From: Rhizodiscina lignyota
Lineage: Eukaryota
Length of the DNA: 64,000 bases
Direction of reading: 5' to 3'
Assembly: GCA_010015805.1 (NCBI GenBank)
Contig: ML978133.1
Location: 620,001-684,000, forward strand
Shown: positions 1 through 64,000 of the stretch, piece by piece
How the letters are laid out: every line of letters begins with the position of its first letter
Position numbering within the stretch: position 1 is the stretch's first letter
Program-made: the position numbers and the translations under genes
The notes under the pieces: model-generated
Seen by the model: only the letters and a program-made list of their open reading frames with translations
Databases searched by the model: none
Told to the model about the DNA's origin: nothing

Positions 1-959
1 CGGGTTGTCTCGACATAAATCTTCCCGTTCTCTTCCCAGCCTGATGCAGTGTGACTGTGCATGCAGTTCTTGTTGTAATTGTAAACTCGGTATTCGCCTG
101 GCTTCCAGCCCGCAGGGGGTTGATTCGGGCGTCGCGGGATTACGATGAAGGTTGATGGGAGGTCGTAGTTGTATGTAAAGTGATGTCCACCAGCCTTCAT
201 CCGGTCCACGCTCGCCTCGAATGGCCAAAGAAGTAGAGTGATGAAGTTCTCACTTAGCGCCATGTCGTGTATGAACGTGACATGCGGAGACTTGACCCAG
301 ATCTCGTTGTGCACCTTTCCATCTCGGTCTATGGAATATGCAACGACGTCATCTGATCCTGGGCCCTTTGCTTCGTATCCAAAAGTCACCAATTCGTTGG
401 TGAACGGGTCAATTTTGGGGTGGGCTGTAAAGGCTTTGGAATCTACTTGATCTCCATACGGGTCGTACTCCAGCGTCTCCAATGTGTCAGGGTCCATGGA
501 ATAACAGTTCGCAGACTCCCTCAGAACGAGGAGGCGCTTGTTCCAGTGAATGATGTTTGTCTGTGCCGTAGAGTCGACCACGCCACGGACACATGGATGG
601 TCGGACCAAGGATTCTTGAACAACCCAAACAGGCTCCTGCGCGCACGTCGCTCGACCAAGTAGCGCTCAGTCTCGACATATTTGATCTTGAAGTCTACTC
701 GTCCGTCTTTGATGCGGAAGGCGGTGACAACGCCATGACCATCAATCGGGCTTTGTTTGTTATGGGGCGGAGTGAATGGGTCTTGCGCAACCCGGTAAAA
801 GGTCCCTTCAATCTGTGAAGGAATCGTCCCGCGGACGATAACATCGCCAATCTCTCCTTCCAAGCGCACTGGAGGGTTCTTGCCGCTCAAGTCTATGGTA
901 TTAGACCATTTCGACCCAAGCTCCTCCGTCCCAGTCAGTGGCTTGGTAACGAAATCCAT
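1..959 (-). CDS. Carotenoid oxygenase / lignostilbene alpha,beta-dioxygenase (RPE65/CCO family), 3' end outside the window
   Basis: Manual translation from ATG at 959, open to the window edge with no intron: MDFVTKPLTG...RLEGEIGDVIVRGTIPSQIEGTFYRV...DGHG...KYVETERY...FTAHPKIDP...FIHDMALSENF...HSHTASGWEENG. FTAHPK, IHD and HT match three of the four Fe-ligating His motifs. Absent from the ORF track because no stop codon lies in the window. Confidence 0.92.
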   Translation of the reverse strand, partial: MDFVTKPLTGTEELGSKWSNTIDLSGKNPPVRLEGEIGDVIVRGTIPSQIEGTFYRVAQDPFTPPHNKQSPIDGHGVVTAFRIKDGRVDFKIKYVETERYLVERRARRSLFGLFKNPWSDHPCVRGVVDSTAQTNIIHWNKRLLVLRESANCYSMDPDTLETLEYDPYGDQVDSKAFTAHPKIDPFTNELVTFGYEAKGPGSDDVVAYSIDRDGKVHNEIWVKSPHVTFIHDMALSENFITLLLWPFEASVDRMKAGGHHFTYNYDLPSTFIVIPRRPNQPPAGWKPGEYRVYNYNKNCMHSHTASGWEENGKIYVETT

Positions 960-1359
960 TTCCAAACTGTTTCGTGAATTAGCAGTAAAGATGTGGAAAA
1001 TTATGCTTTAGAAGATATTTGAGTTGCAAATTGGCGATACTGAAAGCGTATCCCTTTATCTGTGAAGCTGCTTATTGGAATTTAAGTGGCCGTGTCGGAA
1101 ACTTCGGCTTTCACAATATTCAATTTCCGACGGAATAAACAGAGTAAATACCAGCTTACCCTATGGACTCTGATGGAAGTATGAACAACCCATGAGGTAA
1201 AAATCCTACGAGGAAGCAGTCAGTAAATGGAGAGCGGCGGATCGTGGCCACTTACAGCGGATATCACACCTACCTGCCAGTACGTGCATCGTAAGCAGCT
1301 TGCAAAGCCTCCGACAAGGGTCAGAATGCGATAAGGTAATACTTTACAACTACCTCCAA

Positions 1360-1836
1360 CTATGAGAAAAGTCCCTCCGTGTCCTCCCCAATAGCGAAAA
1401 ACTTCCTGAGATGCTGTTTCGCAACACGCCATCCCTCCGGCGTCCTCCTATACTCAAACCGATAAGGCCCACCCCAACAATAATTCGCTTCTGGCTTCTT
1501 GACATCGGGGGTGACATAGAGCGTGAGATATGCCGTCGCTGTCGCAGTATCTGAGCCATCAACCTCAAAGTGGAGGTTGGTAATGCTGTGGATCACCCCT
1601 TGGAACACTTCTTCGCACGACGCGGCTTTTGCAATCTCTGCACGGCCACGTTTGGGGCCCCAGTTTTCGACTTCCATGACACCGTCTTCGGTATAAGTGT
1701 TTGCGAACGCTTCCCAGTGGTGGTTGTCGACTTCTGTACAGTAGCGGTTCATGAGCGTCCAGAGGGCGTCCTTGTCCTCGAGGATTTGGAGGCGCTTTTG
1801 CATATCCTCGATCGTTTTCGCTAGGTTGGCGTCCAT
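1360..1836 (-). CDS. SnoaL-like / NTF2-fold protein (LinA, BaiE, scytalone dehydratase-like)
   Basis: Intronless 158 aa ORF: LEDKDAL..LMNRYC..VD..W...FA..YTEDG, H83-x-x-TN, and C-terminal Y.FEYRRTPEGWR. Y32/D37/H83 are placed like the catalytic Tyr/Asp/His of this family. Confidence 0.85.
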   Translation of the reverse strand: MDANLAKTIEDMQKRLQILEDKDALWTLMNRYCTEVDNHHWEAFANTYTEDGVMEVENWGPKRGRAEIAKAASCEEVFQGVIHSITNLHFEVDGSDTATATAYLTLYVTPDVKKPEANYCWGGPYRFEYRRTPEGWRVAKQHLRKFFAIGEDTEGLFS

Positions 1837-1968
1837 TTTGATGATAAGAATATATTCCAGCTAAGTTTCTGGCAACTGAAGGGAATGAAACTGTACAGGA
1901 AGCCCCCGTTAAAGAACTCTAGTTCAGGCTACAAATGGATTCTCAGTCCCCGCAGCTTGGTATCAAAA

Positions 1969-1986
1969 CCTCGGACTCTACCGAGG
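1969..1986. promoter_or_regulatory. Palindromic Zn2Cys6-type site CCTCGG-N6-CCGAGG
   Basis: cctcgg actcta ccgagg about 130 nt upstream of the SnoaL ATG. Fits TCGG-N6-CCGA (UaY/Ppr1 type) and contains two CCGAGG (FarA/CTF1) cores. Confidence 0.45.
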
Positions 1987-2257
1987 AGAATGAGGAGAAC
2001 GGGAAACATCATCCCTTATGATGTAACTAGTCCTGATGCTACTAGCCAGAGCAAGTTTGATCGATAAACCGAAGTTTGCAGTACATGTGAAATGATAAGG
2101 GCACGGACTCCATGGAGGTACGCGCAAACTAGGCCCGAATAGGAAATATTGATGATACGAGCGCCCAACATCACATTCTCAAATAAAGGATATCACAACG
2201 GCGGCAAAGCTAGAGAAGAGGTCGTATCCAATTAAGTTCTCAAGAGTAAATGACCAA

Positions 2258-5200
2258 TCACGTCACCGCTGCCTCGCCGCTAGCCCTCTGACTACCGCTT
2301 CCACTGCCATCGCCACTAGCAGGCTGCGATCCAGCAGCATTATCACTGGCACTCGAATCCGGTACCTCCTCCGGTTCAGTCGCTGCAGGCGCATGCTTGA
2401 TCTCCTTCTTGCCATTCGCTTTATAATATAAAAGTACATCGCCGCCTCCGCGCCAAACGTGCGCACGAATCGTTGCGAGTGTCATCGTTGGAGAGACGAG
2501 CTATGCCGGGTCAGTGGCTCTGTGTATAATAGACGAAGAGAAAGAATAGAGATTATGGGGACCAGAATTGATTGTCAATGCTTACCTGATTCTGGCAGTA
2601 CAGCTCTAGATACTCCTCTGGTCTCATCGCATTTGGTTCCGGCTTCGCTGGTTGCGGCTCAATTCGCTCTGCTACATAAGCTAGGACCTTACGAGCGCGC
2701 AACATCCTGTTAGCGTTCAGACGGTTATTGCTATTCGGTTTGGTTAGCCCCATACTCAGATAAATCTGGAAGGTATCATACCCATCGCTCGCAATAGCCG
2801 GCAATTGATTTTGCCAAGGCTCTAGGATAAACGCGACTTTGACGATGTCTTTCATAGGGACCTGATTCCTCAATAGAACATCTCCTAGCCACATCGGCGC
2901 CACCTTCTCTATTAGATCCGCCTGGCCACCTAAGCTTCCGACCGTGCCTTCAAACAGATCCGCGACTCCGCCGCTTCCTGGTCTATCCTCTTGGATCAGA
3001 ATAGTTGTGGCGGTAGGAGGCTTGATGACTGGCGTCTCATTCGGCAAGCTTGGATTGACTGCGCTGCCCATGCTCTGCATCGTCACGCTTGTACCAGGTT
3101 CGCGATCTTTGGCTTCTTGTATATGGTCTTCGTAGCCTTGCCGTATTCGCTGCACACAGCCTAGGAAGTTATCTTCAAACGTGCGATGTTCAGTGGTCGA
3201 TGATCGGGAGTCCGAGTCCTCGGACTTTTCCTCTGTTGCTGGGGCGGGGGTAGGTTTATTGGCCTCTGCTGTAGTGGTTCGAGCGAGCTTCTTCATGCCG
3301 AACGACATGTCCATACGGAACTTCTTGCCAAAAACAGCAGGCGATTTCTTTTTGCCTGCGTCCGTTGGTGATGCTGTCGTATTTTCGTCATGAGATTCCG
3401 CAGCCGTGCCACCGTGGCCATTTGTTTGATTGCCTGGAGTAACTGGATTTTGCTGCCCAGTCGGTGCAGCCGAGAAGTAGTCACCCTGCTTCTCTCCTGC
3501 CGGCGTTCCAGCTCCACCTCGAGTAGAGGGTTTCGCAGATTGGGAGTTCTCCTCTCCCGTTGGCACACCCGCTTGATTTGAATGGGCTGCCATTGGCATT
3601 GGTCCTGGCGTGGCTAGGCCAATTCCCATACCCGGTGTGTTCGGCCGATTTGCGCCATTTGTTGGCTTGACTGTGGTCGCAGATGTGGGTGTGGAAGCAC
3701 CTTCAGGCCAAGTGTTCAAGCCTTGTCCTGGGAGCTCTATTGAACCGGGCGCATTCTCACGAAGGATCGCTTGGCCCTTCTCAGCGATAAGCTGCTTTCG
3801 AAACGCTTCATCGCGCCTGATTTCTTCGTCGATGAGATTTGCAAAGAGATACCGCAATATCCACTTCCCGAGATTGATCCGCTGATCCTCTCGAAATTCT
3901 ATCTGCTCGTCAAGTTGCAGCTCATCGGCATACATCTCTGCGTCGAAGCAGTAGTTCTCCTCGAGCACACATGTGAGACTTCCTGTCCGTGTATCGACTG
4001 CACACCAGTGTGCTACTGTTTCTGTTATATTTACTTCTGGAAGTACATCTTCCATATGGCGTTTGCCGAACGACTTGATCGGAGCGCATTGAATGAGATC
4101 CCACATCATAACCTCTCCAGCTGTGTCCAGGGTCAGGACTCTCCTTCGATCATTCAGCATGATGTGCTTTATCAATCCATTTTGGCCTTCGATCGTATGG
4201 TCCGGAAGAGCTCGCACTGGCACGGTTCCACCAGTATCTATCTCAGGTAATGTTTCAGATGGCTTTCTCGCACTGACATTGGAGTACAGCGTCGTAGTAT
4301 CTGCATCACGGTTCGGATACATGTGAAAGGGAGCTGCATTGGACACGCGTAGGAGGGAGCGGAAGGGAATTTGTCCCTGTTGCGAGCCTGAACGCTGCGG
4401 GTCTGCTGTTGGGGCAGACAAGGATGCTTTCGTGCGTGCAGTTGCAATGCTCGCGCGGTGCGCCTTCAAAGCTTCTGGTACTTGCACCTCGGACTCGGTG
4501 TCAACGTCGTTCCAGCGATTGATGCTAGAGCTTGAAGTTGACGTCCAGACATAATCGCCTGCATGAATGACTTTGTTGACGCCTTCGTGCTCCTGGCAGA
4601 TGGCGACAGACATGCCTTCGTCCATCTCGTTGCAGCCTCGAGCGTCCGTTTTTGCAACAAGACCGGATCTATCGCTTGAGTAGAAGACTGATAGCCGGGG
4701 GTGATCTGAGGCTATTGACCAGACGCTGTCGTTATGCATCGTGAGTGTATACATGCACCTGCCTGCGGTCATCGACCACACTTTGACTGTCTGGTCCGAT
4801 GAAGCAGTCATGATGGTATCGCCATCTTGCGCAATAAGCACGTCTCGGATGTTGTCCGTATGTCCGACGAATTTTGTGATTCGCTTCCCTGATCGCGGAT
4901 CCCATACTCTTACTATGCTCTCGGGACCGCCACTTGCTAGTACATTCGGCGTGACTGCAAGCGCATAGACCGAGCCTTTCGCAGTGCTATCATCTTCGCC
5001 AACATGGATCTTGAGCCTCTCTCCTTGCCCTTCCAGGTCCCAGAGACATATTTTCCGGTCCAGTCCACCGGATGCCACCCATGTAGCTTGTGGGCCTGGG
5101 GAGGCCAGGCATTTCACGTAATCGCTATGCAGCCCAATTGTTTGGGGAGGTAGAACATCCTCCGCAGCTGGTCTCCAAACCTTTACTGTGATATCTGAGG

Positions 5201-5667
5201 ACGCAGAAACAAGCGCCTGGTTGTTCTCCGCGAGCACAATGTCGTTGATCCAGTGTGTATGCGCCTGGACCTGCTGGCGAAACGTGGTCGCGGGCCCATT
5301 TTTCGATGCGCCCTCGGCGGGCTGCTGTCGCTGGGAGGAGGCATCGTCGGCGAAAGGGTCGAGCTCGAGGTTTAAGTCCCAGGCGCATATCACGCCGTCC
5401 CTGCCACCAGAATAGCTGTTCCACTGCAGTCAGCCGGGCCGTCGCACTTTGCGCTCGAGAGAAGTAGGACGCACAGGATCGAATTATTTGGATCTACGGC
5501 CAGGCCATTGACACCAAGTCGGTGCCCGCCGGCAGATTTGGCAAGCGGCAGAACTACGCGATCGCATGTAAGCGAAGCTCTTCATGTTGGGAGGGGGGAT
5601 TGGAGCAGCATGCAAGGGCAGTAGAGCTCATACCATAGGAAATGCGCTTCCTCTCCTTACGAACCAT
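2258..5667 (-). CDS. WDR48: WD40 deubiquitinase-activating factor (WDR48/UAF1/Duf1/Bun107 family), multi-exon
   Basis: Exon 1 [11 protein letters not shown] (ATG 5667), exon 2 [21 protein letters not shown], then [23 protein letters not shown] and GHTDNIR WD repeats. C-terminal [12 protein letters not shown]...LELYCQ...[21 protein letters not shown]. Canonical introns. Confidence 0.92.
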
Positions 5668-6124
5668 CACATTGACTTTTCGGTGTCGCAGAAGACATGG
5701 GAGAGAAGCGACAGTCGCATCAATAGCTAAGGGTAGTGGAAGCGGGACAAGGCAGACATGGAGCTGGCTAATACGACGGGCTCAGGACTTTGCGGCGATC
5801 CGGTCGCCGCGTCAAGGCGTTCGGTTGATTGCGCGCGATCCTTGTCGCTGCGGAGGAGAACGGTTACGGAAGGTCAATTGCTCGTGGCGAGGGAGCTGTT
5901 AACGTGAATTTCTAATAATTCATGCCAGACTTGAAAACACTCGCAGAATTCGACTTTTGACGACATAATGTTCGAATTATTGGTGCGAGCTTCGAGGACC
6001 TCTACTTGAAGAGTATCGAGCTCCTTCGCTCGCGGGGGCATGTTCTGCCAGTACGGATTTATGAATTACACGCTGCCACCTCGACAGGAAGCCCTCCAAT
6101 TTGGTGAATTACAAGTGTAAGCAC

Positions 6125-8514
6125 CTAATGGTAGCCATTGGGTATCTCCAAGCCGTCCAGCTCATCCTTCCTCGCCCTGTAGAGGTCTTGTGCTTGCCTC
6201 TCCCTCCGACTGATAAACGCCACTTCCTCTCGAAGAGCATCAAGCCGCCTCGGAATGGCTTCCTCTTCTGCTTGCTGCAGAGTGCGGAGCGAGCTCAACT
6301 CCATCTTCGCCTTTTCCAGCGTCTCATGGGTATCGCCGATTTTCTTCCGAAGAGCCTTCGACCTTTGCTGGTAGCCTCCCAGGTGCAAAGCAAGCTTCTT
6401 CTCCAGCCCATGGCTCTTTGTTGCGGACTGAGCTATCTGGTCTTGTACATTCTACGTCACGTTAGTTATTTTGTGCGAGCCATAGCGGCAGATTGTAAAC
6501 TTACCTCAAACGTTTTCGATATCAATTCATGCTCATCAACCTCGTCTTCGTCGTATGCATCTAGACCAAGCACCTTCATCGACCGCTTCATAGGCTTAGC
6601 ATCCTCCATGCTCGGCTCTGTGCCTGCATTCCCGACCTCCGCCGCCACAGCGATCTTCGCTTTATTGATGACTTCTTCGTCCATAATCTCAACTGGACGC
6701 GAGTCTCCCTTGACTTGGGACCCACCGAACTTCAGAGCATCATTTGCGATTAAATGGGCAGCTTCGATGGCGATTTGTCTAGCAACAGGATCCGCACGCT
6801 GTGAGGCGCCCTGTATCAAGGCGTCGATATCGATCTTGGGAGGCCGGGGTAGTCCCCGCTGGACTACTTGAGTTTGTCGCCTGAACTCAGCAACCTCGGC
6901 GGCTTTGCGTAATTCCTCATTTCTCCTGTCACGCACAGCAGCGTCCTCCTCACTCAGCTCAACTTCATTTTCCTCCTCCTGGTCCTCCGGAATCTCAAAC
7001 TCCCAATCGGTCTGCGTGGGTCTGGGTAGAGAAGCAAGCTTGCTCATGAGATCCTGCCTCCGCGCTTTCTCATACAATCTGAGGTCGCGAGGAGTCTGGG
7101 CCACCAGAGCGGCATTTTCTTGATTCAGTCGGAAGTTGTCTCGTGGCGTACGCATTGGCGTTGCTCCTGGCCCGGCACCATTGCGCATGGGTGTGGAACC
7201 GATACCTACACCGCCTTGACGCAGTGGTGTTGCTAGTGGATTAGGAGTGTGAATCTGCTGCTGGCTGGGAGCCACTCCACCGAATCCAGTAGAACTCTCT
7301 CCCTCGTAGAGAGGTGTGTTTTCTCCGCCCAGAAGTGCTGATTGGGTGCCAGTACGTGCTATTGCGTTTCGGACCTCGTTCGCGACGCGATCTTCTTCCT
7401 TTGGAGCCATTGGTGTGCGGATCGGCGTACTTCCAACAATACCAGAATAGTTGCCGATCAGACCTCGTGTAGCCTCGTTCTCACTGCCACCTGCAGTCTT
7501 AGTTGCTCGTTCATCCGCCATGCCCATTTTCACAATCTCCTCAAGTTCGCCATCCCCAACCTGGGGCGATGGAAGAACTAAAGCTTTCCTCTTGCTCCGC
7601 TGTTCCGCCTCCCGAATCTTCTGCATCTGCGCTGCCTTGGCTGCGGCAGCGGATATGTTCTGCCCACCGCCCTTATCCCCTTTCCGCTTCTTCTGATCGT
7701 TGCCCTCATCCTCCGGATCACCCCGCCTCTTGAGCGCAAGCTGCTGCTTCCGAGGGTCATAAGCTTCTCGTTGCTTTTCGTTCCGCACTGCTTCATCTTG
7801 TGTGTCGTAGAAGCCCGGTGCTGGCTCATGTTCGAATGGGATGTCGGCATTGTAGTCCATCTCGCCCTTCTTCCGCGTGACTACTCTGATGTTGATACCT
7901 GCATTCTTGAGCTCTCTCCGTTTCTGCAACACCGCGAGCCGCCTAGACTCCTCTAGTTGTCGCTCTCGAGCCTTTCTCTTCGCCTTCTTGCCCTGAGTAT
8001 TTGCCAGACGTGCTCGTGCCTCGCTAAGCATCTCTTTCTCGTCCTCGTCTAGATCGATAGTATCTGGCCTTGCGGGTTTGGACTCTGGATCAGGATCGAG
8101 TTCTCCCGGACGCAGTCTGCGCACATCATCTGCTGTTGGCGCACTGGTTTCGCCCCCTTCTGGTCCTGCAAGACCAAAATCCTCATTCTCTCTCGCCTCT
8201 GCATCATCCAGCAGCTTCTGATATCGCTCCAGACATTGTGTTGCTGTCCTTCCCACTATTGGTGCGATCGTCCGCCATTGCGTGGGCATCAACTTTGCCA
8301 GATGCAAAAGCTTCTCATCCTCCTCCTTCGACCACTCAATCTTCTTGATGTTGGGGTCAAGCCATTCTGTCCATCGCGCCTTGCACTGTTTGGGTGTTTT
8401 CCGCGCGAGGAGGGAGGAGACGCGTGCCCATTGGTTTAAACCATATTTCGATATGGCAGCTTTGAGAATTTCATCTTCGATGTTAGTCCAGACTCCGCCT
8501 TTTGCGGCAACCAT
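6125..8514 (-). CDS. CEF1: Pre-mRNA splicing factor Cef1/Cdc5 (Myb domains)
   Basis: [32 protein letters not shown]...[23 protein letters not shown]. One intron at 6452-6504 (GTAAGT..TAG) joins the C-terminal exon. Confidence 0.97.
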
Positions 8515-8894
8515 GTTGGTTAATGGCGAAGGAGAGGTGACGAATTATAGGGAACGAGGATCGAACGGAGGGGGTTTAATCGTGTAGATATTGCGATCCG
8601 TGAGTATGAGAGGTTCAAAGCATGTGAAGCGACTTTGAGAGATATGGATTCCTCCAGTGTTGCCTCTGGCCTAAGCACGGCTGTGTTGATGGTTCAGAGT
8701 TGGGTGTAAAAAGTCGAGGATAGCTTTTCGCGTTTCGCGGCGGATAGATCCGATTCAAGCATAAAATCACGTGATCTGCATAATGACTCGTGCCAGAATA
8801 CTCCCCCTTCTTCGATGCTTTGAATCCAGAAAGACGATGTTATATTACGATGCTCTTCCAAAATTGCATTCAATTACTATTATCTAGTACCACG

Positions 8895-9300
8895 ATGAAT
8901 CGAGTGCTGCCTAGGAGCTGGGCTTTGCTGTCGAGAGAATGCCAACTTGTACCGTCTTCAATCACCCCAGTGGCGAAGACTCGACATGCGTCCTCAAAAT
9001 CAGAATCGAGCTCTGTTGGGGAATCACCAGAGGTATGAGAATGCTACGCTTGTACAGTTCATATCAAAATTTAACATACTAATGCAGAAATCGAAATTGA
9101 ACAATGATGAAACTCCAGAGCCCTCCAAGTCCGATCAACAGCCCGCTCGGCGGAAGAGCGTCACGGAGCTCGATGAAGAGCTGAAGCAGAAAATGGCCGG
9201 TATCGCAGGAGATGGAGGCGATGCAGGTATTGAGCTGGAAGATGGCCAACCCGTATCAATGAAGCGGGGCGTCCGAGAGAACATGTTTCGATATATATGA
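8895..9300 (+). CDS. Small fungal protein of unknown function with a putative mitochondrial presequence
   Basis: ATG 8895, phase-0 intron 9033-9087 (GTATGA..CTAAT..CAG). R/S-rich N-terminus (RHASS) and C-terminus ELEDGQPVSMKRGVRENMFRYI. Divergent from CEF1, with a CACGTG box near 8768. Confidence 0.75.
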
Positions 9301-9744
9301 TTTCTTTTGCAAGGTCTGACCATCAACTCTGTTTACTGCAGACCACAATTCATAGGTCTTACATGCATTTTTAGAGGTCCGTTGGCATGTGTTGGGAGGG
9401 TTACCCCTCTGCGCTCCCCTCTGCGCTCCCCTCTGTGCTCTCAACGTCTTCACATTGAAATCCTTCTGCTCTCCTTCTACCCCTCTTTCGCCTACTATCT
9501 ACTTCAAGTTCGATTCCTCTCAAATTCTCCGGCATCTTCGACGAAGTCATCAGATTTACCATCTATCACTCCGCTTCCTTGGATATATCAACACTTGCGG
9601 CAACTCATAGTGACCGGCCTAAACGGACCATTCTCGTCGGGACTGGTTAGCGGACTCATTCGAGTGACGGTAGCCGATTCAACACGCAAAGGCTATAGCT
9701 TGAAACCCAAAAGAAAAGTGAGAACAAGAAGCAGGACTCCGAGC

Positions 9745-10603
9745 ATGGCACTATCTCAGTACGTTCATCAATATCCAAGTATCCAACTCTGGCTTACTTT
9801 CAATCAGACAAAGTGAACAGCAGCGTTTGGAGTTTATTTATCTCCCAACAGAGATTCGTCTCATAATCTATCGCTTCTTGCTCGGCCATTGGAGAGATGA
9901 ATCTTGTCTGTCGCTTGATGGATTTCTCATCCCGACTTGTCGACTTCCTTCGGGCGAAAGGGCAGAGATACCAACTGCGCTTCTCTCGACTTGCAAGGTG
10001 ATCCATGGCGAAGTGATTGGCGTACTCTACGGCGAGAATAATTTCTCCACTACGGTCATACCTCAGTATCCCACAGTAGACTGGCGGGCGTATGGTTGGC
10101 CGGAGATGCGCTTGGATCGTATTCACAAGCTACACATTCTCATCGAGTTCCGTTTTTCCTGCAGTACACAGATCGAGCGTGACTCCTTCAAGTTTCTGAA
10201 AGATTTTAAATCACTTCGATTCCTGTCGGTCGCTGTCGAAGACGATTATTCATGCAGAAACCGAAGATTCACTGGCTGGGCTCCTGGAACTACGATGTGG
10301 AAGCAGAACCTCCAATTTGTCCAGACCATGAATATGCTCCGCGCGTCGATCCCTCCAACAGTCAAAAAGTTAGTTTGGAATGGACACAAGTGTCAACAAT
10401 GCGATGACCAGGGATCCAAGTTTCCTGGCCGCAAAATTCCTCGGCTAGGCGGCTGGTTCCTTCGTGAGGTCTTTCGCGACATCCGGGAAGTAGTTAAGAC
10501 ACCATCGATTCAGTCTCGGCTTCCATCTGTGCTCAGGCCAGCGACAGAAAGTTCTACCGAAACAGATATTGTGGAGAGTTATTACGAATCGATTGACGCA
10601 TAG
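9745..10603 (+). CDS. F-box-like (2EXR/DUF7730-type) hypothetical protein
   Basis: ATG 9745 and intron 9759-9807 restore the frame. Motifs FIYLPTEIRLIIYRFLL and LLSTCKVIHGE...LYGENNF. Confidence 0.75.
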
Positions 10604-11070
10604 ACCTACATACCAAGAAACAGCTTCTTAGCGCGTGAGCAGATACAGGGAAAGGGAGAAGCATTGTTTGGAATTTGGACCAGAGGTGGAGGCTTCGGTC
10701 TTAAATTAGGGTGTGACATAGTTACATACGGATTGAAGAATGCAATCATAGTTGCTCAATTTGATGTCTGAACGTGTCGACATAAATTCCATCTACACCT
10801 ACACCGTGCAGTCTCGTTCTTCTCAAATCGATCGCCCTGGCATAGGCTTTCCATGCGAACTGTTTCCTCCTGCCCTTCAGGAACATATGTAGCATGATCT
10901 CTGGTATGGATCGGCGATAACTGGGTCGCAATGGCTTCCACCTCTGTGACCTCTACAGTTTTACCGACGTGGCCTAGGCTGTTCCGGAGATTCCAGTGTC
11001 TGCCTTAGCAGTGGTGCTCATATGATGATTCAAGCCGGTAGCAATATTGGCGCAGGCTACCGTCTAGCTT

Positions 11071-11415
11071 TCATGACTTTGACTTTTTGTCCTTTCCATC
11101 CCCCTCAACCTCCACGCCCGCCGCGGCAGCTAGCTCTCGATGCAGAGGCAATAGCTCTAGGAACTCTTTCGCGAGGTACCTAAACTCTGGATGTGCGTTC
11201 TTGACTCGCTCGACGACATCTTCTTGCGCAGGCGCGTCCTTCTGCTCTTCTTGCTCCTCGTCCAAGTCTGCTCCGAAATCATCCTCTTTCATTGCCTCTA
11301 AATGTTTCTGCTGAAGCCTCCTCGCCTCTTGCTCTTCGTCCAGAGCATCTTGCTCGGTTTCGATGATGTCTGCGTTATAGTCCTCGTCGGGCTTGCGCTG
11401 CTTCTGCTTCGGCAT
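11071..11415 (-). pseudogene. Truncated Sas10/Utp3-like fragment
   Basis: 114 aa: DYNADIIETEQDALDEEQEARRLQQKHLEAMKEDDFG...HPEFRYLAKEF resembles the N-terminal region of fungal Sas10/Utp3. The ORF stops with no C1D or Sas10 C-terminal domain visible downstream. Confidence 0.65.
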
Positions 11416-11631
11416 GACGCGCTGTGTGTCGACCGATGAGGGTAACTAGGTCGTGAAGGTTTCTATAATGACTTTCGGCGGCGGACCCGAAGTGTTCTCG
11501 TACGTTGATGGCCTAGACAGGCAGCTTTCAAGCGTTTTGGAGGACGAGGTTTGGATGGAAAAAGGTGCAGGCCAAGTCTAGAAAATTACAAGCTCAGACC
11601 AAGATTTTTATCGATAAGCCACAAAGCTTGG

Positions 11632-11835
11632 GAAATGTCCGATTTTGACCCTAAGCTCAAGTTTAGCACTCTAATCCAGGCTCCGATAGCTATTTAATTT
11701 TTATTTTTTCTTAAAAAATAATACTGACTACGTACTGTATTTAAAAAATCTATTTTATTCAACTATCTCTAATATTATGGTTGAGAAAATACACTGAAAA
11801 GGAGCGTGTGTCTAAGGTGTCAAATCGGACATTTC
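11632..11835. repeat. About 17-bp inverted repeats flanking an AT-rich core (MITE-like or paired regulatory motif)
   Basis: gaaatgtccgattttgac (11632-11649) versus gtcaaatcggacatttc (11819-11835), one indel. Core 11690-11780 is very AT-rich. Confidence 0.5.
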
Positions 11836-12100
11836 AGCCCCGACGTAGAGGATAAGCTCCTTTACCCCTGAGCCACGGCGCAATTCACAGTGATTGGACA
11901 GCCGTTCGCGACCGCGCCTTGCATGCTGTTGATGAGTAAGACCATTTCCTCTAATTGACAATGCGTAAGAAAGGCGCATGATTCATAATACATCGATTAC
12001 CCAAAGGTCGGCGAAGTCGTCGGTTGGCAGACGTCCCTTAGGTAGTCCTACTGCATATGCTCGTGCGCCTGCAGCTCTTCAGGCCTACAGCTCTTGAAGG

Positions 12101-13327
12101 ATGGCGGTGGGTATGTTTTTGCTCGTCTTTACGGGAACATTCGTCCTAGCTCTGGTTCCAATACTCGCCATGAGTCTATTGTCGAAGAGGAAGAATCAAT
12201 TTCCTGTCACTGGGAGGGTAAGCTACCAGAACACCGTTTTGTTCGTGATGGGCCCTAACTCTCGATACAGACCGTTATCCTCACAGGTGCCTCTCAAGGC
12301 ATGGGACGAGGGGTGGCGAAGCTACTGGCTCAGAAAGGCGCCAACGTTGCGATAGTTGCGCGGGATCTGAAGAAACTCGATGCAGCTCTGGAGTACATAC
12401 GCGTCTGTTTGCGATTCCTCATTCGTGCTGTTACCCAATGCTAACTGATAGCAGGCCGCAGCATCCTCACCCTCTCAGCGATTCATCCGTATCTCGGCCG
12501 ACCTCACGAAGTACGAAGAGAACATCAGAGTAATTGAAGAAGTCACAAAGTGGAACGGTGGACAGCCTCCGGATATCGTCTGGGCTATCGCTGGGACCTC
12601 AATACCCAAGCTGTTTCTCGATGCGGACATTAAGACTCTTCGCGACCAGATGGATATCAACTACTGGGCTGGGGCATTCATGGCACAAGCTTCGCTCAAG
12701 GCGTGGTTCGGGCCGTACATCGACTCGTACAGTGCTCCTCCACCAGATCCCAAAGCTGCTGCAAAGAGCAAGGAAAAGCCTCCGCCCAGACATGTCATCC
12801 TTACATCCTCATCTGCAGCTTTCGTTGGTGTCACTGGCTATGGCATATATTCTCCTCCAAAGGCTGCGCTACGTAGCCTATGCGACAACGTACAATCAGA
12901 ACTCAATCTTTACCATGGCGCGTTCGCCTCTCGGCCTTCAAGCACGCTCATACCACAAGTTAAGATCCACACCGTTTTCCCTGGCAACATCTCATCTCCC
13001 GGACACGCCGCCGAAGATTTGATAAAGCATCCAGTTACTTTCGCTCTGGAGAAAGACGACCCAATGCAATCTGAGGACGAAGTCGCTGCTGCTGCAGTGG
13101 CTGGACTGGAAAGAGGAGACTACCTGATAATGACGAATTGGCTCGGGCATTTGATGAGATGGGGAACGATGAGTGGAAGCCCAAGAAATGGATGGGGGTT
13201 GTTGGACACTGTTATGAGCTGGATAGTGAACGTCGCGTGGTTATTTATTGGACCGGATATGGAGCGGACGGTGTGGAAGTGGGGAAAAGCAAATGGGATA
13301 TATGGCAAAGACGGGAGGAAAGGATAA
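12101..13327 (+). CDS. TSC10: 3-ketodihydrosphingosine reductase (SDR)
   Basis: Hydrophobic N-terminus, [12 protein letters not shown] after intron 1, [18 protein letters not shown] (YxxxK) and a C-terminal membrane segment. Two introns. Confidence 0.9.
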
Positions 13328-14108
13328 ATAATTCAACAAATTTTTCATTCCTTAATGATACGTGTAATGGGCTTCCCAGAGGCACAAGATGAGGCTATGG
13401 CATGAGCAATGCGAGTGTAAGTGGCCAATTGGCCGACCTGGAAATCCCGTTTCTCATTGTATAACTCAGCTCGTCACAATAATCTGTGGTCCAGATCCTG
13501 CTTGCCGGTACTTCTGCGATTAGAAGGCCGCCATTCTGTCCTCGAACACTGCTGCTCTAGCACATCAATTCTGTTGTCGTCCTCTGCACTTGTCTCCATG
13601 TGACGAAGAGACACCAGCAATTATTTACTGCAAGAACTTCTCTCATACGCGTTGGTCGCCTCAAACACTCTCTTGTCGATAAGTCGGTTCAATGTCTGAA
13701 AATTTGCATCACCAGCATTACTCCGGATTGAAAGAACTGGCTCGGAGATAGCAGTAATTGTGCAATAAAGCCTTAAGTTCTCCCTTGTAAAGAACCATTC
13801 AAAGGTTCAGAACCCTTAAGAAGCTCTTAAGAATACACAATCTGTATTTGAAGCAGTCAGGTGAATGAACTATCCGAGACTTCATAAATGGCGAGGGCGG
13901 TAAACAAAGGATAGCAGCGGAGCTACAACGCCACAAACTGTTAAGCAACACACACCTCATGGCTTTCCGTTTCACCCAAATTAGGCTTCCACGGAGCAAC
14001 GGGTTGACCAGGCAGCAATTTTTTTCAAACTAGCGTATAAAGTCACTGAATATAAAATCCTCCCCACCCTTCCCTCCAACTTTCTTCCACTTCCATCAAC
14101 AGTTCGCA

Positions 14109-15179
14109 ATGGGGAATGGCCAATCCCGCCAGACGGGGGCTTCCTCTGCTCCAGCCATGCCTCGTTCCAAGGTAAATTCTCGCAAAGCCTCACTCACAAC
14201 AAAGAACACCACTACTTCTCACCCGTTGCGCATTTGAACAGAAGTCCCTCAAACCAGCTTGCCTACCAAGTCAAAATGCGAACAACACGTCGATCGCAGC
14301 TCTCTCTGAGCCTAGGAAGCACCTTGAAGGATGGTCTGATGCTCAGTACGTAAACACTCTTCCGAGAAACAAGACTTGAATGGGGCCTTGCATTTGATTT
14401 TGGCCAGGAAGCAAGCGTTTTTCGGCAAACTAGAGTTTCTGAGGTTCCCCGCGGAGCTGCGACTGATGGTCTACGATATCCTCCTCCTGAGTGCAACGGA
14501 GTACATTGAACTCGAGGAGCAGCCTGCCCGCACTGGTCCACTCTTCCAAGCAACCCTCCGGTCGAAATTAGGCATCTCAACTGTCATCCTTCGCACCTGC
14601 CGCCAAATCAATGAAGAAGGAATGCGCACCCTCTACGGCATGAACCACTTCAAGCTGCAAATTAGGGACAAGCGACACCATTTATTCGATGCTAGCTTGC
14701 CTAAGCTTCGCGAGATACCACTGAATAGGATCAAGACTCTAACAATCATCATTTATACCAACCCCCACTACCCCGACTCTAATGACCTCACCACCTGGGT
14801 TTTGGAGCGGGAGAAAAGGCGTAAGCGTTGTCACTTCTTCGCTGAGATGTCTGCGCTACAATCCGTGTCAGTCGGCATCACGGAACGCGCGCATTTCCTG
14901 CTCAATACTCCTCGGAGCGCCCTAGTCAGCATTGCTGGTGACATCGGCTGCGTTCGCTATCTTATGAGGGGGATTCCCAAGGCCGTGGAGCTCAAGTGGA
15001 TTCAGCCATCGATGAAGGCGGGTGTCCTCTCAACAACCGAGGATGGTGTGACTAGATTCCGGTATAATGGCACTGCTCTGGCAGTCAGCAGGCTCGAAGG
15101 GATAGAGGAACACAGCAGTGCGATTCGAGGGACGGAGGCATGCCTAAAGAGTCGTGCGGTTTCGAATAGCAAGAAGTAA
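14109..15179 (+). CDS. F-box-like (2EXR/DUF7730-type) protein with an N-terminal MGNGQS myristoylation-like motif
   Basis: Exons 14109-14171, 14242-14345 and 14408-15179 splice in frame (GTAAAT..CAG, GTACGT..CAG). Motifs FLRFPAELRLMVYDILL and ILRTCRQINEEG...LYGMNHF. Confidence 0.75.
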
Positions 15180-15377
15180 GGTGAAAGAGACTGCAGGGAC
15201 CAAGATCTCTAAAGCTTGCAGAGAAGGCGTGAAGTTGAGGAATAGGGTTCATTGACGGGTAAAAAGGGGGCTTCAGCGAGAGATACAAAGCGTGTGCCAA
15301 TGTTTTCACAGTGATGGTTAGATCGGCTCGATACGACGTGCTGGCGAGCTTTGCCTTTCTGCACAAGATGTCATTAG

Positions 15378-16271
15378 TTACGACCACTTCTTGACGAATT
15401 CCATCAGTGCTCCATCCACAATGTCCGGGTGACTCGCGCTCAAATAATGCTGGCCGCCATTTACTACCTGTAGCTTCGCCTCCTTCGCGTTCACAAACAG
15501 CTTGATCTCCTCCTGCGCATTTTGAACACTATACGCAGCGTCTTTATCGCCATGCATCCACAGCACCGGACATCTCACCTCCGGCAAGCGATTATGCATC
15601 CCATCTCTATCCCTCAGGTTGATGCAGCACTCCTTCAACCTCAGCCTGCCCTCATCGCCACTGTAGTTCTGCATCAACTCCTTGTTCCAGAACTCCACAG
15701 CCGACGAATTGATGTCCTGCCCGAAGCCCGTAAAGATGGGAAACTTGCGAAACTCCTCGCTGATGACGAAATCCGGCGTCGGCGTCGGCGACTGCAGGTC
15801 CGCGATTGGCTGCGTGAGCGTCCCTAGACAGTCGAAGTTTCCCAACTCCCTGCTCCTGTCGCTCTCGTAGTCCAGGCTCGTCCCCAGCGGAATGATACCT
15901 GCCACGCGATGCGGCTGCAGCAGCGCCATCCGCACCACGATCCAGCCCCCTTGACTCGTCCCCAGGGCGAATATCTTTCCCTGTATGCCTAAAGCGTCGA
16001 GCACCTGGAAGACCATGATCGCAGTGTCCCAGTATGTAAAAGTCGGCGTGCTCGTGCGGGTCTGGCCGTGGCCGTATGGTTCGATGGCGACGATGTTCAT
16101 CGCATCTAGGAGGTCCTTGTTCTGGTATTGTGCGGCGTAGAGATCAGATGTCATGGTGAAACTATTAATGAGGACGCAGGTGGGTTTAGACGGGTCGTAT
16201 GGACGGGGCATTTGGTACGCCGCATCCGTCCCAAAAAGATGCGGGACTGTGACGGTTTTGGTGTTTGGCAT
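15378..16271 (-). CDS. Alpha/beta hydrolase
   Basis: Intronless; probable start MPNTK at 16271. PYGHGQT, nucleophile elbow GTSQGG, HGDKD acid and GGQH His motifs. Confidence 0.88.
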   Translation of the reverse strand: MPNTKTVTVPHLFGTDAAYQMPRPYDPSKPTCVLINSFTMTSDLYAAQYQNKDLLDAMNIVAIEPYGHGQTRTSTPTFTYWDTAIMVFQVLDALGIQGKIFALGTSQGGWIVVRMALLQPHRVAGIIPLGTSLDYESDRSRELGNFDCLGTLTQPIADLQSPTPTPDFVISEEFRKFPIFTGFGQDINSSAVEFWNKELMQNYSGDEGRLRLKECCINLRDRDGMHNRLPEVRCPVLWMHGDKDAAYSVQNAQEEIKLFVNAKEAKLQVVNGGQHYLSASHPDIVDGALMEFVKKWS

Positions 16272-16834
16272 TGTGGATAATGCGAATACTACTTTCTTAC
16301 TGTGAGTATTGAAATACAGAGTTTCAATTGGAGTTACGAGATGGTAGCTGGGATATAAAGACGACAAATGGAATCAAGGACCAGACGACAGAAGGAAATA
16401 TCGCAAACGGAGGCATGATAGAACTTAGCTCGTCGCTGAAGCTGTATGTACATATCCGAGGATCCAGACCCCGCATCCTGTTCACTGTGTAGGTGGGAGG
16501 TCCAGCTTGCACTAGACTGCGGGAACGGAGGAAACTCATGACACGCTTTTGGAGTGAATTGGAGGGTGCCCAGTCGACTTTAAAAGACCGAGAGCCTTGT
16601 CGTCACTGTACAGGGGTGTGTAATACGACACTTGAACTGGGGAGTCTTGGCATTGTCTGGGCACCCAGATACACATGAAATAGTGAATTATGAATAGATC
16701 GCAGGTCATCAGTCAATATAGATTCTGATTGGCAAAGGGCGACTAGATGCTCTATCATGCCGTTGAGTTCAAATACGCAATACCGATTTTCCAATGCTGC
16801 AAACGCCGGATCCATGGCATCAAGTACAGCGCCT

Positions 16835-18824
16835 TTAAAGCTGTGCTTGCTCTCCACCGAGCTTCTTCGTAACAAAGGCTCCGAAATAGTCATTCAGAGC
16901 ATCAATAGTACCACTGCCCTCCACCAGCTTGACCACGCACCCAACATAACCATCCGGCCGCACAATCACGACTCCGCCCTCGTCTTGGTCGAGCCCCATC
17001 TTTGCGTGTGCAGCGGCTTTCGAATCTGGAACGCGATGGTCCCAGATGTCGTCCGCGTATACGTGGTCCCTGTATCGCGCTAAAACGGGAGGTAGTGCCT
17101 CGCTAATGTCTACGCTTGCTCTCGGTGCATTGAAGACGGTTGCTACTGTGAAGAACTTTGAGTGTGGGTTCTCCCGCTCGTGATACGATACGCTGTCTAC
17201 GTCTTCGCGCGTGAAGGCTCCGAAGAATGAGCGCTTCGAACCGAGGCCACGAGCGAGGTCGTTGATAGCGCGGTGCGTAGTCGAGGGCTTGCCAGCGAAT
17301 ACGTAGATGCGGAACGAGCCATTTAGGGGGATCTCTTGCTCGAGATGGACAACGTTTGCATCGACAATGCGAGTCACGGTGGCTGGGATGAGAATACGGC
17401 CGGTTCGGAGCTTCGTGTTTTCTGGGTAAGTGAGGAAGAGAGGCGATCGAGCTGAATGATCAGCAGACCAGTTGAAGATGTTTGGATCGTACGCGACGCC
17501 ATAGCCAGAGGTGAACTCGCAGCTCGCCTTGAAAGTCTTCACGAACTCGTTTTCCTCGGCGGGTTCGTCTTTGTGTGCGCCTGCCACCTCGCCCGCCGAG
17601 GGCAGACGTGCCGAGAAGAGCTTCGCATACTTTGCGTCAAAGTTGAGGAGATTGTCGGCAATAAGCTTACGCTCGGTTTCGTAAGTTGAGAGGATATTGC
17701 GGGATGCGAAGCCAGATTCAACATGGTGGATCTTCCATGCGAAGTTCTGGGCGTCCAGGAAAGCAGTGTTCATGCCTTGCCCTGCCTTGGGCTGCGGAGC
17801 TTGTCAGCATGCTGTAAAATTACCCAATAATTGCAAAGCTAAATCTTACGCTATGAGTGTGGCAGCAGTCGCCACCCATGAATACTCGCTCGTCTAGGGT
17901 GTACTTCTCTGCGATGCCCTGTCCGATTGGATATACTGAGTACCATTCGACACGGTCCCACTCAATATAATAAGGTTGTAATATTTTCCTCGCGTGGTCT
18001 TGCACCTCCTGCTCCGTTGCGGATTTTCTTGGATTCCAGTCCGGATCGGTTGAAGATGCAATCTGTATGTATAATCGAACCATGTTGTCTTCTCGAGGAA
18101 TGACCATGATCGAACCGGCATCTGAGTGTATTGTGCATTTCATCTACCGAAATGTTAGTAGACAGCCTTGACTGGTCAATGGCATAGGCACCTTGATATC
18201 TGGGAAATCTGTCCGCACCACGCCATCCATGACACCCCAGACATGCGCAATTGGATCCTTGTAGTGCATCTGGACTCCAAGCTTTTCCCTTACGAAGCTC
18301 CTCGCGCCCTCCCCACTGAACAAATACTTTGTGCGGACTGTCTCCCGAGCCTCTCCGTCAACATGCGCCAAGCTGACCTCCACTGGATATTCGGTGTCCA
18401 TGCCATTGTTCTCAAACCCGGTAATCGTCCATGGTCTCTGGATCCTCCCCCCATTCTTCTCGATATCCGCAATGAATACTCTCTCGATCAAGCCCTGATG
18501 TAGCAGTGTTGTGAACGGGTACCGCGCGTCTATGAATTTCGGACAGCTCGCCCACGTCCCCGTCCTCTGTATGCCCCTAGCGCTTGGATCCCAAAATGCG
18601 ACCTCGTACACTTTCGCTGGCTCGTGCGCCATGACTGCGCGTTTAAGGCCCATGTTTCGGAGAAGGTCGAGAGAGCGCGGTTGAATTCCGTCGGCACGAC
18701 CGGTGGGTGTAGGTTCTGCCCTGTTGTCGATGTGCTTGACTTTGTAGCCCCATCTCTGCATGATGGTCCCCAGCATGAGTCCCACAGGACCGGCACCAAT
18801 GATTACTATGTCATACTTCTCCAT
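16835..18824 (-). CDS. FAD-dependent phenol 2-monooxygenase (phenol hydroxylase family)
   Basis: [35 protein letters not shown] across intron 2, and a C-terminal dimerisation domain ([11 protein letters not shown]). Two introns. TATAAAA near 18965-18971 on the minus strand. Confidence 0.93.
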
Positions 18825-19757
18825 GGTGTTGAGAGAACCGGAAGAAGCAAATAAAGGGAAGGAGAGAGGGTATCGGAGATGTAATGAAAGAAACAACAAG
18901 AGAATAGCGCGGGTATAATCGCCAACACTTATAACACTCCAGAGGCCTTAACGAGGCATGTTCATTTTATAGAGCTTCACTGCGGTTAGTCGCGGTGGAG
19001 GTGCAGTGAGGCGAAGGTTGGAGGAAATTCGGAGGTGATAGCTCCCACGGTAGCGAAAGCGGCATCGTGAATCGCCAATGCAGCGGCGAAGCTATCACTC
19101 GCTGTGTCATCGTAGGTTGCACCCGTCCCAGCTGGGATCCCGTGCGCGTCGATGATGCGCGCCGGTGGGGTCTGAGAGATACAGGAGGTCACGGAAGACA
19201 GACTCGGTACGTGAAATAAAGGGCGGGGTGGCCAAGAGACTCGGTCGGCCAGCATTTTATCCGTCTGGACTCGGCCTTTTCGGGCGACTGGTGGACTTTA
19301 GGGATTGTGAATAGAATACCAATGCTTCCGTAATACCTCCGTTCTCACTCTCGGATAGATGCCGTTCGACGGAGCGCTGCGCTGTCTGCGGCCACAGAGA
19401 TGGGCTTTTGCATGTAATCTACTCCGTACCCTCTCCCGGGTGCCATTTCCGGTACTTTACCCTTCACGACGTATTTCCGTTATTTCCTACACCGTCTCAT
19501 TGTTCCTGATTGGGCGCATGGGCTTGATACGAAACCGCTCTATGAGCATTTCGACCGAGAGCGGCTGTTGGTAACTGTGCGGAGGACCCACGAAGTAATC
19601 TTGTCTCCACGATCAGCTAAGATTCGGAGCCTTCTCCTCTCCACATCCCGAGTTACCCAGTTGAGATTAGAACTGGTATCAAGTCATATTCGTAGCGAAG
19701 ACACATATTTCTCTAATGTAAAACTCTCTGGCCACGCAAAGTGCAACTATCCTCTCA

Positions 19758-21632
19758 ATGGCTCCGTTGAACGTGAACTCGGCGATCCTTGGGTCCCTCT
19801 TGCGACCAGACGCCTGGCTATTGATTGGCGTCCTTGCTGTCGTGGGCTATGTCGTGTACGAGCGCTTCCTGTCCCCTTGTGCAGGCATTCCGGGGCCTTT
19901 CTTCGCCAGCCTCTCCCGCTGGTGGATGATCAAGCATACTCTGGAGGGAGATATGCACAGAGTCATGATCCAGCAGCATGAAAAATACGGAAGCCTTGTC
20001 AGGACAGGGCCGAATGAATTGAGCATATCAGACCTCAGCGCAATAAGGAAAATATATGGTAGGACAAAGAGGAACTGTAGCGTGTGGACTGGCGCTAACG
20101 CCCTTCACAGGCCCCGGGTCGAAGTTCAGAAAGTCGGACTGGTACTCTGTGTGGCAGGGCCACCGGAAGTTCGATCTGTTTGCGGAGAGAAATGAGAGCA
20201 TACATGGCGCACAACGAAAGCTGGTGGCCAGAGCCTATGCGATGGAAACGTTGAAAGACCTCGAAGAATATGTCAATAATGCCACTCGTGTCTTCATTCA
20301 ACGAATGGACGAGATGCAAGACCAGGTTGTGGATATGGGAAAATGGGTTCAATTGTATGCATTTGGTATGTACACCGCTTCCTCGGCCCTCCACGTCCGA
20401 ACCTGATATCCTATCCAGACGTTATTGGTGAGATTACATTCTCAAAGCGCTTCGGCTTCATGGACGTTGGTGAAGATGATGGGACATTCGGTGCCATTGA
20501 AGGTATATTAGGATCGGCATCCTGGATAGGCCAAGTCCCATGGCTCTTCTGGTTACACGATTATCTTCAACCTGTAATTGGAAATCACCTGAAGGTCAAC
20601 GCCCGCCACGGCGGTGTCCGTAACTTTGCAGCTCGTGAAGTCGCCGCTCGGAAGGATCGCGGCAGTGACCACAACGATATTCTAAGCAAGCTGTTTGCGG
20701 TGCAGAAAGACAAGCCCGAGTTTGAGGACACTTCCGTGCTGTCCATGGCGACGTCAAATGTAGCTGCGGGTAGTGACACGACTGCCATCTCTTTGCGCGC
20801 AATGGTGTGGTATTTGCTCAAATACCCAGAGTGCAAGCAGAAGCTCGTCGAGGAGATTGATGAGAGACGGAGGCAGGGCAAACTTAGCGATCCCGTCCAG
20901 CTTGAGGAGGCCGATCAGATGCCTTACCTGCAAGCTGTCATGTGGGAAGCGCTGCGGCTTCACCCGGCCGTCGGCATGAGTTTGCCACGAGTTGTGCCAG
21001 TAGGTGGGACGGAATTCGATGGCCATTACTTGCCTGCTGGTGTACGTTATGACTTAATCTCAGTAGGCATGGCCGTGAAAGCTGACGTGTGTTCGCACAG
21101 ACTATTGTGGGAGTCAATCCGTGGGTTGTCCAACGGAACAAAGAGGTTTATGGCGAGGATGTTGAAACGTTCAGACCTGAGCGTTGGTTGAACAAAGAGG
21201 ACAAAGGCGACATGCGTACGAGTCGACTCGCCGAAATGCCTTACGGTTTGAACTGACGCATGTTGTAGAGCGGTATTTCTTCGCTTTTGGCGCTGGAGCA
21301 AGGCTTTGCATTGGAAAGAGTAGGTGCAGTGTAAATTGTTGGATGCTATACACCGCTAATACCGTCATAGACATAAGTTGGCTTGAAATGTCAAAGGTGA
21401 GCTCGTGTCTCCAGATTCTGCCCGATGATCTACTGACTGTGCGCGCAAATGCAGCTTATTCCGACATTGTTCATGCACTTTGATATCACCCTTGAAGATT
21501 CGGACGCAGAGTTGAAGGAAACATGCTGGTAAGTTCTTGAAGTGGTCGTTCATTGTTTCGGCTGACATTCGCAGGTGGTTCGTGATCCAGAAGGGCTTGA
21601 ATGTGAAGCTGAATCGTCGTATCCGTGCCTAA
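19758..21632 (+). CDS. Cytochrome P450 (pisatin demethylase/CYP57-like group), multi-exon
   Basis: N-terminal anchor, [14 protein letters not shown]-helix [17 protein letters not shown] and heme motif [10 protein letters not shown]. Several short canonical introns. Confidence 0.92.
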
Positions 21633-24600
21633 GGAGTAAGTAGCAGCTGTAGTCTAAATTTGGTTGTGACCCCAATGTTACTGTTGCCGACGGTGACGCC
21701 GTCCCGTATCTACGTGTCCTGTTGATGCTCCCTCTTCACAACCACCATTTCTTTGCCCAGTTCGCCCTTCACCTTGCAACACGACAAATATGTTCTCTTC
21801 ATCCCAGAACCACCATACTGTCCTTCCTCCCTCTGGCTGTTACTCTCAGCCATAACGAGATGGATCCAAACGCACCCGCCTGCTCCCTCTCCCTCCGCAC
21901 CGAAGCCGAAGCCCAAAAGTGGTTCGAAGATAACTTATGTCCTACACACAACGCGACAGCTGTTGTCATGCCCCAATACACCTCTCGGCAGAGTACAATA
22001 TCGCCATGGGCAAGATGACACTGGTGCGAGAGGAGATTCGAGAGTCCTTCAGGGAAAACTTGACGGAAGCCTCGGCGGACGTCGAGAATCTGAGGCAGGA
22101 AGCCTTGCTGCTTGAGTAGACCTTCGGTAGTGCGCATCCTTTCGGAGGCGACATACTCCTTCTAACGCTTTAATCATGGGAAGGGAAGCATCCCAATAAC
22201 AAGCATCAGCTTTGGTATACAAGGGAGGAAACTCCTCTCAGCAAGCGCTACCGTGAACACTCCCGTAGCTCTCTCAGCCAGCACTGTGACTCCATCAAAG
22301 GCAACAATATGATCTCTTCTCGCAGTGCTTTGAAAGAATAGGCATAAATGGTAACGGATTGGCAGATGTTACAATGCCGAGGGAGACACAGAGTGAAACG
22401 GCGACGTCTATGCTACTGGTGCAGCACGTCCATGTTCTCTGTGCAGCGCCAGACAACCCAGTGTCTGTCTCGATACCTGGATTGGGATGGAATAGGTACT
22501 CAAACTGAATCGTCAATTGCATGCCAGGGCCATCACCGCTACCAGATGTGAACCGCTTAAGGCCTGAAAAAGGTGTCCCAGGTGGCTTTTACAGGATATG
22601 ATGAACATCTCTTCAGGGACCAAGTCTGTTCCAAGAGGGGTGACGGGTCGTCTAAGCCAGGGACGAGTTGCTGTTACGATTGATACTCCCAAACTTGTGC
22701 TTGGATCTGCTGTCAAGCACCACTGGCCCATCTTATTCCGCTTTGCCAATGTTTTGGCAACATGGTCTCAGACTCCTCAATTCTTCAATTGACATGAAAG
22801 CTCCGGCGGAGCCGACATGCACATTGGCTATGCATTGCTTTACCACTTGAGTCGGTACATTGCACTTTCCTCCCTTAGCATTTAGCATCTGAGCTCAAGT
22901 CACTGCGGAGTCTTTGCTTTCTGGTGCTGCGGATGTCATTTGCGAAGAGATGATTGATGTTTGACCGTCGTCAGGAATCAATATGAAAGAGCTTGGGTTG
23001 GTGCAGCCAATGATCGATGCCATCGATCATACGAGGAGATTTATCGTCCCCCTTTCACAATAATGAGTCCTGATCCGTTCTGAGCGTCGATGCGAAGTGT
23101 AATTTCAGCGATTCCGGTACCAGCAGTTGGCAAAACCACACAACGTGCTGTTCCAGGTGCTGAAGTATGCTCCATCCTGAGGTCGATGGTCCAATAGGGC
23201 CCGCATTTGGCTCGGTTCCAGGACACTGAGGACACTGGACCTTCAATGTCCTTGCTCTTTCTCTCCTGCCCCGCAGAGGCCTGCAAAAGTACCTAGCTGA
23301 GAAAACGGGGTTCGCCGTCCGGGGCGTGCGCTCGGTTCAGGGGCTTGCACGTGACCGCCGCTTCACTCCAACGTCTTGTCTTGCAGTTGATGGCAGCGAC
23401 AAACGCCAGCGCTGCAAGATGCCCAAGTATTGACCATAAGACCTAGATCCTGCCTTGGACATGGTATAGTATCTGTTGCTCCATCGTCCTTGCTCTGTTC
23501 CTCTCTTCCAAAGCAGCTTCCATCGATTGTGCGATGGGAATCTTGGACAAACGCTCGCGTCCGGCAGGATGGGCAATGCCATATTTAGCCCTTGAGCAGT
23601 CGTATTGTTCTCTCCAAATGTGCTACCATGCAGCTACAGGCGGGCGTGGTTCAATCCTTCTCTACCCATGCTCACTGTGCTGCGAAAGGAGCCTCGTCGT
23701 ATCGTACTCGAATGTGCGCTTCAGGTTGAGTTAGCGCCATTCGTTATGACTTTGTGGAGGTATCGTGGTCGATGTAGGTCTCATGGCTATAGTGCCCATG
23801 ATTGTAGTTATGGTGGGAGCAACTATCCTGTGGATGAATGTCGACTGCGTCAATGTCGTCCACCTTTCCCTTGGGTAAAGTCTCTAGCAGTTCTCATTAT
23901 CATATCTCAATATGGAGGCCGGAGCTCCTGATTTCATACCTTGCTACTCAATATCTGGGTGGCTACGTGGTCTTAGAGGCGGAAGCTCGCGTCTCCGTCG
24001 CCAGGCTCACAGACTACCAGACATGCTGGCAGCATTGAAACTCTTCTGTTGCATCTCTTATTGTCTCCAGGCAGTTTCTTGACAGCGCATGCTCTCTCCC
24101 CGCCACGCTCCCTGAGTTGTGTCTTATAAACCTCCTCTGGTTGTGTGGCCATCATACAAGGTCGTGCTGGGCATAGAGCGGTTCGCGCCGCAGCTACTGC
24201 TGAGCGCTCGATCGTATGTTCATGCCAAAACGAAAGAATGTAGTGGTTGTCGTATCCTTAGGCCTTAAAAGAGGAGGTGCATAGGTTAAGCTTGAAAGGG
24301 AGAGAGGGAGGTGGACTTCGTTCGTTCGGCGTTGCGTTGACGTGTAGGGAATTTGGGCTAGGCCTAGGTAAAAGCTTTGTCGTGAAGCGCTTTTTTTGTT
24401 TGTCACTTCTCTTCTTTGCTGCAGCCTGGATAGGCTCTTCAAAATCGACGAAGAATGTTTGTCCACCGTACTGTCCTATCTATGCATAGCATCGTGCCCT
24501 GCCTTTGCTCTGGGTTGCTGTGGTGTCTATGAGCGGATGCCAAGCTATGACCACCTTTGCAAGAGCTGTTTATCTCCCAGTACCCTCTCCACAACCACCA

Positions 24601-25367
24601 TCCTCCACTCCACACGTTGCTCTAAAACCCTTTCAAAGTCGCTCTTCAGACCTTCTTCTGCCAGCCGAAATGCAAAAGAGGGCGTCCATCTAATCCGGTC
24701 CCCTAATCCCATCCCAATCTTCACTCAGAATCACTCTCGCCCTCCCGCGGCAACCGTGGCAACCGTGCGTCACTAGTGCGTTCTGCCTTACAAGAGCTCT
24801 TCTCCGCCGCCGCTCTTCCTCTTCCTCTTCGCACTCTCTCCAACCAACACCACCCACACTACAACAACCTTCTTCTCTTCATCAATACCCATCTACGACA
24901 CCAGCTGAGCTGGCTGTCAGAGATCTTGCCCCTTTGATCCTTTCTTGTCGCTGCCACTGCTCTGGAGAGCTCACTGCCTCTCAAATCACGCGTCACGCTC
25001 AAGTCTGACGCCACGGGAGCACACACAAACAACAAAATTCCAGCACACACTTAAGGTAAGCTGCGGCTTGGTATTGATGCATCTATTCCCCCTTCGGCCC
25101 TACGCGTTTGAGAGAGCCCGAGATCTCGAGAGCTCAAGATCTCATCGCCGTCGATGCTTGCCTTTTGTTTTCGAGCCGTGTCAAGCTCAGCTTGAAAAAA
25201 AAAAACACGCACACACACGCACCCTTTCGTTGTGCACCCAACTCCACACCGCACGCCTGGCCCCTTTCTTACAATATACATTACCACTCATGTACCTTTG
25301 AAGTTTCGATGTTCCTGTTGATAAAACAAAACGCGGTACGTCGACAGCTTTCCTTTTGTTTCTTTAC

Positions 25368-25459
25368 ATGATGAGCAAATTGATACTGCACGCATAGCCT
25401 TTGAGCTCCTTAGGCTTTACTCTTCGGCAATGGTTGAGATATATGACATTACTCTCTGA
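25368..25459 (+). ncRNA. Intronic box C/D snoRNA 1 (target uncertain)
   Basis: Box C ATGATGA 25368 and box D CTGA 25456 inside intron 25336-25538. Box D is about 60 nt from the branch point GCTGAC. Confidence 0.68.
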
Positions 25460-25612
25460 TCCAATATGACACTCTACCACAGTTTTCGTCCGGATAAAGA
25501 CTTTGCTGTTGTGGTTTGCTGACATGCCGATACTCCAGAGATTTGTCGGCCTCTCGATCTCTTGATCTGTAATACACAGCCCGGTACGTTATACCTTCTT
25601 TTCTTCTTGTTC

Positions 25613-25704
25613 GTGAATGATGAAATTGGTAAAAGGTGTAGAGAGCCACTTGGCTACGAGCCTCGGTGGCTCTCCATGACATACTTTGCATCGTCTGATC
25701 TCAC
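25613..25704 (+). ncRNA. Intronic box C/D snoRNA 2 (antisense to U5 loop 1)
   Basis: Terminal stem gtga/tcac, box C 25617, box D 25695 and internal hairpin gagagccac/gtggctctc. TGGTAAAAGG at 25627-25636 is complementary to conserved U5 CCUUUUACCA. Confidence 0.8.
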
Positions 25705-26083
25705 CTCCGAGACCTTCCTTGGGACGCGTTCATTTTCATACATGGCTGGATGCACATGCTAACCTCCCAATACTCGCAGTGATGATTTCGAATTCCCGAT
25801 TGGCCGTTCGAAGCGCAGTGAGTCCAAACTCTCTTCATTCCACATTTTGATTGTTCAATCGGCTCATCATTTTCCGTCGTCATGTTCGCCAGCATCTTCA
25901 GGACAGCCCGGGCCCCTGGCGTTTGTCCGACTTTGTCGATCCCATGACATTCACTGGGCTTCAGGAGTCGGTCATCCGAGGACATTGTGTCCTGTCCGAG
26001 ATCAAACAGCCGGCGAGCCAAGGGCCCCTTTTCCACTGTAGAAGTCGGCCCTTTCAAAGTTAATTTCTCGGCCAGAAATTAAT

Positions 26084-26226
26084 CTCTGGGTGTGATGATT
26101 CAAATCTAATAATGGGCTACACGCTTGGCTCCCGGAAGAGTTATGAAGGGTTCCTTCTGGTTCCCTTCAAAACCGCCGGGCAGCCACTCGTACGCCATGC
26201 AGAAATAAAGGCAATCTGATCCAGAG
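26084..26226 (+). ncRNA. Intronic box C/D snoRNA 3
   Basis: Perfect 6-bp terminal stem ctctgg/ccagag, box C GTGATGA 26092, box D CTGA 26216. D-guide AAAGGCAA. Confidence 0.8.
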
Positions 26227-26595
26227 TTCTGACCGGCTGACAACCCATCCCTCCAATCTTTTCAATGTTCCTCGGTTTGCACTGATGCTCGTCGGGAGCG
26301 GCGAGAATGTATCTGATTGGCATTGATTTCCCGCTGACGCACTTATCAGATCACTTTGTCCCCTTCTCTTTCTCTCATGCATAACCCTGTTTGAGCTTGC
26401 TAACAACTCGTCTTAAACAGGCTTCGGAGGCAGATCCTTTCGCTGGCGGTCTCATTTTTCGCCTGTCACTTGCTCCGTTTGGAGATTGAGACACGGACGA
26501 GACGCCGTCAAAGACATTGATGGCGAAAAGATTGAGGCGAGCCCAGATTTCTCTTTCCATTCTTTTGCACGAGTTCCTGCACCCACTCCCGTATC

Positions 26596-26668
26596 ATGAT
26601 GAACCTACCATGCTAATGCTGAGCCGTCGGCTGTGACCATCTTCTATTGTTTCAAATCAATTGTCTGA
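26596..26668 (+). ncRNA. Intronic box C/D snoRNA 4, predicted U6 snRNA 2'-O-methylation guide (mgU6-53-like)
   Basis: Box C 26596; guide CCATGCTAAT 26608-26617 pairs with U6 AUUAGCAUGG; D' CTGA 26619; box D 26665. The fifth nt upstream of D' pairs with the A equivalent to human U6 A53. Confidence 0.87.
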
Positions 26669-27077
26669 TCCAACACGGAGAGCTATTTGCCAATCGAGCT
26701 TTGAGACTTCTCTTTAAATCCGAGCTAATACATACGATCTCCGCGCAGGCTTTCCCCTCCACCAGTGTGACGAAACACCTCTACTTCCTCCTCCTCACGC
26801 ACAACGCGAATCACCCAAGCTGCGAACGATCGATCGTTGTCTCGCCGGACTCGTGAATGACTTCTGCATGGCCTGGAACACATGTCCAATATAACAGCCA
26901 GTATTGTCGAAGCGGTTGGTTGAGCACTGTCGTACAATCCAAGGAGCCTGGAAGCTGCATTGTCTGGCCACGCAGCGGGGAAGCTGTCGTTGGATAAGAC
27001 TGGAAGAGTCAGCTTGTCCTACGTGGCCACTGTCATTGTGAGTCTGCCGTTGTTTCCTCCTTTATGGGTAGCACCAC

Positions 27078-27207
27078 GTTGGAAGGATGACAAAGATTAC
27101 GGCAAAACATACCTACCTTAGCTTCTCTTCTGCTCAAGTCAGGGTTGAGATGCAAACGGGATGAAATGACTCCCGTGGATGACCGAAAAAATCTTCGCCT
27201 GACCAAC
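27078..27207 (+). ncRNA. Intronic box C/D snoRNA 5 (variant C box AGGATGA)
   Basis: 5-bp terminal stem gttgg/ccaac, C'-like TGGATGA and box D CTGA 27199, inside intron 27038-27274. Box D is about 52 nt from GCTAAC. Confidence 0.68.
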
Positions 27208-27379
27208 ATAAACACATAGCCACGACTCTTTCTGCCATTTAAAAGTTGCTTGGGCTAACAATATGTACGGACAGGCTCGCCGCTGCCCCGACAAGATGCA
27301 CCAGAGGAGTCTGGTCCCGCACGAGAGCTTTTGCGCGTGAGTCGCTCCATTTATTTCTTCATGAGTACCACTACATTGC

Positions 27380-27476
27380 ATGATTACAACAACAAGATCT
27401 AAGCCAAGCGAGGAGAACTTACCGGCGGTATTGGGCGGGAACGCCTGATGACGACAAGATCTCAATCTTCTTCTGA
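27380..27476 (+). ncRNA. Intronic box C/D snoRNA 6 (antisense to U2 and U6)
   Basis: Box C ATGATTA 27380, C' TGATGA 27446 and box D 27473 in intron 27337-27548. GATCTAAGCCAA 27396-27407 pairs with fungal U2 UUGGCUUAGAUC; AATCTTCT pairs with U6 AGAAGAUU. Confidence 0.78.
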
Positions 27477-28149
27477 CCCACACAAACATATTGCGATGAC
27501 TGTTTCTGCGTATCACAAGTTACTGAAGCTGACAAAATGTACCACCAGATTTGCCCGGAACGAAACGGAGACAAAGACGCATGCAGGACAGGTGCAATCC
27601 GGAGAAGTCTGGTGCAAGGAAATGGCCTTTAACCGTGTGAGTCTGCACTCTGCTTTTCTTCATCAGAGTCCCATGTTGTCTTGAAAGTGATTCAAAAAGA
27701 AGACAATAATGGCTTGGTTCCTTGTGCCATGTGCATCGAATCCCAACTCGCGTGTTGAACTTGTAGTAGCAGCGATATGATCTGCAATGACCCTGCGTTC
27801 GTTGTTCAGCTCCGCTTTATATGTTACTTCGGCTAACGGAATCGTGTTTCCAGGCTCCAAGACAGCGTGAAAGTGACGGCGCCGAAGTCGTCAAAGCCAC
27901 ACTTGGACGGTACCAGCTGGCCTCCACGAGTAAGTGACATCTCAGTCACTACTGTGCTCGAAGAAACAGCTTGAACGGCGATGCTGACACCGAGAGAAGC
28001 AACGGCCAGGCCAACAAGATCATAGTCGAATACAGGCTCGAATCGAAGTGCGAATGAAAGCATAGTCGGCGGTAACGATTCAGACAGTATAGACAACCTA
28101 AGCACGTGAGTCCGGTCTCGTACTTCTGAAACCCAAAGCAGCATATTTC

Positions 28150-28316
28150 ATGATGACAACCCATAATCCAATCGTACAGGCGTCACAGCTTCGGTACACA
28201 TCGAAGTGGTTTCGCCTCGTTGCCTAACCTGCATTGCACATCGAAGTGGTTTCGCCTCGTTGCCTTAACCTGCGGTGTGTGCCGGAGTGCCCATGACGAA
28301 TTTGAAGAACATCTGA
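28150..28316 (+). ncRNA. Intronic box C/D snoRNA 7
   Basis: Box C 28150 and box D 28313 preceded by GAAGAACAT, in intron 28106-28402. Paralog of snoRNA 8. Confidence 0.75.
28197..28273. repeat. Tandem duplication with a 40-nt period inside snoRNA 7
   Basis: cacatcgaagtggtttcgcctcgttgcct(t)aacctgc at 28197-28232 and 28237-28273. Confidence 0.95.
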
Positions 28317-28530
28317 TCCTTAACAATGCCTTTGGAGCTCTGTCCTGAATTGCAAATCTTGCTTTGTCCATCCTTTGCTAACACTATTATCATCGAATAT
28401 AGGCTCAAATTGAACTTTGAAGGGAGAACGAGAGCATGGTCGACGGCAACGATTCGGACAATATGGACAACCTAAGCACGTGTAAGTCCAGTCTCGTACT
28501 TCTGAATCCGAAGCAACTTACTTCATGGAA

Positions 28531-28691
28531 ATGATGAATATCCTATAATCTTCGTACCCTAATGGGTTTTTCATCTTAGTCCATTCCATGGCTCCAACCA
28601 GACTTGTGAGGTTTCGCCTGCCATGGCACACTGGTGGAGCAATACCCCGTCTGTGTGGAGTTATGACATGCAGAAAATGAGGAACATCTGA
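28531..28691 (+). ncRNA. Intronic box C/D snoRNA 8
   Basis: Stem tgga/tcca, box C 28531 and box D 28688 preceded by GAGGAACAT, in intron 28482-28763. Box D is 50 nt from GCTAAC. Confidence 0.8.
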
Positions 28692-28991
28692 TCCAATGAC
28701 ATTACAACTTCATTCTTCTCAAGCACCTTGGATTTCCCGCGCTAACAAGGTTTTGGTAAACAGGCTCAAGACAGACGGCAGACGAAGAAGGAAGAAAGGC
28801 GTCGCGCAGACACTAAAGAGGCGTAATTGAGAATTGAGATTGATTGAAAGAGAAAGTGGAGGAGAAAGAGCTAGTCATTGACGTTCACGAGCCGAGAAGG
28901 CAGGCAGCACAGGAAGTAGACCGGCGGACTGAACCACACACACACCTTCAGTCCCAGTAAATAGCCTTTGACTCAAGATGACTTCTATATT

Positions 28992-29580
28992 CTACCGCGC
29001 CGCACTATCTCGTGATTGCATCAGCTTCCTCGCTTCCGCCTTCAACCAGCTCGCATCTGGCGGCAGTTTCGATTTTCCCTCGGGCAAAAGTTTCTCTTCC
29101 TCTTCATCTCTCATCGCATTGGCCGCGTTATAGCCCTTCCTATCCCACGGTGTGTAGTCCTTTGGTTCTTCCGGCCATACGAATGGCTTCTCCATCCGAA
29201 TTGTCATATACTTTGTGCTTATCGGTCTATGCCATTGTCTCTTTGAGGCTCGTGTCTCTGCGGGCTTGTTCGGCTGGATCGGTGATATCCTGACAACCGA
29301 TCGCACATGTAATGCTTCGACTCCATATGCATGGTAGAGATAGTCCTTCAAATCGAGTTTGTTCCAGTTCAGCGGTACGCGGAATCTTGCGAAGGTCGGA
29401 GGTAGGTGCTTTGTACGGAGAAGTGTGACAACGGCTTTGATCGGCGGCCTGCGTAGTATGTGTCAGAGAGAGTCCAGCGAGCAATGCAAACACTTTACTG
29501 AAGAGCACGACTCACAAGTATATCTCCTTCTGCCCAATCACCTTGAATATATTGCCGAATTTACGCATAGCGGTAGCCAT
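28992..29580 (-). CDS. MRP20: Mitochondrial ribosomal protein uL23m
   Basis: Exon 1 MATAMRKFGNIFKVIGQKEIYL, intron, then PPIKAVVTLLRT..LPPTFARFRVPLNWNKLDLKDYLYHAYGVE...KYMTIRMEKPFVWPEEP. Confidence 0.88.
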
Positions 29581-30811
29581 CACTGCAATATTGCACTCTC
29601 ATATATGCATTCCTCGGCACAATGTTGACCTCTTCCTCTTTTTGTAGTCGAAGGGATCTTGTTCTTCCCACGGTCGCCGGAAGCGGTGGTAGAAGATGCT
29701 CGATATGCTGCTGATGTAGACAATGTTTGTGGACGAGTCAGAAGTTGAGCTTGAGGTGATGTTCGAGCAGCAAGTGGAGTGGAGTGGATGGAGCTCGAGC
29801 TGGAATACAAGAGGAACGTGGTGGAATCGCGATTATAGTGTCGGCGGAGCCTGGTAGATATTTCCGTGCCAGAGGTTGAGAAATTGGGCGTGTCTTTACT
29901 GCTACTGCGTGGCAGATGGATATAGAGCTGGTGCTGTCTCCGTCAAAGTAGCAGACGTAGATTGCAGAGATGAGAGAAGTGGTTTCAGGGTAGGTCGCCG
30001 CTCTTGTTGGAGATGTCGCAGTTTGTGTCCACTATAGAGCAATTATTAATTGAAGAGACAAGAATGGAAGCAAGCCTGCAATTGAGACGAGAGGAACAGA
30101 AACGCGTTGTAGACGGTCAAATATGGGAAGAAGGCGTGTAGCTCCCTCAAAAACTCACATGGGCACTCGGCTCAATATCGGACATTTCCGAGGCCGACGC
30201 AGAGGGCGCCTGAGGCACGTCTAGTATGTAAGAGCCCATACTTAAGAGATTTTAGAATCCCTTAAGATGCTGCTTCACCATTATGTACTTCTCAGGCCGA
30301 CATTCACCTCGAATCTTGCATGTCATCGAATTCTGAAGTACAAGTTCAAGCATCCCTGAAGCACTCGCCTCGAGCGATTTCCCATTTAGCCAGAAGAACG
30401 TGTCGCTTCGCCCAATTTGTCAAACAAGACACCTCTCAGTGCCCTATGATACTTCTCTCGCGCTGGACTCACTTGCTCTGACGTTCAGCCGGACACTCCT
30501 CAGTGCTATTTAATACGAGCAAACCAGGGCCCTCAGTGGGTCGCACGACGTACGGATCGTTCATTGAGAAAGATCTGCGTTAGCGAGAAAGCGACGTGAG
30601 ATTCTTGCGAGATTCGTCGCGATACAACCTCCTGCTTCGTTTGCGAGGCCCCATCCTAATCTCCGTCAGCTCTTGCCACCATGTTATAGCATGGCAATCT
30701 CGTCTTAAAACACATAGCCCTCTGTTCGTGCCAATATCCTCCGCAGAGAATAACCCCGTCGCTGTCAACCTCAGATTTGCCATCGATATTGGTCTTCTTA
30801 CTGTCCAAATC

Positions 30812-32763
30812 ATGTGGCCCCAAGCTTGCGTCATCACCGCGCTGGTGCTGTACTTCTCTCTAACAATACTTCCGCTCTATCGCAACTATGTGGTTGCGAG
30901 GAAGGTCGGATTGCCAATCATCATCAGCCCCGTCAATCCCTTGGGAGTATTTTGGCTCCTCTTGGGAGTACGTTTCATACCACTGATACGATTGCTTCCA
31001 AACCGTCTCTCCCTATGGACTCATTGCACCGAGTACGGCGGAGGATTCAATGACAGGACCGCCATCCACAAGCGAGTCGGGCCAGTCTTCATGCATGTCA
31101 ATCCTGCTTGGAATGAGTTGGTGGTCGCCGATGCAACCTCTGCGGCCAGCATTCTCAATAGAAGGAAAGACTTCATTAAGCCCCAAATATTTTATGGTGA
31201 GTAACTCCCGACTATCAGATTTGGTTCTAATTGAGCCCAGAGCGTTTGAACGTCTTTGGTTCTAATGTCGATACGGTACGTACAATCTTAATAAATTCTC
31301 TCATGCAGATTGCCCTTCTTTCTAACGGGCCCTTCATTTTTCTAGGTTGAAGGCGATGACTGGCAGAGGCAGCGCAAATTAACGGCGCCTTGCTTCAACG
31401 AAAAGACTAGTAAGGGCGTTTGGGATATCGCCTCCAATCAGGCAAAATCAATGGTAGAACACAACATGTCTCTGTTCGATACTTCCACGAACTCGCTGCA
31501 AGATGACTCCAGGACAATAGCTATGAATGTCCTCGTTGGCATTGGCTTCGGTATTATGCAAGACTTCCTCACTGGACAGAAGAAGGTCGACCCAGGCTAT
31601 TCCATGAGCTACGTGGACTCGCTAAGGACAATCATCCGCAACATTTTGTTCACCTTTATCTTTCCTCACAAGGTTCTCCTTTATGGATTTATGCCGAGGG
31701 CACTACGCAAGGTGGGCATCGCCATAGCAGAGTTCGGCCGGTACAACCATGAGTTGCTAGCCAAGGAACGCGATGCTATACAGCACGAACAGCAAGCTGT
31801 CCGGAACAACCTCTTGAGTACATTGGTCCGATCATCAGATGCCGAAGATTCAAAGACAGGCAAGAAGCAAGGACTTTCCGAGGAAGAAATTCTCGGAAAC
31901 ATGTTCATTTTCAGCCTCGCAGGACACGACACGACAGCCAACACTATTACTTTTGCTATTGGGCTTCTTGCTGTCCATCCAGAGTGGCAAACCTGGATAC
32001 AAGAGGAGCTCGACTACGTCTTTGGAGCGAAGGCGGGAGGAGAATATGAAGATGCATTTTCAAAGCTCAAGCGGTGTCAAGCGGTAGTAGTAAGCACCTC
32101 ATCTGCTCTTTCATTCGTTCCATGACCATATCGACGTGACTCATGTATACGGACCACTATCCTTGTTCTCGCTGACGCCTGTTGCAGTTTGAGACACTCC
32201 GACTTTGGGGCTCGGTCCCATTTATTGTCAAATCCACTGGAGCTGAAGCCCAACCTCTCGAGCTTCCATTCGGTGCTCCAGGGTCCGCGTACCGCCAATG
32301 CATCCTTTCGCCTAATACTATGATACATATCAACCTCCCAGCACTTCATATCTCTCCTGAAAACTGGGGTTCTGACAGCCTCACATTCCGACCATCTCGC
32401 TGGATCCAGACTGGTGGTTCTGTTTTGCCGACTGACTCTGCACTGCCAAAGGATCTCGAGTCGGAGAGGCTAATCACTCCCCGAGCTGGCGAGTTCATTC
32501 CTTGGGCTATGGGCCCGAGGAATTGCCTCGGTATGAAATTCGCTCAGGTAGAAGCCGTATCGGTGCTGAGCACGGTGTTCAAGAGCGCGCGAGTCAAGCC
32601 AAGCTTGGCGCCGGAACTGCGCACTGGACAGTATGATCTGTCTGATGGAAGATTATCGAGAAAATTGGCGATGGAAGTGCTCAAAGAGAGGCGTGTGGAA
32701 GTTACAATTACGATTGCCAGGCCTCACGACCTCTGGCTGAAGTGGGAAATGAGAGAGGGATAG
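30812..32763 (+). CDS. Cytochrome P450, four exons
   Basis: Start MWPQ at 30812, VEGDDWQRQRK, FSLAGHDTT, ETLR, RPSRW and FIPWAMGPRNCLG. Three canonical introns keep the frame. Confidence 0.9.
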
Positions 32764-33125
32764 CCCTGGCTGCCACCTATCCAACTGCCCTTATGTCTAT
32801 CCTCTGTAGTAAATGTAGATTATGCTCTAAAAAGTCGAACATCTTCCGAAATGAAATAGTGAAATACGGTCCAAAGTTTCAGAATGCTCTCAGATGCGCC
32901 TTTGCTTGCGTTGAAGGGCAAAGTTCATCCACATTATAATTTGTCGCACTCGAAGTGGGGTTCGTGAAGAACGTAAAACCAAACTTTTCGGTCACGATCG
33001 TATTGAACCTATTGTAATTATAGCACTCATAATTCCATGTCGATCCACCATCCAGCTTGTTTATCGCCACAAAGACTAAAAAGGCCCATCGCCATATTCA
33101 CTCTACCAGTACGATATCTTCAGCC

Positions 33126-33863
33126 ATGGAGCTGAACGCGTCAGATCGGCTTCTTCTCCAGGAAAGATACAACCCCATATACAACCCATTTCCGGCGAAG
33201 CCGGTCCTAGTGAAACAGTATAGCCGATGGCCACAATAGATTACGCTTGTTCATCATCTGACAAGGCATTAGGAGCAACGCATACGACCGCACCGCTTTC
33301 ACCGAGCGGCCGCTACTCGGATCACTCCTCTTCGACAACAACGATTCTGACGCTCGCGACCATTGTGCCAATGAGAGAAGTGAATCTGCCCAATCCGAGA
33401 ATGCGCTTGCTTCGGTAGTTCTCACGCGTTGTATTAGCATTCTTGTCGTGGCTCCGCTTGTCCATGTACATGGCGATTGTCGCCGTCGCCATCGTCATCT
33501 CGTTTCATCTGAAGCATCAGCCAACGGACACGGAACGCCGCGTTGCTCTGCCGTTCGGCATCATCTTTTGGCTGCTCTCGTTGGCGTGTCTTGTAAGCGG
33601 GCTGGCGAATTATATCAAGACCGTTACAAGATACTCGCAGCGGATGGCTCTTGTGCAGACGGGATGGAAGACGCAAGTGGTATGTGACACCTTACTATCG
33701 CTTAAATCGACTTTTTTCTGGTTGTTTGTTTTGCCACAGGATGGCTTCATTGGAACTGTATAGACGCCGCTAACATGATGGATAGGTTTTCACAGTTGTG
33801 GCAGCTGCAATAGTGGCTGCATGTGTACTATTCCTTTCCACCAATTCAGAAAATACCAGTTAA
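33126..33863 (+). CDS. DUF202 (YidH/Vtc1-like) membrane protein
   Basis: Spliced product contains DARDHCANERTFLSWLRL followed by three hydrophobic segments. Three introns. Confidence 0.85.
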
Positions 33864-33998
33864 GCGACATGATGAACCCAGAACGGAAATCGAAATTGGT
33901 GGCCTATTTTGAGCATGTCGTCCCGGCAATACATGAACAGTGAACCGATCCAGTGAACGCCAGCCATGCAAACCTATCCTTTCCCGTTTGCTATATCG

Positions 33999-34082
33999 TC
34001 CTGCAAAGCATATCCTGCAAAGCATATCCTGCAAAGCATATCCTGCAAAGCATATCCTGCAAAGCATATCCTGCAAAGCATA
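33999..34082. repeat. Minisatellite, six perfect copies of TCCTGCAAAGCATA (14 bp)
   Basis: Read directly. Lies between the convergent DUF202 and RFA2 3' ends. Confidence 0.97.
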
Positions 34083-34104
34083 CCCGCAAACCGTTCTTCC
34101 CACC

Positions 34105-35112
34105 TCACATGTTTAGTATGGCCCAGGTGTGGTCGTCCGTAGTGGTGTATATCACACCCATGTCCAGCAACTCATTACCAGCCTGCAGAACGTCCGCAGT
34201 CTGCCATCCCAGTCTCGTCGCAATGTCGCTGAAATGCAGGCCCTCGTTGGTCTGTGGGCTGGTAAGGATGGCCTGGTAGACCTGCTTCGCCGCTGGCGAT
34301 GCTCTCCCAACTTCTGGATTTCCACCATTCGTCATGCCCTCATTACCATGTCCTTCTGTCTGTTGCGCGCCGTATCCTCCATTCTGCGCCCCCTTTGCTC
34401 CGCCTGGCGGGCCACGCGTGAAGTACAAGTGCACGACTGCCGCCTCGAGCAGGTGGTATGATACCTCATTGTAGTCGGTGATGGGTCTGATGCAAGTGGC
34501 GCCGAGATGCCTTTTCGTATTGAAGGACTTCAGCTTGCCCCAGACGCGCACATACATGTTTTCCGCAAGCTTTGAGCTCTCATTTGAGTCCTCGTTGTTC
34601 ACGGCCTCACTGTCGGTCCATTGTTTTACTTCGATCGAGCCTGTGCCGTCGTCGAGCTTGTAGGTGACGTTGGTTGTTTGCTGAGCGACGTTGCGGATTT
34701 GGCCCACAATCGTGACCTGTAGTGAAGAGACTGTCAGGAACATGAAGGACACGATGTATTGGGGCATTGTGCAGGGGGGAAATGGCGCACTTGAGTTATT
34801 TCTGCTCCATCGGACTTGAAGTCTTGATCGCTTATTTGCTCCGCTTCCATAAGCTGCTTAATGGTGACAGGGCGGAGGCTGTCCTTAGTGTAGTTCTACA
34901 GCATGTCAGACCAATGGGCAAAATCATGGAACGACAATGAAGACTGACCTTTTCACCGCTGGGACTGGTCTGGCTTCCACCCATAAACCCTCCGCCACCT
35001 GCTCCACCTTGAGCGCCATATGAGGTGGTGGAGTATTGGTTGTCGTAGTTGTTGTAACCTGAATTGCATGAGAACGCGTCATATATTCTTCGCGTCGAGT
35101 TCACTCACTCAT
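34105..35112 (-). CDS. RFA2: Replication protein A subunit 2 (RPA32)
   Basis: Micro-exon ATGA then GTGAGT; GGGGFM, SLRPVTIKQL, VTIVGQIRNV...YKLDDGTGSIEVKQW and RPITDYNEVSYHLLEA; winged-helix end GVIYTTTDDHTW. Confidence 0.93.
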
Positions 35113-35178
35113 TCTTTCTGCTACTTTGCGATGGTCTTGTGGGAAATTCAAATGAGGCAAAGTTTGCGCGCTGCGGAG

Positions 35179-35194
35179 ACGCGTTCGGACGCGA
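35179..35194. promoter_or_regulatory. Tandem MCB-like elements (ACGCGT, ACGCGA) upstream of RFA2
   Basis: acgcgt 35179-35184 and acgcga 35189-35194, about 70 nt upstream of the RFA2 ATG. This is the expected MBF control of a replication gene. Confidence 0.6.
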
Positions 35195-35451
35195 CGTGAG
35201 GCAATTAAGCCGGAACGGTAGCACGTGGTGTCTTGGCAAGATGGATGCGAGAATCTTATCTTAGCGCACTCCAAGCTGCACAACATGGAATAAGGGAACC
35301 TTGCGACCTTTCACTTTGCGCCATCACTTTCACTCCAACCCTACAATAACCGAACACTTTCTCTCTCGCAACTCTGCATTCTCAGAGCACACCTAACACA
35401 AGCTCTCCCAATTATCATCTACATTTCACCGTTTATCGCATTCCGGGCAAT

Positions 35452-36294
35452 ATGGCCGACGCAGACCCCGCAGACCTCGCAGACCTCGCAGACCTCGCAG
35501 CTCTCGACACGCTCGAGAAGGAAGCCAAGGAGTTCGATAAGGTCAGTTGCCACCTCGACCCACACATGCATCTACGAGCTTGGATACTGCATTTATTTCT
35601 GACTATTGTTTCATGTTTAGGATTCAGAGATCGACCGTAAGTGACTATTGGTCCCACCCTGCCAACTTCCAATAAAGCCTCCCAAAACCCGCCGAATCAT
35701 GCGCTGACAACTCGCCGAGCAGGCATCATGAACGCCTTCCGGCTCGACGCCTATGCCGTGCTCGACCTCCAGCCCGGTGTGCCTGAGTCGGACATCAAGG
35801 CCTGCTACCGCAAGAAGTCGCTCCTCATCCATCCGGACAAGACCAAGAATCCGCAAGCGCCTGAGGCGTTCGACCGCTTGAAGAAGGCGGAGGGCGAGTT
35901 GAGGGATGAGAAGCAGCGGGCGCGACTCGATGACGCGATTGCGGACGCGCGCATGCTGCTGATGCGCGCGAAGAAGTGGGACAAGAACGACGAGGGCCTC
36001 AAGACCGACGAGTTCTTGAAGGAGTGGCGTGAGAAGACCAAGGAGGTGCTCATAGACAACGAGCTGCGCCGCCGCAAGCAGATGAAGGGAAAGATGCAGG
36101 AGGAGGGACGCGAGAGAAGGAAGGAGGCAGAGGCGCAGCAGGCGTACGAGAAGAAGCGCAAATATGAGGCCGACTGGGAGGAGACGAGGGAGAAGCGCAT
36201 TGACAGCTGGAGGCAGTTCTCTAACAAAAAGAAAGAGGACGAACCCAGCACCGATGGCAAGAAGAAAAAGAAGAAGATGAAGGTCCTTGGTTGA
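35452..36294 (+). CDS. SPF31: J-domain protein Spf31/DNAJC8
   Basis: LEKEAKEFDK / DSEIDR / IMNAFRLDAYAVLDL...YRKKSLLIHPDK...WEETREKRIDSWR. Two introns. Confidence 0.9.
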
Positions 36295-37802
36295 GGATCC
36301 TGACTCGTAACTTTCTTCATTCACTTTCATGAATACCCAGAGGTTTTCAATGGTGGCCTTAAACGGGGTGAAGACCATAGGGTGGTTTGCATACATATTT
36401 ACTTGGGAAGCATAGCATGGCGTCAACGTGGCCAGCGGCTGTCTATATCACGCCTCTACTGGAACTCTATAGGCATTTGAGTTTCTCGATAGCAATCAAG
36501 CTACAACTGTCAAGTTTTCCCGCGTCTTTAACCCTGCATTATGCCTGCCTTAGGGCATAGTCCACCGTTTCTCTTATACTCGCCTCAGGGACATGCAGCG
36601 CTTCGGCAACACTGCATAATAGCCTGTGCCGCAGACTCCCCGAGCACCTCATAATGAAAGGCTCCACGCCATCCCGCCCTCAAAAAACACGCTCAATTTC
36701 CGTCCAATGAGAAACCACTCCATCTCCGAAAAGCATCCCAGCATCCGAATAGCTGGAAATGGCGGTTCGAGTCTCTTGCAGCCGCCCCTCAGCGATCATC
36801 CCTACAACGTGCTGCAAGCGTGCAGCAGGTCCTTCCACCAACCACGATCGCGATCGCGAGGCCTTTCCGCCGCCCGCGCCAATCACAGTCGCCGCTGGAC
36901 TATAATCTCGTGCCTACTTTATGTATAACGACGCGGACGGGTATGTTTAAATTGCGAAAGTGCGGTGAAGGGCGCACCAGTGGCAAATGCGATGTATAAG
37001 TAGAGGCAGCCTGCCGCGCTAGAGCGCGCAGATCCTTCTGCGTCTCAGTTGCAAACGAAACGTTTAATCCTTCGAAGATTCGCATCGCGAGCTTGCTTCC
37101 TGCGGTGTCTGGGGCTAAGCGAGGGTACTTGAGAGACAGCAAACACCTCCGAGGCGACGGCACAGACGAAGAGCTGATGCTAGGAATCTGTTTGTATATG
37201 CACGTATGTACTATCTATCTCTGTCACTTGTCCTATCGTGCTGTGGACTTACTCCTCTCATTCATCTACATCCACGTCCTGACAATGCATCATCCACACC
37301 TCATGCCATCTCCGTACTAACTACAAGCTTTGCGCCAAATAGTGGTATCTCAAAAAGAAAACAGGTTCAGCCAGGACGAGGGGGCCCGATCAATGCACAA
37401 TGAGCCCATGGTCCTCCAAAGGACAGAAGTATGCCACAAGAAGAGGAGATAAAAAGATGCAGAAAAACAAAACGAGGCCAATAACGATGCTTGTGCCGTT
37501 CCATGAAATATGCTCATAAAGACCCCCCGAGTCGATCTCAATCGAATCCGTTCCTGTGGGTATTTTTCCCTTTATCCCGTTGTCCCTTTTTGTATATGCC
37601 ATCATCATATACCCAGTCCACGCCAGCGCAAGAAGATGCGATTGTGCGATATTAACGTCGCGTATGCCGTGAGGCGATGATCCAGTCAGGCCCTGAATTG
37701 TATGTACAATGTTGAGTTATATTATCTTGTTCCTCCTCTTTCTTTCATTCTTTCATCATGGCAGGGACTCTCAAACATTCAAGCACTTGTCCGAGCCTCT
37801 TT

Positions 37803-39646
37803 CTAGTCCGTGATCTCTCGTATGTTCAACCTCCTCCTCTTTCTCGCGTCATCGTCCTCGCCCTCTCTCTGGCCTTCTCCTTCCCCAGGAGTCCTGGGAC
37901 TTCCCTCACTCTCGGCTTGCATGGTGTGAAAGCTTCTTGGCTGGCCAGGATAGCTAATGGGCCGGCTTCCGGACGTGGTCGAGCCGGTCGTGGTGCCAAG
38001 AGGTTCGCTCACTGTGGAGGTTGGTCGACTGCTGGTGCTATACAAAGAAGGGGGCTGTCCAAATCTAGCTGTTGGGTCGAAACCAGGAGGCGGCGGTTGA
38101 GTAGATGGTTGAGTTCGGGGTTGAGCGGGAAAGTAGCCGCCTGAGGAGAGATCGAATCGTGCGGAAGAGAGCCCGTATGCTGTTACGGGCACGCTCGTCG
38201 GCGGTAAAGAGGATGCGAGGGACTGAAGGCTAAGAGACGGAGTCGACGGGCCAGATCCTGTTTGAGGATATCCGCCTGGAGAACGCTGTTGATATACCGG
38301 TTCATACTGCGGGGGAATCTGAGGAACCGCAGGAGTCACGCTGAACGGGTTCATGTGTCCCGCCGGAAGAGCTGACGGCAGAGAGCTTGCCCCATAGTGA
38401 GGAAGCGTCAAGACCACGAAGGGAAAACTGCCAACTTTGCCGAGCTGGATGTACATTTGGCGCGTAATAAGCTGCCGGCCAGCTTGTACAAACGTCCAAA
38501 GTTCGCCGCGCTCCCTGCTGCCAGCAGTATAAGCGCCCAGCTCGGCCTCGTTTATGCCTTCAATGGCTCGAGTCTCTTCGTCTGAGTAAATGGTGGGAAG
38601 CGAAAGTGGCTCCATCACCTCGCGCTCATTTCGAAGGTCCGTTGCTAGGCGTTGGATGTCGGGTTCGTGTCTACGGTCCACAAAGTCGTTCAGTTGCCGG
38701 TCTGTCAAGTCACCTCCAGGTGCGAACTGATCGCGGAATTGCTGGTTTGCTCTAACAATGCGTAGATTGAGGTTCATAAAAATGCGCGCTTCCAGGCCGC
38801 GTCGCGGAGAGTACGGAGACGGTTGGGAGGCACCTGCTCCGGTAATGGTGTGTCGTTGGGTTAATCGTGGGTCAGGCTGGACTGGCTGCACCATCTGCCC
38901 GACGCTGGCTCGATGCGATCTCAGAATCCTTCCTGACTGTGTTCTTCGGTGCCCAGGAGGGAAGCTCGACGTATGACCGCCTTGCGCTTCACCGAGCATT
39001 CCACCTTGTGCTGCAGCCGCAATTTCACGGCCTTGGCGGGAGTCGCGGTCATCGCGTAATCGTGGTCGCCCTCTTTTCTTGTGTTCCACGTCCTGGCAGG
39101 TGTCCTGCGAGGAGATAGGATTAGTTCCCTACTTGTCTAAAGATAATTTGATGCCTGACTAACCTGCTTCCCAGATGCGACGCACCGCGCACATGGCCTT
39201 TGCGCGTCGCAACTCAGATGCGCCTTCTTGCAATTTATGCAAGCTTTCTGGACATGTGTCTTCCCTCTTCTGGATGATCTTGCTCCTCGTAAGGCTGCTT
39301 GTGCGGGACGTCCAATCTCGGTCTGGACAAGAGCTGGGCCAATGCTTTGACTCGAGATGGCAGCGCGCTGGGGAAAGTACTCCGCTCGGCCCAGCAGGGC
39401 ACTCTGGCCCAGAGTCGGAGGTGGTCCAACAGGCGAAAACAACGCGCGTGAAACCGGCTGGTACTGACTTGGGCTAGGAATTGCAGCGCTCGCAGGTATG
39501 GCTTCCCGCCTGAAAGCGGTCGTCGATTCTGGTCTACTCTGCGGAGGCGCGTGAGCACCTCTGCCGGCTTCCTGAGAGATTGGATAGTCCTCTGGAGCAC
39601 TGCTGGTTGGAATATATCTTCTGGGCGGTGATGGCGGGTTTGACAT
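37803..39646 (-). CDS. Zn(II)2Cys6 transcription factor with a putative PAS-like region (start uncertain, may extend upstream)
   Basis: ACINCKKAHLSCDAQRPCARCVASGKQ, intron 39105-39163, then DTCQDVEHKKRGRPR. The frame stays open upstream to 39829. Confidence 0.88.
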
Positions 39647-42600
39647 GGGAGGAGACGGATAGGTGTAGGGTTGAAACTTTTGCCCTGAGAGGTGTGGCGG
39701 TGACGACTTGACCAGGGCTGCTGTTCCCGTATCAAACGCCTTTCGACATCCAGCGACCGGATGAGGGAGATAGTGACAGGGAATGGACGTCAAAGGCTGA
39801 ATCTGCATAGCGCCTATGCCGGGCAGCAAAAGATCCTGGGTATAGGATGGGTTTCTGGGTGTTTGGAGGTGTTCAGAGTCGCGGTTTTCGACGGTATGCT
39901 GGACCAGTCACGTCGAGGGGAGCTACTTCTACACCTCCAGGCAAAGGCTCCTCAGTCTTACTCAGATGGAGCTTCGGCACGCGAGCATTGTGTATTTGTC
40001 GGAGGCTATCGAGCAGCTCTGGAAGAGGGGACTGAAAGCAGTAAGCATACTGACTGATGGACAGGACCGCTCGCGTGTGTGCCTCGCAGGACAATGAGGT
40101 CAACGGCGTGTCGTGGGGATGCGGTCAGACGCGTCTGATGGAGGGGCAGCGCGGGCAGGTAGAGATGGAGTGTCGGGGCAGCTTGATGTTGAGGGTACGC
40201 GTTGCAGCACGTTGAGGGCAGAGAATGGAACAACTCACATGTAGTAGGGCTGTTCACTACTCACAGCTGAGCTCGTGGTGCCAGGAACCAGACTGCAGTC
40301 ATACGCAACTCTCTGCGCTGGTTGGCAGAGGGCCGGAAACGGCAGCAAGGATGAGAGAGTATGGGAGCGGTCCGCTGGGGAAGGCCTGAGCTATTAACTC
40401 GGGCGAATGAAGGCATTGTCAGTAGCGATGCTAGTGATCTTCATTCCCCGTCTGGCGACCCATGCCCGCCGCCGAGCGCAGATGGAGGTTGACAGGCGTA
40501 TGGCGGCGCGTGTGGCAGCAGTGCGGCGGCAGAACGGGGCATGGCGTTCGAAGGCTTTCTGATGGTGCACGCCCGGGGCAGGGCTGAGAAGGGAATAGGG
40601 TAAATAGAGCAATAGAGTTAGTCGAGCCACTGCAGGATGGAGGATCATTGATCATTACTGGGCGTGGCACCGGCATGGGGGGTGGGCAGTGGGCGCGGAC
40701 AGTGTGGAGGTTAGCAGCAGTTGGGCAGAGGCGCCCGATGGGGCAAAGGCTGGCCGGCCGAGGGGGAGGGCCGCCGAAAGGGTGCGAGGCAATGGAGGCA
40801 CTCGAGCCAGGCGCTGGGAGCGGGCGTTCTGATGGGGCATGATGGGTGATGCAAGGCCCAGCGGTGCGGCCAGCAGCCAGGGTGCAGAATCGAGCGGAGC
40901 ATGGAGCTGCCATGCGGCGCCGACTCCTTCGAGCAGCAGCCCTGTCGAAGCCTGGCGGCATCTCCTCTCCCGATGCCTCTAATTAAGGACGACCGCTCCA
41001 TTCGTGCCATCTCCACCCGCGAAATTTGACGGCCACTTCGAGAGATGGATATTGCGTCAAATTTGCACACACGGCTCGTCGCGATGAGATGACTACTGCC
41101 TCCGGATGCTCTGTGCGCGCTCACACTCGCGTTGACAGGCGTGTTCCCACCACTCGACGCGCACGCTAGAGCAAGGCGCGCAGCGGGAAGCGTTGCCAAT
41201 CAGCACGCGATGCTCGACTGTTCACTCGCTTGCGGCGCCGTCTGCTCGCGATATGCTGGCGGCTCGCAGCCCGATAGGAGAGCGTGCGACGGCAGCCGGG
41301 GATCGTGGATGTGCTGCAGCAGCACCGTCCACTCAAGCTGTGCTCGCTGCTGACTGGCGGCCCAGAGGCAGGAGTCGACATCTCGCATGCACGCCGATGG
41401 GCATTGGGCCTGACGCGCCCGTTGATCGTTGAAACGTCTCTGCTGTGGCGTAGCAGCGGCAGGGAAGCTTCAGCTGCCCTCGAGCCCTCCATAAAAGGCA
41501 TCCTCACGCTTCTCAACGTCCATTTGCGGCGGCACCATTGCGGTTATGGAAGCGTGTCGACGCGACGCTCGCTTGTCCTCTGCAGACGCTGAAACCTTGC
41601 TGTGCTTCTGCGCAGCTGCCGAACCCGCCGGCAGCGTTCGAGAAGCACTGTGGCATTGGTGCGCTACGCTGCCCGACGGACTGATGCAATCATGGAAGCT
41701 CAGCAGGCCCGCCGTCGTCGCGTGGTACTCTACTCTAAGCTCGCGCATGAGACGACCATTTCTGCAAAGCTCCGCATCCAACCACGCAGTCTGCGCGACG
41801 ATTTGCACAAATCCAGCGCCTGTCATTCTCCGGAAACGCCGATCTGGGACTACGCGTGCCGGCTAAATCGTATCCCCATGCTTGACTTCGTGCCCTGGAG
41901 GCCCTAGAGGAAAAAGTGGTTGGAAATCCCAGCCAGAGCCTCCAATCACAATTCCACGGCCTGCGAAATTCGCCATGCACCTGCACGCTTCTGCCTCTGA
42001 AATATCTGGCCCACAACAGACCGAGCTGATGTCCATCAAGCTTCGTGGACCTCACTAACGCGGTGTTACTCGGGCGCATTAGCCACTCGAGCTTCCTCAG
42101 ACCGCAATGACATCAATTTGGAATGCTCAGCCGCTTCCAATATCGACGTCGATTGAGATCGGCCATTTGACAGCACCAACCGCCGTTGGGTGGGGGGTGG
42201 ATTGTGCGCTCGTATGGGCACGCGAGGGAGTGGCAGTGAGTTTTAGTGAAGTTCATGCGCGCTGTCAACTGCTGCCATAACCGTACGCATCGACCGGCTT
42301 CAGGTACGACGCCAATACTATCTACGTATACAATATTCAATGCGAAGCCTCGTGACGATCTGCGGGAAGGCCATTGATGCGGCTTGTGCGCCAGAACAAC
42401 GTTTGAAAACTCCGATGAGACGCACAGATGGCAGGCAGTGCTTGTCTATTTTCCGCCCTGGTCACCCAATATTTGATGGCAATTAAGGCTCCAATAACTC
42501 GCCTGAACGGGATGACTTTCGCATACTAAGCCAGTAAGGGGGATTCGCGCAGCTCCTCAACCGCACAATCTCAAATGCCATAAGCATGACCGGCAGCATG

Positions 42601-45600
42601 ATGAGCATCTCACCGTTGGCACTGCTCTGATCTATCTGGATATGTATCGTGGCATCGTCATGGTCGTGATCATATTGGACTAGATCCCGCCTGGTCACTT
42701 GCAAGGGCCCTCGTTACGCAAATGTCCGACACATCACTGAGGATCCCCATGCCTGGTCCTGGTGCAAGTCGGGGCCGTTAATCCATGCTTGCCGAAGCAC
42801 TATGTCTCCGAAAATGTCGACGTTGGCATCCGCACGTAAGCTACAGTACATTAGGTCGAACGGAGAAGACTTGGAAACCAGCAAAAGACAGTCAATCAGG
42901 CCTGGCAGTTGCATGTGGTTACACAGCAAAGCCGCCGATGCTGCCATCCTGGAGGCTCCCTGCAGGCGCATGCATGATGTACGAGCATGTCTCGCGAGCC
43001 GATTCCTGAGCAAACTGATTCGGCGTGTCCATACGCGGATGAATAGGCGCGTATGTCGACAGTTAAGCGCAGGAGGATTTGCAACAACCGGCAGTAAACT
43101 ACTGGGAAGCAACGGCGGAATCACTCACCGACCTTCCTGAACCATGTTGAATCTGGTGGAGCTCAGAGTGTGGTGATCACACGAACGTTCAGCTTTTTTT
43201 CCGCCCACTACGCCCAAGGCGCTCGAGACAATGGCACATGTTCCCGGTCTACGATCACGGCCATCGGTCCCGGGCTTGATGGCACGTCGTCCAGGAAGAT
43301 TACGTGGAAAGTTACGAAAGGACAGAGACACAAGAGCCGCCCCATCCACTATCGATAGGCTGGCGGGAACGCTATCCACTGAGCCCACTTCTACTTCGGG
43401 GCAAGTCTCATCTCGTCCTTGTTCCGAACAAAGGGCGCCCTGCTTTGCAAGGGAGCAATCCGACACTTCTTCCCTGTGCTGCAGCTTTCCGGCAGCCTTC
43501 TGCAAGTACAATCCCAAATTCACGGGCCTTACTCCGGTTACGTAGTGTTCACAAAAGCCTCCTGTCCTTTGCCATCCTTCGCGTTGAGGACAGACTCTTA
43601 CTTACTTCCTTCTGCTTCTTTGCCGTCAATAACAACCGCTCACGATGGCGTCAGCCATCTTCTGCCGCCACGATTTCCCTGTGGCGCCAGCTCGAGAACG
43701 CAATGGCTGGAAATGGCTTTTTGCCATGAGGCTTGAGCTCGCGGGATCCCCGCCCCGCGTTCGCAGAGGGAGAGATCTGCACGCGGCTCTTTTCCGAATC
43801 CACGTCCTCGGGTAGAGTGAACTGGAGGGTTTCGAGCCGACCGTGAGGGAGGTGACAGTGCCAAAAGCAATTCTGCTGCAGATCCACCTGCCTCGTTGCA
43901 ACGGCTGCGGTGCTCAAGCCTCAATGTCTCTGCCCGGCTTCATCACCCGCTGAATTGATCGTTCACTTGCTTCCATTTCAACCGTGGGAATCCTGTCATT
44001 GCATGTCTGCACGGTCATGGTTTCATGGCTAAATGTCCCACGTTTTCTGCACGAGTCGCCTCGTCTTACACGCAGAATGAGAACGCCGCAAAAGTGAACA
44101 GGACAAGAAGAATTATCGATAAATTGCTAATTGCGGACCGATTATCATATAGAGGCCACGTATTGACCGCTAACAGCTTTGAAGCTAAGGAAACTTGAGG
44201 ATATAAGAAGATCAATTTCCCCATCCCCCCTCGTGTCTCGCTTGACTCAAGCCTCGCGCGACGCCAGCCGCATCCTTCCCGCAATCGATAATCCGTGGCC
44301 TAAATCCGCATCTCAAATGACTTCATCTCGTGGATGCTCCAATCTCCGCAAATGCAAGACATTCCTCAGACCCCTTCAGATTTCTCATATCGAGTTCGAG
44401 GGAACACGAACAATCCTTCTCCGAGATGAACGACGCCATAGCTTCGTCGATTTAACCTCCGTACCACTGAGCTTCCGCCTGTGAAATAGTGAGGCTGAAG
44501 AACAGCACCACAGTGCGCCCCGGCAAGGCTCGGAACTGACGCAATCAATTGGTCTCTGCTCTGTCGCTGCGTCGCTTTTCTCGTGTGACCTTCCTTTGGC
44601 TAGGCTGCCGAATCACCAGCCTGTGGCGTCGTCTTCTCGAAAATTACCCGACTCGGACGAAATGGAAATTAGACCAATATATTTACGGAAATTACCGAGG
44701 CGTTCGCATGTTCCTTTTCCAGCGAAGGGACCTCCGAAGAAGTAAAGTGAACACAGATGAATGTTCTTTTTGGAAGCCTAGAACTGCGTGATTGACCGCT
44801 TCTACTCGGCAGATCGATCTTTCCTTTGTATGGCATCGCGGAGGTCACGGACTCATAATATCTCAAACTACGGAGTACGGACACGGAGATGGTTGTACGG
44901 GATCCTTCTAGCTACGGCATTTCTCCGTCCCTAGACCTCCAGTCGGAGACTTCAATACCAGATCTCGTATTGAGATTAAATCTAGGTAACTTTTCATGCC
45001 CGAGTTGACCGTACAAATTTTCCTAATTTCCATGACTTCCTTGACCTTGCTGGAGGAGCAGAAATCGGAGCGCGGCTACACAAGCGAAACGCCTCTGCCG
45101 CGAGGCGGCTTTCGCGCTATCGATATCTAGACCAGGGGGCCGAATTCCTAACAATGGGTAGAATGTCATTTCATAAGCTTTATTCACGGCCAGGAACGAG
45201 GCGTCACAGCGACAGGTCAACCGTCATTGTTTATTGATCGCCGAGGCAGTGGTGACGAGCTTACAACTACCAGCATCCCGCCTTCTAAAATCCGCTATCT
45301 ACTCCACATGGCTCATAAACTTTCGAAAGAACTATTGTCAAAAGACGGCCTGGTATTGACAGGACAGCCACTAGTATCGATCGCTGCTTCTTTGGGCACG
45401 GTGGATGTGCGACATGTGCTGATCTTGCCTCGATCTCGAACTTACTCAATAGTGAGCTCAGGAAAACGCCAAGATCAGGACAATGGCTGCCATGCTCTCT
45501 GCGGCCACGTTGAGCGGCGTTCGTATGCACAGTGACAGTGACCCCATCGAATTGGCGCAGATCTGGTGGAGTGGGTCAATATAAGAGTTTGCCGGCCCAA

Positions 45601-45887
45601 CGGAGATCTCCATGCACCTCCACGATACAAGCCATGTTGGCTGAGAGATCTGATGGCTGGCTGAATCACCTTGTCGTTGGTCATTGCGAGATACGGCACA
45701 CGGCACGGTGAAACAACATGGAATCTCTGACAACGCGATATCCTCGTCAGAGACCGTTTGTTTTCGAGATGAACAAGACGGAGAGACTGGACATTGACAG
45801 TGGTATTCAAGGTGAATTTGCGAAATAATCATGGGGCTCATAGGTAAGTACCTAGCAGTGACATTGAGAAAGCAATTTAGGTACAAT

Positions 45888-48689
45888 TCAAATCTTCCTT
45901 TTCCTGCTTGGTCTCGCATTCTTCGCCATCTTCTTCTCCTTCAGGTTCCTTTCCTTCCTCACATCATCTACACTCTTCAGCTCACTCCTCGCGCCCACGC
46001 CATCTCTAAACTTGCCAATCCTCTTCTCCTTCGCCTCCGTAACCTTCTTCTTCTGCTTGTAATAATCATCTCTCCACTTATCAGCTTCCTTCGGAGCTCT
46101 CTCCGCCTTGTGCTTGAACCTCTTCCCACCCACTGACCTAGCATCTCCAGCTGACGCTGTTCCTTCAGCTTCTCCAATGCGAGGCTGACGAACCTTATTC
46201 GCCTTCCTCCAGGCATCAAACCTACCACTACGCAGACTAGCCGCGATCTTCATCCCGCTCTCGCCCTTAACCATCTTCTTCCCTCTGCTGCCGTCGTCGT
46301 CGTTCGCACGAGCCACGTACTTCTTGCTGCGCTTGTCCCACCGCATTCTGCTGGGCTCGGCGAAGGCAGTGGCTTCGTCCTGCGCGAGGTTCATCGAGGC
46401 GTTTCGCGCGGCCGTGACGAAGGAGGTGCTTGATTTCTCGTTCGAGCCGGAGGAGACGCCATATGCGCGATCGGAGACGAAGTTATTGGAGGCGGGGAGG
46501 TAGGACATGAAGTGTTCTGTGTCTTGGAAGGTGTTGGCATCAGAGGAATCATGCTTGGCCCTTTTGGACGGAGCCTCCGATATCGTGACTTCGAGCTCGT
46601 CATCATCATCTTGCATGTTAAAGTCTTCCTGCTCTGAATCTGCCGCAGATTCAAGTTCATCGTCAAAAGCGTCACTTGTGTTTTCGTCGTTGTGCTCATC
46701 GATTGGTTCGTCTGTTTCCACTGTAGGCATCTCACCAACACCGCGGTCAGCTGCCTGTTTTTTCTTCATCTCGATCCTCTTCCTTCTAGCTTGCATGATC
46801 TGAGCAGCAACTTCGCCATTGCCTCTCTTCCCTATTTCAAAGACAGTTTCTTGAGGCCTGAACCCGCTAACACGCTTTAGCATCTCTTCTCGCTGCCTCT
46901 CAGCTCCACCTTCTTCTGCCTCTTTGCTTGCGAAAAGCATGTTCAGCTCGGCAATCTTCGGGCTTGAGAGTATCTCTTTCGAGCGTTTTGCACTCTCGAC
47001 AGACGCCGAATTCCGGGTTCGGTTGTACAATTTCTCGCCCTTTGCAGCTACGGACCGCAAAGCTGTGAGGTCCTCATCTTCGTCTAACAGTTTTGTTCCC
47101 TCCTCGACGCACTGCTCTAATCCGTTCCGCGGGAGACACCCAACCACAACGTCCTCCGCAAAACTCGGTCGACTTTCTGTTCGGCCCAACACCAGCTTCC
47201 TGCTGAGAAAGAGCTGCAGATCGAGCAAATACGGCACGTCTGCGTCTCTCACGAGACTGTAGCTCCACCCCGTCTTCCCTGCTCTGGCCGTTCTACCGAC
47301 TCGGTGGACAAAAATCTTCGCCTGCGAGGTGAAGTCGTAGTTGATGACGTTTGCGAGAACGGGAATATCGATGCCGCGCGCTGCCACGTCCGTGACGACC
47401 AGGATGTTAGAAAACCCGGCGCGGAAAGACTCCACTTGCTGCTTTCGCGCTGTCTGGTCGAGTGAGCCGTAGACGTATGAGACGCTGTAGCCTGACGCGC
47501 GAAGGAGTGCAGCTAGATACTCGACGTGATGCTTGGTTGCCGTGAAAATGATTGTGGAGTGTGGTGTTGGCGAGTCGGTTGCGTTCGCCACGGGTAGGTC
47601 TTTGCCACGCTTTCGCTTCTTAGAGCCAGAATCTGGAGGTTGCTGTTTGCCCTTCAGCTTTTGAGTTGCCTCCGTTTCGCCGATGGGCATGTTGATGACA
47701 TCGCGAAGAATGTACAAGAGTGCTCCTTCTTTCTCAGCGCTCTTTATAGTGAAGAATGCACTTTGAAGGTCAGGCGAAACTTTACTTTCCGCATCGAGTC
47801 TTATGAGTTTGGGTTCCTGCAAGCCTGCTCTTGCGAATTCAACGAGCGAGCTTGGCAAGGTGGCAGAGAATAGCAGAGTCTGCCTGGATGCGGGCAGAGC
47901 TGCCAGAATCTCGCCCAACTGTGCCGCGAACCCCATCTCGAACAATCTGTCGGCTTCGTCGAAGACAACGTATTGAATTGACGAGAGCTCCAATTGCATC
48001 TCGACTTTGAGATGCAGGAAGCGGCCCGGTGTCGCAATGATTACATCCGGATTTGTTGAAGTCATTGCAGAGAATTGATCCTCCAAACTATCGCCTCCCA
48101 CCAGCAGCACTGTCCGCAAATCCGTGCCCCGTCCCAGCTCTTTGACGACCTTGAGCGTTTGTAGCGCCAACTCCCTCGACGGACTCATTATCACTGCCCT
48201 CGCTCCCACCTTCGCGCTGTGCGATTTGAGCTTCTGTATCATTGGGATGACAAACGCAGCCGTCTTGCCAGACCCAGTTCGCGCCATTCCTACCACATCT
48301 TGCCCATCGATAACAAGAGGTATCGTCTTGCGCTGAATCGGCGTTGGAACGGAGAACCCTTTGCGCGTGATTGCCTTGAGGAGCAGAGCATTGAGTCCCA
48401 TGGCTTGAAATCCACCACCTTTTTTGACCGTCTTGCCTTTCAGATTGGATGACTTGCGGTTCGAGGCCGCTTGCGTCGCAGCGATGAAGGACGCATCGTC
48501 GCCGCTGTCATCAAAGTCCGGTTCTACATCTGCGATCGTATCGATGTCGAGCTCGTGCTCGCTATTTCCGTTATTCTTTTTGGCTCGGGGCCCGCTTTCA
48601 TCGTCGCTTAGAGTTGATCCATTGAAAAGAGCGCCAGTTATATCGAGGTCGTTCTCTGACTGAGCCGGTGAGGGCGCTCTGTGAGGCAT
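45888..48689 (-). CDS. DBP10: DEAD-box RNA helicase Dbp10
   Basis: [52 protein letters not shown] and C-terminal WDKRSKKYV. Probable start MPHRAPSP. Confidence 0.96.
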
Positions 48690-48722
48690 TGCACGAATCT
48701 CTCGTGGTCCATCAAACACCCT

Positions 48723-48731
48723 CTTATCGAT
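48723..48731. promoter_or_regulatory. CTTATCGAT motif in the DBP10/DBP4 bidirectional promoter
   Basis: Read directly, with RRPE-like A/T runs nearby (aagatttttt, caaaaagtttt). The same motif lies upstream of the SAS10 fragment at 11610-11618. Confidence 0.5.
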
Positions 48732-48999
48732 GTTGAGAGCTTTTCTTAAAAGATGACCTTCAAAGGACCGTGGACAGTCTCTCTAAGATTTTTTCTAAAC
48801 CTCCGAAGGCGGTGAGTTTCTCCGCAAAAAGTTTTGCCGTTTGCCAAGACTTTGACTTCATGAAAATTCCCAAGTCCGACATCAACCCACATCCGTCCAA
48901 CGACTCACGCTTAAACAGCTACCTTTCTGCGAATTTAGAGGTGCTTTTATATGATGAGTGTGAGACTCATGTCACAAAGTCTATCCACCCTCTGTCACG

Positions 49000-51348
49000 A
49001 TGAACCCTCGCTACACTGGTCGCACGCGACCGACGAAGCCTAAGAAGCAAAACCGCATTCAGAAGCGCAAGCGCGACGATGTAGATGCCGACAAGCTCGC
49101 ACAAGCAGTGCAGGACCTAGATGTAAATGAGCCTTTTACCTCCTTCACCGACCTTCCGCTCTCCCAATCTACAAAGGCGGGCCTCAAATCGGCGCACTTC
49201 ACCACTTTGACCGATATCCAATCTCGTGCCATACCTCTCGCGCTCAAAGGCCACGATATCCTCGGCGCGGCGAAAACAGGCTCTGGGAAGACCCTCGCAT
49301 TTCTCATTCCAATCCTCGAGAATCTCTACCGCTCGCAATGTATCGGTGCAGACGCAGGTCTCGGCGCTATGATTATCAGCCCGACGAGAGAACTTGCTAT
49401 ACAAATATTCGATGTTTTGTGTAAGATTGGGCGGAAAGGACATTTATTCGCAGCTGGTCTCATCATTGGTGGGAAGAGTCTTCGGGAAGAGCAGGATGCT
49501 TTGGCGAGGATGAACATTGTAGTTTGCACCCCAGGGCGGATACTGCAGCATCTAAGCCAGACAGCAAGTTTCAGCTTCAGCGTGGACAGTTTGCAGATGC
49601 TGGTGCTTGACGAGGCGGATCGCATCTTGGACATGGGATTTCAGAGGGATGTCGATGCTATCATCGAATATCTACCTAAAGACCGACAAACGCTGCTCTT
49701 TAGTGCGACGCAAACGAAAAGAGTATCAGATCTAGCTCGATTGTCGCTTCAGGATCCCGAGTATATCTCTGTCCATGAGGCCGCCCCGACTGCCACTCCA
49801 CAAACGCTCCAACAAAACTACATCGTGACCCCTCTCCACGAAAAGCTAGATACACTATACTCCTTCATTCAGTCTGCGAAAAAGTCCAAGATACTTGCAT
49901 TCATGTCTAGTGGCAAGCAGGTCCGATTCGTGTACGAATCATTCCGCCATCTCCAACCCGGCATACCCCTTCTTCATCTCCACGGACGACAGAAGCAAAC
50001 GGCAAGATTGGATATTACGCAGCGATTCGCTGCTGCAAATGCATCCTGTCTCTTTGCTACCGATGTCGTCGCGCGTGGTCTAGATTTCCCAGCTGTCGAC
50101 TGGGTTGTACAGGTCGACTGCCCGGAAGACGCCGATACCTACATTCATCGAGTTGGCCGGACTGCGCGGTACGAGCGTGAGGGCCGGGCAGTGCTATTTC
50201 TCGAGCCTTCTGAAGAGGAAGGGATGCTCTCGCGTCTTGAATCGAAGAAGGTGCCAATAGAGAAGATTAATGTTAAGCAGAAAAAGAAGCAGAGCATCAA
50301 GGACCAGCTGCAGAACATGTGTTTCAAAGATCCACAGTTGAAGTATCTGGGCCAGAAGGCGTTCATCAGCTATACTAAGAGCGTATGGCTGCAGCCTGAC
50401 AAGGAGGTCTTCAAGCTGAAAGAGCTACCGCTGGAGGAATTTGCGACGAGCCTTGGATTACCCGGTGCGCCGAGGATCAAATTCCTGGGCACAGCGCAAA
50501 ACCAGGATGAGCAAAAGATGAAGAAGAATGCTCCGAGGAGAGGATTGAGTCCTGCGAGCAGCGATGAAGAGGAACTTGCCAATGACGGCGAATCGGAAAT
50601 GAAAGATGGCAAGAAAGACAAAGATGGCGTTAGGACGAAGTATGATCGAATGTTCGAGAGGAAGAATCAAGATGTGTTGGCGGAACATTACACGAAATTG
50701 ATTGGCGACGAGGAGGATACTGACGAAGCTCATGCGAATGGACTCAATGGCGACCATTTGGATGACGATGAAGAGCACGAAGAAGTGGGATTCTTGACCG
50801 TAAAACGACGGATTCCAGCACAAGACGCGACCTTTGGCCGTGTGGCACCGCAACCTCTACCAAATGGAAGGCAGCAGAGAACGGTGCATATTGAGGGCGC
50901 AGCACAACCTCTGATTGTCGATTCGAAACGTCGCGAGAAGCTACTCCAATCAAGAAAGAAGGTTACAAAGCTCAAAGACAAGGGAACGCGCACCGTTTTC
51001 GATGACGAAGGAAGACCACACGCTTTGTATGAGTTCGAAGACGAGGAAGGCTTCAAAGCGAAGGGCAAGCCGGAGGAACAGAGGGCAGCGTTTGAGGAGA
51101 GGGAAAAGGCTAGGGTACAGGCTGTAGATGTTACAGATAAAGCAGAGGCGAAGAGGAAAAGGAAGGAGAAGATATGGAAGCGTAAGGAGAGGGAGCGTGC
51201 AGAGGCTGAAGCTGGGGTTGAGATGGATGATGAAGACGAGGATGAAGAAGGGCGTTATGAGGGCACCAAGCAGATGAGAATTGAGGAGGATGAGCCAGAG
51301 GGAACACTCGAGGATTTGGAAGATATGGCTAAAGGTTTGTTCGGGTAG
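49000..51348 (+). CDS. DBP4: DEAD-box RNA helicase Dbp4 (Hca4/DDX10)
   Basis: [54 protein letters not shown] and [16 protein letters not shown]. Confidence 0.96.
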
Positions 51349-51750
51349 GCGCTATGCAAGTATGCCAAGGGCATAAAGTTTGAAGCTCCATTGCGTATGG
51401 TCCACTCTCAACTTTGACTACTACGAAAAATCAGGGATGGAACATAGTTTGTCGTGGTTTTCAACTTTCCCGAGGTTGTCGTGGCCAGCCCGGCTTTCAC
51501 CAACACTACTTTATCATACAGCTACAACGCTCTTGTGCTGACAGTTGCTAATGGAGATGAGATGCGTCCTATTGATAATAACAGCTCTTCCCCTTGGAAT
51601 TAGCCCTCTTCTCAAGCTCCCCATACGATTGTAGTAAAATAAATCGGAAAATGCCCATTATACCAGCCCTCATGCCCCGACTGATGAAGTATGACCGCAT
51701 GATTTCCGGAAATCCTCTCCCCATAAAGATCTTGTCCCCGTCTTCTCACT

Positions 51751-53340
51751 CTATTCTTCTCTCTTTTCTATCTTCGGGAGGAAGAACCAGCTCGCGAGCA
51801 TAGCACTAAATAGCCCTATGCAAATAGGGTTAAGTACCCATGTTCCACTCACTCCTGCTAAAAGACCTGTTAAGAATGGCGCAACTGCACCTCCCGAGCT
51901 ACCAGCCGAGCTAATGAAGCTGATACTACTCGTCTGAATCTTCCTCGGTAAGAGCCTCGAAAATACTGCTTGTGCGCAAGGATATACAGGTCCAAGTAGT
52001 AATCCGACAAAACTCACAGCGACTGACGGTCCGATGACGTTTGGGATAAACCAAACGAGCACCTGGAGCACAGTTGCTCCGAGCGTCAGGCATATTACAC
52101 TTCTTTTCTCACCAATACGATAGCATACCGGCGACAGTAGAAACCGTCCAACTGCTATTCCTGCCCAAAAACCGGAACTGACGTATCCAACTTGTGCTGG
52201 ATTACCGTTACGGAAAGAGATAAGGAACGAAATCACCCAGCCCGAGATGCTAACTTCAGCACCTTGGTAGGCGAATATGAAGAGCGCGCCAATGAGTGTC
52301 GTCCTATTCCTTAATGCCTGCCAGAACAGCTGTCGCTTAGCTGACTGGCGCGCTTCTAGTCGGAGGTTGATTTGAGCCTCTTTCTCGTGGCGCCACCAAC
52401 TGAAAGCCACGGTGAAGACGCAAAGCACACGGAGGCCGAGCGTAACCAGCCAGTATCTGGTCCAGAGGATTCCGTTAGCGACGAAGGAGGTAGCGATAAT
52501 AGGACCAATGACACCACCAACGCCGTAACTGCCATGCGCTGCACCAAGTATAACAGTTCCTTGCGCGAGATTGGCGCAGAATACATTATTCAAGGCAGTA
52601 TTAATAGCCATACCGATTCCCTGAAACAGGTATGCGAGCACAACAACACCAAATGGCGGATTGCAGACAAGCAAGACGTATGCGAGGATAACCATAAGCT
52701 CGGAGAAAATCAGTGTTTTCGCACGGCCGACTTTGGATAAGATGATGTCCGCAAAGAGCGCTGCAAGGAGGTATCCAGCAGCTTGAGTGATGAAAATAGT
52801 CGACACAATGGCGTAGCCTATCTGGTAGTCCCTTTCGATGTACGGGATAAGCGCACCCGCTGCACTAGCTGTCATACCATTGGTCAATTGCTCGAAGCAT
52901 GCGGACAAGACGCGCCATTTATGGTAGGAGAAGCGCTGAACAACGTCGGTCGTAGTGTCTTGCTGTGGACTGTCTTGCTGCGGATTAGGCGGACGGCTTG
53001 CGAGGACGCCATTGGTAGTTTGAGCACCCGTGGGAGGGGCTTGTTTTGCTACATATGGAGTTTGATATCCATTGTCTGGCGGTCGCTCCTCGCTTGGGCT
53101 AGGCGGAACCGCAGAATCAGATGGGATGTCCGGGCCATTGTAACGAGTACCCCAAGTGAGCTCATCAAGTTCGACAGGTGAAGGAGCTTGAGCTACTCTC
53201 TGGGCAACGGGCGAAGGGGCTTGAGCTACTCTTTGGACAGCGGGCGAAGGTCGAGTGATTCTCTCAGGATGGCTTTCAATGTCGACGACGGCGCCGAAAG
53301 CTGTGGCGTAAAAAGACATGATGTTCGGTTTGTGGACCAA
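51751..53340 (-). CDS. MFS transporter (FucP/Bsc6-like)
   Basis: About 12 hydrophobic segments, GALIPYIE..Y, HGSYGVGGVIGP, FIFAYQGAEVSISGW and GPVYP. The start may be Met at 53319. Confidence 0.9.
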   Translation of the reverse strand: MVHKPNIMSFYATAFGAVVDIESHPERITRPSPAVQRVAQAPSPVAQRVAQAPSPVELDELTWGTRYNGPDIPSDSAVPPSPSEERPPDNGYQTPYVAKQAPPTGAQTTNGVLASRPPNPQQDSPQQDTTTDVVQRFSYHKWRVLSACFEQLTNGMTASAAGALIPYIERDYQIGYAIVSTIFITQAAGYLLAALFADIILSKVGRAKTLIFSELMVILAYVLLVCNPPFGVVVLAYLFQGIGMAINTALNNVFCANLAQGTVILGAAHGSYGVGGVIGPIIATSFVANGILWTRYWLVTLGLRVLCVFTVAFSWWRHEKEAQINLRLEARQSAKRQLFWQALRNRTTLIGALFIFAYQGAEVSISGWVISFLISFRNGNPAQVGYVSSGFWAGIAVGRFLLSPVCYRIGEKRSVICLTLGATVLQVLVWFIPNVIGPSVAVSFVGLLLGPVYPCAQAVFSRLLPRKIQTSSISFISSAGSSGGAVAPFLTGLLAGVSGTWVLNPICIGLFSAMLASWFFLPKIEKREE

Positions 53341-54139
53341 CTTGAGTAGAGAATCAAAGAGAAGGTGGAAATACCGAAGCTTGGAATTCCTTTTAAGAAT
53401 CCGCCTCTCACCTGAGAAGCGCGATTTTATGAGTCAAGGTCGCATAATTCTGTCTATGACACCCCCTGAAGTTGATGATGAGCCCAATCGACGCAAGGAA
53501 GGGCACTTTTTGCCGTATCCGCAAGTGCCAGAAGGTCTAGGAAAGGACTTGCTTTCCATTCTCCTGTCACGCGCTTTTCAACGCAAAGCTCTCGCGCGAG
53601 AGCCCAGTCCCCAAAGGGATCTTTTCAGAAGCTGGGGAAGTCTTGTTCGTATCCACTTATGCATAGCCTGGGGAAATCTCGATCCATATCACGTGGCAGC
53701 GGAAATAAATCCGTTAAGTGTTCCGTGAATCGTACCTTTGAGAGAAGTTAAATGTCTGACAAGAAGTGCGATAGCATCTGGACTTACGGCACTGTAGACT
53801 ATACGCTGCTAGCACAGATGTTAAGAAATTGATCTTTAATTAAGTAAAAGGTCGGTAATAGAGTTGAGCTACAAGGATCAACCTCATCAGGCGATGAGAG
53901 TCAGCCCGGTTCGCTGGACAGGTTGTATCAGCCATCTCTATTGACGGGGAAATAGCATTTATAAGAGAATTCTATCGATGCAGAACTGCTAACGGCTTAT
54001 GTCTCATGTACTGAATCCCACAATGGCTGTGCGGCATGCGAAGCTGACGAAGCACATATGTCTCTTTGCATGTGCATATATCTAAAGCTTATGTCCATGT
54101 ACAACCGCCGCAAAAATATTGGTATCGTAGAAGTCGAAA

Positions 54140-54748
54140 TCAAACATCTTTCCCAATCACTCCTTGGCCCTCATCACAGTCCTCCAGCTTGATGAACCTC
54201 ATCTGTACCGGCCCGCACTGCCCGCCAATACTCTGATCGTACAGGTTGTAAAAGGTGCCGCTTAAACATTGGTAGAATGTCTTGCTCCCACCGAGCGCTA
54301 TTGTGTCATCATCGCATACGGAGAAGCCGGCTGTGTAAATGGCTCCGGCTTGCGGTGGCCCATCGAATTGGAATTGCCTGTTCGACGCAATGTACGCTGT
54401 CCTCTGTTTGTCGTCTTTCATGATGGTGTTCGAAAGAGTCATGGTGAGTGTGTTGTTGTTGCGGCAGGCCACCGGGGTGGAGTCGCTGTCGGCTCTTTTC
54501 ATTCTCTCAGTGTCTCTCTTCTGGCGTTCCGCTTTGGAGGATGGAGTCGCCGCGGCTGATGTTGTAGCAGAGGTGGAAGTGCTGATTGGTACGATGGCCA
54601 TGCCGAATTCCCCAGCATAAGAAGCATGGCAACCAGATGGCGCTGGAGCAGCAGGAGCGATGGCTGAAGTGACGGCTTGCGGGTAAGGCGAGGCGCTCGC
54701 AGCGGCCACAAGGCCAAGTAGAATACTGGCAAAGCGCCTCATCGTCAT
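54140..54748 (-). CDS. Secreted Pir/Cis3-like cell wall protein
   Basis: Signal peptide, KR dibasic sites and the Pir C-terminal domain YIASNRQFQFDGPPQAGAIYTAGFSVC...FYQCLSGTFYNLYDQSIGGQC. Confidence 0.9.
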   Translation of the reverse strand: MTMRRFASILLGLVAAASASPYPQAVTSAIAPAAPAPSGCHASYAGEFGMAIVPISTSTSATTSAAATPSSKAERQKRDTERMKRADSDSTPVACRNNNTLTMTLSNTIMKDDKQRTAYIASNRQFQFDGPPQAGAIYTAGFSVCDDDTIALGGSKTFYQCLSGTFYNLYDQSIGGQCGPVQMRFIKLEDCDEGQGVIGKDV

Positions 54749-57700
54749 AGAATGATATCAACCAGTTACCATTATCTAAAGTGACTGAAAATGGCCGCGA
54801 GAGCAACTCTACAGAAAGACTGAGCCGGCAGAATAAAGTAACTGGATGCTGATGACATTCAAGAACAGAGATGAAGAGGCAGAGCAGAGCACAAAGCCAG
54901 TTTTTGTTGACATCACACAAGGACGGTCAAGATTCTCAGGGTGAAAACAGGGTGGCTGCTGTGCATTCCAACCTGCCGCTCGGAGGACGTCATTGGCACA
55001 TGTGCATGAATTTCTTGTGGAGCAGGATCAAGCAAGTCCAGCGTTTCGGTGCAAGCTGTTTCATTTCGCACGGCGGGCAGCAAGTCGGAGGTTGGAGCGC
55101 GCGTGGATGTTTCGCAAACGTTTTAAATGGAGGGATCGGGATCGGCGTCAGGGGCAAGTTGGGTGACACGGTGGCTGGCTTAGGGTTAGGGTCGGTAATT
55201 TCGGCGCTAAACCAAATAAGGAGAGGAATGAGCTGCGTTTCAGCTCACTTTCATCAAATGTTCCCTTTTCTCTCGTCATCACGCTCTTCTTCAGATGATA
55301 AACACATACTCCTCCCCGCAGTGAGATGCGGGTCCGTCATATTGCTCCACTCTGTTCTCAATTGGCATTCTGTTACTTTCTTTACGTAGACCAATACTCT
55401 GGCGTCGATCCCAGCCGTACTCTAGCCTCTGCAACGCCACATTCTCCTAGCTTGCAACATGTATATTGTCTATGTTCTTCGTAATGTCATCTAATGTGAT
55501 TGCACAGCGAGATTTCCTGATAGTTTCAGAATCTTGAGAATCCATCAGCCTTATGTATTCTCTCAAATGTGGACTTCATAGCGGACTCTCTGCTGTATTA
55601 GACGATGCGTGTCGTCACTGAAGACGATATACGAATCCGCACACTACCCAATAGTATGCATGAAGAGATGATCTCAGCATCATGGAGACTCCCATATACA
55701 ATATCGCCCGTCACTGGCAGGCCGGAGTCAAAGTTCACCCTGTGTGCGAATTTTGCAGGCAGTCGGAGATGTGCATTGCAACATAGAACAGCTCATCGGA
55801 CGGAGTATCCGACGGCTCACGGTGTTACTGGATGAATCATTTAGCCTATTAGACGAGAGACTTCCAGAGTTGTCTTTCGACGCGAATCATACGTATACTA
55901 CGCTGCGTATATGCATCGCGAAACGTATACGGTCAATCGAGCGCAGCCGCAAAGTCCAGTTGACGAGGCCCAAACTACGAATTAAAGAGAGTCTGACCTG
56001 GAAGAGGACGTTACAGTCAATAATCAATCTCACTTGTTTCCCATGGACAATTCACATCTGTCGGCCGCAGATTTTTTCGGTACAAATGTAGTATCCGGTC
56101 ACTTACCTGCTGCGGCTTCGCTTACTATGACCCAGGCTGTGGTTTCGCACGTTTTAATGCCCTCGTTAGGCAACAACTCATCTGGTAATGCCCCTGGATG
56201 TTGGCAAAGGCATCGAAAGCGAGTGTGATGAATCTGATGGCGGATATTTTCAGTCGGCGCCATTTCAGGGATCCACATTGATGCTGAACTGGCCCTGTAA
56301 GGGTAGAGTCATTTACGGACCAGGCACTGGCACTCTTGTCTTGATGGATTAGAGGTAACTGTTAACCGGCCTTAACCACATGCTTTTAAACTCTGTTCGA
56401 GCCCTTGTCTCCTTTCTTGACATTTCCATTGCAAAATAAAGCCAAAAAAAAAGGGACACCCAATATTGGAAGTGTGCTGGAGGGGCTGGATGTCTTCTCT
56501 ACCATACCAGGGTATCTGCTGCAGCGATGGTGATGATAAGTAAGAGGCGAAGGTGCTGGTGGTAAGTGAGCGGTGGTGGTGATGGGTGGGGCGGTAGTAA
56601 GGGCGGATGGGGTGATGGAGATTAGAGTAAGCGAGAGATGGTGGTAGAGGGGTTCTCTATCATTAGAACAGAGAGGGGATCATTATCAGAACAAGGAGAT
56701 GGTCATCAACGAACATCAGCGCTGACCAGATGACCCGACTTCTTTCTTAATGCTAATCGCAATTGCTTTATCTCTCATCCTCAATCGAGCGGCCAATTTT
56801 CGGTAATCTGTGATCTGCGCAATTTGGGTGCTCTCCTGGAGCACTTTAAAGACAATTCCATTGTTCAGAATCACCGGGATCTTCTCTTCGTTCGGAATTT
56901 TTCCAGAACGTTTGGGCCTCTCAGGGTGATCGCCAGACTCAACAAAAGTTTCTTTGTAATGTGCAGCCTTGCAAGGTATGAGTAGCAAACATAAACAATT
57001 GTGGTGATAAAGTGCTTGCGTGATTTTCGCATAGCATTCGTGATGATGACCGACCAATCAGACACCACCTTGGAGAGTAACCTTGGCAGAAAAGCTTGGT
57101 TAAAAGCTTATGATCTCGTCCGTCATTGAAAATCTTTTGGCAGTTCAATTTACACATAATGAGTTCTTGGGGGAAATGCTTGGACAGGCAAGTGAGATAT
57201 CATTTCTGTTTCTCTTATATCTAAGCAGTCCCTTCGTGTAATCTTGTTATCTGAAGCAGATGTGGCAGGTGCATCTCCCTCATTTACATCGAAGCCGAGT
57301 CTTTGCCCTTTTTCAATCATTCATATGTAAAGGCTCCATCTCCGACTGTCGTATAAAATGATCTGATAGACAGATCAACTTTTGCTTCTTGCATTCCATT
57401 TCGAGTCCATGGGCCAGGACAGAGGCTTCGTTCACCTAGCAACAGTTCACACCACCGCAGTCGAGCACCGGCGTGCCGCAAGGAACACATTCACATGGGC
57501 CAATGCCATCTCCGCACTAATTGTCTATCAGCAAGTGTCAACAAAAAACACGGTCTACATACGGAGAATTGACCATCCGGGCAGCAATGCTGGCCGTCGC
57601 CGCCAGGGCATCCGGCACTGGCATATCCGGCCGCGAAGGCAAGGACGATCAGGGAGAGGAAACGCATCGTCGGAATTTCGAGATTGGAAAGGTGATCTTG

Positions 57701-59572
57701 AGATAGTAGTTGGGCAGAAAGGTAAGGCGCTTCTGTGGAGTGAGGACACAGAATTCAAAATAGCCAAGAGCTCGCTCGTTTTATAGTCACATTTTCCACA
57801 AGCCGGCGGAGTTGGTCATGTCCTTTTACCCCGGCAGACCGGTCCTGCCTTCCTATTGCTTATTATCCATGCGTTATTTCTTGCATTGCTTTTAAGCCCA
57901 CAGCGTCACTATACGACGCATCTAGATGTTGGCTTGGCAGATCTTCTCCGTCTCTGGCAATCGACACATGTAAAGTTCAGGCTCGCGTGCACGAAAGAGC
58001 GAAAGCTGTTGGACTCCTCACTGCGGCTGAATGGGAGATTCTGACTCCAAGTGTACCGGGCCACTAGAATCGAAGAAGAGCGTTCCGTCTTCGGGGCTTT
58101 CAGCTGGTTGTCGCATGTCGAAGGATCGAATAATGTGGGGATTCAACTCAGCTACCCCGAGCGGTAGGAGGTGATTGGAAGGCTCACCGTAGAGGAGAAA
58201 CAGAAAGTCGATGCTCAAGCCGGTCACATTCTTGTCTGTGGAACACAGGATTGCGGAGTTTTCTCGAGTGAGTTGATGCTGTTTATCCAACAAAGAGCTA
58301 ATCCGCCCTTGCATAGTACCTTGTTATACTATGCAGCTTCTGCGTACGTGGCCCGCCGTATAGGCTGAGCCACCTTCCTCGATCGTTAAAGGCCGCATTG
58401 AAGACCGCGTTACTGTGCAGATGCATAAGCTGTAGTGGCTGTTGTAGAAGGAAGCGGATGGGGAGGCGTCGCAGAGCGGTTCACCCGCAGCCATCCGACG
58501 CTTGCGGAAGCATCCAACCTTGATGAACTTGCTCAAAAAGCGCAGCATGTGCTAAAGAGTTTAATATTTTGTCCCCTCGCATATTGGAGATACCACTGAG
58601 GCAATTGTCTCGCCAGCAATGCGTATAACAATTAAACAATTAGCAATTTAATAGTCAGCAATTTCGATTCTTACTTGTGGTCGGGCGATATCCCACAACC
58701 AACAAAGTTAGGTGGGGCAGTACCGAAGTTCAGGTGGGGTAAGCTCCTGGTACTGGTTGATCTCCGCTGTGCTTCCCGCTCCCGCTGTACATAGCTGTCA
58801 CTTCGTATCACTCCATATATCTCCGACAAAAGCGAACATCATTCACTTTTCAACCCATGACAAGGACACATCCGCTGTTCAAATTTGCCTATGTCTATAG
58901 ATCTCAATATCGCCTGAGTTCCGCCGTACTAGGCTAACCTGTAATGCAGATCGAGCCACATTGTCAGTCCCCATGCGAGCCCACTAGCTTTAAACCCCCT
59001 CGCAGCAGGATTGTATCCTTGCTGATGAAGAAAGTCACCTGCATCTTGAACGATAGCATGAGAATAACACTCCGCAAATTACTGAGTTAGGTAAAGCGTT
59101 CGGGGGATCGCTAGCAGGCATATCGTACTTGATCTGTCCCGTCTCTGTACTCCGTACATAACAAATGGATGCAATTTCAGAACCACCTCGCTTAAAATCT
59201 AGACGGCTCCTTCTCCGCTCCAATTCTGTGTCTGTAGGGGGTCAACTTCCTCGCTCTCAAAGTAGCGTGTTGGGACCCTCGGCTCGCATGCCCACGTAGG
59301 ATGCATTTGCTAATATACGGAGTCTACTTGTGGCTCTTACGCAGACTTGTAAAAAGTTTAAGCCATCTCCATTCCATAGGGCGATCTGGAACTGCATTTG
59401 TAGGGGTGATGATTTTATAGCTTCAACTTTATCAAGGGAGCTTGCGCAACATATTAGGCACGCAATTGTTCACGCTACTGCCTTCTTCATGCGAGTTTCT
59501 ACTATACTCGAACCAACTATATGTTTTTGCTTCATGAGACGCTTGTTTGCTAGTCTAAGCTACTGAACGTGC

Positions 59573-61801
59573 TCAAGTGCCAGTTTGCTCGAGATGTCGA
59601 ACAATCGCTAAGATCCTCTTCCGCACACCTACAACAGAGACTTGAGAATCCTCGCTGACCGATACCATCTCAACAATTGCCTTTCCAATATCACCTCCTC
59701 CGGAGCCAATCGTCTCCACAAATCTCTCGGGCAACTCACCGCCCTTCAAGCGAGACAGCGTCTCATGCCTTTCCATCCTGGTACCAAATGGCCATAAGAG
59801 TTCAAAGAGGATGACGCCCAACGCAAAGATGTCCAGCTTCTCATCCGCAACGCCAACGGTAGCTGAGCGAGGTCGATAGTGCTCTGTCCCCACCGCTCTT
59901 GGCGTTTGCTGTGCAGATTCTGGCAAGGAGCCTTCGCTCGCTAAAGCAGCGACGAGACCGAAGTCGCCGATTCGGAAGTTCATGTAGATCGGAGTCTTGT
60001 CGAAGTCGTCCGATGACAAGCAGCCGCGGCAGCGCGAGCGATCGATGCTGGATGGCGATGATGAGAGGCGGTCAGAGAGTGACACGAAGATGTTGGCGGG
60101 CTTGAGATCTCGGTGGACGAGGCCTTGTGAGTGGAGATATTCCACGCCATCTAGGAGCGCAAGGAAGACAAGAAGAGACATCAAGGTGTGGAAACAGTGT
60201 CTGAGGCCTTGGTACTGGCGTGAGAGACTGGGCATGCTGACGTGCCGGGAGTCGGGGAATTGGCTGTTGTAGCTGAGGAAGTCGGTAAGAGTGAGTGGAT
60301 AAAGCGACATTTGGACATGTAGAGTGAGCACAGGGACAGTGGTGGCGTGCGAGGTCAACCCGGTGGTGTCCGAGGGGAACATGCTACTTTCAGTGGGTGC
60401 GTATGATGGTTCAGCGCCTGCTAGCGTAGGAGGTTCGCGAGGAATGGTAATGATCTCTTCCTCTTCTACACTGGCTTTGGTAGCGTTGCTTTTCCGTGAC
60501 GTGGTTGAGGAAAATGTTTCACTCCGACGCCGTCTCTCAGCTGCCACTGGGGAGGATCCAACGTCATCTTCAACAGCGGAAGTGTCCGTGTCCGCAGCTT
60601 TGAAGGAGACATCTACGCCTGCATCACTCTGTTCGAAGATGATATCAATGCTTCGCGAACGACCGTCTGCGGATCGAGCTTGAACTGAGAACGGGTTCTC
60701 TGGATGTTCATCGTCTAACGAATCATATGGTCGATCTTGTAGCAAGCGAGCATTCGTGTCTCCAGAGTGAGAGCGACCGAAGGTCAGAGAGCTGTGGTTG
60801 TACTCTAACCATCCGCCGAAATATCGAACAATGTTTGGATGATCCAATCTCGCAAGCGTACGCAGTTCGTTGAGTAAAGCGTCAAGCTCCATTTGGCCCT
60901 TCTCTTGGATTTTTTTGAGGCGTGATTCACTAACGGCAATTTTCTTGACAGCATACTGGATCCCATCCAATCTATTCTCGACACGAAAGACTTCCCCATA
61001 ACCTCCTTTGCCGATTCTCTCATACTCGGCAAAATCACGTTCATATCGAGACATGCCTACCATTGGGTGAGTAGCATAGGGTTCAAGTACGCTCGGCACA
61101 GATCGCATGTAAGGCGAAATGTTCAGACGCTGCATACCATCAAGGGTTGCTTGAAGCTCTCGTCCTACGGAAGGTGAATCGGATCGTGGGACGGCGGAAG
61201 CGCTCAACATCCGTTGAGGTCCAACAGGGAATGCAGGATTGTGTCTAAGTCGTGATAAGTGCGTACCCGAACTGGTGCGGTTGATAACTCCCGAAACCAT
61301 ACTCAAGGCATCTCGAAAACTCTCACGCTCGTTTCGATGATGTTCTTGTTCAGGACCAAGTGCGACAATACCGCGAGAACCCAGCTCCTGACAGATTCGT
61401 TGATAGAGCTCTGCTGCGTGGGCTTGGACCTCTGGATCTGACCTAGTGTAACGTCTCGCGGATCCTGGAAGGTTGTTCATATATTCCAAACTCTCGAGAA
61501 TACAGTTAGACTCGAGCAACGAATGCATGAGCATATCTTGCGGGCCAGCGGATTGGTTGAAAGCAGTCATTCCTGTGTGGGCATTCCTGGTCGGTGGGGG
61601 ATTTGAAGCTGGACCAGCTCGAGCATTTGGAGGACTCTGTACACCTTCTGCTTCGTCGTTGTCGGAAGATAGCGTCGTGATACGATTCAGTGAAGGAGAC
61701 AGCCCGACGTTCGCCTCCTCGGAAGATGATGAGGACACTTCCTGAGACTCATCCTCATATGAGGAACTGATATCATTTGCAGAACGAAAGAAGGAAGACA
61801 T
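59573..61801 (-). CDS. eIF2alpha kinase, HRI-like (PEK family)
   Basis: SRYERDF, IGKGGYGEV, YAVKKI, LARLDHPNIVRYFGGW, a long insert, LHVQMSLY, HRDLKPANIF, IGDFGL and FGTRMER. Intronless. Confidence 0.9.
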   Translation of the reverse strand: MSSFFRSANDISSSYEDESQEVSSSSSEEANVGLSPSLNRITTLSSDNDEAEGVQSPPNARAGPASNPPPTRNAHTGMTAFNQSAGPQDMLMHSLLESNCILESLEYMNNLPGSARRYTRSDPEVQAHAAELYQRICQELGSRGIVALGPEQEHHRNERESFRDALSMVSGVINRTSSGTHLSRLRHNPAFPVGPQRMLSASAVPRSDSPSVGRELQATLDGMQRLNISPYMRSVPSVLEPYATHPMVGMSRYERDFAEYERIGKGGYGEVFRVENRLDGIQYAVKKIAVSESRLKKIQEKGQMELDALLNELRTLARLDHPNIVRYFGGWLEYNHSSLTFGRSHSGDTNARLLQDRPYDSLDDEHPENPFSVQARSADGRSRSIDIIFEQSDAGVDVSFKAADTDTSAVEDDVGSSPVAAERRRRSETFSSTTSRKSNATKASVEEEEIITIPREPPTLAGAEPSYAPTESSMFPSDTTGLTSHATTVPVLTLHVQMSLYPLTLTDFLSYNSQFPDSRHVSMPSLSRQYQGLRHCFHTLMSLLVFLALLDGVEYLHSQGLVHRDLKPANIFVSLSDRLSSSPSSIDRSRCRGCLSSDDFDKTPIYMNFRIGDFGLVAALASEGSLPESAQQTPRAVGTEHYRPRSATVGVADEKLDIFALGVILFELLWPFGTRMERHETLSRLKGGELPERFVETIGSGGGDIGKAIVEMVSVSEDSQVSVVGVRKRILAIVRHLEQTGT

Positions 61802-62316
61802 GATTGAAGGAAGGGAAAGCCTGTCAGTACGGCCAGTCAGGTGTCGTGTGCTTGCGCATTGCTGCTACACAAGTGCAGGGCAGCGCAATTGAAAGGTAGA
61901 AAAGACTTTGGTTGATAGAGTGAATCAAGCGAATAACAACACAGTACCGTAATAGGCAAGCTGTCCTGACTACAGGGCGCGGCTGCCTGAATTTCGTGGA
62001 CTTCCACAGAAGATTCGATGATGGCCTGGTGGGGCTAGTACTATTATGGCATGGCGTATCCGTAATGTTGGTAACTTTTGGTGTGGGCATTTGCGCAAGG
62101 GAGATCGCGACACCATCTGAAAACACCAAGCCCATTCAATTTGACCATCACACAAACAACAACCTCTCACGCGACGAGGAAACTCAGGAAGCTGCCTGCC
62201 ACGCGATGGTCCATCTTCAACATCAATCGACTCGTCGCGACCAACCCTACCTCCTGTAAAGGCCCCAACAATCACCCCTACCGTCGCAAAAGCGCTGCGG
62301 CGCGTCGCTCGTCACG

Positions 62317-64000
62317 ATGGCCGGGCCAAACCCATACAAGCCAAATCCACCACAGGCGTTCATATCCAGCTATGCGCCGCGCATTCGGACGTTCGCCAAT
62401 TCTCTCCTCACGCCCGTCATCCCCCCTCCAACAGCCGTACCGGGCGCGCGAACAACGAAGCGTGGCACAACTGCCATAAATTACGCGGAAGATGGCTACG
62501 ACGACGACGATTTCGACGATAGCGAAGGTCCCCGACGGCTCACTGGTCTGCGAACTCGGCCACGAGAGGAGCCAAAAGATGACAAGCAGGGCGGTGGAAA
62601 AGAGCTTGGAAAGGAACTCACAGCTCCTGTGGATGTACAAGGCATATGGCGAGATTGGATGGGAAAGCCAAGGCGGAGCCAGTAAGTGTTTTTCCATATG
62701 TATTCCAATTCCTTTGCGCTGCGGCCACTCTTGATATATGTCAATGTCTGTGCCACTTCATTTTTACGAGACGATTACGAACATCAGGTTTTGTATTAGA
62801 ACCGAACGCCAACTTCAGATCCAAAACGCGTTGCCGCTCGTCCTCATCCCAATCCGCATCGACCTGAACGTTCAGCCATTCCGACCAGACCCTCCCCTTC
62901 CGACTCCGAACAACTTTCGCGAATTCGGCATCGATGAGACGCTTCCCGCCTACAAGCAACCAGAACAGACTCCTGAATACCGACTCAAGGATGCATTTCT
63001 GTGGAATCTGCACGAGGCACTCATGACACCAGACCAATTCGCGAAAGTATTTGTGGACGAGATGGACTTCCCGTCAGAAAAGAAAGGCGTCTTGGCTATC
63101 ACAGTCGCCGAACAGATACGTCAACAGCTTCAGGAATACGCAGGCGTTGCCATGCATCCCCTGTTCAGCCCACAGAGCAACGTTACAAATGGCGTTACAA
63201 ATGGCGCCGCGGCTGCCAGCGATGGCAATCCAGTAAAAACTACGCAAGCAACACCAACAGTCCTTTCAAGGGATCAGTCATCCACTCCTGCGCCAGCAAC
63301 GAACGGCGTGCCCTCATTTTTTAGCGGTGCTTTCAAATCTGGCACGCAGACTCCTGCACCTGCCACCCCTGCACCTGCCACTTCCGCACCTCCAGTGGAA
63401 CAAATCACTGCAACGGCGCGACCTCTGCCTGAAGAAGATATCCACAATCCTGATGACACATACCGCTGTGTTGTCAATCTCTCCATCAACCTCCTCAACC
63501 GCCTCTACACCGACAAGTTCGAATGGTCCCTACTCCATCCGCCCGGCTTTGCCGAAGCATTTGCAAAACAGACCTGCGCTGACCTTGGTCTAGCCGGCGA
63601 GTGGGTGCCCGCAATGGCGCACGCCATCTACGAAGCTGTCCTCAAGCTGCGGAAAGAAGCATGCGAGAACGGTGGCATCGTCGGCACTGCAGGCGGCGGC
63701 GTGGGCGGCGAGGTCGACAACGATGCAGCGGAAGGTGCGGAAGCGGGCTGGCGATACGAGCCGGAGCACCTCGGCGACGAGTGGGAGCCCAAGGTCGAGA
63801 TATTGTCGAAAGAGGAGATCGAGAAGCGCGAGGGCGACCGCGAGCGCCAGATTCGCAGACTTCGGCGCGAGACGGCGCGCTTCTCTAGCACGGCGAATAT
63901 TGGTGGTGGTCCGCCGGTGCAGATCCAGAACGAGTATCCGGATGGTGAGCAGCCGATGGGCAGAGGTGAGAGGAGCAAGAAGAAGAGGCGCTTCAGGAGT
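62317..64000 (+). CDS. SFH1: RSC complex subunit Sfh1 (SNF5 family), 3' end outside the window
   Basis: QAFISSYAPRIR..NSLLTP, RTTKRGT..INYAE; after the intron LIPIRIDL, KDAFLWNLHE, DKFEWSL, WEPKVEILSKEEIEKREGDRERQIRRLRRET. Confidence 0.94.

Follow-up and report, generated by a model that had tools for sequence, protein, structure and literature searches.

An ORF-poor, multi-intron locus in Rhizodiscina lignyota as a probable non-coding host of box C/D snoRNAs, one of them assigned to the snR53/CD11 family

What does a stretch of about 4 kb encode when it holds canonical introns and no credible open reading frame (ORF), and which RNAs would its products modify? The region lies at 24.85–28.95 kb on the plus strand of a 64-kb window, which is the whole stretch of R. 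lignyota DNA analysed here. An initial annotation had read it as an ORF-less multi-intron host of intron-encoded box C/D RNAs, and had gone on to propose that it was dedicated to the modification of spliceosomal small nuclear RNAs (snRNAs). The structural part of that reading is supported by the anatomy of the locus and by an excess of box C/D units over shuffled sequence. We consider it likely (probability about 0.78) that the locus is a UHG/gas5-type non-coding snoRNA host of mixed content, partly duplicated, in which snoRNA D is an orthologue of snR53/CD11.

About ten predicted introns can be counted in the region. A well-formed box C/D snoRNA sits in eight of them (A–F, H and I), a degenerate element (G) in another, and one further, short intron is empty. 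Nine introns combine a GT[AG]NG[TC] donor, a GCTRAC or GCTAAT branch point and a YAG acceptor 16–21 nt past the branch A, in agreement with the at least nine canonical introns first counted. The exon–intron model is as follows.

24850..25055, plus strand: putative first exon, read from the sequence; its start coordinate is a guess
25056..25538, plus strand: intron 1, 483 nt, alternative donor GTACGT at 25336; hosts snoRNA A
25584..25779, plus strand: intron 2, 196 nt; hosts snoRNA B
25818..26420, plus strand: intron 3, 603 nt, alternative acceptor at 26349; hosts snoRNA C between long flanks
26537..26748, plus strand: intron 4, candidate GC-AG donor; hosts snoRNA D
27038..27274, plus strand: intron 5, paralogue of intron 6; hosts snoRNA E
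27337..27548, plus strand: intron 6; hosts snoRNA F
27637..27853, plus strand: intron 7; holds the degenerate C/D-like element G
27930..28025, plus strand: intron 8, 96 nt, or 80 nt using the acceptor at 28009; carries no snoRNA
28106..28402, plus strand: intron 9; hosts snoRNA H
28482..28763, plus strand: intron 10; hosts snoRNA I
28764..28950, plus strand: last exon, from the splice model; its 3′ end is provisional

The putative first exon follows a CT-rich stretch (24800–24900) and ends in aag before the donor GTAAGC at 25056; the last exon is convergent with a minus-strand Ribosomal_L23-like gene (28995–29462). For intron 4, no GT[AG]NG[TC] donor occurs between 26421 and 26590, and the best candidate is probably GCGAGC at 26537, preceded by gag and located 59 nt before box C of snoRNA D. 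The claim that the region has no credible ORF holds: the longest ORFs inside 24800–28950 reach 118–130 amino acids on either strand, and a Pfam scan of the four in-region or edge ORFs examined returned no family (three flanking ORFs scanned alongside gave p450, p450 and Ribosomal_L23). The spliced host model is 1,266 nt long and its longest ATG ORF is 94 amino acids. Logan contigs from one DNA run holding the stretch show no differences from the window, and break only at a 40-nt tandem repeat within snoRNA H.

The snoRNAs and the degenerate element are positioned as follows.

25362..25465, plus strand: snoRNA A, box C ATGATGA 25368–25374, box D CTGA 25456–25459
25611..25704, plus strand: snoRNA B, box C 25617–25623, box D 25695–25698
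26084..26227, plus strand: snoRNA C, box C GTGATGA 26092–26098, box D 26216–26219, 8-bp terminal stem
26589..26678, plus strand: snoRNA D, box C 26596–26602, box D 26665–26668
27078..27208, plus strand: snoRNA E, stem GTTGG/CCAAC, box C AGGATGA 27084–27090, C′ GGATGAC, box D 27199–27202
27375..27481, plus strand: snoRNA F, box C ATGATTA 27380–27386, C′ CTGATGA 27445–27451, box D 27473–27476
Within intron 7, plus strand: element G, degenerate C/D-like, AGTGATT 27686–27692 and ATGA 27787–27790
28145..28321, plus strand: snoRNA H, box C 28150–28156, C′ ATGACGA, box D 28313–28316
28526..28696, plus strand: snoRNA I, box C 28531–28537, box D 28688–28691

Box D is CTGA in all eight snoRNAs. Box C is exactly RTGATGA in six (A, B, C, D, H and I), the same six that terminate in CTGATC, and departs from it by one mismatch in E (AGGATGA) and F (ATGATTA). 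SnoRNAs C (8 bp) and E (5 bp) have clear terminal stems; those of B, D and I are shorter, and F has none. The distance from the end of box D to the branch point is 59 nt in A, 60 in B, 56 in D, 52 in both E and F, 61 in H and 50 in I, with C as the outlier at 180 nt (114 nt with an alternative branch point). On all four of these counts (eight units with at most one box C mismatch, six CTGATC ends, five stems and a spacing of 50–60 nt in seven of eight) the first description stands, the measured spacing being 50–61 nt. A fixed distance of this kind is the usual layout for release by debranching and trimming. We infer that transcription of this host gene of a filamentous ascomycete runs from left to right; the exons, short and poorly coding, would be spliced together and then probably discarded, and eight introns would each release one box C/D snoRNA through debranching and exonucleolytic trimming.

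How often such units arise by chance was estimated with a composite pattern (box C with at most one mismatch, CTGA, 44–62 nt, CTRAY, YAG) scanned over the whole window. The plus strand contains eight occurrences, every one within 25.4–28.7 kb; the hit at 26282 rests on a CTGA that falls within intron 3 by coincidence, and snoRNA C itself fails the spacing filter. The minus strand contains a single occurrence, which lies at 38924 in coding-like sequence. Shuffling the region 300 times produced 0.16 units on average and never more than 2.

Several units are related to each other. The E/F alignment scores 58 against a shuffle maximum of 20 and the H/I alignment 53 against 26, exon 9 with intron 9 and exon 10 with intron 10 being tandem copies of each other. 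These scores indicate that the cluster grew partly by recent tandem duplication of exon–intron units. Element G may be a decayed copy; its score with E (24) equals the shuffle maximum (24), and it resembles neither E nor F significantly. An alternative, which we regard as unlikely, is a partly decaying cluster whose host is retained for the sake of D and a small number of others, with F, G and possibly H or I being recent duplicates that drift targetless as orphan or pseudo-snoRNAs. Between duplicates, exons and intron flanks are indeed better conserved than guide regions, G retains box remnants only, H carries an internal 40-nt tandem duplication (28197–28273), and F, with its weakened box C and missing terminal stem, may be non-functional. 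However, boxes C and D and the spacing to the branch point are intact in eight units, H and I have in common a 5′ guide core that is conserved in part and, as their last six guide bases before box D, the sequence GAACAT, and the comparison covers a single species, which gives no measure of constraint.

The identity of the guides was examined against Rfam. No family matches anywhere in the locus at gathering score. Relaxed scans, covering all but the stretch of element G (27483–28142), gave none of snR72-78, snR57/55/61 or snR41/70/51, as the initial annotation had surmised of these yeast clusters, and only weak matches to other families. For snoRNA D the best of these is snoU6-53 (20.6 bits against a gathering score of 36, E = 0.0087 on an 88-nt stretch), and snoR53Y gives 14.8 bits against 43. 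SnoRNA E gives a weak SNORD14 match (15.8 bits), in which U14 domain A is missing.

SnoRNA D has a D′ guide at 26603–26618 (CCATGCTAAT at 26608–26617) followed by a D′ box, CTGA, at 26619–26622. Over the antisense element this guide, ACCAUGCUAAUG and then CUGA, is letter for letter that of the snoR53Y and snoU6-53 consensus sequences. By guide identity we assign snoRNA D to the snR53/Nc CD11/snoR53Y family. In N. crassa, CD11 is a 79-nt intronic snoRNA whose D′ guide targets 18S-Am793 and U6-Am47, with snR53/snoR53Y as homologues (Liu et al. 2009 Table 1, PMC2780460); snoRNA D is alike in size, its boxes C and D bounding 73 nt, and is also intronic. The published primary target of the family is 18S rRNA, with U6 second, and a later survey predicts that, outside Saccharomycetaceae, every family member guiding the 18S site also has the U6 target (Canzler et al. 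2018, PMC5824354). The fungal 18S primer SSU0817F starts with TTAGCATGGAATAAT, the third letter of which pairs with the +5 base of the D′ guide; snoRNA D is predicted to direct 2′-O-methylation of the A in the 18S sequence UUAGCAUGG. The U6 site AUUAGCAUGG (human A53 by the Rfam snoU6-53 consensus) would fit the same guide. Mammalian mgU6-53 (RF00377, snoU6-53/MBII-28) has the antisense element CCAUGCUAAU and the following CUGA D′ box in common with snoRNA D, and both place the same U6 adenosine at +5. The score of 20.6 bits falls short of the gathering threshold (36), the remainder of the RNA does not align, and 18S is an additional fit for the fungal RNA; we therefore read this likeness as shared guide logic, homology being undemonstrated.

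Unlike the CD11 family in the published descriptions examined, snoRNA D has a second U6 element in its 3′ half. This 13-nt element, TATTGTTTCAAAT at 26645–26657, is exactly complementary to yeast U6 nucleotides 35–47 (sequence as printed, PMC3445587), just upstream of ACAGAGA. It sits 8–20 nt from box D and is therefore out of register for methylation under the +5 rule. On the box D side, the published studies predict a target at LSU ~359 and 790 throughout Pezizomycotina (PMC5824354) and give 26S-A356 for N. crassa CD11 (PMC2780460); no such target was recovered for snoRNA D in two fungal-like LSU loci.

Two further complementarities involve snRNAs. In snoRNA F, GATCTAAGCCAA at 27396–27407 is exactly complementary over 12 nt to yeast U2 UUGGCUUAGAUC (as printed, PMC10630445). 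No credible D′ box follows it, CGAG/GAGG standing there instead. Like the U2 guides N. crassa CD29 and human SCARNA9, F has a long complementarity to the U2 5′ region, and F and CD29 are both intronic; but the F element pairs with U2 nucleotides 18–29 (yeast numbering), ending short of the A30/31 site, and lies on the D′ side, whereas CD29 uses its D guide (U2-Am31, 16/0, verified by primer extension; PMC2780460). SnoRNA B (fold z −3.57) has a 5′ guide, AATTGGTAAAAGGTG at 25624–25638, a candidate D′ box TAGA at 25639–25642 and an internal hairpin at 25641–25675. Over the full 11 nt of the U5 loop I consensus UGCCUUUUACY, this guide could form nine Watson–Crick and two G-U pairs, a match that we estimate to be within chance. 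The loop of the hairpin (25653–25664) is the complement of a conserved LSU 12-mer that occurs in 5 of 107 LSU loci.

Is the cluster, then, scaRNA-like, with most of the eight RNAs guiding 2′-O-methylation of U2, U5 and U6 and not of rRNA? About 1,000 nt of snoRNA compared with about 700 nt of snRNA would give some 0.04 12-mers and 0.01 13-mers by chance; the U2 match of F and the 13-nt U6 match of D are real and, by this calculation, unlikely to be accidental. No guide has a canonical target in the 107 LSU loci, snoRNA D has two U6 elements (10 nt at the AUUAGCAUGG site plus the 13 nt), and the N. crassa study offers precedent in the snRNA-directed intronic CD11, CD24, CD26 and CD29 (PMC2780460). 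Nevertheless, we find this reading improbable. The clearest U6 element is the D′ guide of snoRNA D, which is published as 18S-targeting and also matches U6, and the locus is therefore not dedicated to snRNAs; the longer U6 element is out of register, the U2 element lacks a D′ box in a snoRNA with a weakened box C, the U5 match needs two G-U pairs beside a weak D′ box, and A, C, E, H and I match snRNA motifs over 7–9 nt only (judged by eye). The snRNA sequences compared were yeast or consensus sequences printed in papers and not those of R. lignyota, and the 18S comparison was confined to 274 nt. Of the antisense matches first proposed, those to U6 and U2 thus exceed chance, whereas that to U5 does not.

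A possible but tentative alternative to the mixed host is an ordinary rRNA-guide cluster, whose guides would mostly recognise 18S, or else lineage-specific stretches of 25S that the reference set lacks. The guide of snoRNA D fits 18S, and the 5′ region of snoRNA C matches over 10 nt a conserved LSU segment, GCCAAGCGU, which we take to be the snR38 target site. 18S was represented by one plant-like fragment of 274 nt (L117), the sole yield of a scan of 401 genomes, and 18S primer sites sought in viral contigs gave none; of the 107 eukaryotic LSU fragments, two look fungal and end at about LSU 2250 and 1750. In N. crassa, rRNA accounts for 64 of the 71 C/D targets predicted, including 20 in 18S, and lineage-specific targets are numerous (PMC2780460). 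However, a typical fungal cluster would have about two thirds LSU targets. Across the 107 loci no match in D or D′ register recurred in several loci, the two fungal-like loci gave no box-adjacent match of at least 10.5/12 in 19 guide/box combinations, and duplex energies against 5 of the 107 loci were no better than those of shuffled guides. SnoRNA C, which has a long internal hairpin (z −4.78; its 5′ flank in intron 3 folds unremarkably, z −1.76), has no usable D′ box in register with its LSU match, and snoRNA A is unstructured (z +1.5) and without a clear terminal stem. The LSU fragments and published snRNA sequences searched yielded no convincing target, whatever its type, for A, C, E, H or I, which make up five of the eight snoRNAs.

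We favour the mixed, partly duplicated host, in which 'mixed content' rests on the single assignment of snoRNA D, since no target is assigned to the other seven. Against it stand the sub-gathering Rfam scores, intron 4 without a GT donor and the unrecovered box-D-side LSU target. The main text of the N. crassa study describes six C/D clusters and shows five of their host genes to be UHG-like, carrying one snoRNA per intron and short ORFs only (PMC2780460), and fungal clusters I–III are intronic in Euascomycetes. The present locus shares the single C/D snoRNA per intron, the several introns and the short ORFs, as well as complementarities to snRNAs, which some N. crassa snoRNAs are likewise predicted to target; its 5′ splice sites lie 33–59 nt from the snoRNA in seven of nine units (mostly 41–60 nt in N. 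crassa). It differs in matching none of clusters I–III, whereas all but one of the six N. crassa clusters have a yeast equivalent, and its duplicated E/F and H/I units have no counterpart in the cluster descriptions of that main text. Genes of such build are already known in moulds, and one guide of the R. lignyota locus appears to belong to a known 18S/U6 family.

The host gene lies on the plus strand at 24.85–28.95 kb and shows no convincing coding sequence: the longest ORFs between 24.8 and 28.95 kb are 118–130 aa on either strand, and none of the four ORFs scanned within the region or at its edges belongs to a Pfam family. Nine plus-strand introns combine GT[AG]NG[TC] donors with GCTRAC or GCTAAT branch points and YAG acceptors 16–21 nt past the branch adenosine. 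A tenth intron, which hosts snoRNA D, has an ordinary branch point (GCTAAT, 26724) and acceptor (26748) and lacks a GT donor; we infer that its best donor is gag/GCGAGC at 26537, 59 nt 5′ of box C. This GCGAGC (26537–26542) resembles a GT-to-GC variant of the GTGAGY donors elsewhere in the gene and would make a GC–AG intron; the alternative is one long intron (25818–26748) common to snoRNAs C and D. The spliced model comprises 11 exons and 1266 nt, with a longest ATG ORF of 94 aa. Eight introns carry a box C/D unit, another, between those of F and H, retains just remnants of the boxes (G), and the short intron at 27930–28025 is empty. Exon 3 (25780–25817, 38 nt) opens with TGATGA right at the acceptor and gives a weak match to the Rfam family sn2343 (17.9 bits, E 1.9); with no box D to accompany it, this motif is probably due to chance or a remnant. 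The long 5′ flank of intron 3 was considered as the site of an extra RNA and rejected, its fold being unremarkable (z −1.76).

Pfam matches on flanking ORFs place the gene between the following neighbours:

20280–21191, plus strand, cytochrome P450 gene
28995–29462, minus strand, Ribosomal_L23-like gene, convergent with the host gene
31346–32125, plus strand, cytochrome P450 gene

The Ribosomal_L23-like gene, whose product is by its motif probably the mitochondrial uL23, has its stop codon some 40 nt away from where the host is presumed to end. The Logan contigs of one DNA run show no differences from the window, and they break solely at a 40-nt tandem repeat inside snoRNA H.

The C/D units, each with the spacing between its box D end and the branch point, are as follows:

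A, 25362–25465, plus strand, box C/D snoRNA, 59 nt
B, 25611–25704, plus strand, box C/D snoRNA, 60 nt
C, 26084–26227, plus strand, box C/D snoRNA, spacing outlier in a 603-nt intron
D, 26589–26678, plus strand, box C/D snoRNA, 56 nt
E, 27078–27208, plus strand, box C/D snoRNA, 52 nt
F, 27375–27481, plus strand, box C/D snoRNA, 52 nt
H, 28145–28321, plus strand, box C/D snoRNA, 61 nt
I, 28526–28696, plus strand, box C/D snoRNA, 50 nt

Box C is an exact RTGATGA in six of the eight, with one mismatch in E (AGGATGA) and in F (ATGATTA), and box D is CTGA throughout. The remnant G has AGTGATT and ATGA in place of the boxes and does not qualify as a C/D unit. A composite pattern, in which a box C allowed up to one mismatch is followed by CTGA, 44–62 nt, CTRAY and YAG, matches the plus strand of the 64-kb window eight times, always within 25.4–28.7 kb, compared with a mean of 0.16 and a maximum of 2 in 300 shuffles of the region. 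The sole minus-strand match (38924) lies in coding-like sequence and was rejected as a snoRNA. The description in the initial annotation of an ORF-less, multi-intron region with eight C/D RNAs is thus borne out nearly throughout by the ORF, intron, box and Logan evidence. Its box D to branch point spacing of 50–60 nt in seven of the eight measures 50–61 nt, again in seven, and the six units said to end in CTGATC were counted as six. It gave five abutting terminal stems; here those of C (8 bp) and E (5 bp) are clear, those of B, D and I are 4 bp or offset, and A, F and H have none. In addition to its stem, C folds into a long internal hairpin (z −4.78), and B forms a hairpin between its candidate D′ and C′ boxes (z −3.57). 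Folding reveals no structure in A, D and F; short C/D RNAs are usually unstructured.

One snoRNA per intron, spaced constantly relative to the branch point, together with spliced exons that hold no long ORF, is the arrangement of a UHG-like host. Neurospora and further filamentous fungi have well-documented non-coding hosts of this design, and the architecture alone therefore adds little. Six C/D clusters are described for N. crassa (Liu et al. 2009, PMC2780460), and clusters I–III are described as intronic in Euascomycetes, within hosts that have no coding potential (Luo et al. 2013, PMC3596301). The present gene is of the same kind, yet it matches none of clusters I, II and III. We consider it, with a probability of about 0.78, an ordinary UHG-type host, predicted from the genome, of mixed content: an snR53 orthologue together with unassigned, partly duplicated C/D RNAs.

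The mixed content in this reading depends on the assignment of snoRNA D. At the gathering score, Rfam yields no match in the whole 64-kb window. In a relaxed search, where overlapping matches from one clan are reduced to the top one, an 88-nt stretch covering D scores 20.6 bits against snoU6-53 (E 0.0087; gathering score 36) and 14.8 bits against the plant family snoR53Y (gathering score 43). The antisense element and D′ box of D, ACCAUGCUAAUG-CUGA, coincide with the consensus of both families. Judged from the snoR53Y consensus guide and a fungal primer, the D′ guide fits 18S at the UUAGCAUGG site, with an A at +5. The primer concerned, the fungal 18S primer SSU0817F, starts TTAGCATGGAATAAT (PMC10052501); nine guide bases of D pair with this start, and the +5 base is opposite the third letter of the primer. 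An antisense element of 10–21 nt that abuts a D or D′ box and places its target nucleotide at +5 is present in the D′ guide of D, and none was found for the other guides against at least 107 LSU loci. The N. crassa counterpart, CD11, is reported as a 79-nt intronic RNA with homologues snR53 and snoR53Y, whose D′ guide targets 18S-Am793 and U6-Am47 and whose D guide targets 26S-Am356 (Liu et al. 2009, PMC2780460). Canzler et al. (2018, PMC5824354) predict that every family member guiding the 18S site also interacts with U6, Saccharomycetaceae excepted, and that the box-D-side element of Pezizomycotina members pairs with LSU at about 359 and/or 790. Members of the snR53/CD11/snoR53Y family are deposited in GenBank (among the N. 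crassa snoRNAs EU780925–EU780999) and in snoStrip alignments. Because of the guide match, the published targets of CD11 and the pairing with SSU0817F, snoRNA D is best read, on sequence grounds, as an snR53/CD11 orthologue, that is, an rRNA guide that also fits U6.

The reference set in which LSU targets were sought comprises at least 107 metagenome loci that carry the LR7 primer site, 80 of them fetched with flanks. Their LSU identity follows from primer sites, mutual BLAST similarity and conserved blocks, Rfam having confirmed only a viral locus (L008). Two loci, L017 and L088, are the only fungal-like ones among the matches listed, and cover the LSU to about 2250 and 1750, respectively; we take them to be fungal from their ITS86F and ITS4 sites. 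One 5969-nt metagenome contig (L036/L037) contains LR7 sites on opposite strands, separated by about 1.9 kb; it is an inverted-repeat assembly and probably an artefact. Perfect complements of at least 11 nt between the 4.15-kb region and the at least 107 LSU loci include no multi-locus match adjoining a D or D′ box, and a register-aware search of the same loci (at least 107) with G–U pairs gave no multi-locus match of this kind. Scored over 12 positions, none of 19 guide and box combinations reached 10.5 in L017 or L088, and duplex energies against 5 of the at least 107 loci were not better than those of shuffled guides. The box-D-side pairing of D at LSU 359 or 790 was not recovered in L017 and L088, which are the LSU of other organisms; the best duplexes there (−12.6 and about −16.7 kcal/mol) are discontinuous and far from box D.

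Several individual matches were rejected as guides. The internal hairpin of B has in its loop a 12-mer (GCTACGAGCCTC, 25653–25664) that can pair without mismatch with a conserved LSU helix in 5 of the at least 107 loci; this 12-mer is out of register with any box. Its LSU site is presumably near yeast G867 and N. crassa A846, and close to a predicted methylation site of N. crassa CD25. The 5′ region of C has a 10-nt match on the conserved LSU segment GCCAAGCGU, which we take to be the snR38 site; the sole in-register ‘box’ is CTCC. A 15-mer at 26117–26131 matches one locus (L043), within a variable expansion segment, and a D-side duplex with another (L025; −23.1 kcal/mol) uses the box-distal end and three G–U pairs. 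Relaxed Rfam matches to snoR118, SNORD39, snoZ122 and sn2343 are sub-threshold and were judged uninformative; a SNORD14 match is likewise sub-threshold, with U14 domain A missing, and snoRNA C has no match in the relaxed search. For 18S, a primer-site scan of 401 prokaryote genomes gave a single 274-nt plant-like fragment, to which further searches of the genome concerned added nothing, and three scans of viral contigs for the ITS1F, NS5 and TAReuk sites gave none. The LR0R site occurs at three loci in viral contigs, one of which is an LSU 5′ end.

The initial annotation had proposed a locus dedicated to the modification of snRNAs, on the strength of antisense matches to U6, U2 and U5. We compared the three matches below by eye with snRNAs from yeast or from a consensus, rather than with those of R. 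lignyota itself. A 13-nt element of D (TATTGTTTCAAAT, 26645–26657) is the exact complement of nt 35–47 of yeast U6, as given in a probe table in PMC3445587, and ends at the first A of ACAGAGA. This element is 8–20 nt from box D and is therefore unable to direct methylation at +5. An accessory pairing is conceivable; extra base-pairing by snoRNAs as an accessory to guiding is known. In F, a 12-nt element (GATCTAAGCCAA, 27396–27407) is the exact complement of UUGGCUUAGAUC in yeast U2, as printed in PMC10630445. It is followed by CGAG/GAGG and not by a D′ box, in an RNA whose box C is weakened and which lacks a terminal stem. When about 1,000 nt of snoRNA are compared with some 700 nt of snRNA, we estimate that 0.04 matches of 12 nt and 0.01 of 13 nt would arise at random, which makes chance an unlikely source of the U6 and U2 matches. 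In B, 25628–25636 plus two G–U pairs can span the whole U5 loop I consensus UGCCUUUUACY (taken from PMC6679479), adjoining a weak D′ candidate, TAGA. A duplex of nine Watson–Crick and two G–U pairs is expected about once at random, which leaves the U5 match at chance level. Weaker resemblances of 7–9 nt between guides of C, E and F and motifs of U2, U5 and U6 were given no weight.

U6 itself was looked for with a gapped pattern derived from the window, which gave one match in viral contigs, inside a protein-coding gene, and five in bacterial MAGs, none with U6 spacing; all were ascribed to chance. A search of 14 control genomes for the U6 family found none. Elements for Cajal-body localisation are the CAB box in H/ACA scaRNAs and a long GU-repeat stem in C/D scaRNAs; inspection by eye showed only a short GTGTGTG run in H at about 28275–28281.

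A dedicated snRNA-modification cluster would account for the two non-random complementarities, to U6 and U2, and for guides that have no target in the at least 107 LSU loci. It is weakened by the poor box geometry, by the 18S family of the best guide, that of D, and by a coverage of 18S limited to the 274-nt plant-like fragment. With D read as an rRNA guide, the main support for a ‘dedicated’ locus falls away, and we regard such a cluster as unlikely.

Part of the cluster arose by duplication. The introns of E and F are paralogous (local alignment score 58, shuffle maximum 20), as are those of H and I (53, shuffle maximum 26). Exon 9 with intron 9 and exon 10 with intron 10 (28026–28763) form a tandem duplicate with 77% column identity. 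Identity is about 85–90% in the exons and in the 5′ intron flanks (first 45 nt), and the snoRNA bodies are far more diverged. H and I have in common a core of the 5′ guide, CC-ATAATC...TCGTAC, as well as the six guide bases that directly precede box D, and E and F share AATCTTC at positions 3–9 before box D. The similarity of G to E and F is not significant (scores 24 and 22), and G may be a decayed copy. Within H, a 40-nt unit is repeated in tandem at 28197–28273 (1.9 copies at 97% identity); a 71-nt unitig spans the copy junction, and independent Logan contigs break exactly at the repeat. In F, the 9-mer ACAAGATCT occurs in both guide regions (27396–27400 and 27456–27464), a repetition that suggests internally duplicated halves or a common target with AGAUCUUGU. 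The LR7 region of the LSU reads AGAUCUUGG, one base off that target.

The complementarities and the duplications could also be combined in a lineage-specific fungal host enriched for C/D RNAs directed at the spliceosome, which would tune or chaperone the snRNAs of the catalytic core and not the ribosome. In such a host, the snR53 orthologue would have gained its 13-nt element as a second U6 element, clamping U6 on both sides of ACAGAGA; its duplicated neighbour F would pair with the part of U2 from which U2/U6 helix II and stem-loop I are built, and B would pair with U5 loop I; and the locus would expand through tandem duplication of exon–intron units. We consider this scheme improbable.

The well-formed C/D RNAs without a target in the at least 107 LSU loci are candidate guides for 18S, snRNAs or other RNAs. 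The locus illustrates how a cluster grows, by tandem exon–intron units whose guides then diverge faster than exons and intron flanks. The extra U6 element of D near ACAGAGA, if conserved in relatives, would strengthen the idea, so far a prediction, that this family methylates U6 in Pezizomycotina.

Follow-up and report, generated by a model that had tools for sequence, protein, structure and literature searches.

The window, i.e. the whole stretch of 64,000 nucleotides that was analysed, carries at 26596-26668 of its forward strand an intronic box C/D snoRNA of 73 nt. The RNA begins with a perfect box C (RUGAUGA, 26596-26602) and ends with a perfect box D (CUGA, 26665-26668). Between them lie a 10-nt guide (26608-26617), a single spacer G (26618), a perfect box D′ (CUGA, 26619-26622), a short GC hairpin and, after it, a degenerate box C′ (26623-26637), and two accessory arms complementary to U6 snRNA, a short one at 26639-26645 and a long one at 26645-26657. 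The hairpin was read from sequence and fold; within the internal D′/C′ pair only D′ is perfect, and the place of C′ was assigned by eye. No stable fold of the snoRNA itself was found (z 0.70). A previous reading, made from the letters of this DNA without database searches (hereafter the sequence-only reading), had placed the boxes, the guide and the long arm at these coordinates. All of them were verified, and 26596-26668 is confirmed as a box C/D snoRNA feature. The succession of box C, guide and D′ occurs once in the 64-kb window and in none of 100 shuffles, and guide plus D′ is a single occurrence in the 33 Mb genome.

The snoRNA is embedded in a multi-intron host, the splice signals of which span 25056-28763 on the forward strand and include 11 branch-acceptor signals; several C/D snoRNA candidates, some of them antisense to U2 or U5, share this host. 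Downstream of box D, the sequence signals of the host intron comprise a branch-point consensus and a 3′ splice-site AG (26724-26748). The stretch from the acceptor at 26420 to box C contains no GT donor of the scanned consensus. There is, on the same strand, a candidate non-canonical GC 5′ splice site at 26537-26542, 59 nt upstream of box C, a distance that falls inside the 41-60 nt given for N. crassa (PMC2780460; here and below, articles cited by PMC number or doi are cited from the accessible parts of their text). Judging from these signals, the donor of the snoRNA intron would be either the GC site at 26537 or an upstream GT donor used via skipping. The GC-type donor-like hexamer has only two copies in 25001-29000, at 26013 and 26537, each before one of two consecutive snoRNAs, and the two possibly mark a pair of GC-AG introns.

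As for the other C/D candidates of the host, the one at 25368-25459 could pair through 25382-25391 with the branch-site region of U2 (10 bp, 1 G-U), and the one at 25617-25698 through 25626-25638 with loop 1 of U5 (13 bp, 3 G-U); the D′ boxes of both are non-canonical. In the candidate at 27379-27476, nucleotides 27396-27408 match U2 20-32 of the U2 stretch used (13 bp, 1 G-U), and 27464-27472, before box D, match U6 35-43 (9 bp, 1 G-U). A duplicated exon/donor stretch (28090-28135 and 28465-28510) precedes two long candidates with similar ends (28150-28316 and 28531-28691), and a tandem repeat of roughly 40 nt (28197-28275) lies inside the first; no convincing target was found for either. Upstream of the host, a cytochrome P450 exon (PF00067) is located at 20343-21191.

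The genome contains a single U6 match (G000:C6:1760056-1760155, 88.1 bits), which served as the organism's own U6. Equating the A of its AGC triad with A53 of human U6 gives an offset of +9 from own to human numbering, and the same offset places the third base of the ACAGAGA box on A43, as expected. The 10 Watson-Crick pairs that the sequence-only reading had assigned to the guide hold against this U6, where they cover own positions 41-50 (human 50-59). The +5 rule leads, as it had also proposed, to the A of the AGC triad: position -5 of the guide faces own A44, the equivalent of human A53. Only the wording that the guide stands directly before D′ was wrong, since one unpaired G (26618), a mismatch to U6, intervenes; it is because of this single base that +5 falls on the A of AGC. 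On its own U6, the RNA thus shows the pattern of a C/D guide, with at least 9-10 bp ending one base before D or D′ and the target at +5. In human U6 this site is methylated, Am53 being guided by SNORD8/9 (PMC7960923), and in Arabidopsis the equivalent A48 of U6 is methylated and was assigned to SnoR53Y by RiboMeth-seq (PMC8053127).

At gathering score, no Rfam family matches anywhere in the window. The covariance-model search that had been suggested as a check does yield RF00377 (snoU6-53) as the best match, but at 20.6 bits (E 0.014 for 141 bases) it stays below the gathering score of 36. The window RNA shares with the members of this family (mgU6-53/SNORD8 and SNORD9) an identical 10-nt D′ guide for U6 A53 and a short spacer from box C to the guide, and its 3′ half contains a CUUCU element as theirs does; its short arm matches the CUUCUC element of the Rfam consensus. 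It differs in its length (73 nt, against 110 model positions), in having G rather than A at position -1, in the extra 13-nt arm to U6 29-41 and in lacking a GMGUUNAA motif. The consensus of plant SnoR53Y (RF01279) is matched over 16 consecutive bases, which cover the guide, the spacer G and D′, yet only the 5′ part aligns and the score of 16.9 bits falls short of the gathering score of 43. Fungal snR53, known as CD11 in N. crassa (PMC2780460; PMC5824354), is alike in its intronic location and in its D′ guide, for which 18S Am793/796 and the same U6 adenosine are the predicted targets. By its sequence the RNA would work like mgU6-53, yet it is below the Rfam thresholds for both snoU6-53 and snoR53Y.

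The guide alone cannot identify U6 as the target, because the 10-mer that it recognises is also present in 18S rRNA. In the assembly we found rRNA fragments only (a floor, since the family searches had a stricter first look), DNA aligned to a borrowed fungal 18S stretch gave no coverage of the target site, and rRNA targets were judged on 18S and 25S sequences borrowed from locus L148, not on the organism's own. On the borrowed 18S, the guide forms 11 bp at A793 (positions 789-799), compared with 10 bp on U6, and the energies are -18.3 and -15.1, respectively. The additional pair is made by G26618 with a C that is present in 17 of 19 fungal 18S contigs, all 17 of which allow the 11 bp. A G at position -1 occurs in 3 of 12 snR53-type and in 0 of 20 hand-picked U6-type sequences, and also in the Rfam SnoR53Y consensus. 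There are precedents for a shared guide. In N. crassa, the same guide of CD11 (snR53) is printed paired with both 18S Am793 and U6 (PMC2780460), and from the printed pairing the site named U6-Am47 there would be the A53 equivalent. Both targets are found across fungi except Saccharomycetaceae (PMC5824354), and Arabidopsis SnoR53Y was assigned by RiboMeth-seq to 18S A801 in addition to U6 A48 (PMC8053127). A guide for U6, as first proposed from the sequence, is still the best reading; what that proposal had overlooked is the 18S 10-mer, the fungal and plant precedents (CD11/snR53, SnoR53Y) and the commonness of extra pairing. As a side observation from the 18S comparisons, 24 contigs of bacterial genome records (L139-L162) match a fungal-type 18S motif; five of the six that were checked contain a complete eukaryotic 18S sequence, apparently through contamination.

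A separate, canonical snR53 is encoded at G000:C8:802356. On the borrowed rRNA it pairs over 12 bp with 18S (791-802) and over 15 bp with 25S 354-368, and with U6 over only 9 bp. Its box D′ is degenerate (CUUA-type), and it has a mismatch at -2 to the borrowed 18S. This copy belongs to an intronic cluster of three snoRNAs (L126 1440-1927, G000:C8:802.3-802.8 kb) made up of an snR67-like RNA (24.4 bits, below the gathering score of 55), a middle RNA and snR53/CD11. The linkage of snR67 and snR53 we take to be a family trait. The window RNA lies outside the snR67 cluster and has neither the three-base 18S extension of the C8 copy nor its D guide for 25S 356-359 (the Pezizomycotina site), having the U6 arm instead. 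When the 3′ halves were scored against a profile of 12 hand-picked snR53-type loci, 0 of 500 shuffles did as well as the C8 copy, as opposed to 78 of 500 for the window RNA. By these sequence features, the C8 locus qualifies as the true snR53 orthologue and the window RNA does not. Since the canonical snR53 is found elsewhere and has only 9 bp to U6, the window RNA looks like a second, U6-leaning copy of an snR53-type guide.

The long arm pairs with own U6 20-32 (human 29-41) and takes in the first A of the ACAGAGA box. The sequence-only reading had described it as complementary to a fungal U6 sequence just upstream of that box, and had named failure to pair with the organism's own U6 as the result that would speak against it. 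The arm does pair with the own U6, through 12 Watson-Crick pairs and one G-U; the wobble arises because the own U6 has G where A had been assumed. The extent given for it was too short. A further seven perfect pairs connect 26639-26645 with own U6 36-42 (human 45-51), five of which (26641-26645) lie outside the guide duplex and reach right up to it. In total, the extra pairing comprises 17 bp in two pieces with U6 41-44 (human numbering) looped out. In the predicted complex, calculated with the boxes forced open, both arms fit together: own U6 20-31 and 36-50 are held and 32-35 (human 41-44) are looped out. The coordinates confirm the earlier remark that the long arm ends 7 nt before box D and is misplaced for guiding, and the possibility of a D-box methylation guide was rejected for this reason.

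A U6 helix of at least 13 bp with no more than one G-U was obtained in 27 of 20000 dinucleotide shuffles of the D′-D region and in one of 3046 window tiles, namely at this locus; if any number of G-U pairs is allowed, the counts rise to 120 of 20000 and 13 of 3046. The segment from C′ to D pairs with the own U6 at -20.2 kcal/mol, which was equalled by 11 of 3000 shuffles, and with the borrowed 18S at chance level (192 of 400 shuffles). One result counts against the U6 reading: taken alone, the 13-mer pairs equally well with 18S 1408-1420 (10 Watson-Crick and 3 G-U pairs; -12.7 as compared with -12.2 for U6). We rejected 18S as partner of the arm, because this pairing is real but the whole segment is at chance level. 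A 12-mer of the arm is present 10 times in the genome; besides U6 and this locus, the other eight copies have no upstream C box or downstream CUGA. A guide for the equivalent of U6 A53 with a non-guiding accessory arm is the best reading, and the original interpretation is partly supported. That the 13-nt arm clamps U6 is a prediction.

A second complementarity adjoining the primary duplex on the same substrate is the hallmark of extra pairing by C/D snoRNAs (van Nues 2011, via PMC6124571, PMC8522698 and PMC8053127). In the known cases it extends over 7-15 bp and is made by the other spacer; the window RNA has such a complementarity too, but deviates in having 17 bp in two pieces and a loop of U6 41-44. 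Extra pairing was reported at 45 of 104 Arabidopsis rRNA sites and at six snRNA sites (PMC8053127), yeast and human guides are further examples (PMC6124571, PMC8522698, PMC8162545), and PARIS2 has caught bipartite duplexes between snoRNAs and U6 (10.1101/2023.06.22.546166). Both the guide itself and extra pairing by C/D guides are already known, and the RNA does not represent a new class. The accessible text of PMC10484740 names, for U6 of fission yeast, no guides but those for A41 and A64. A second U6 arm does not appear in the accessible portions of PMC2377427, PMC11863803 and PMC13109388, and our searches of the mainly open-access literature brought up neither a second fungal copy nor an anchor arm common to U6 guides, nor such extra pairing in a fungal U6 guide.

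Building on the boxes, the complementarities and the second snR53 gene, we consider it rather probable that the locus expresses an intron-encoded C/D snoRNA of the snR53/SnoR53Y/mgU6-53 group that methylates A53 of U6 and owes a preference for U6 to extra pairing. Once spliced out and trimmed, the snoRNA would bind the core C/D proteins, as in the established mechanism. Its D′ guide would pair with U6 50-59 (human numbering) and direct 2′-O-methylation to the A of AGC (A53) in the ordinary D′+5 manner. The spacer between C′ and D would pair with U6 45-49 and 29-40 and loop out 41-44, whereby 27 of the 31 U6 nucleotides 29-59 would be held. This additional pairing would favour U6 over the identical 10-mer in 18S, which would be served by the canonical snR53 on C8. 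In yeast, RRM2 and RRM3 of Prp24 bind the ACAGA box and the region upstream (PMC5855946); since the arm spans this region, it would act before the U6 snRNP is assembled. Such arms may nevertheless be dispensable, because in HeLa cells a fragment comprising U6 48-70, devoid of the U6 sequence upstream, is modified (PMC6298559, where the modified sites are not named in the accessible text). 18S rRNA and the catalytic AGC region of U6 can be addressed by the same guide sequence, and in fungi and plants both are attributed to one snoRNA. A genome in which two copies apparently divide the targets would make it possible to test cleanly by genetics which snoRNA methylates U6 A53 in filamentous fungi, and whether the choice between identical 10-mers depends on extra pairing.

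The closest competitor, which we regard as unlikely, is a dual guide that methylates U6 A53 as well as 18S A793 and overlaps with the C8 snR53 without a real division of labour, the arm merely improving U6 binding. The 11 bp possible with the 18S site of 17 out of 19 fungal contigs, the G at -1 as in the Rfam snoR53Y consensus and the dual targets reported for N. crassa, across fungi and for Arabidopsis are all in keeping with it, as are the degenerate D′ of the C8 copy and its mismatch at -2 to the borrowed 18S. Against this stand the missing three-base 18S extension that the C8 snR53 possesses, the presence of other snRNA-antisense RNAs in the same host and the lack of extra pairing adjacent to the 18S site, where the best value within about 60 nt is -10.8 compared with -20.2 on U6. 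If, on the other hand, the RNA were simply a redundant 18S guide, an snR53 duplicate with a second U6 match by chance, one would expect the slightly better match of the guide to 18S than to U6 (-18.3 vs -15.1) and the failure to find an arm-bearing orthologue among the metagenome matches listed or in genome_contigs; helices that reach 13 bp or more with the help of several G-U pairs are also not rare (13 of 3046 tiles). However, the arm adjoins the U6 site of the guide in the right order, for which shuffles give a frequency of 0.1-0.4%, and the 3′ half is unlike snR53 (78 of 500 shuffles, vs 0 of 500 for the C8 copy), so that we hold this explanation to be quite improbable. We give equally little credence to the RNA being mainly a chaperone, the 17-bp arm of which would keep newly made U6 open at the ACAGAGA region while it matures, ahead of Prp24 loading, with methylation as a secondary matter. 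The arm does exceed the guide in length and covers the region contacted by RRM2 and RRM3 of yeast Prp24 (PMC5855946), but the D′ box and the +5 geometry are perfect, and ordinary guides often have 7-15 bp of extra pairing, as the 45 of 104 Arabidopsis rRNA sites illustrate. Least probable of all is an unexpressed or decaying copy, as could be suspected from an intron without canonical GT donor and from the degenerate box C′, since the locus retains boxes C, D′ and D, the guide, the branch point and the acceptor in intact form.

Metagenomes were scanned with the pattern of box C, guide and D′, which is blind to the arm, and at least 119 stretches were obtained, with 120 matches among those listed. 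A CUGA follows D′ after 28-100 nt in 90 of the 120, which fall into 39 clusters; the 30 matches without such a CUGA were left out. The cluster classes (19 U6-53-like, 6 snR53-type, 13 other and 1 with the guide at box D) were defined after viewing the sequences. Among the matches listed, the first members of 9 of the 19 U6-53-like clusters have an arm that matches the invariant U6 42-52 perfectly over 6 nt or more (shuffle mean 1.47; 0 of 1500 shuffles as good), compared with none of the 6 snR53-type clusters and two of the 13 other clusters; the single guide-at-D cluster lacks it in its first member. At a threshold of 5 nt, five of the six snR53-type clusters listed score too (69 of 1500), an effect of letters common to the arm and their 25S guide. 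The long arm was seen in none of the 90 loci among the matches listed, in which the best perfect match to own U6 16-34 is 8 nt, as compared with 9 nt in the window. No orthologue of the locus was found, and the two-arm pattern is absent from genome_contigs, a prokaryote collection. A profile built from 20 hand-picked U6-type loci was applied to the part after D′; the score of the window RNA was equalled by 36 of 500 shuffles, so that beyond the guide the RNA is not clearly of the U6 type. One match to the guide pattern in viral sequence was rejected as not snoRNA-like. At 17 loci among the metagenome matches listed, e.g. L014, L031, L041 and L080, the guide stands at box D of a double-guide snoRNA and not at D′.

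Upstream of the short arm, a GMGUUNAA motif occurs in 10 of the 19 U6-53-like and 0 of the 6 snR53-type clusters among the matches listed (e.g. L008, L033, L043, L050, L053 and L114). This is possibly a protein-binding or C′-related motif; a link to LARP7/Pof8 is our guess. As the window RNA is devoid of it, the RNA clamp might conceivably stand in for a protein-mediated recruitment.

An anchor on nearly the same stretch of U6 is seen in a second guide of this genome. The CD54-like U6 guide (L131, G000:C4:350425, minus strand) has 8 bp to human 56-63 and, near its box D, a 9-nt arm to U6 44-52 (28 of 5000 shuffles). N. crassa CD54 as printed has a 9-nt arm to U6 44-52, too (PMC2780460), and the CD54 family has a conserved U6 target (PMC5824354). 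An anchor on U6 44-52 would overlap the duplex of an A53 guide, which may explain why the arm of the window RNA extends upstream. It is conceivable, although we think it unlikely to hold as a whole, that U6 guides across eukaryotes share an overlooked anchor to ACAGAGA-AGAAG and that a fungal lineage split the dual snR53 into two genes, the U6 copy gaining a two-part clamp of 17 bp by which U6 would be preferred to 18S and nucleotides 41-44, the m6A43 position among them, would be looped out. The recurring short arm of U6 guides could be tested in human SNORD8/9.

The CD54-like guide also bears a GCGUUCAA motif, pairing over 10 bp with 5.8S rRNA. In a further intronic C/D candidate (L135 1341-1535, G000:C15:282.4-282.6 kb), the 11 nt immediately before a CUGA are perfectly complementary to U6 44-54 (human numbering), which would put +5 on A48, not on A47. 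Finally, the genome contains 17 U2 matches, 15 of them above the cut-off, as compared with one U5 and one U6, and fragments of U2, 18S rRNA and U4 are crowded together with a full U2-like copy into 1.6 kb at G000:C17:255277-256820.

Follow-up and report, generated by a model that had tools for sequence, protein, structure and literature searches.

Which spliceosomal RNA is served by the small intronic RNA encoded at positions 27380-27476? Within the window, by which we mean the whole stretch of 64,000 nucleotides that was analysed, this RNA had originally been predicted to be antisense to both U2 and U6 around helix I. The stretch comes from an ascomycete, judging by the nearest Cef1 cluster, whose members are mostly Ascomycota. 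We searched the genome (33.4 Mb, 33 contigs) and took its own snRNA genes as the pairing targets, finding 17 U2, 1 U6, 1 U5, 7 U1 and 3 U4 matches. With about even confidence, we read the locus as encoding a box C/D guide, carried in an intron, that would clamp U2 with a preference for a variant form of it and would methylate an A in the rewritten branch-recognition loop of this variant. The features and their positions are listed in Table 1.

Table 1. Positions of the features of the snoRNA locus and of the variant U2 genes
Feature	Position	Strand	Basis or fit
Intronic C/D cluster, eight candidates, one per GT-AG intron (by eye)	25056..28763	+	sequence
Tandem paralog in intron 27038-27274, degenerate C box	27084..27202	+	alignment
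Host intron, GTGAGT...GCTGAC branch (27528)...CAG	27337..27548	+	sequence; predicted splicing
SnoRNA, 97 nt, box C/D type	27380..27476	+	sequence
C box ATGATTA, one mismatch to consensus	27380..27386	+	sequence
Accessory element against U2 nt 39-43	27391..27395	+	5/5 in 5/5 variant copies, 4/5 in 8/8 canonical copies tested
Arm A1 against U2 nt 16-27 (helix I strands and the 3′ strand of stem I), 12 Watson-Crick pairs	27396..27407	+	pairing map
Arm A2 against U2 nt 1-12	27408..27419	+	12/12 in 4/5 variant copies; canonical copies at most 11/12
Arm B against the U2 3′ domain, L041 nt 147-160 and 138-145	27420..27441	+	22/22 on variants L034 and L041
Internal hairpin, GGAA loop, immediately 5′ of C′	27434..27445	+	folding
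C′ box TGATGA, perfect	27446..27451	+	sequence
D guide, +5 base at 27468	27464..27472	+	variant U2 nt 34, U6 A48-equivalent, or U4
D box CTGA	27473..27476	+	sequence
Variant U2 genes L034, L036, L037 and L038	G000:C6:1596496-1672498, within 80 kb		segment ACGAAGAUUUU
Variant U2 gene L041	G000:C24:136764		branch-recognition segment ACGAAGAUUUU

The predicted host of the RNA is a multi-intron, non-coding transcript, and no ORF of at least 150 aa overlaps positions 25000-28990 of the window. With a C box at its 5′ end and a CUGA D box at its 3′ end, the RNA has the terminal boxes of the box C/D class, in which the C box consensus is RUGAUGA. The only D′ candidate is a degenerate TTGG ahead of the internal hairpin; no CUGA-like box was found after the U2 arm, in agreement with the original prediction. 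Shuffled sequences folded on themselves equally well (z −0.09), and no G·U repeat of the kind that could be a Cajal-body signal was noticed in the 97 nt. The Rfam scan of the window gave no matches at the gathering score, and no family matched 27380-27476 at E ≤ 10. The RNA is no recognizable member of snoZ30, which we take to be the mgU6-47 family, and the predicted site also differs. Elsewhere in the window, at 45888-51348, a DEAD-box helicase-like ORF on one strand is back to back with another on the opposite strand; by resemblance, we take them to be Dbp10-like and Dbp4-like.

Throughout its interior, the RNA is antisense to U2. The 12 contiguous U2 pairs claimed earlier are present on the own U2 genes, where 27396-27407 pairs with nt 16-27 exclusively by Watson-Crick pairs, plus a G·U pair at nt 15. 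They are part of a U2-complementary run of 51 contiguous nt (27391-27441) that covers U2 nt 1-12, 16-27, 39-43 and about 138-160. About 39 of these pairing bases, as well as the variant U2 genes, were missing from the original prediction. Its view of a box C/D RNA antisense to snRNAs stands, with U2 pairing that reaches beyond the helix I strand, and U6 as the specific target of the D guide is unsupported. Arm B is directed to the 5′ side of stem-loop IV and the 3′ side of stem-loop III. The internal hairpin competes with the distal portion of this arm, and use of the degenerate TTGG (27431-27434) as a D′ box could possibly let its 5′ half act as a guide, with a G of stem IV as the target. In an alternative pairing, 27391-27400 forms 10 bp with nt 34-43 of variant U2.

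We compared the strength of these arms with shuffled sequences. The 24-nt arm 27396-27419 beat 1000/1000 dinucleotide shuffles on each of the three U2 copies tested, and its 13-nt core by itself was matched by 6-11 of 1000. On the variant gene L041, the energies were −36.3 kcal/mol for 27396-27419 and −36.1 kcal/mol for 27420-27442, which none of 1000 shuffles and none of 10,664 window tiles (both strands) reached, the top 23-nt tile being arm B itself. The corresponding energies on canonical U2 were −32.1 kcal/mol (0/1000 shuffles) and −31.0/−31.5 kcal/mol (2/1000). Against U6, pairing of the interior arms was within the shuffle range (316 and 831 of 1000).

In its interior, the RNA looks like two antisense fragments of variant U2 that were joined in swapped order (nt 27 to 1 followed by 160 to 138). 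This arrangement would fit a U3-like folding chaperone or sequestering RNA for U2, or a captured antisense U2 with little function, in which the D guide is either a vestige or made redundant by that of the paralog. The pairing of 51 nt goes well beyond the needs of methylation, the C box is imperfect, the D′ box is degenerate, and the long arms are absent from the paralog, all of which are in favor of such a role. We still find it unlikely. Compared with the exact antisense of L041, all six substitutions are A>G or C>T and keep pairing as G·U. The chance of six out of six pairing-preserving substitutions is 0.054 if only transitions occur and 0.0025 at 60% transitions, suggesting selection for pairing rather than the decay of a captured fragment. 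In addition, the D-guide core, the D box, and the C′ box are intact and conserved between the RNA and its paralog.

The preferred reading, a guide that clamps variant U2, depends on how the two classes of U2 differ. The 17 U2 matches consist of 8 full canonical copies, 5 variant copies, and 4 odd or partial copies. The branch-recognition segment is GAAGAU in variant U2 and GUAGUA in canonical U2. Upstream regions of the variant genes contain TATA and pyrimidine tracts and resemble those of the canonical copies. In an alignment of 10 U2 copies, 94% of 300 pair cells were paired in a structure that we specified ourselves. Double-sided changes were found at 8/30 pairs, including stems IIa, IIb, and IV, although the shuffle control for compensatory changes ignores the kinship of the copies, and related copies inflate it. 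When the branchpoint-interacting stem-loop is drawn in a register based in part on the available text of PMC13019295, variant U2 has two additional A-U pairs and a 7-nt loop (nt 31-37); isolated folding of variant U2 gives another local hairpin than the drawn one. From these sequences, the variant U2 class looks maintained in the genome.

Two other U2-like genes, L035 (G000:C6:1601015-1601205) and L021 (G000:C8:258068-258281), are divergent and have other rewritten branch-recognition segments. Both have TATA/pyrimidine regions upstream, and the helix Ia strand is also altered in L035. Fragments of U2, U4, and SSU rRNA are clustered at G000:C17:253780-258320 (L011, L018, L028, L043, L044) and are possibly captured pieces.

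In a fixed register including the D guide, 59/60 positions are paired on L041 and 58/60 on L034, compared with 53/60 on the best canonical copy, L033; arm B was unscored in 3/14 U2 copies (L031, L037, L035), in which its anchor motif is absent. Without the D guide, the values are 51/51 for L041 and 48/51 for L033, so that complete pairing of the run is confined to the variant class, and no position favors L033 over L041. The target of arm A1 is identical in both U2 classes, and the discriminating positions outside the D guide number only two to three. Arm B fits three of the five variants (L036, L037, L038) more poorly than the canonical copies L032 and L033. Whole-molecule cofolding showed no preference for variant U2, with −17.2 to −21.3 kcal/mol for the 8 canonical copies, −13.5 to −19.8 kcal/mol for the 5 variants, and −13.5 kcal/mol for U6. 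Because cofolding allows nested structures only, all arms cannot form together in this calculation. The cofolding energies were reached by 0/200 shuffles on L041 and 1/200 on L033.

The D guide is the part of the RNA that brings in U6. On the single U6 gene found, it forms eight Watson-Crick pairs and one G·U pair over +1 to +9, as had been claimed. Its +5 position lies opposite the A that immediately follows ACAGAGA, and the U6 site is therefore the equivalent of human A48, not A47; the earlier assignment of the site one nucleotide from Am47 is correct. The human numbering is anchored on m6A43 in ACAGAGA, and Am47 is the known human site in the available text of PMC7960923. In Neurospora, the predicted U6 site is likewise A47, according to the accessible part of PMC2780460. 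The U6 match is not specific. For the guide core (+3 to +9), U6, U4, and nt 32-38 of variant U2 are equally good partners, as they share the same 7-mer. U6 extends this core by +1 and +2, whereas variant U2 is mismatched at +2, and the duplex on U6 is longer and has a lower energy (−9.1 vs −6.7 kcal/mol). By energy alone, the U6 match is within the shuffle range, equalled by 145/1000 shuffles for the last 12 guide bases and by 402/1000 for the last 21. The +5 target on variant U2 is the second A of GAAG at nt 34, which we take to be the position of human A35. Only 5/9 positions of the D guide pair with canonical U2. The guide lengths of 9 bp (U6) and 7 bp (variant U2 or U4) are below the 10-21 nt given for C/D guides in the available text of PMC8162545. 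The 7-mer to which the D guide pairs also turns up in a hairpin of the U5 gene (L008), in its 3′ end or its trailer, so the word is common among snRNAs.

Genome-wide, a perfect U6-A47 guide at most 30 nt from a C box had no matches, with a pattern that may miss others. The D guide of 27380-27476 combined with a D box had 27 matches compared with 11 in the control, and only 27380-27476 and its paralog were C/D-like among the 27, with L171 being doubtful. Since the own rDNA is fragmentary, we tested rRNA targets on the rDNA repeat of another, distant fungus as a proxy (L119). It gave one 10-bp match with two G·U pairs, at a place where the own LSU fragment differs by eye, and an 18S or 25S target was unsupported on this proxy. 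In two of the own rRNA fragments (L009, L010), there are apparent GT-AG introns of the spliceosomal type, and their branch sites read GCTAAC.

The upstream paralog shares 72% identity with 27380-27476 over 92 nt (E 1.7e-11); a DNA search of the own genome with 27380-27476 returned the self-match only. The paralog D guide has the same 7-nt core, register, and target A. It forms 10 Watson-Crick pairs with nt 31-40 of variant U2, compared with 9 pairs on U4 (one G·U) and 7 on U6. For the surrounding cluster, the best matches are snRNAs, several of them variant U2. Here a better fit on variant than on canonical U2 is seen for two D guides, at 28313 and 28688, and for an element at 28547. The second tandem exon/intron duplication of the region, at 28010-28693, has 77% identity over 152 nt; both of its D guides are directed to U2 nt 43 with a better fit on variant U2, and a stretch of about 40 nt is repeated within the first copy.

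Other members of the cluster have different snRNA matches. The C/D RNA at 26594-26670 is mgU6-53-like, having a guide of 10 Watson-Crick pairs for the U6 A53-equivalent, and a second U6 element of 13 bp at 26645-26657 is outside the D-box register. Of the weak Rfam matches in the cluster, the strongest is to snoU6-53 (26591-26665, E 0.49). Two C/D RNAs are antisense to U5 loop I, one at 25615-25700 (13 bp with three G·U pairs) and one at 26090-26222. The 8-bp D guide of the latter fits both U5 and U2 nt 9-16; on U2, its +5 base is a C, one base off the known methylated G positions. The C/D RNA at 25365-25462 has a 10-bp element (one G·U) against nt 30-39 of the canonical U2 branch-recognition segment. 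Its D′ box is degenerate, and one reading leads to nt 34, a target shared with the variant guides.

These results allow us to weigh a guide with two substrates in separate events, in which the D guide directs methylation of the U6 A48-equivalent and the arms bind canonical or variant U2 and serve a U2 site via the degenerate D′ box. The more stable U6 duplex and the U6 A53 guide in the same cluster favor this explanation, as do the dual-target fungal guides CD11 and CD29 described for Neurospora in the accessible part of PMC2780460. Furthermore, Table 3 of PMC8053127, as far as available, lists Arabidopsis U6 methylation at A43 and A48. By the 5-nt spacing, these positions may equal human A48 and A53, suggesting a precedent for A48. 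The longer and stabler duplex together with the Arabidopsis sites makes U6 a real rival or second target. However, the match is readily equalled by shuffles, the guide core is common to variant U2 and U4, the paralog has just 7 bp with U6 in the same register, the interior arms have no U6 pairing above shuffles, and the site in human and Neurospora is A47 in the available texts (PMC7960923, PMC2780460). We consider the dual-substrate explanation rather improbable as a whole, and methylation of U6 A48 is a possible second activity of a guide that serves variant U2.

The original prediction placed the U2 and U6 segments on the strands of U2/U6 helix I, and they do overlap these strands, which is our assumption for the parts other than U2 G25-C28. 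The available text of PMC13019295 places G25-C28 in helix Ia. The overlap raises the idea that one RNA joins U2 to U6 and acts on helix I as a chaperone or as a block. On paper, simultaneous binding is conceivable since U2 and U6 use separate parts of the RNA. However, at −8 to −9 kcal/mol the U6 duplex is weak, and it is unspecific, the U2 pairing is mostly outside helix I, and no precedent of a U2/U6-bridging guide was found in the literature searched. As far as is known, guides act on snRNAs during biogenesis, before U2 meets U6. We therefore regard the joining of U2 and U6 as very improbable, and the sequence makes a dedicated U2 modifier more likely than a bridge.

For the preferred U2 guide, we infer the steps beyond the sequence match as follows. 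The RNA would be spliced from its host and loaded with C/D proteins. The accessory arms would then invade stem I of U2, along with the two sides of the branchpoint-interacting stem-loop (nt 1-27, 39-43), and arm B would anchor the RNA on the U2 3′ domain. This invasion would free loop nt 31-37 for pairing with the 7-bp D guide, and fibrillarin would 2′-O-methylate nt 34 of variant U2, the second A of its GAAG. The elements tile nt 1-12, 16-27, 32-38, and 39-43 of variant U2 with no overlap. Such non-overlapping tiling gives a coherent mechanism, in which the branch stem-loop and stem I would be opened by the arms, making the loop accessible to a short guide. Enhancement of methylation through accessory pairing is described for C/D RNAs in the available portions of three studies (PMC8162545, PMC8522698, PMC8053127). 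The RNA may have originated by tandem duplication of the upstream guide, with the 27380-27476 copy having a shorter core and long accessory pairing. A metagenome scan for orthologs (C box, U2 arm, and D box) gave 34 matches, none with the C′/guide layout or intron context by eye. Lacking the guide layout, these matches were taken as chance; the exact-match pattern would miss diverged orthologs. A search of sequencing runs found the sequence in one run, probably that of the source assembly, and in no RNA run.

A further question is the role of variant U2 in splicing. A second functional U2 snRNP with the GAAGAU segment, its own guide set, and 27380-27476 as a clamp unfolding nt 1-43 would constitute a natural orthogonal spliceosome in an ascomycete, which we regard as doubtful. 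The GAAGAU segment is predicted to read AUCUUAC branch sites, and the partner of such a snRNP is possibly a variant U1 at C8:257112 with the 5′ arm AUACUCAGAA. This U1-like gene (L153, G000:C8:257112-257266) has a promoter and terminator that look intact and is located about 0.8 kb from L021; its 5′ arm AUACUCAGAA would read a 5′ splice site beginning with CUGAGU. Another candidate for a variant U1, L025, was rejected because it is an intron-split U1, and L025, L151, and L152 are all U1 genes whose 5′ arm is interrupted by a spliceosomal intron.

Matches to an intron pattern that would suit variant U2 (GTRHGT...ATCTTAC...YAG) numbered 62 genome-wide compared with 72 in the control. In 560,434 bases, CTTA-type branch sites were found downstream of 37/1074 splice-like hexamers and 34/1594 controls, CTCA being similar (41, 47), and YTGAGT...TCTTAY had 9 unremarkable matches. 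As no matching intron class was found, we treat the function of variant U2 as a hypothesis. The variant U2 pattern had no matches in prokaryote-genome contigs and none in viral contigs, which are weak tests since these collections are non-fungal.

The U2 branch-recognition motif is nearly invariant. GTAG is present in most fungal U2 genes and in 93% of Rfam representative U2 sequences, as given in the available text of PMC10638238. If our reading is true, a rewritten multicopy U2 with compensatory stems and matched guides would mean that the cell produces a natural variant U2 and brings it to maturity. This finding would provide a handle on natural reprogramming of branch-site specificity, which is described for an engineered orthogonal system in the accessible part of PMC13019295. 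With an snRNA as its substrate, the RNA itself would be an extreme case of accessory pairing. Should the U6 reading be true instead, the significance would be modest, namely a fungal guide one base from the usual U6 site and probably common to plants.

Among known systems, mgU6-47 (SNORD7; S. pombe mgU6-47) and Neurospora CD11/snR53 are likewise guides complementary to U6 just after ACAGAGA. They target A47 in the available texts (PMC7960923, PMC2780460), whereas the +5 base of 27380-27476 points to A48. CD11 uses a D′ guide and also targets 18S, and long U2 arms are not described for this group in the accessible part of PMC2780460. The only U6 target mentioned in the available portion of PMC5824354 is of the snR53 type.

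On the U2 side, SCARNA2 (Gm11/25/61), SCARNA9 (Gm19/Am30), SNORD89 (Gm12), and CD29 (U2-Am31) are also C/D guides for the 5′ region, but the sites listed for them, for the human guides in the text available of PMC7960923, differ from the one predicted here. None of the U2 positions G11/12, G19, G25, A30, C40, U47, or C61 is in the D/D′ register of 27380-27476, and an A35/A36 site is absent from Table 3 of PMC8053127 as far as available. A fungal U2 with the GAAGAU motif or such a guide was not found in the literature searched, and an earlier description is possible. Fungal U2 guides in the accessible sources have single elements of 11-16 bp, in contrast to the 51 contiguous nt and four U2 segments of 27380-27476, which fit variant U2 best. 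We read the RNA as a C/D guide whose pairing with U2 is unusually long and which most likely serves a variant U2.

The genomic setting resembles clusters I-V of Neurospora, which likewise have one C/D RNA per intron in an ORF-poor host (PMC2780460, accessible part). The best matches of the present cluster are snRNAs, with rRNA tested on the distant proxy only. C/D RNAs with accessory pairing, and atypical C/D RNAs of the U3, snR4, and snR45 types, likewise use extra pairing that helps substrate binding or folding, and in the available texts they are mostly directed to rRNA (PMC8162545, PMC8522698, PMC8053127). Unlike in these RNAs, the extra pairing of 27380-27476 takes up the whole interior from the C box to the C′ box and reaches about 110 nt from the target.
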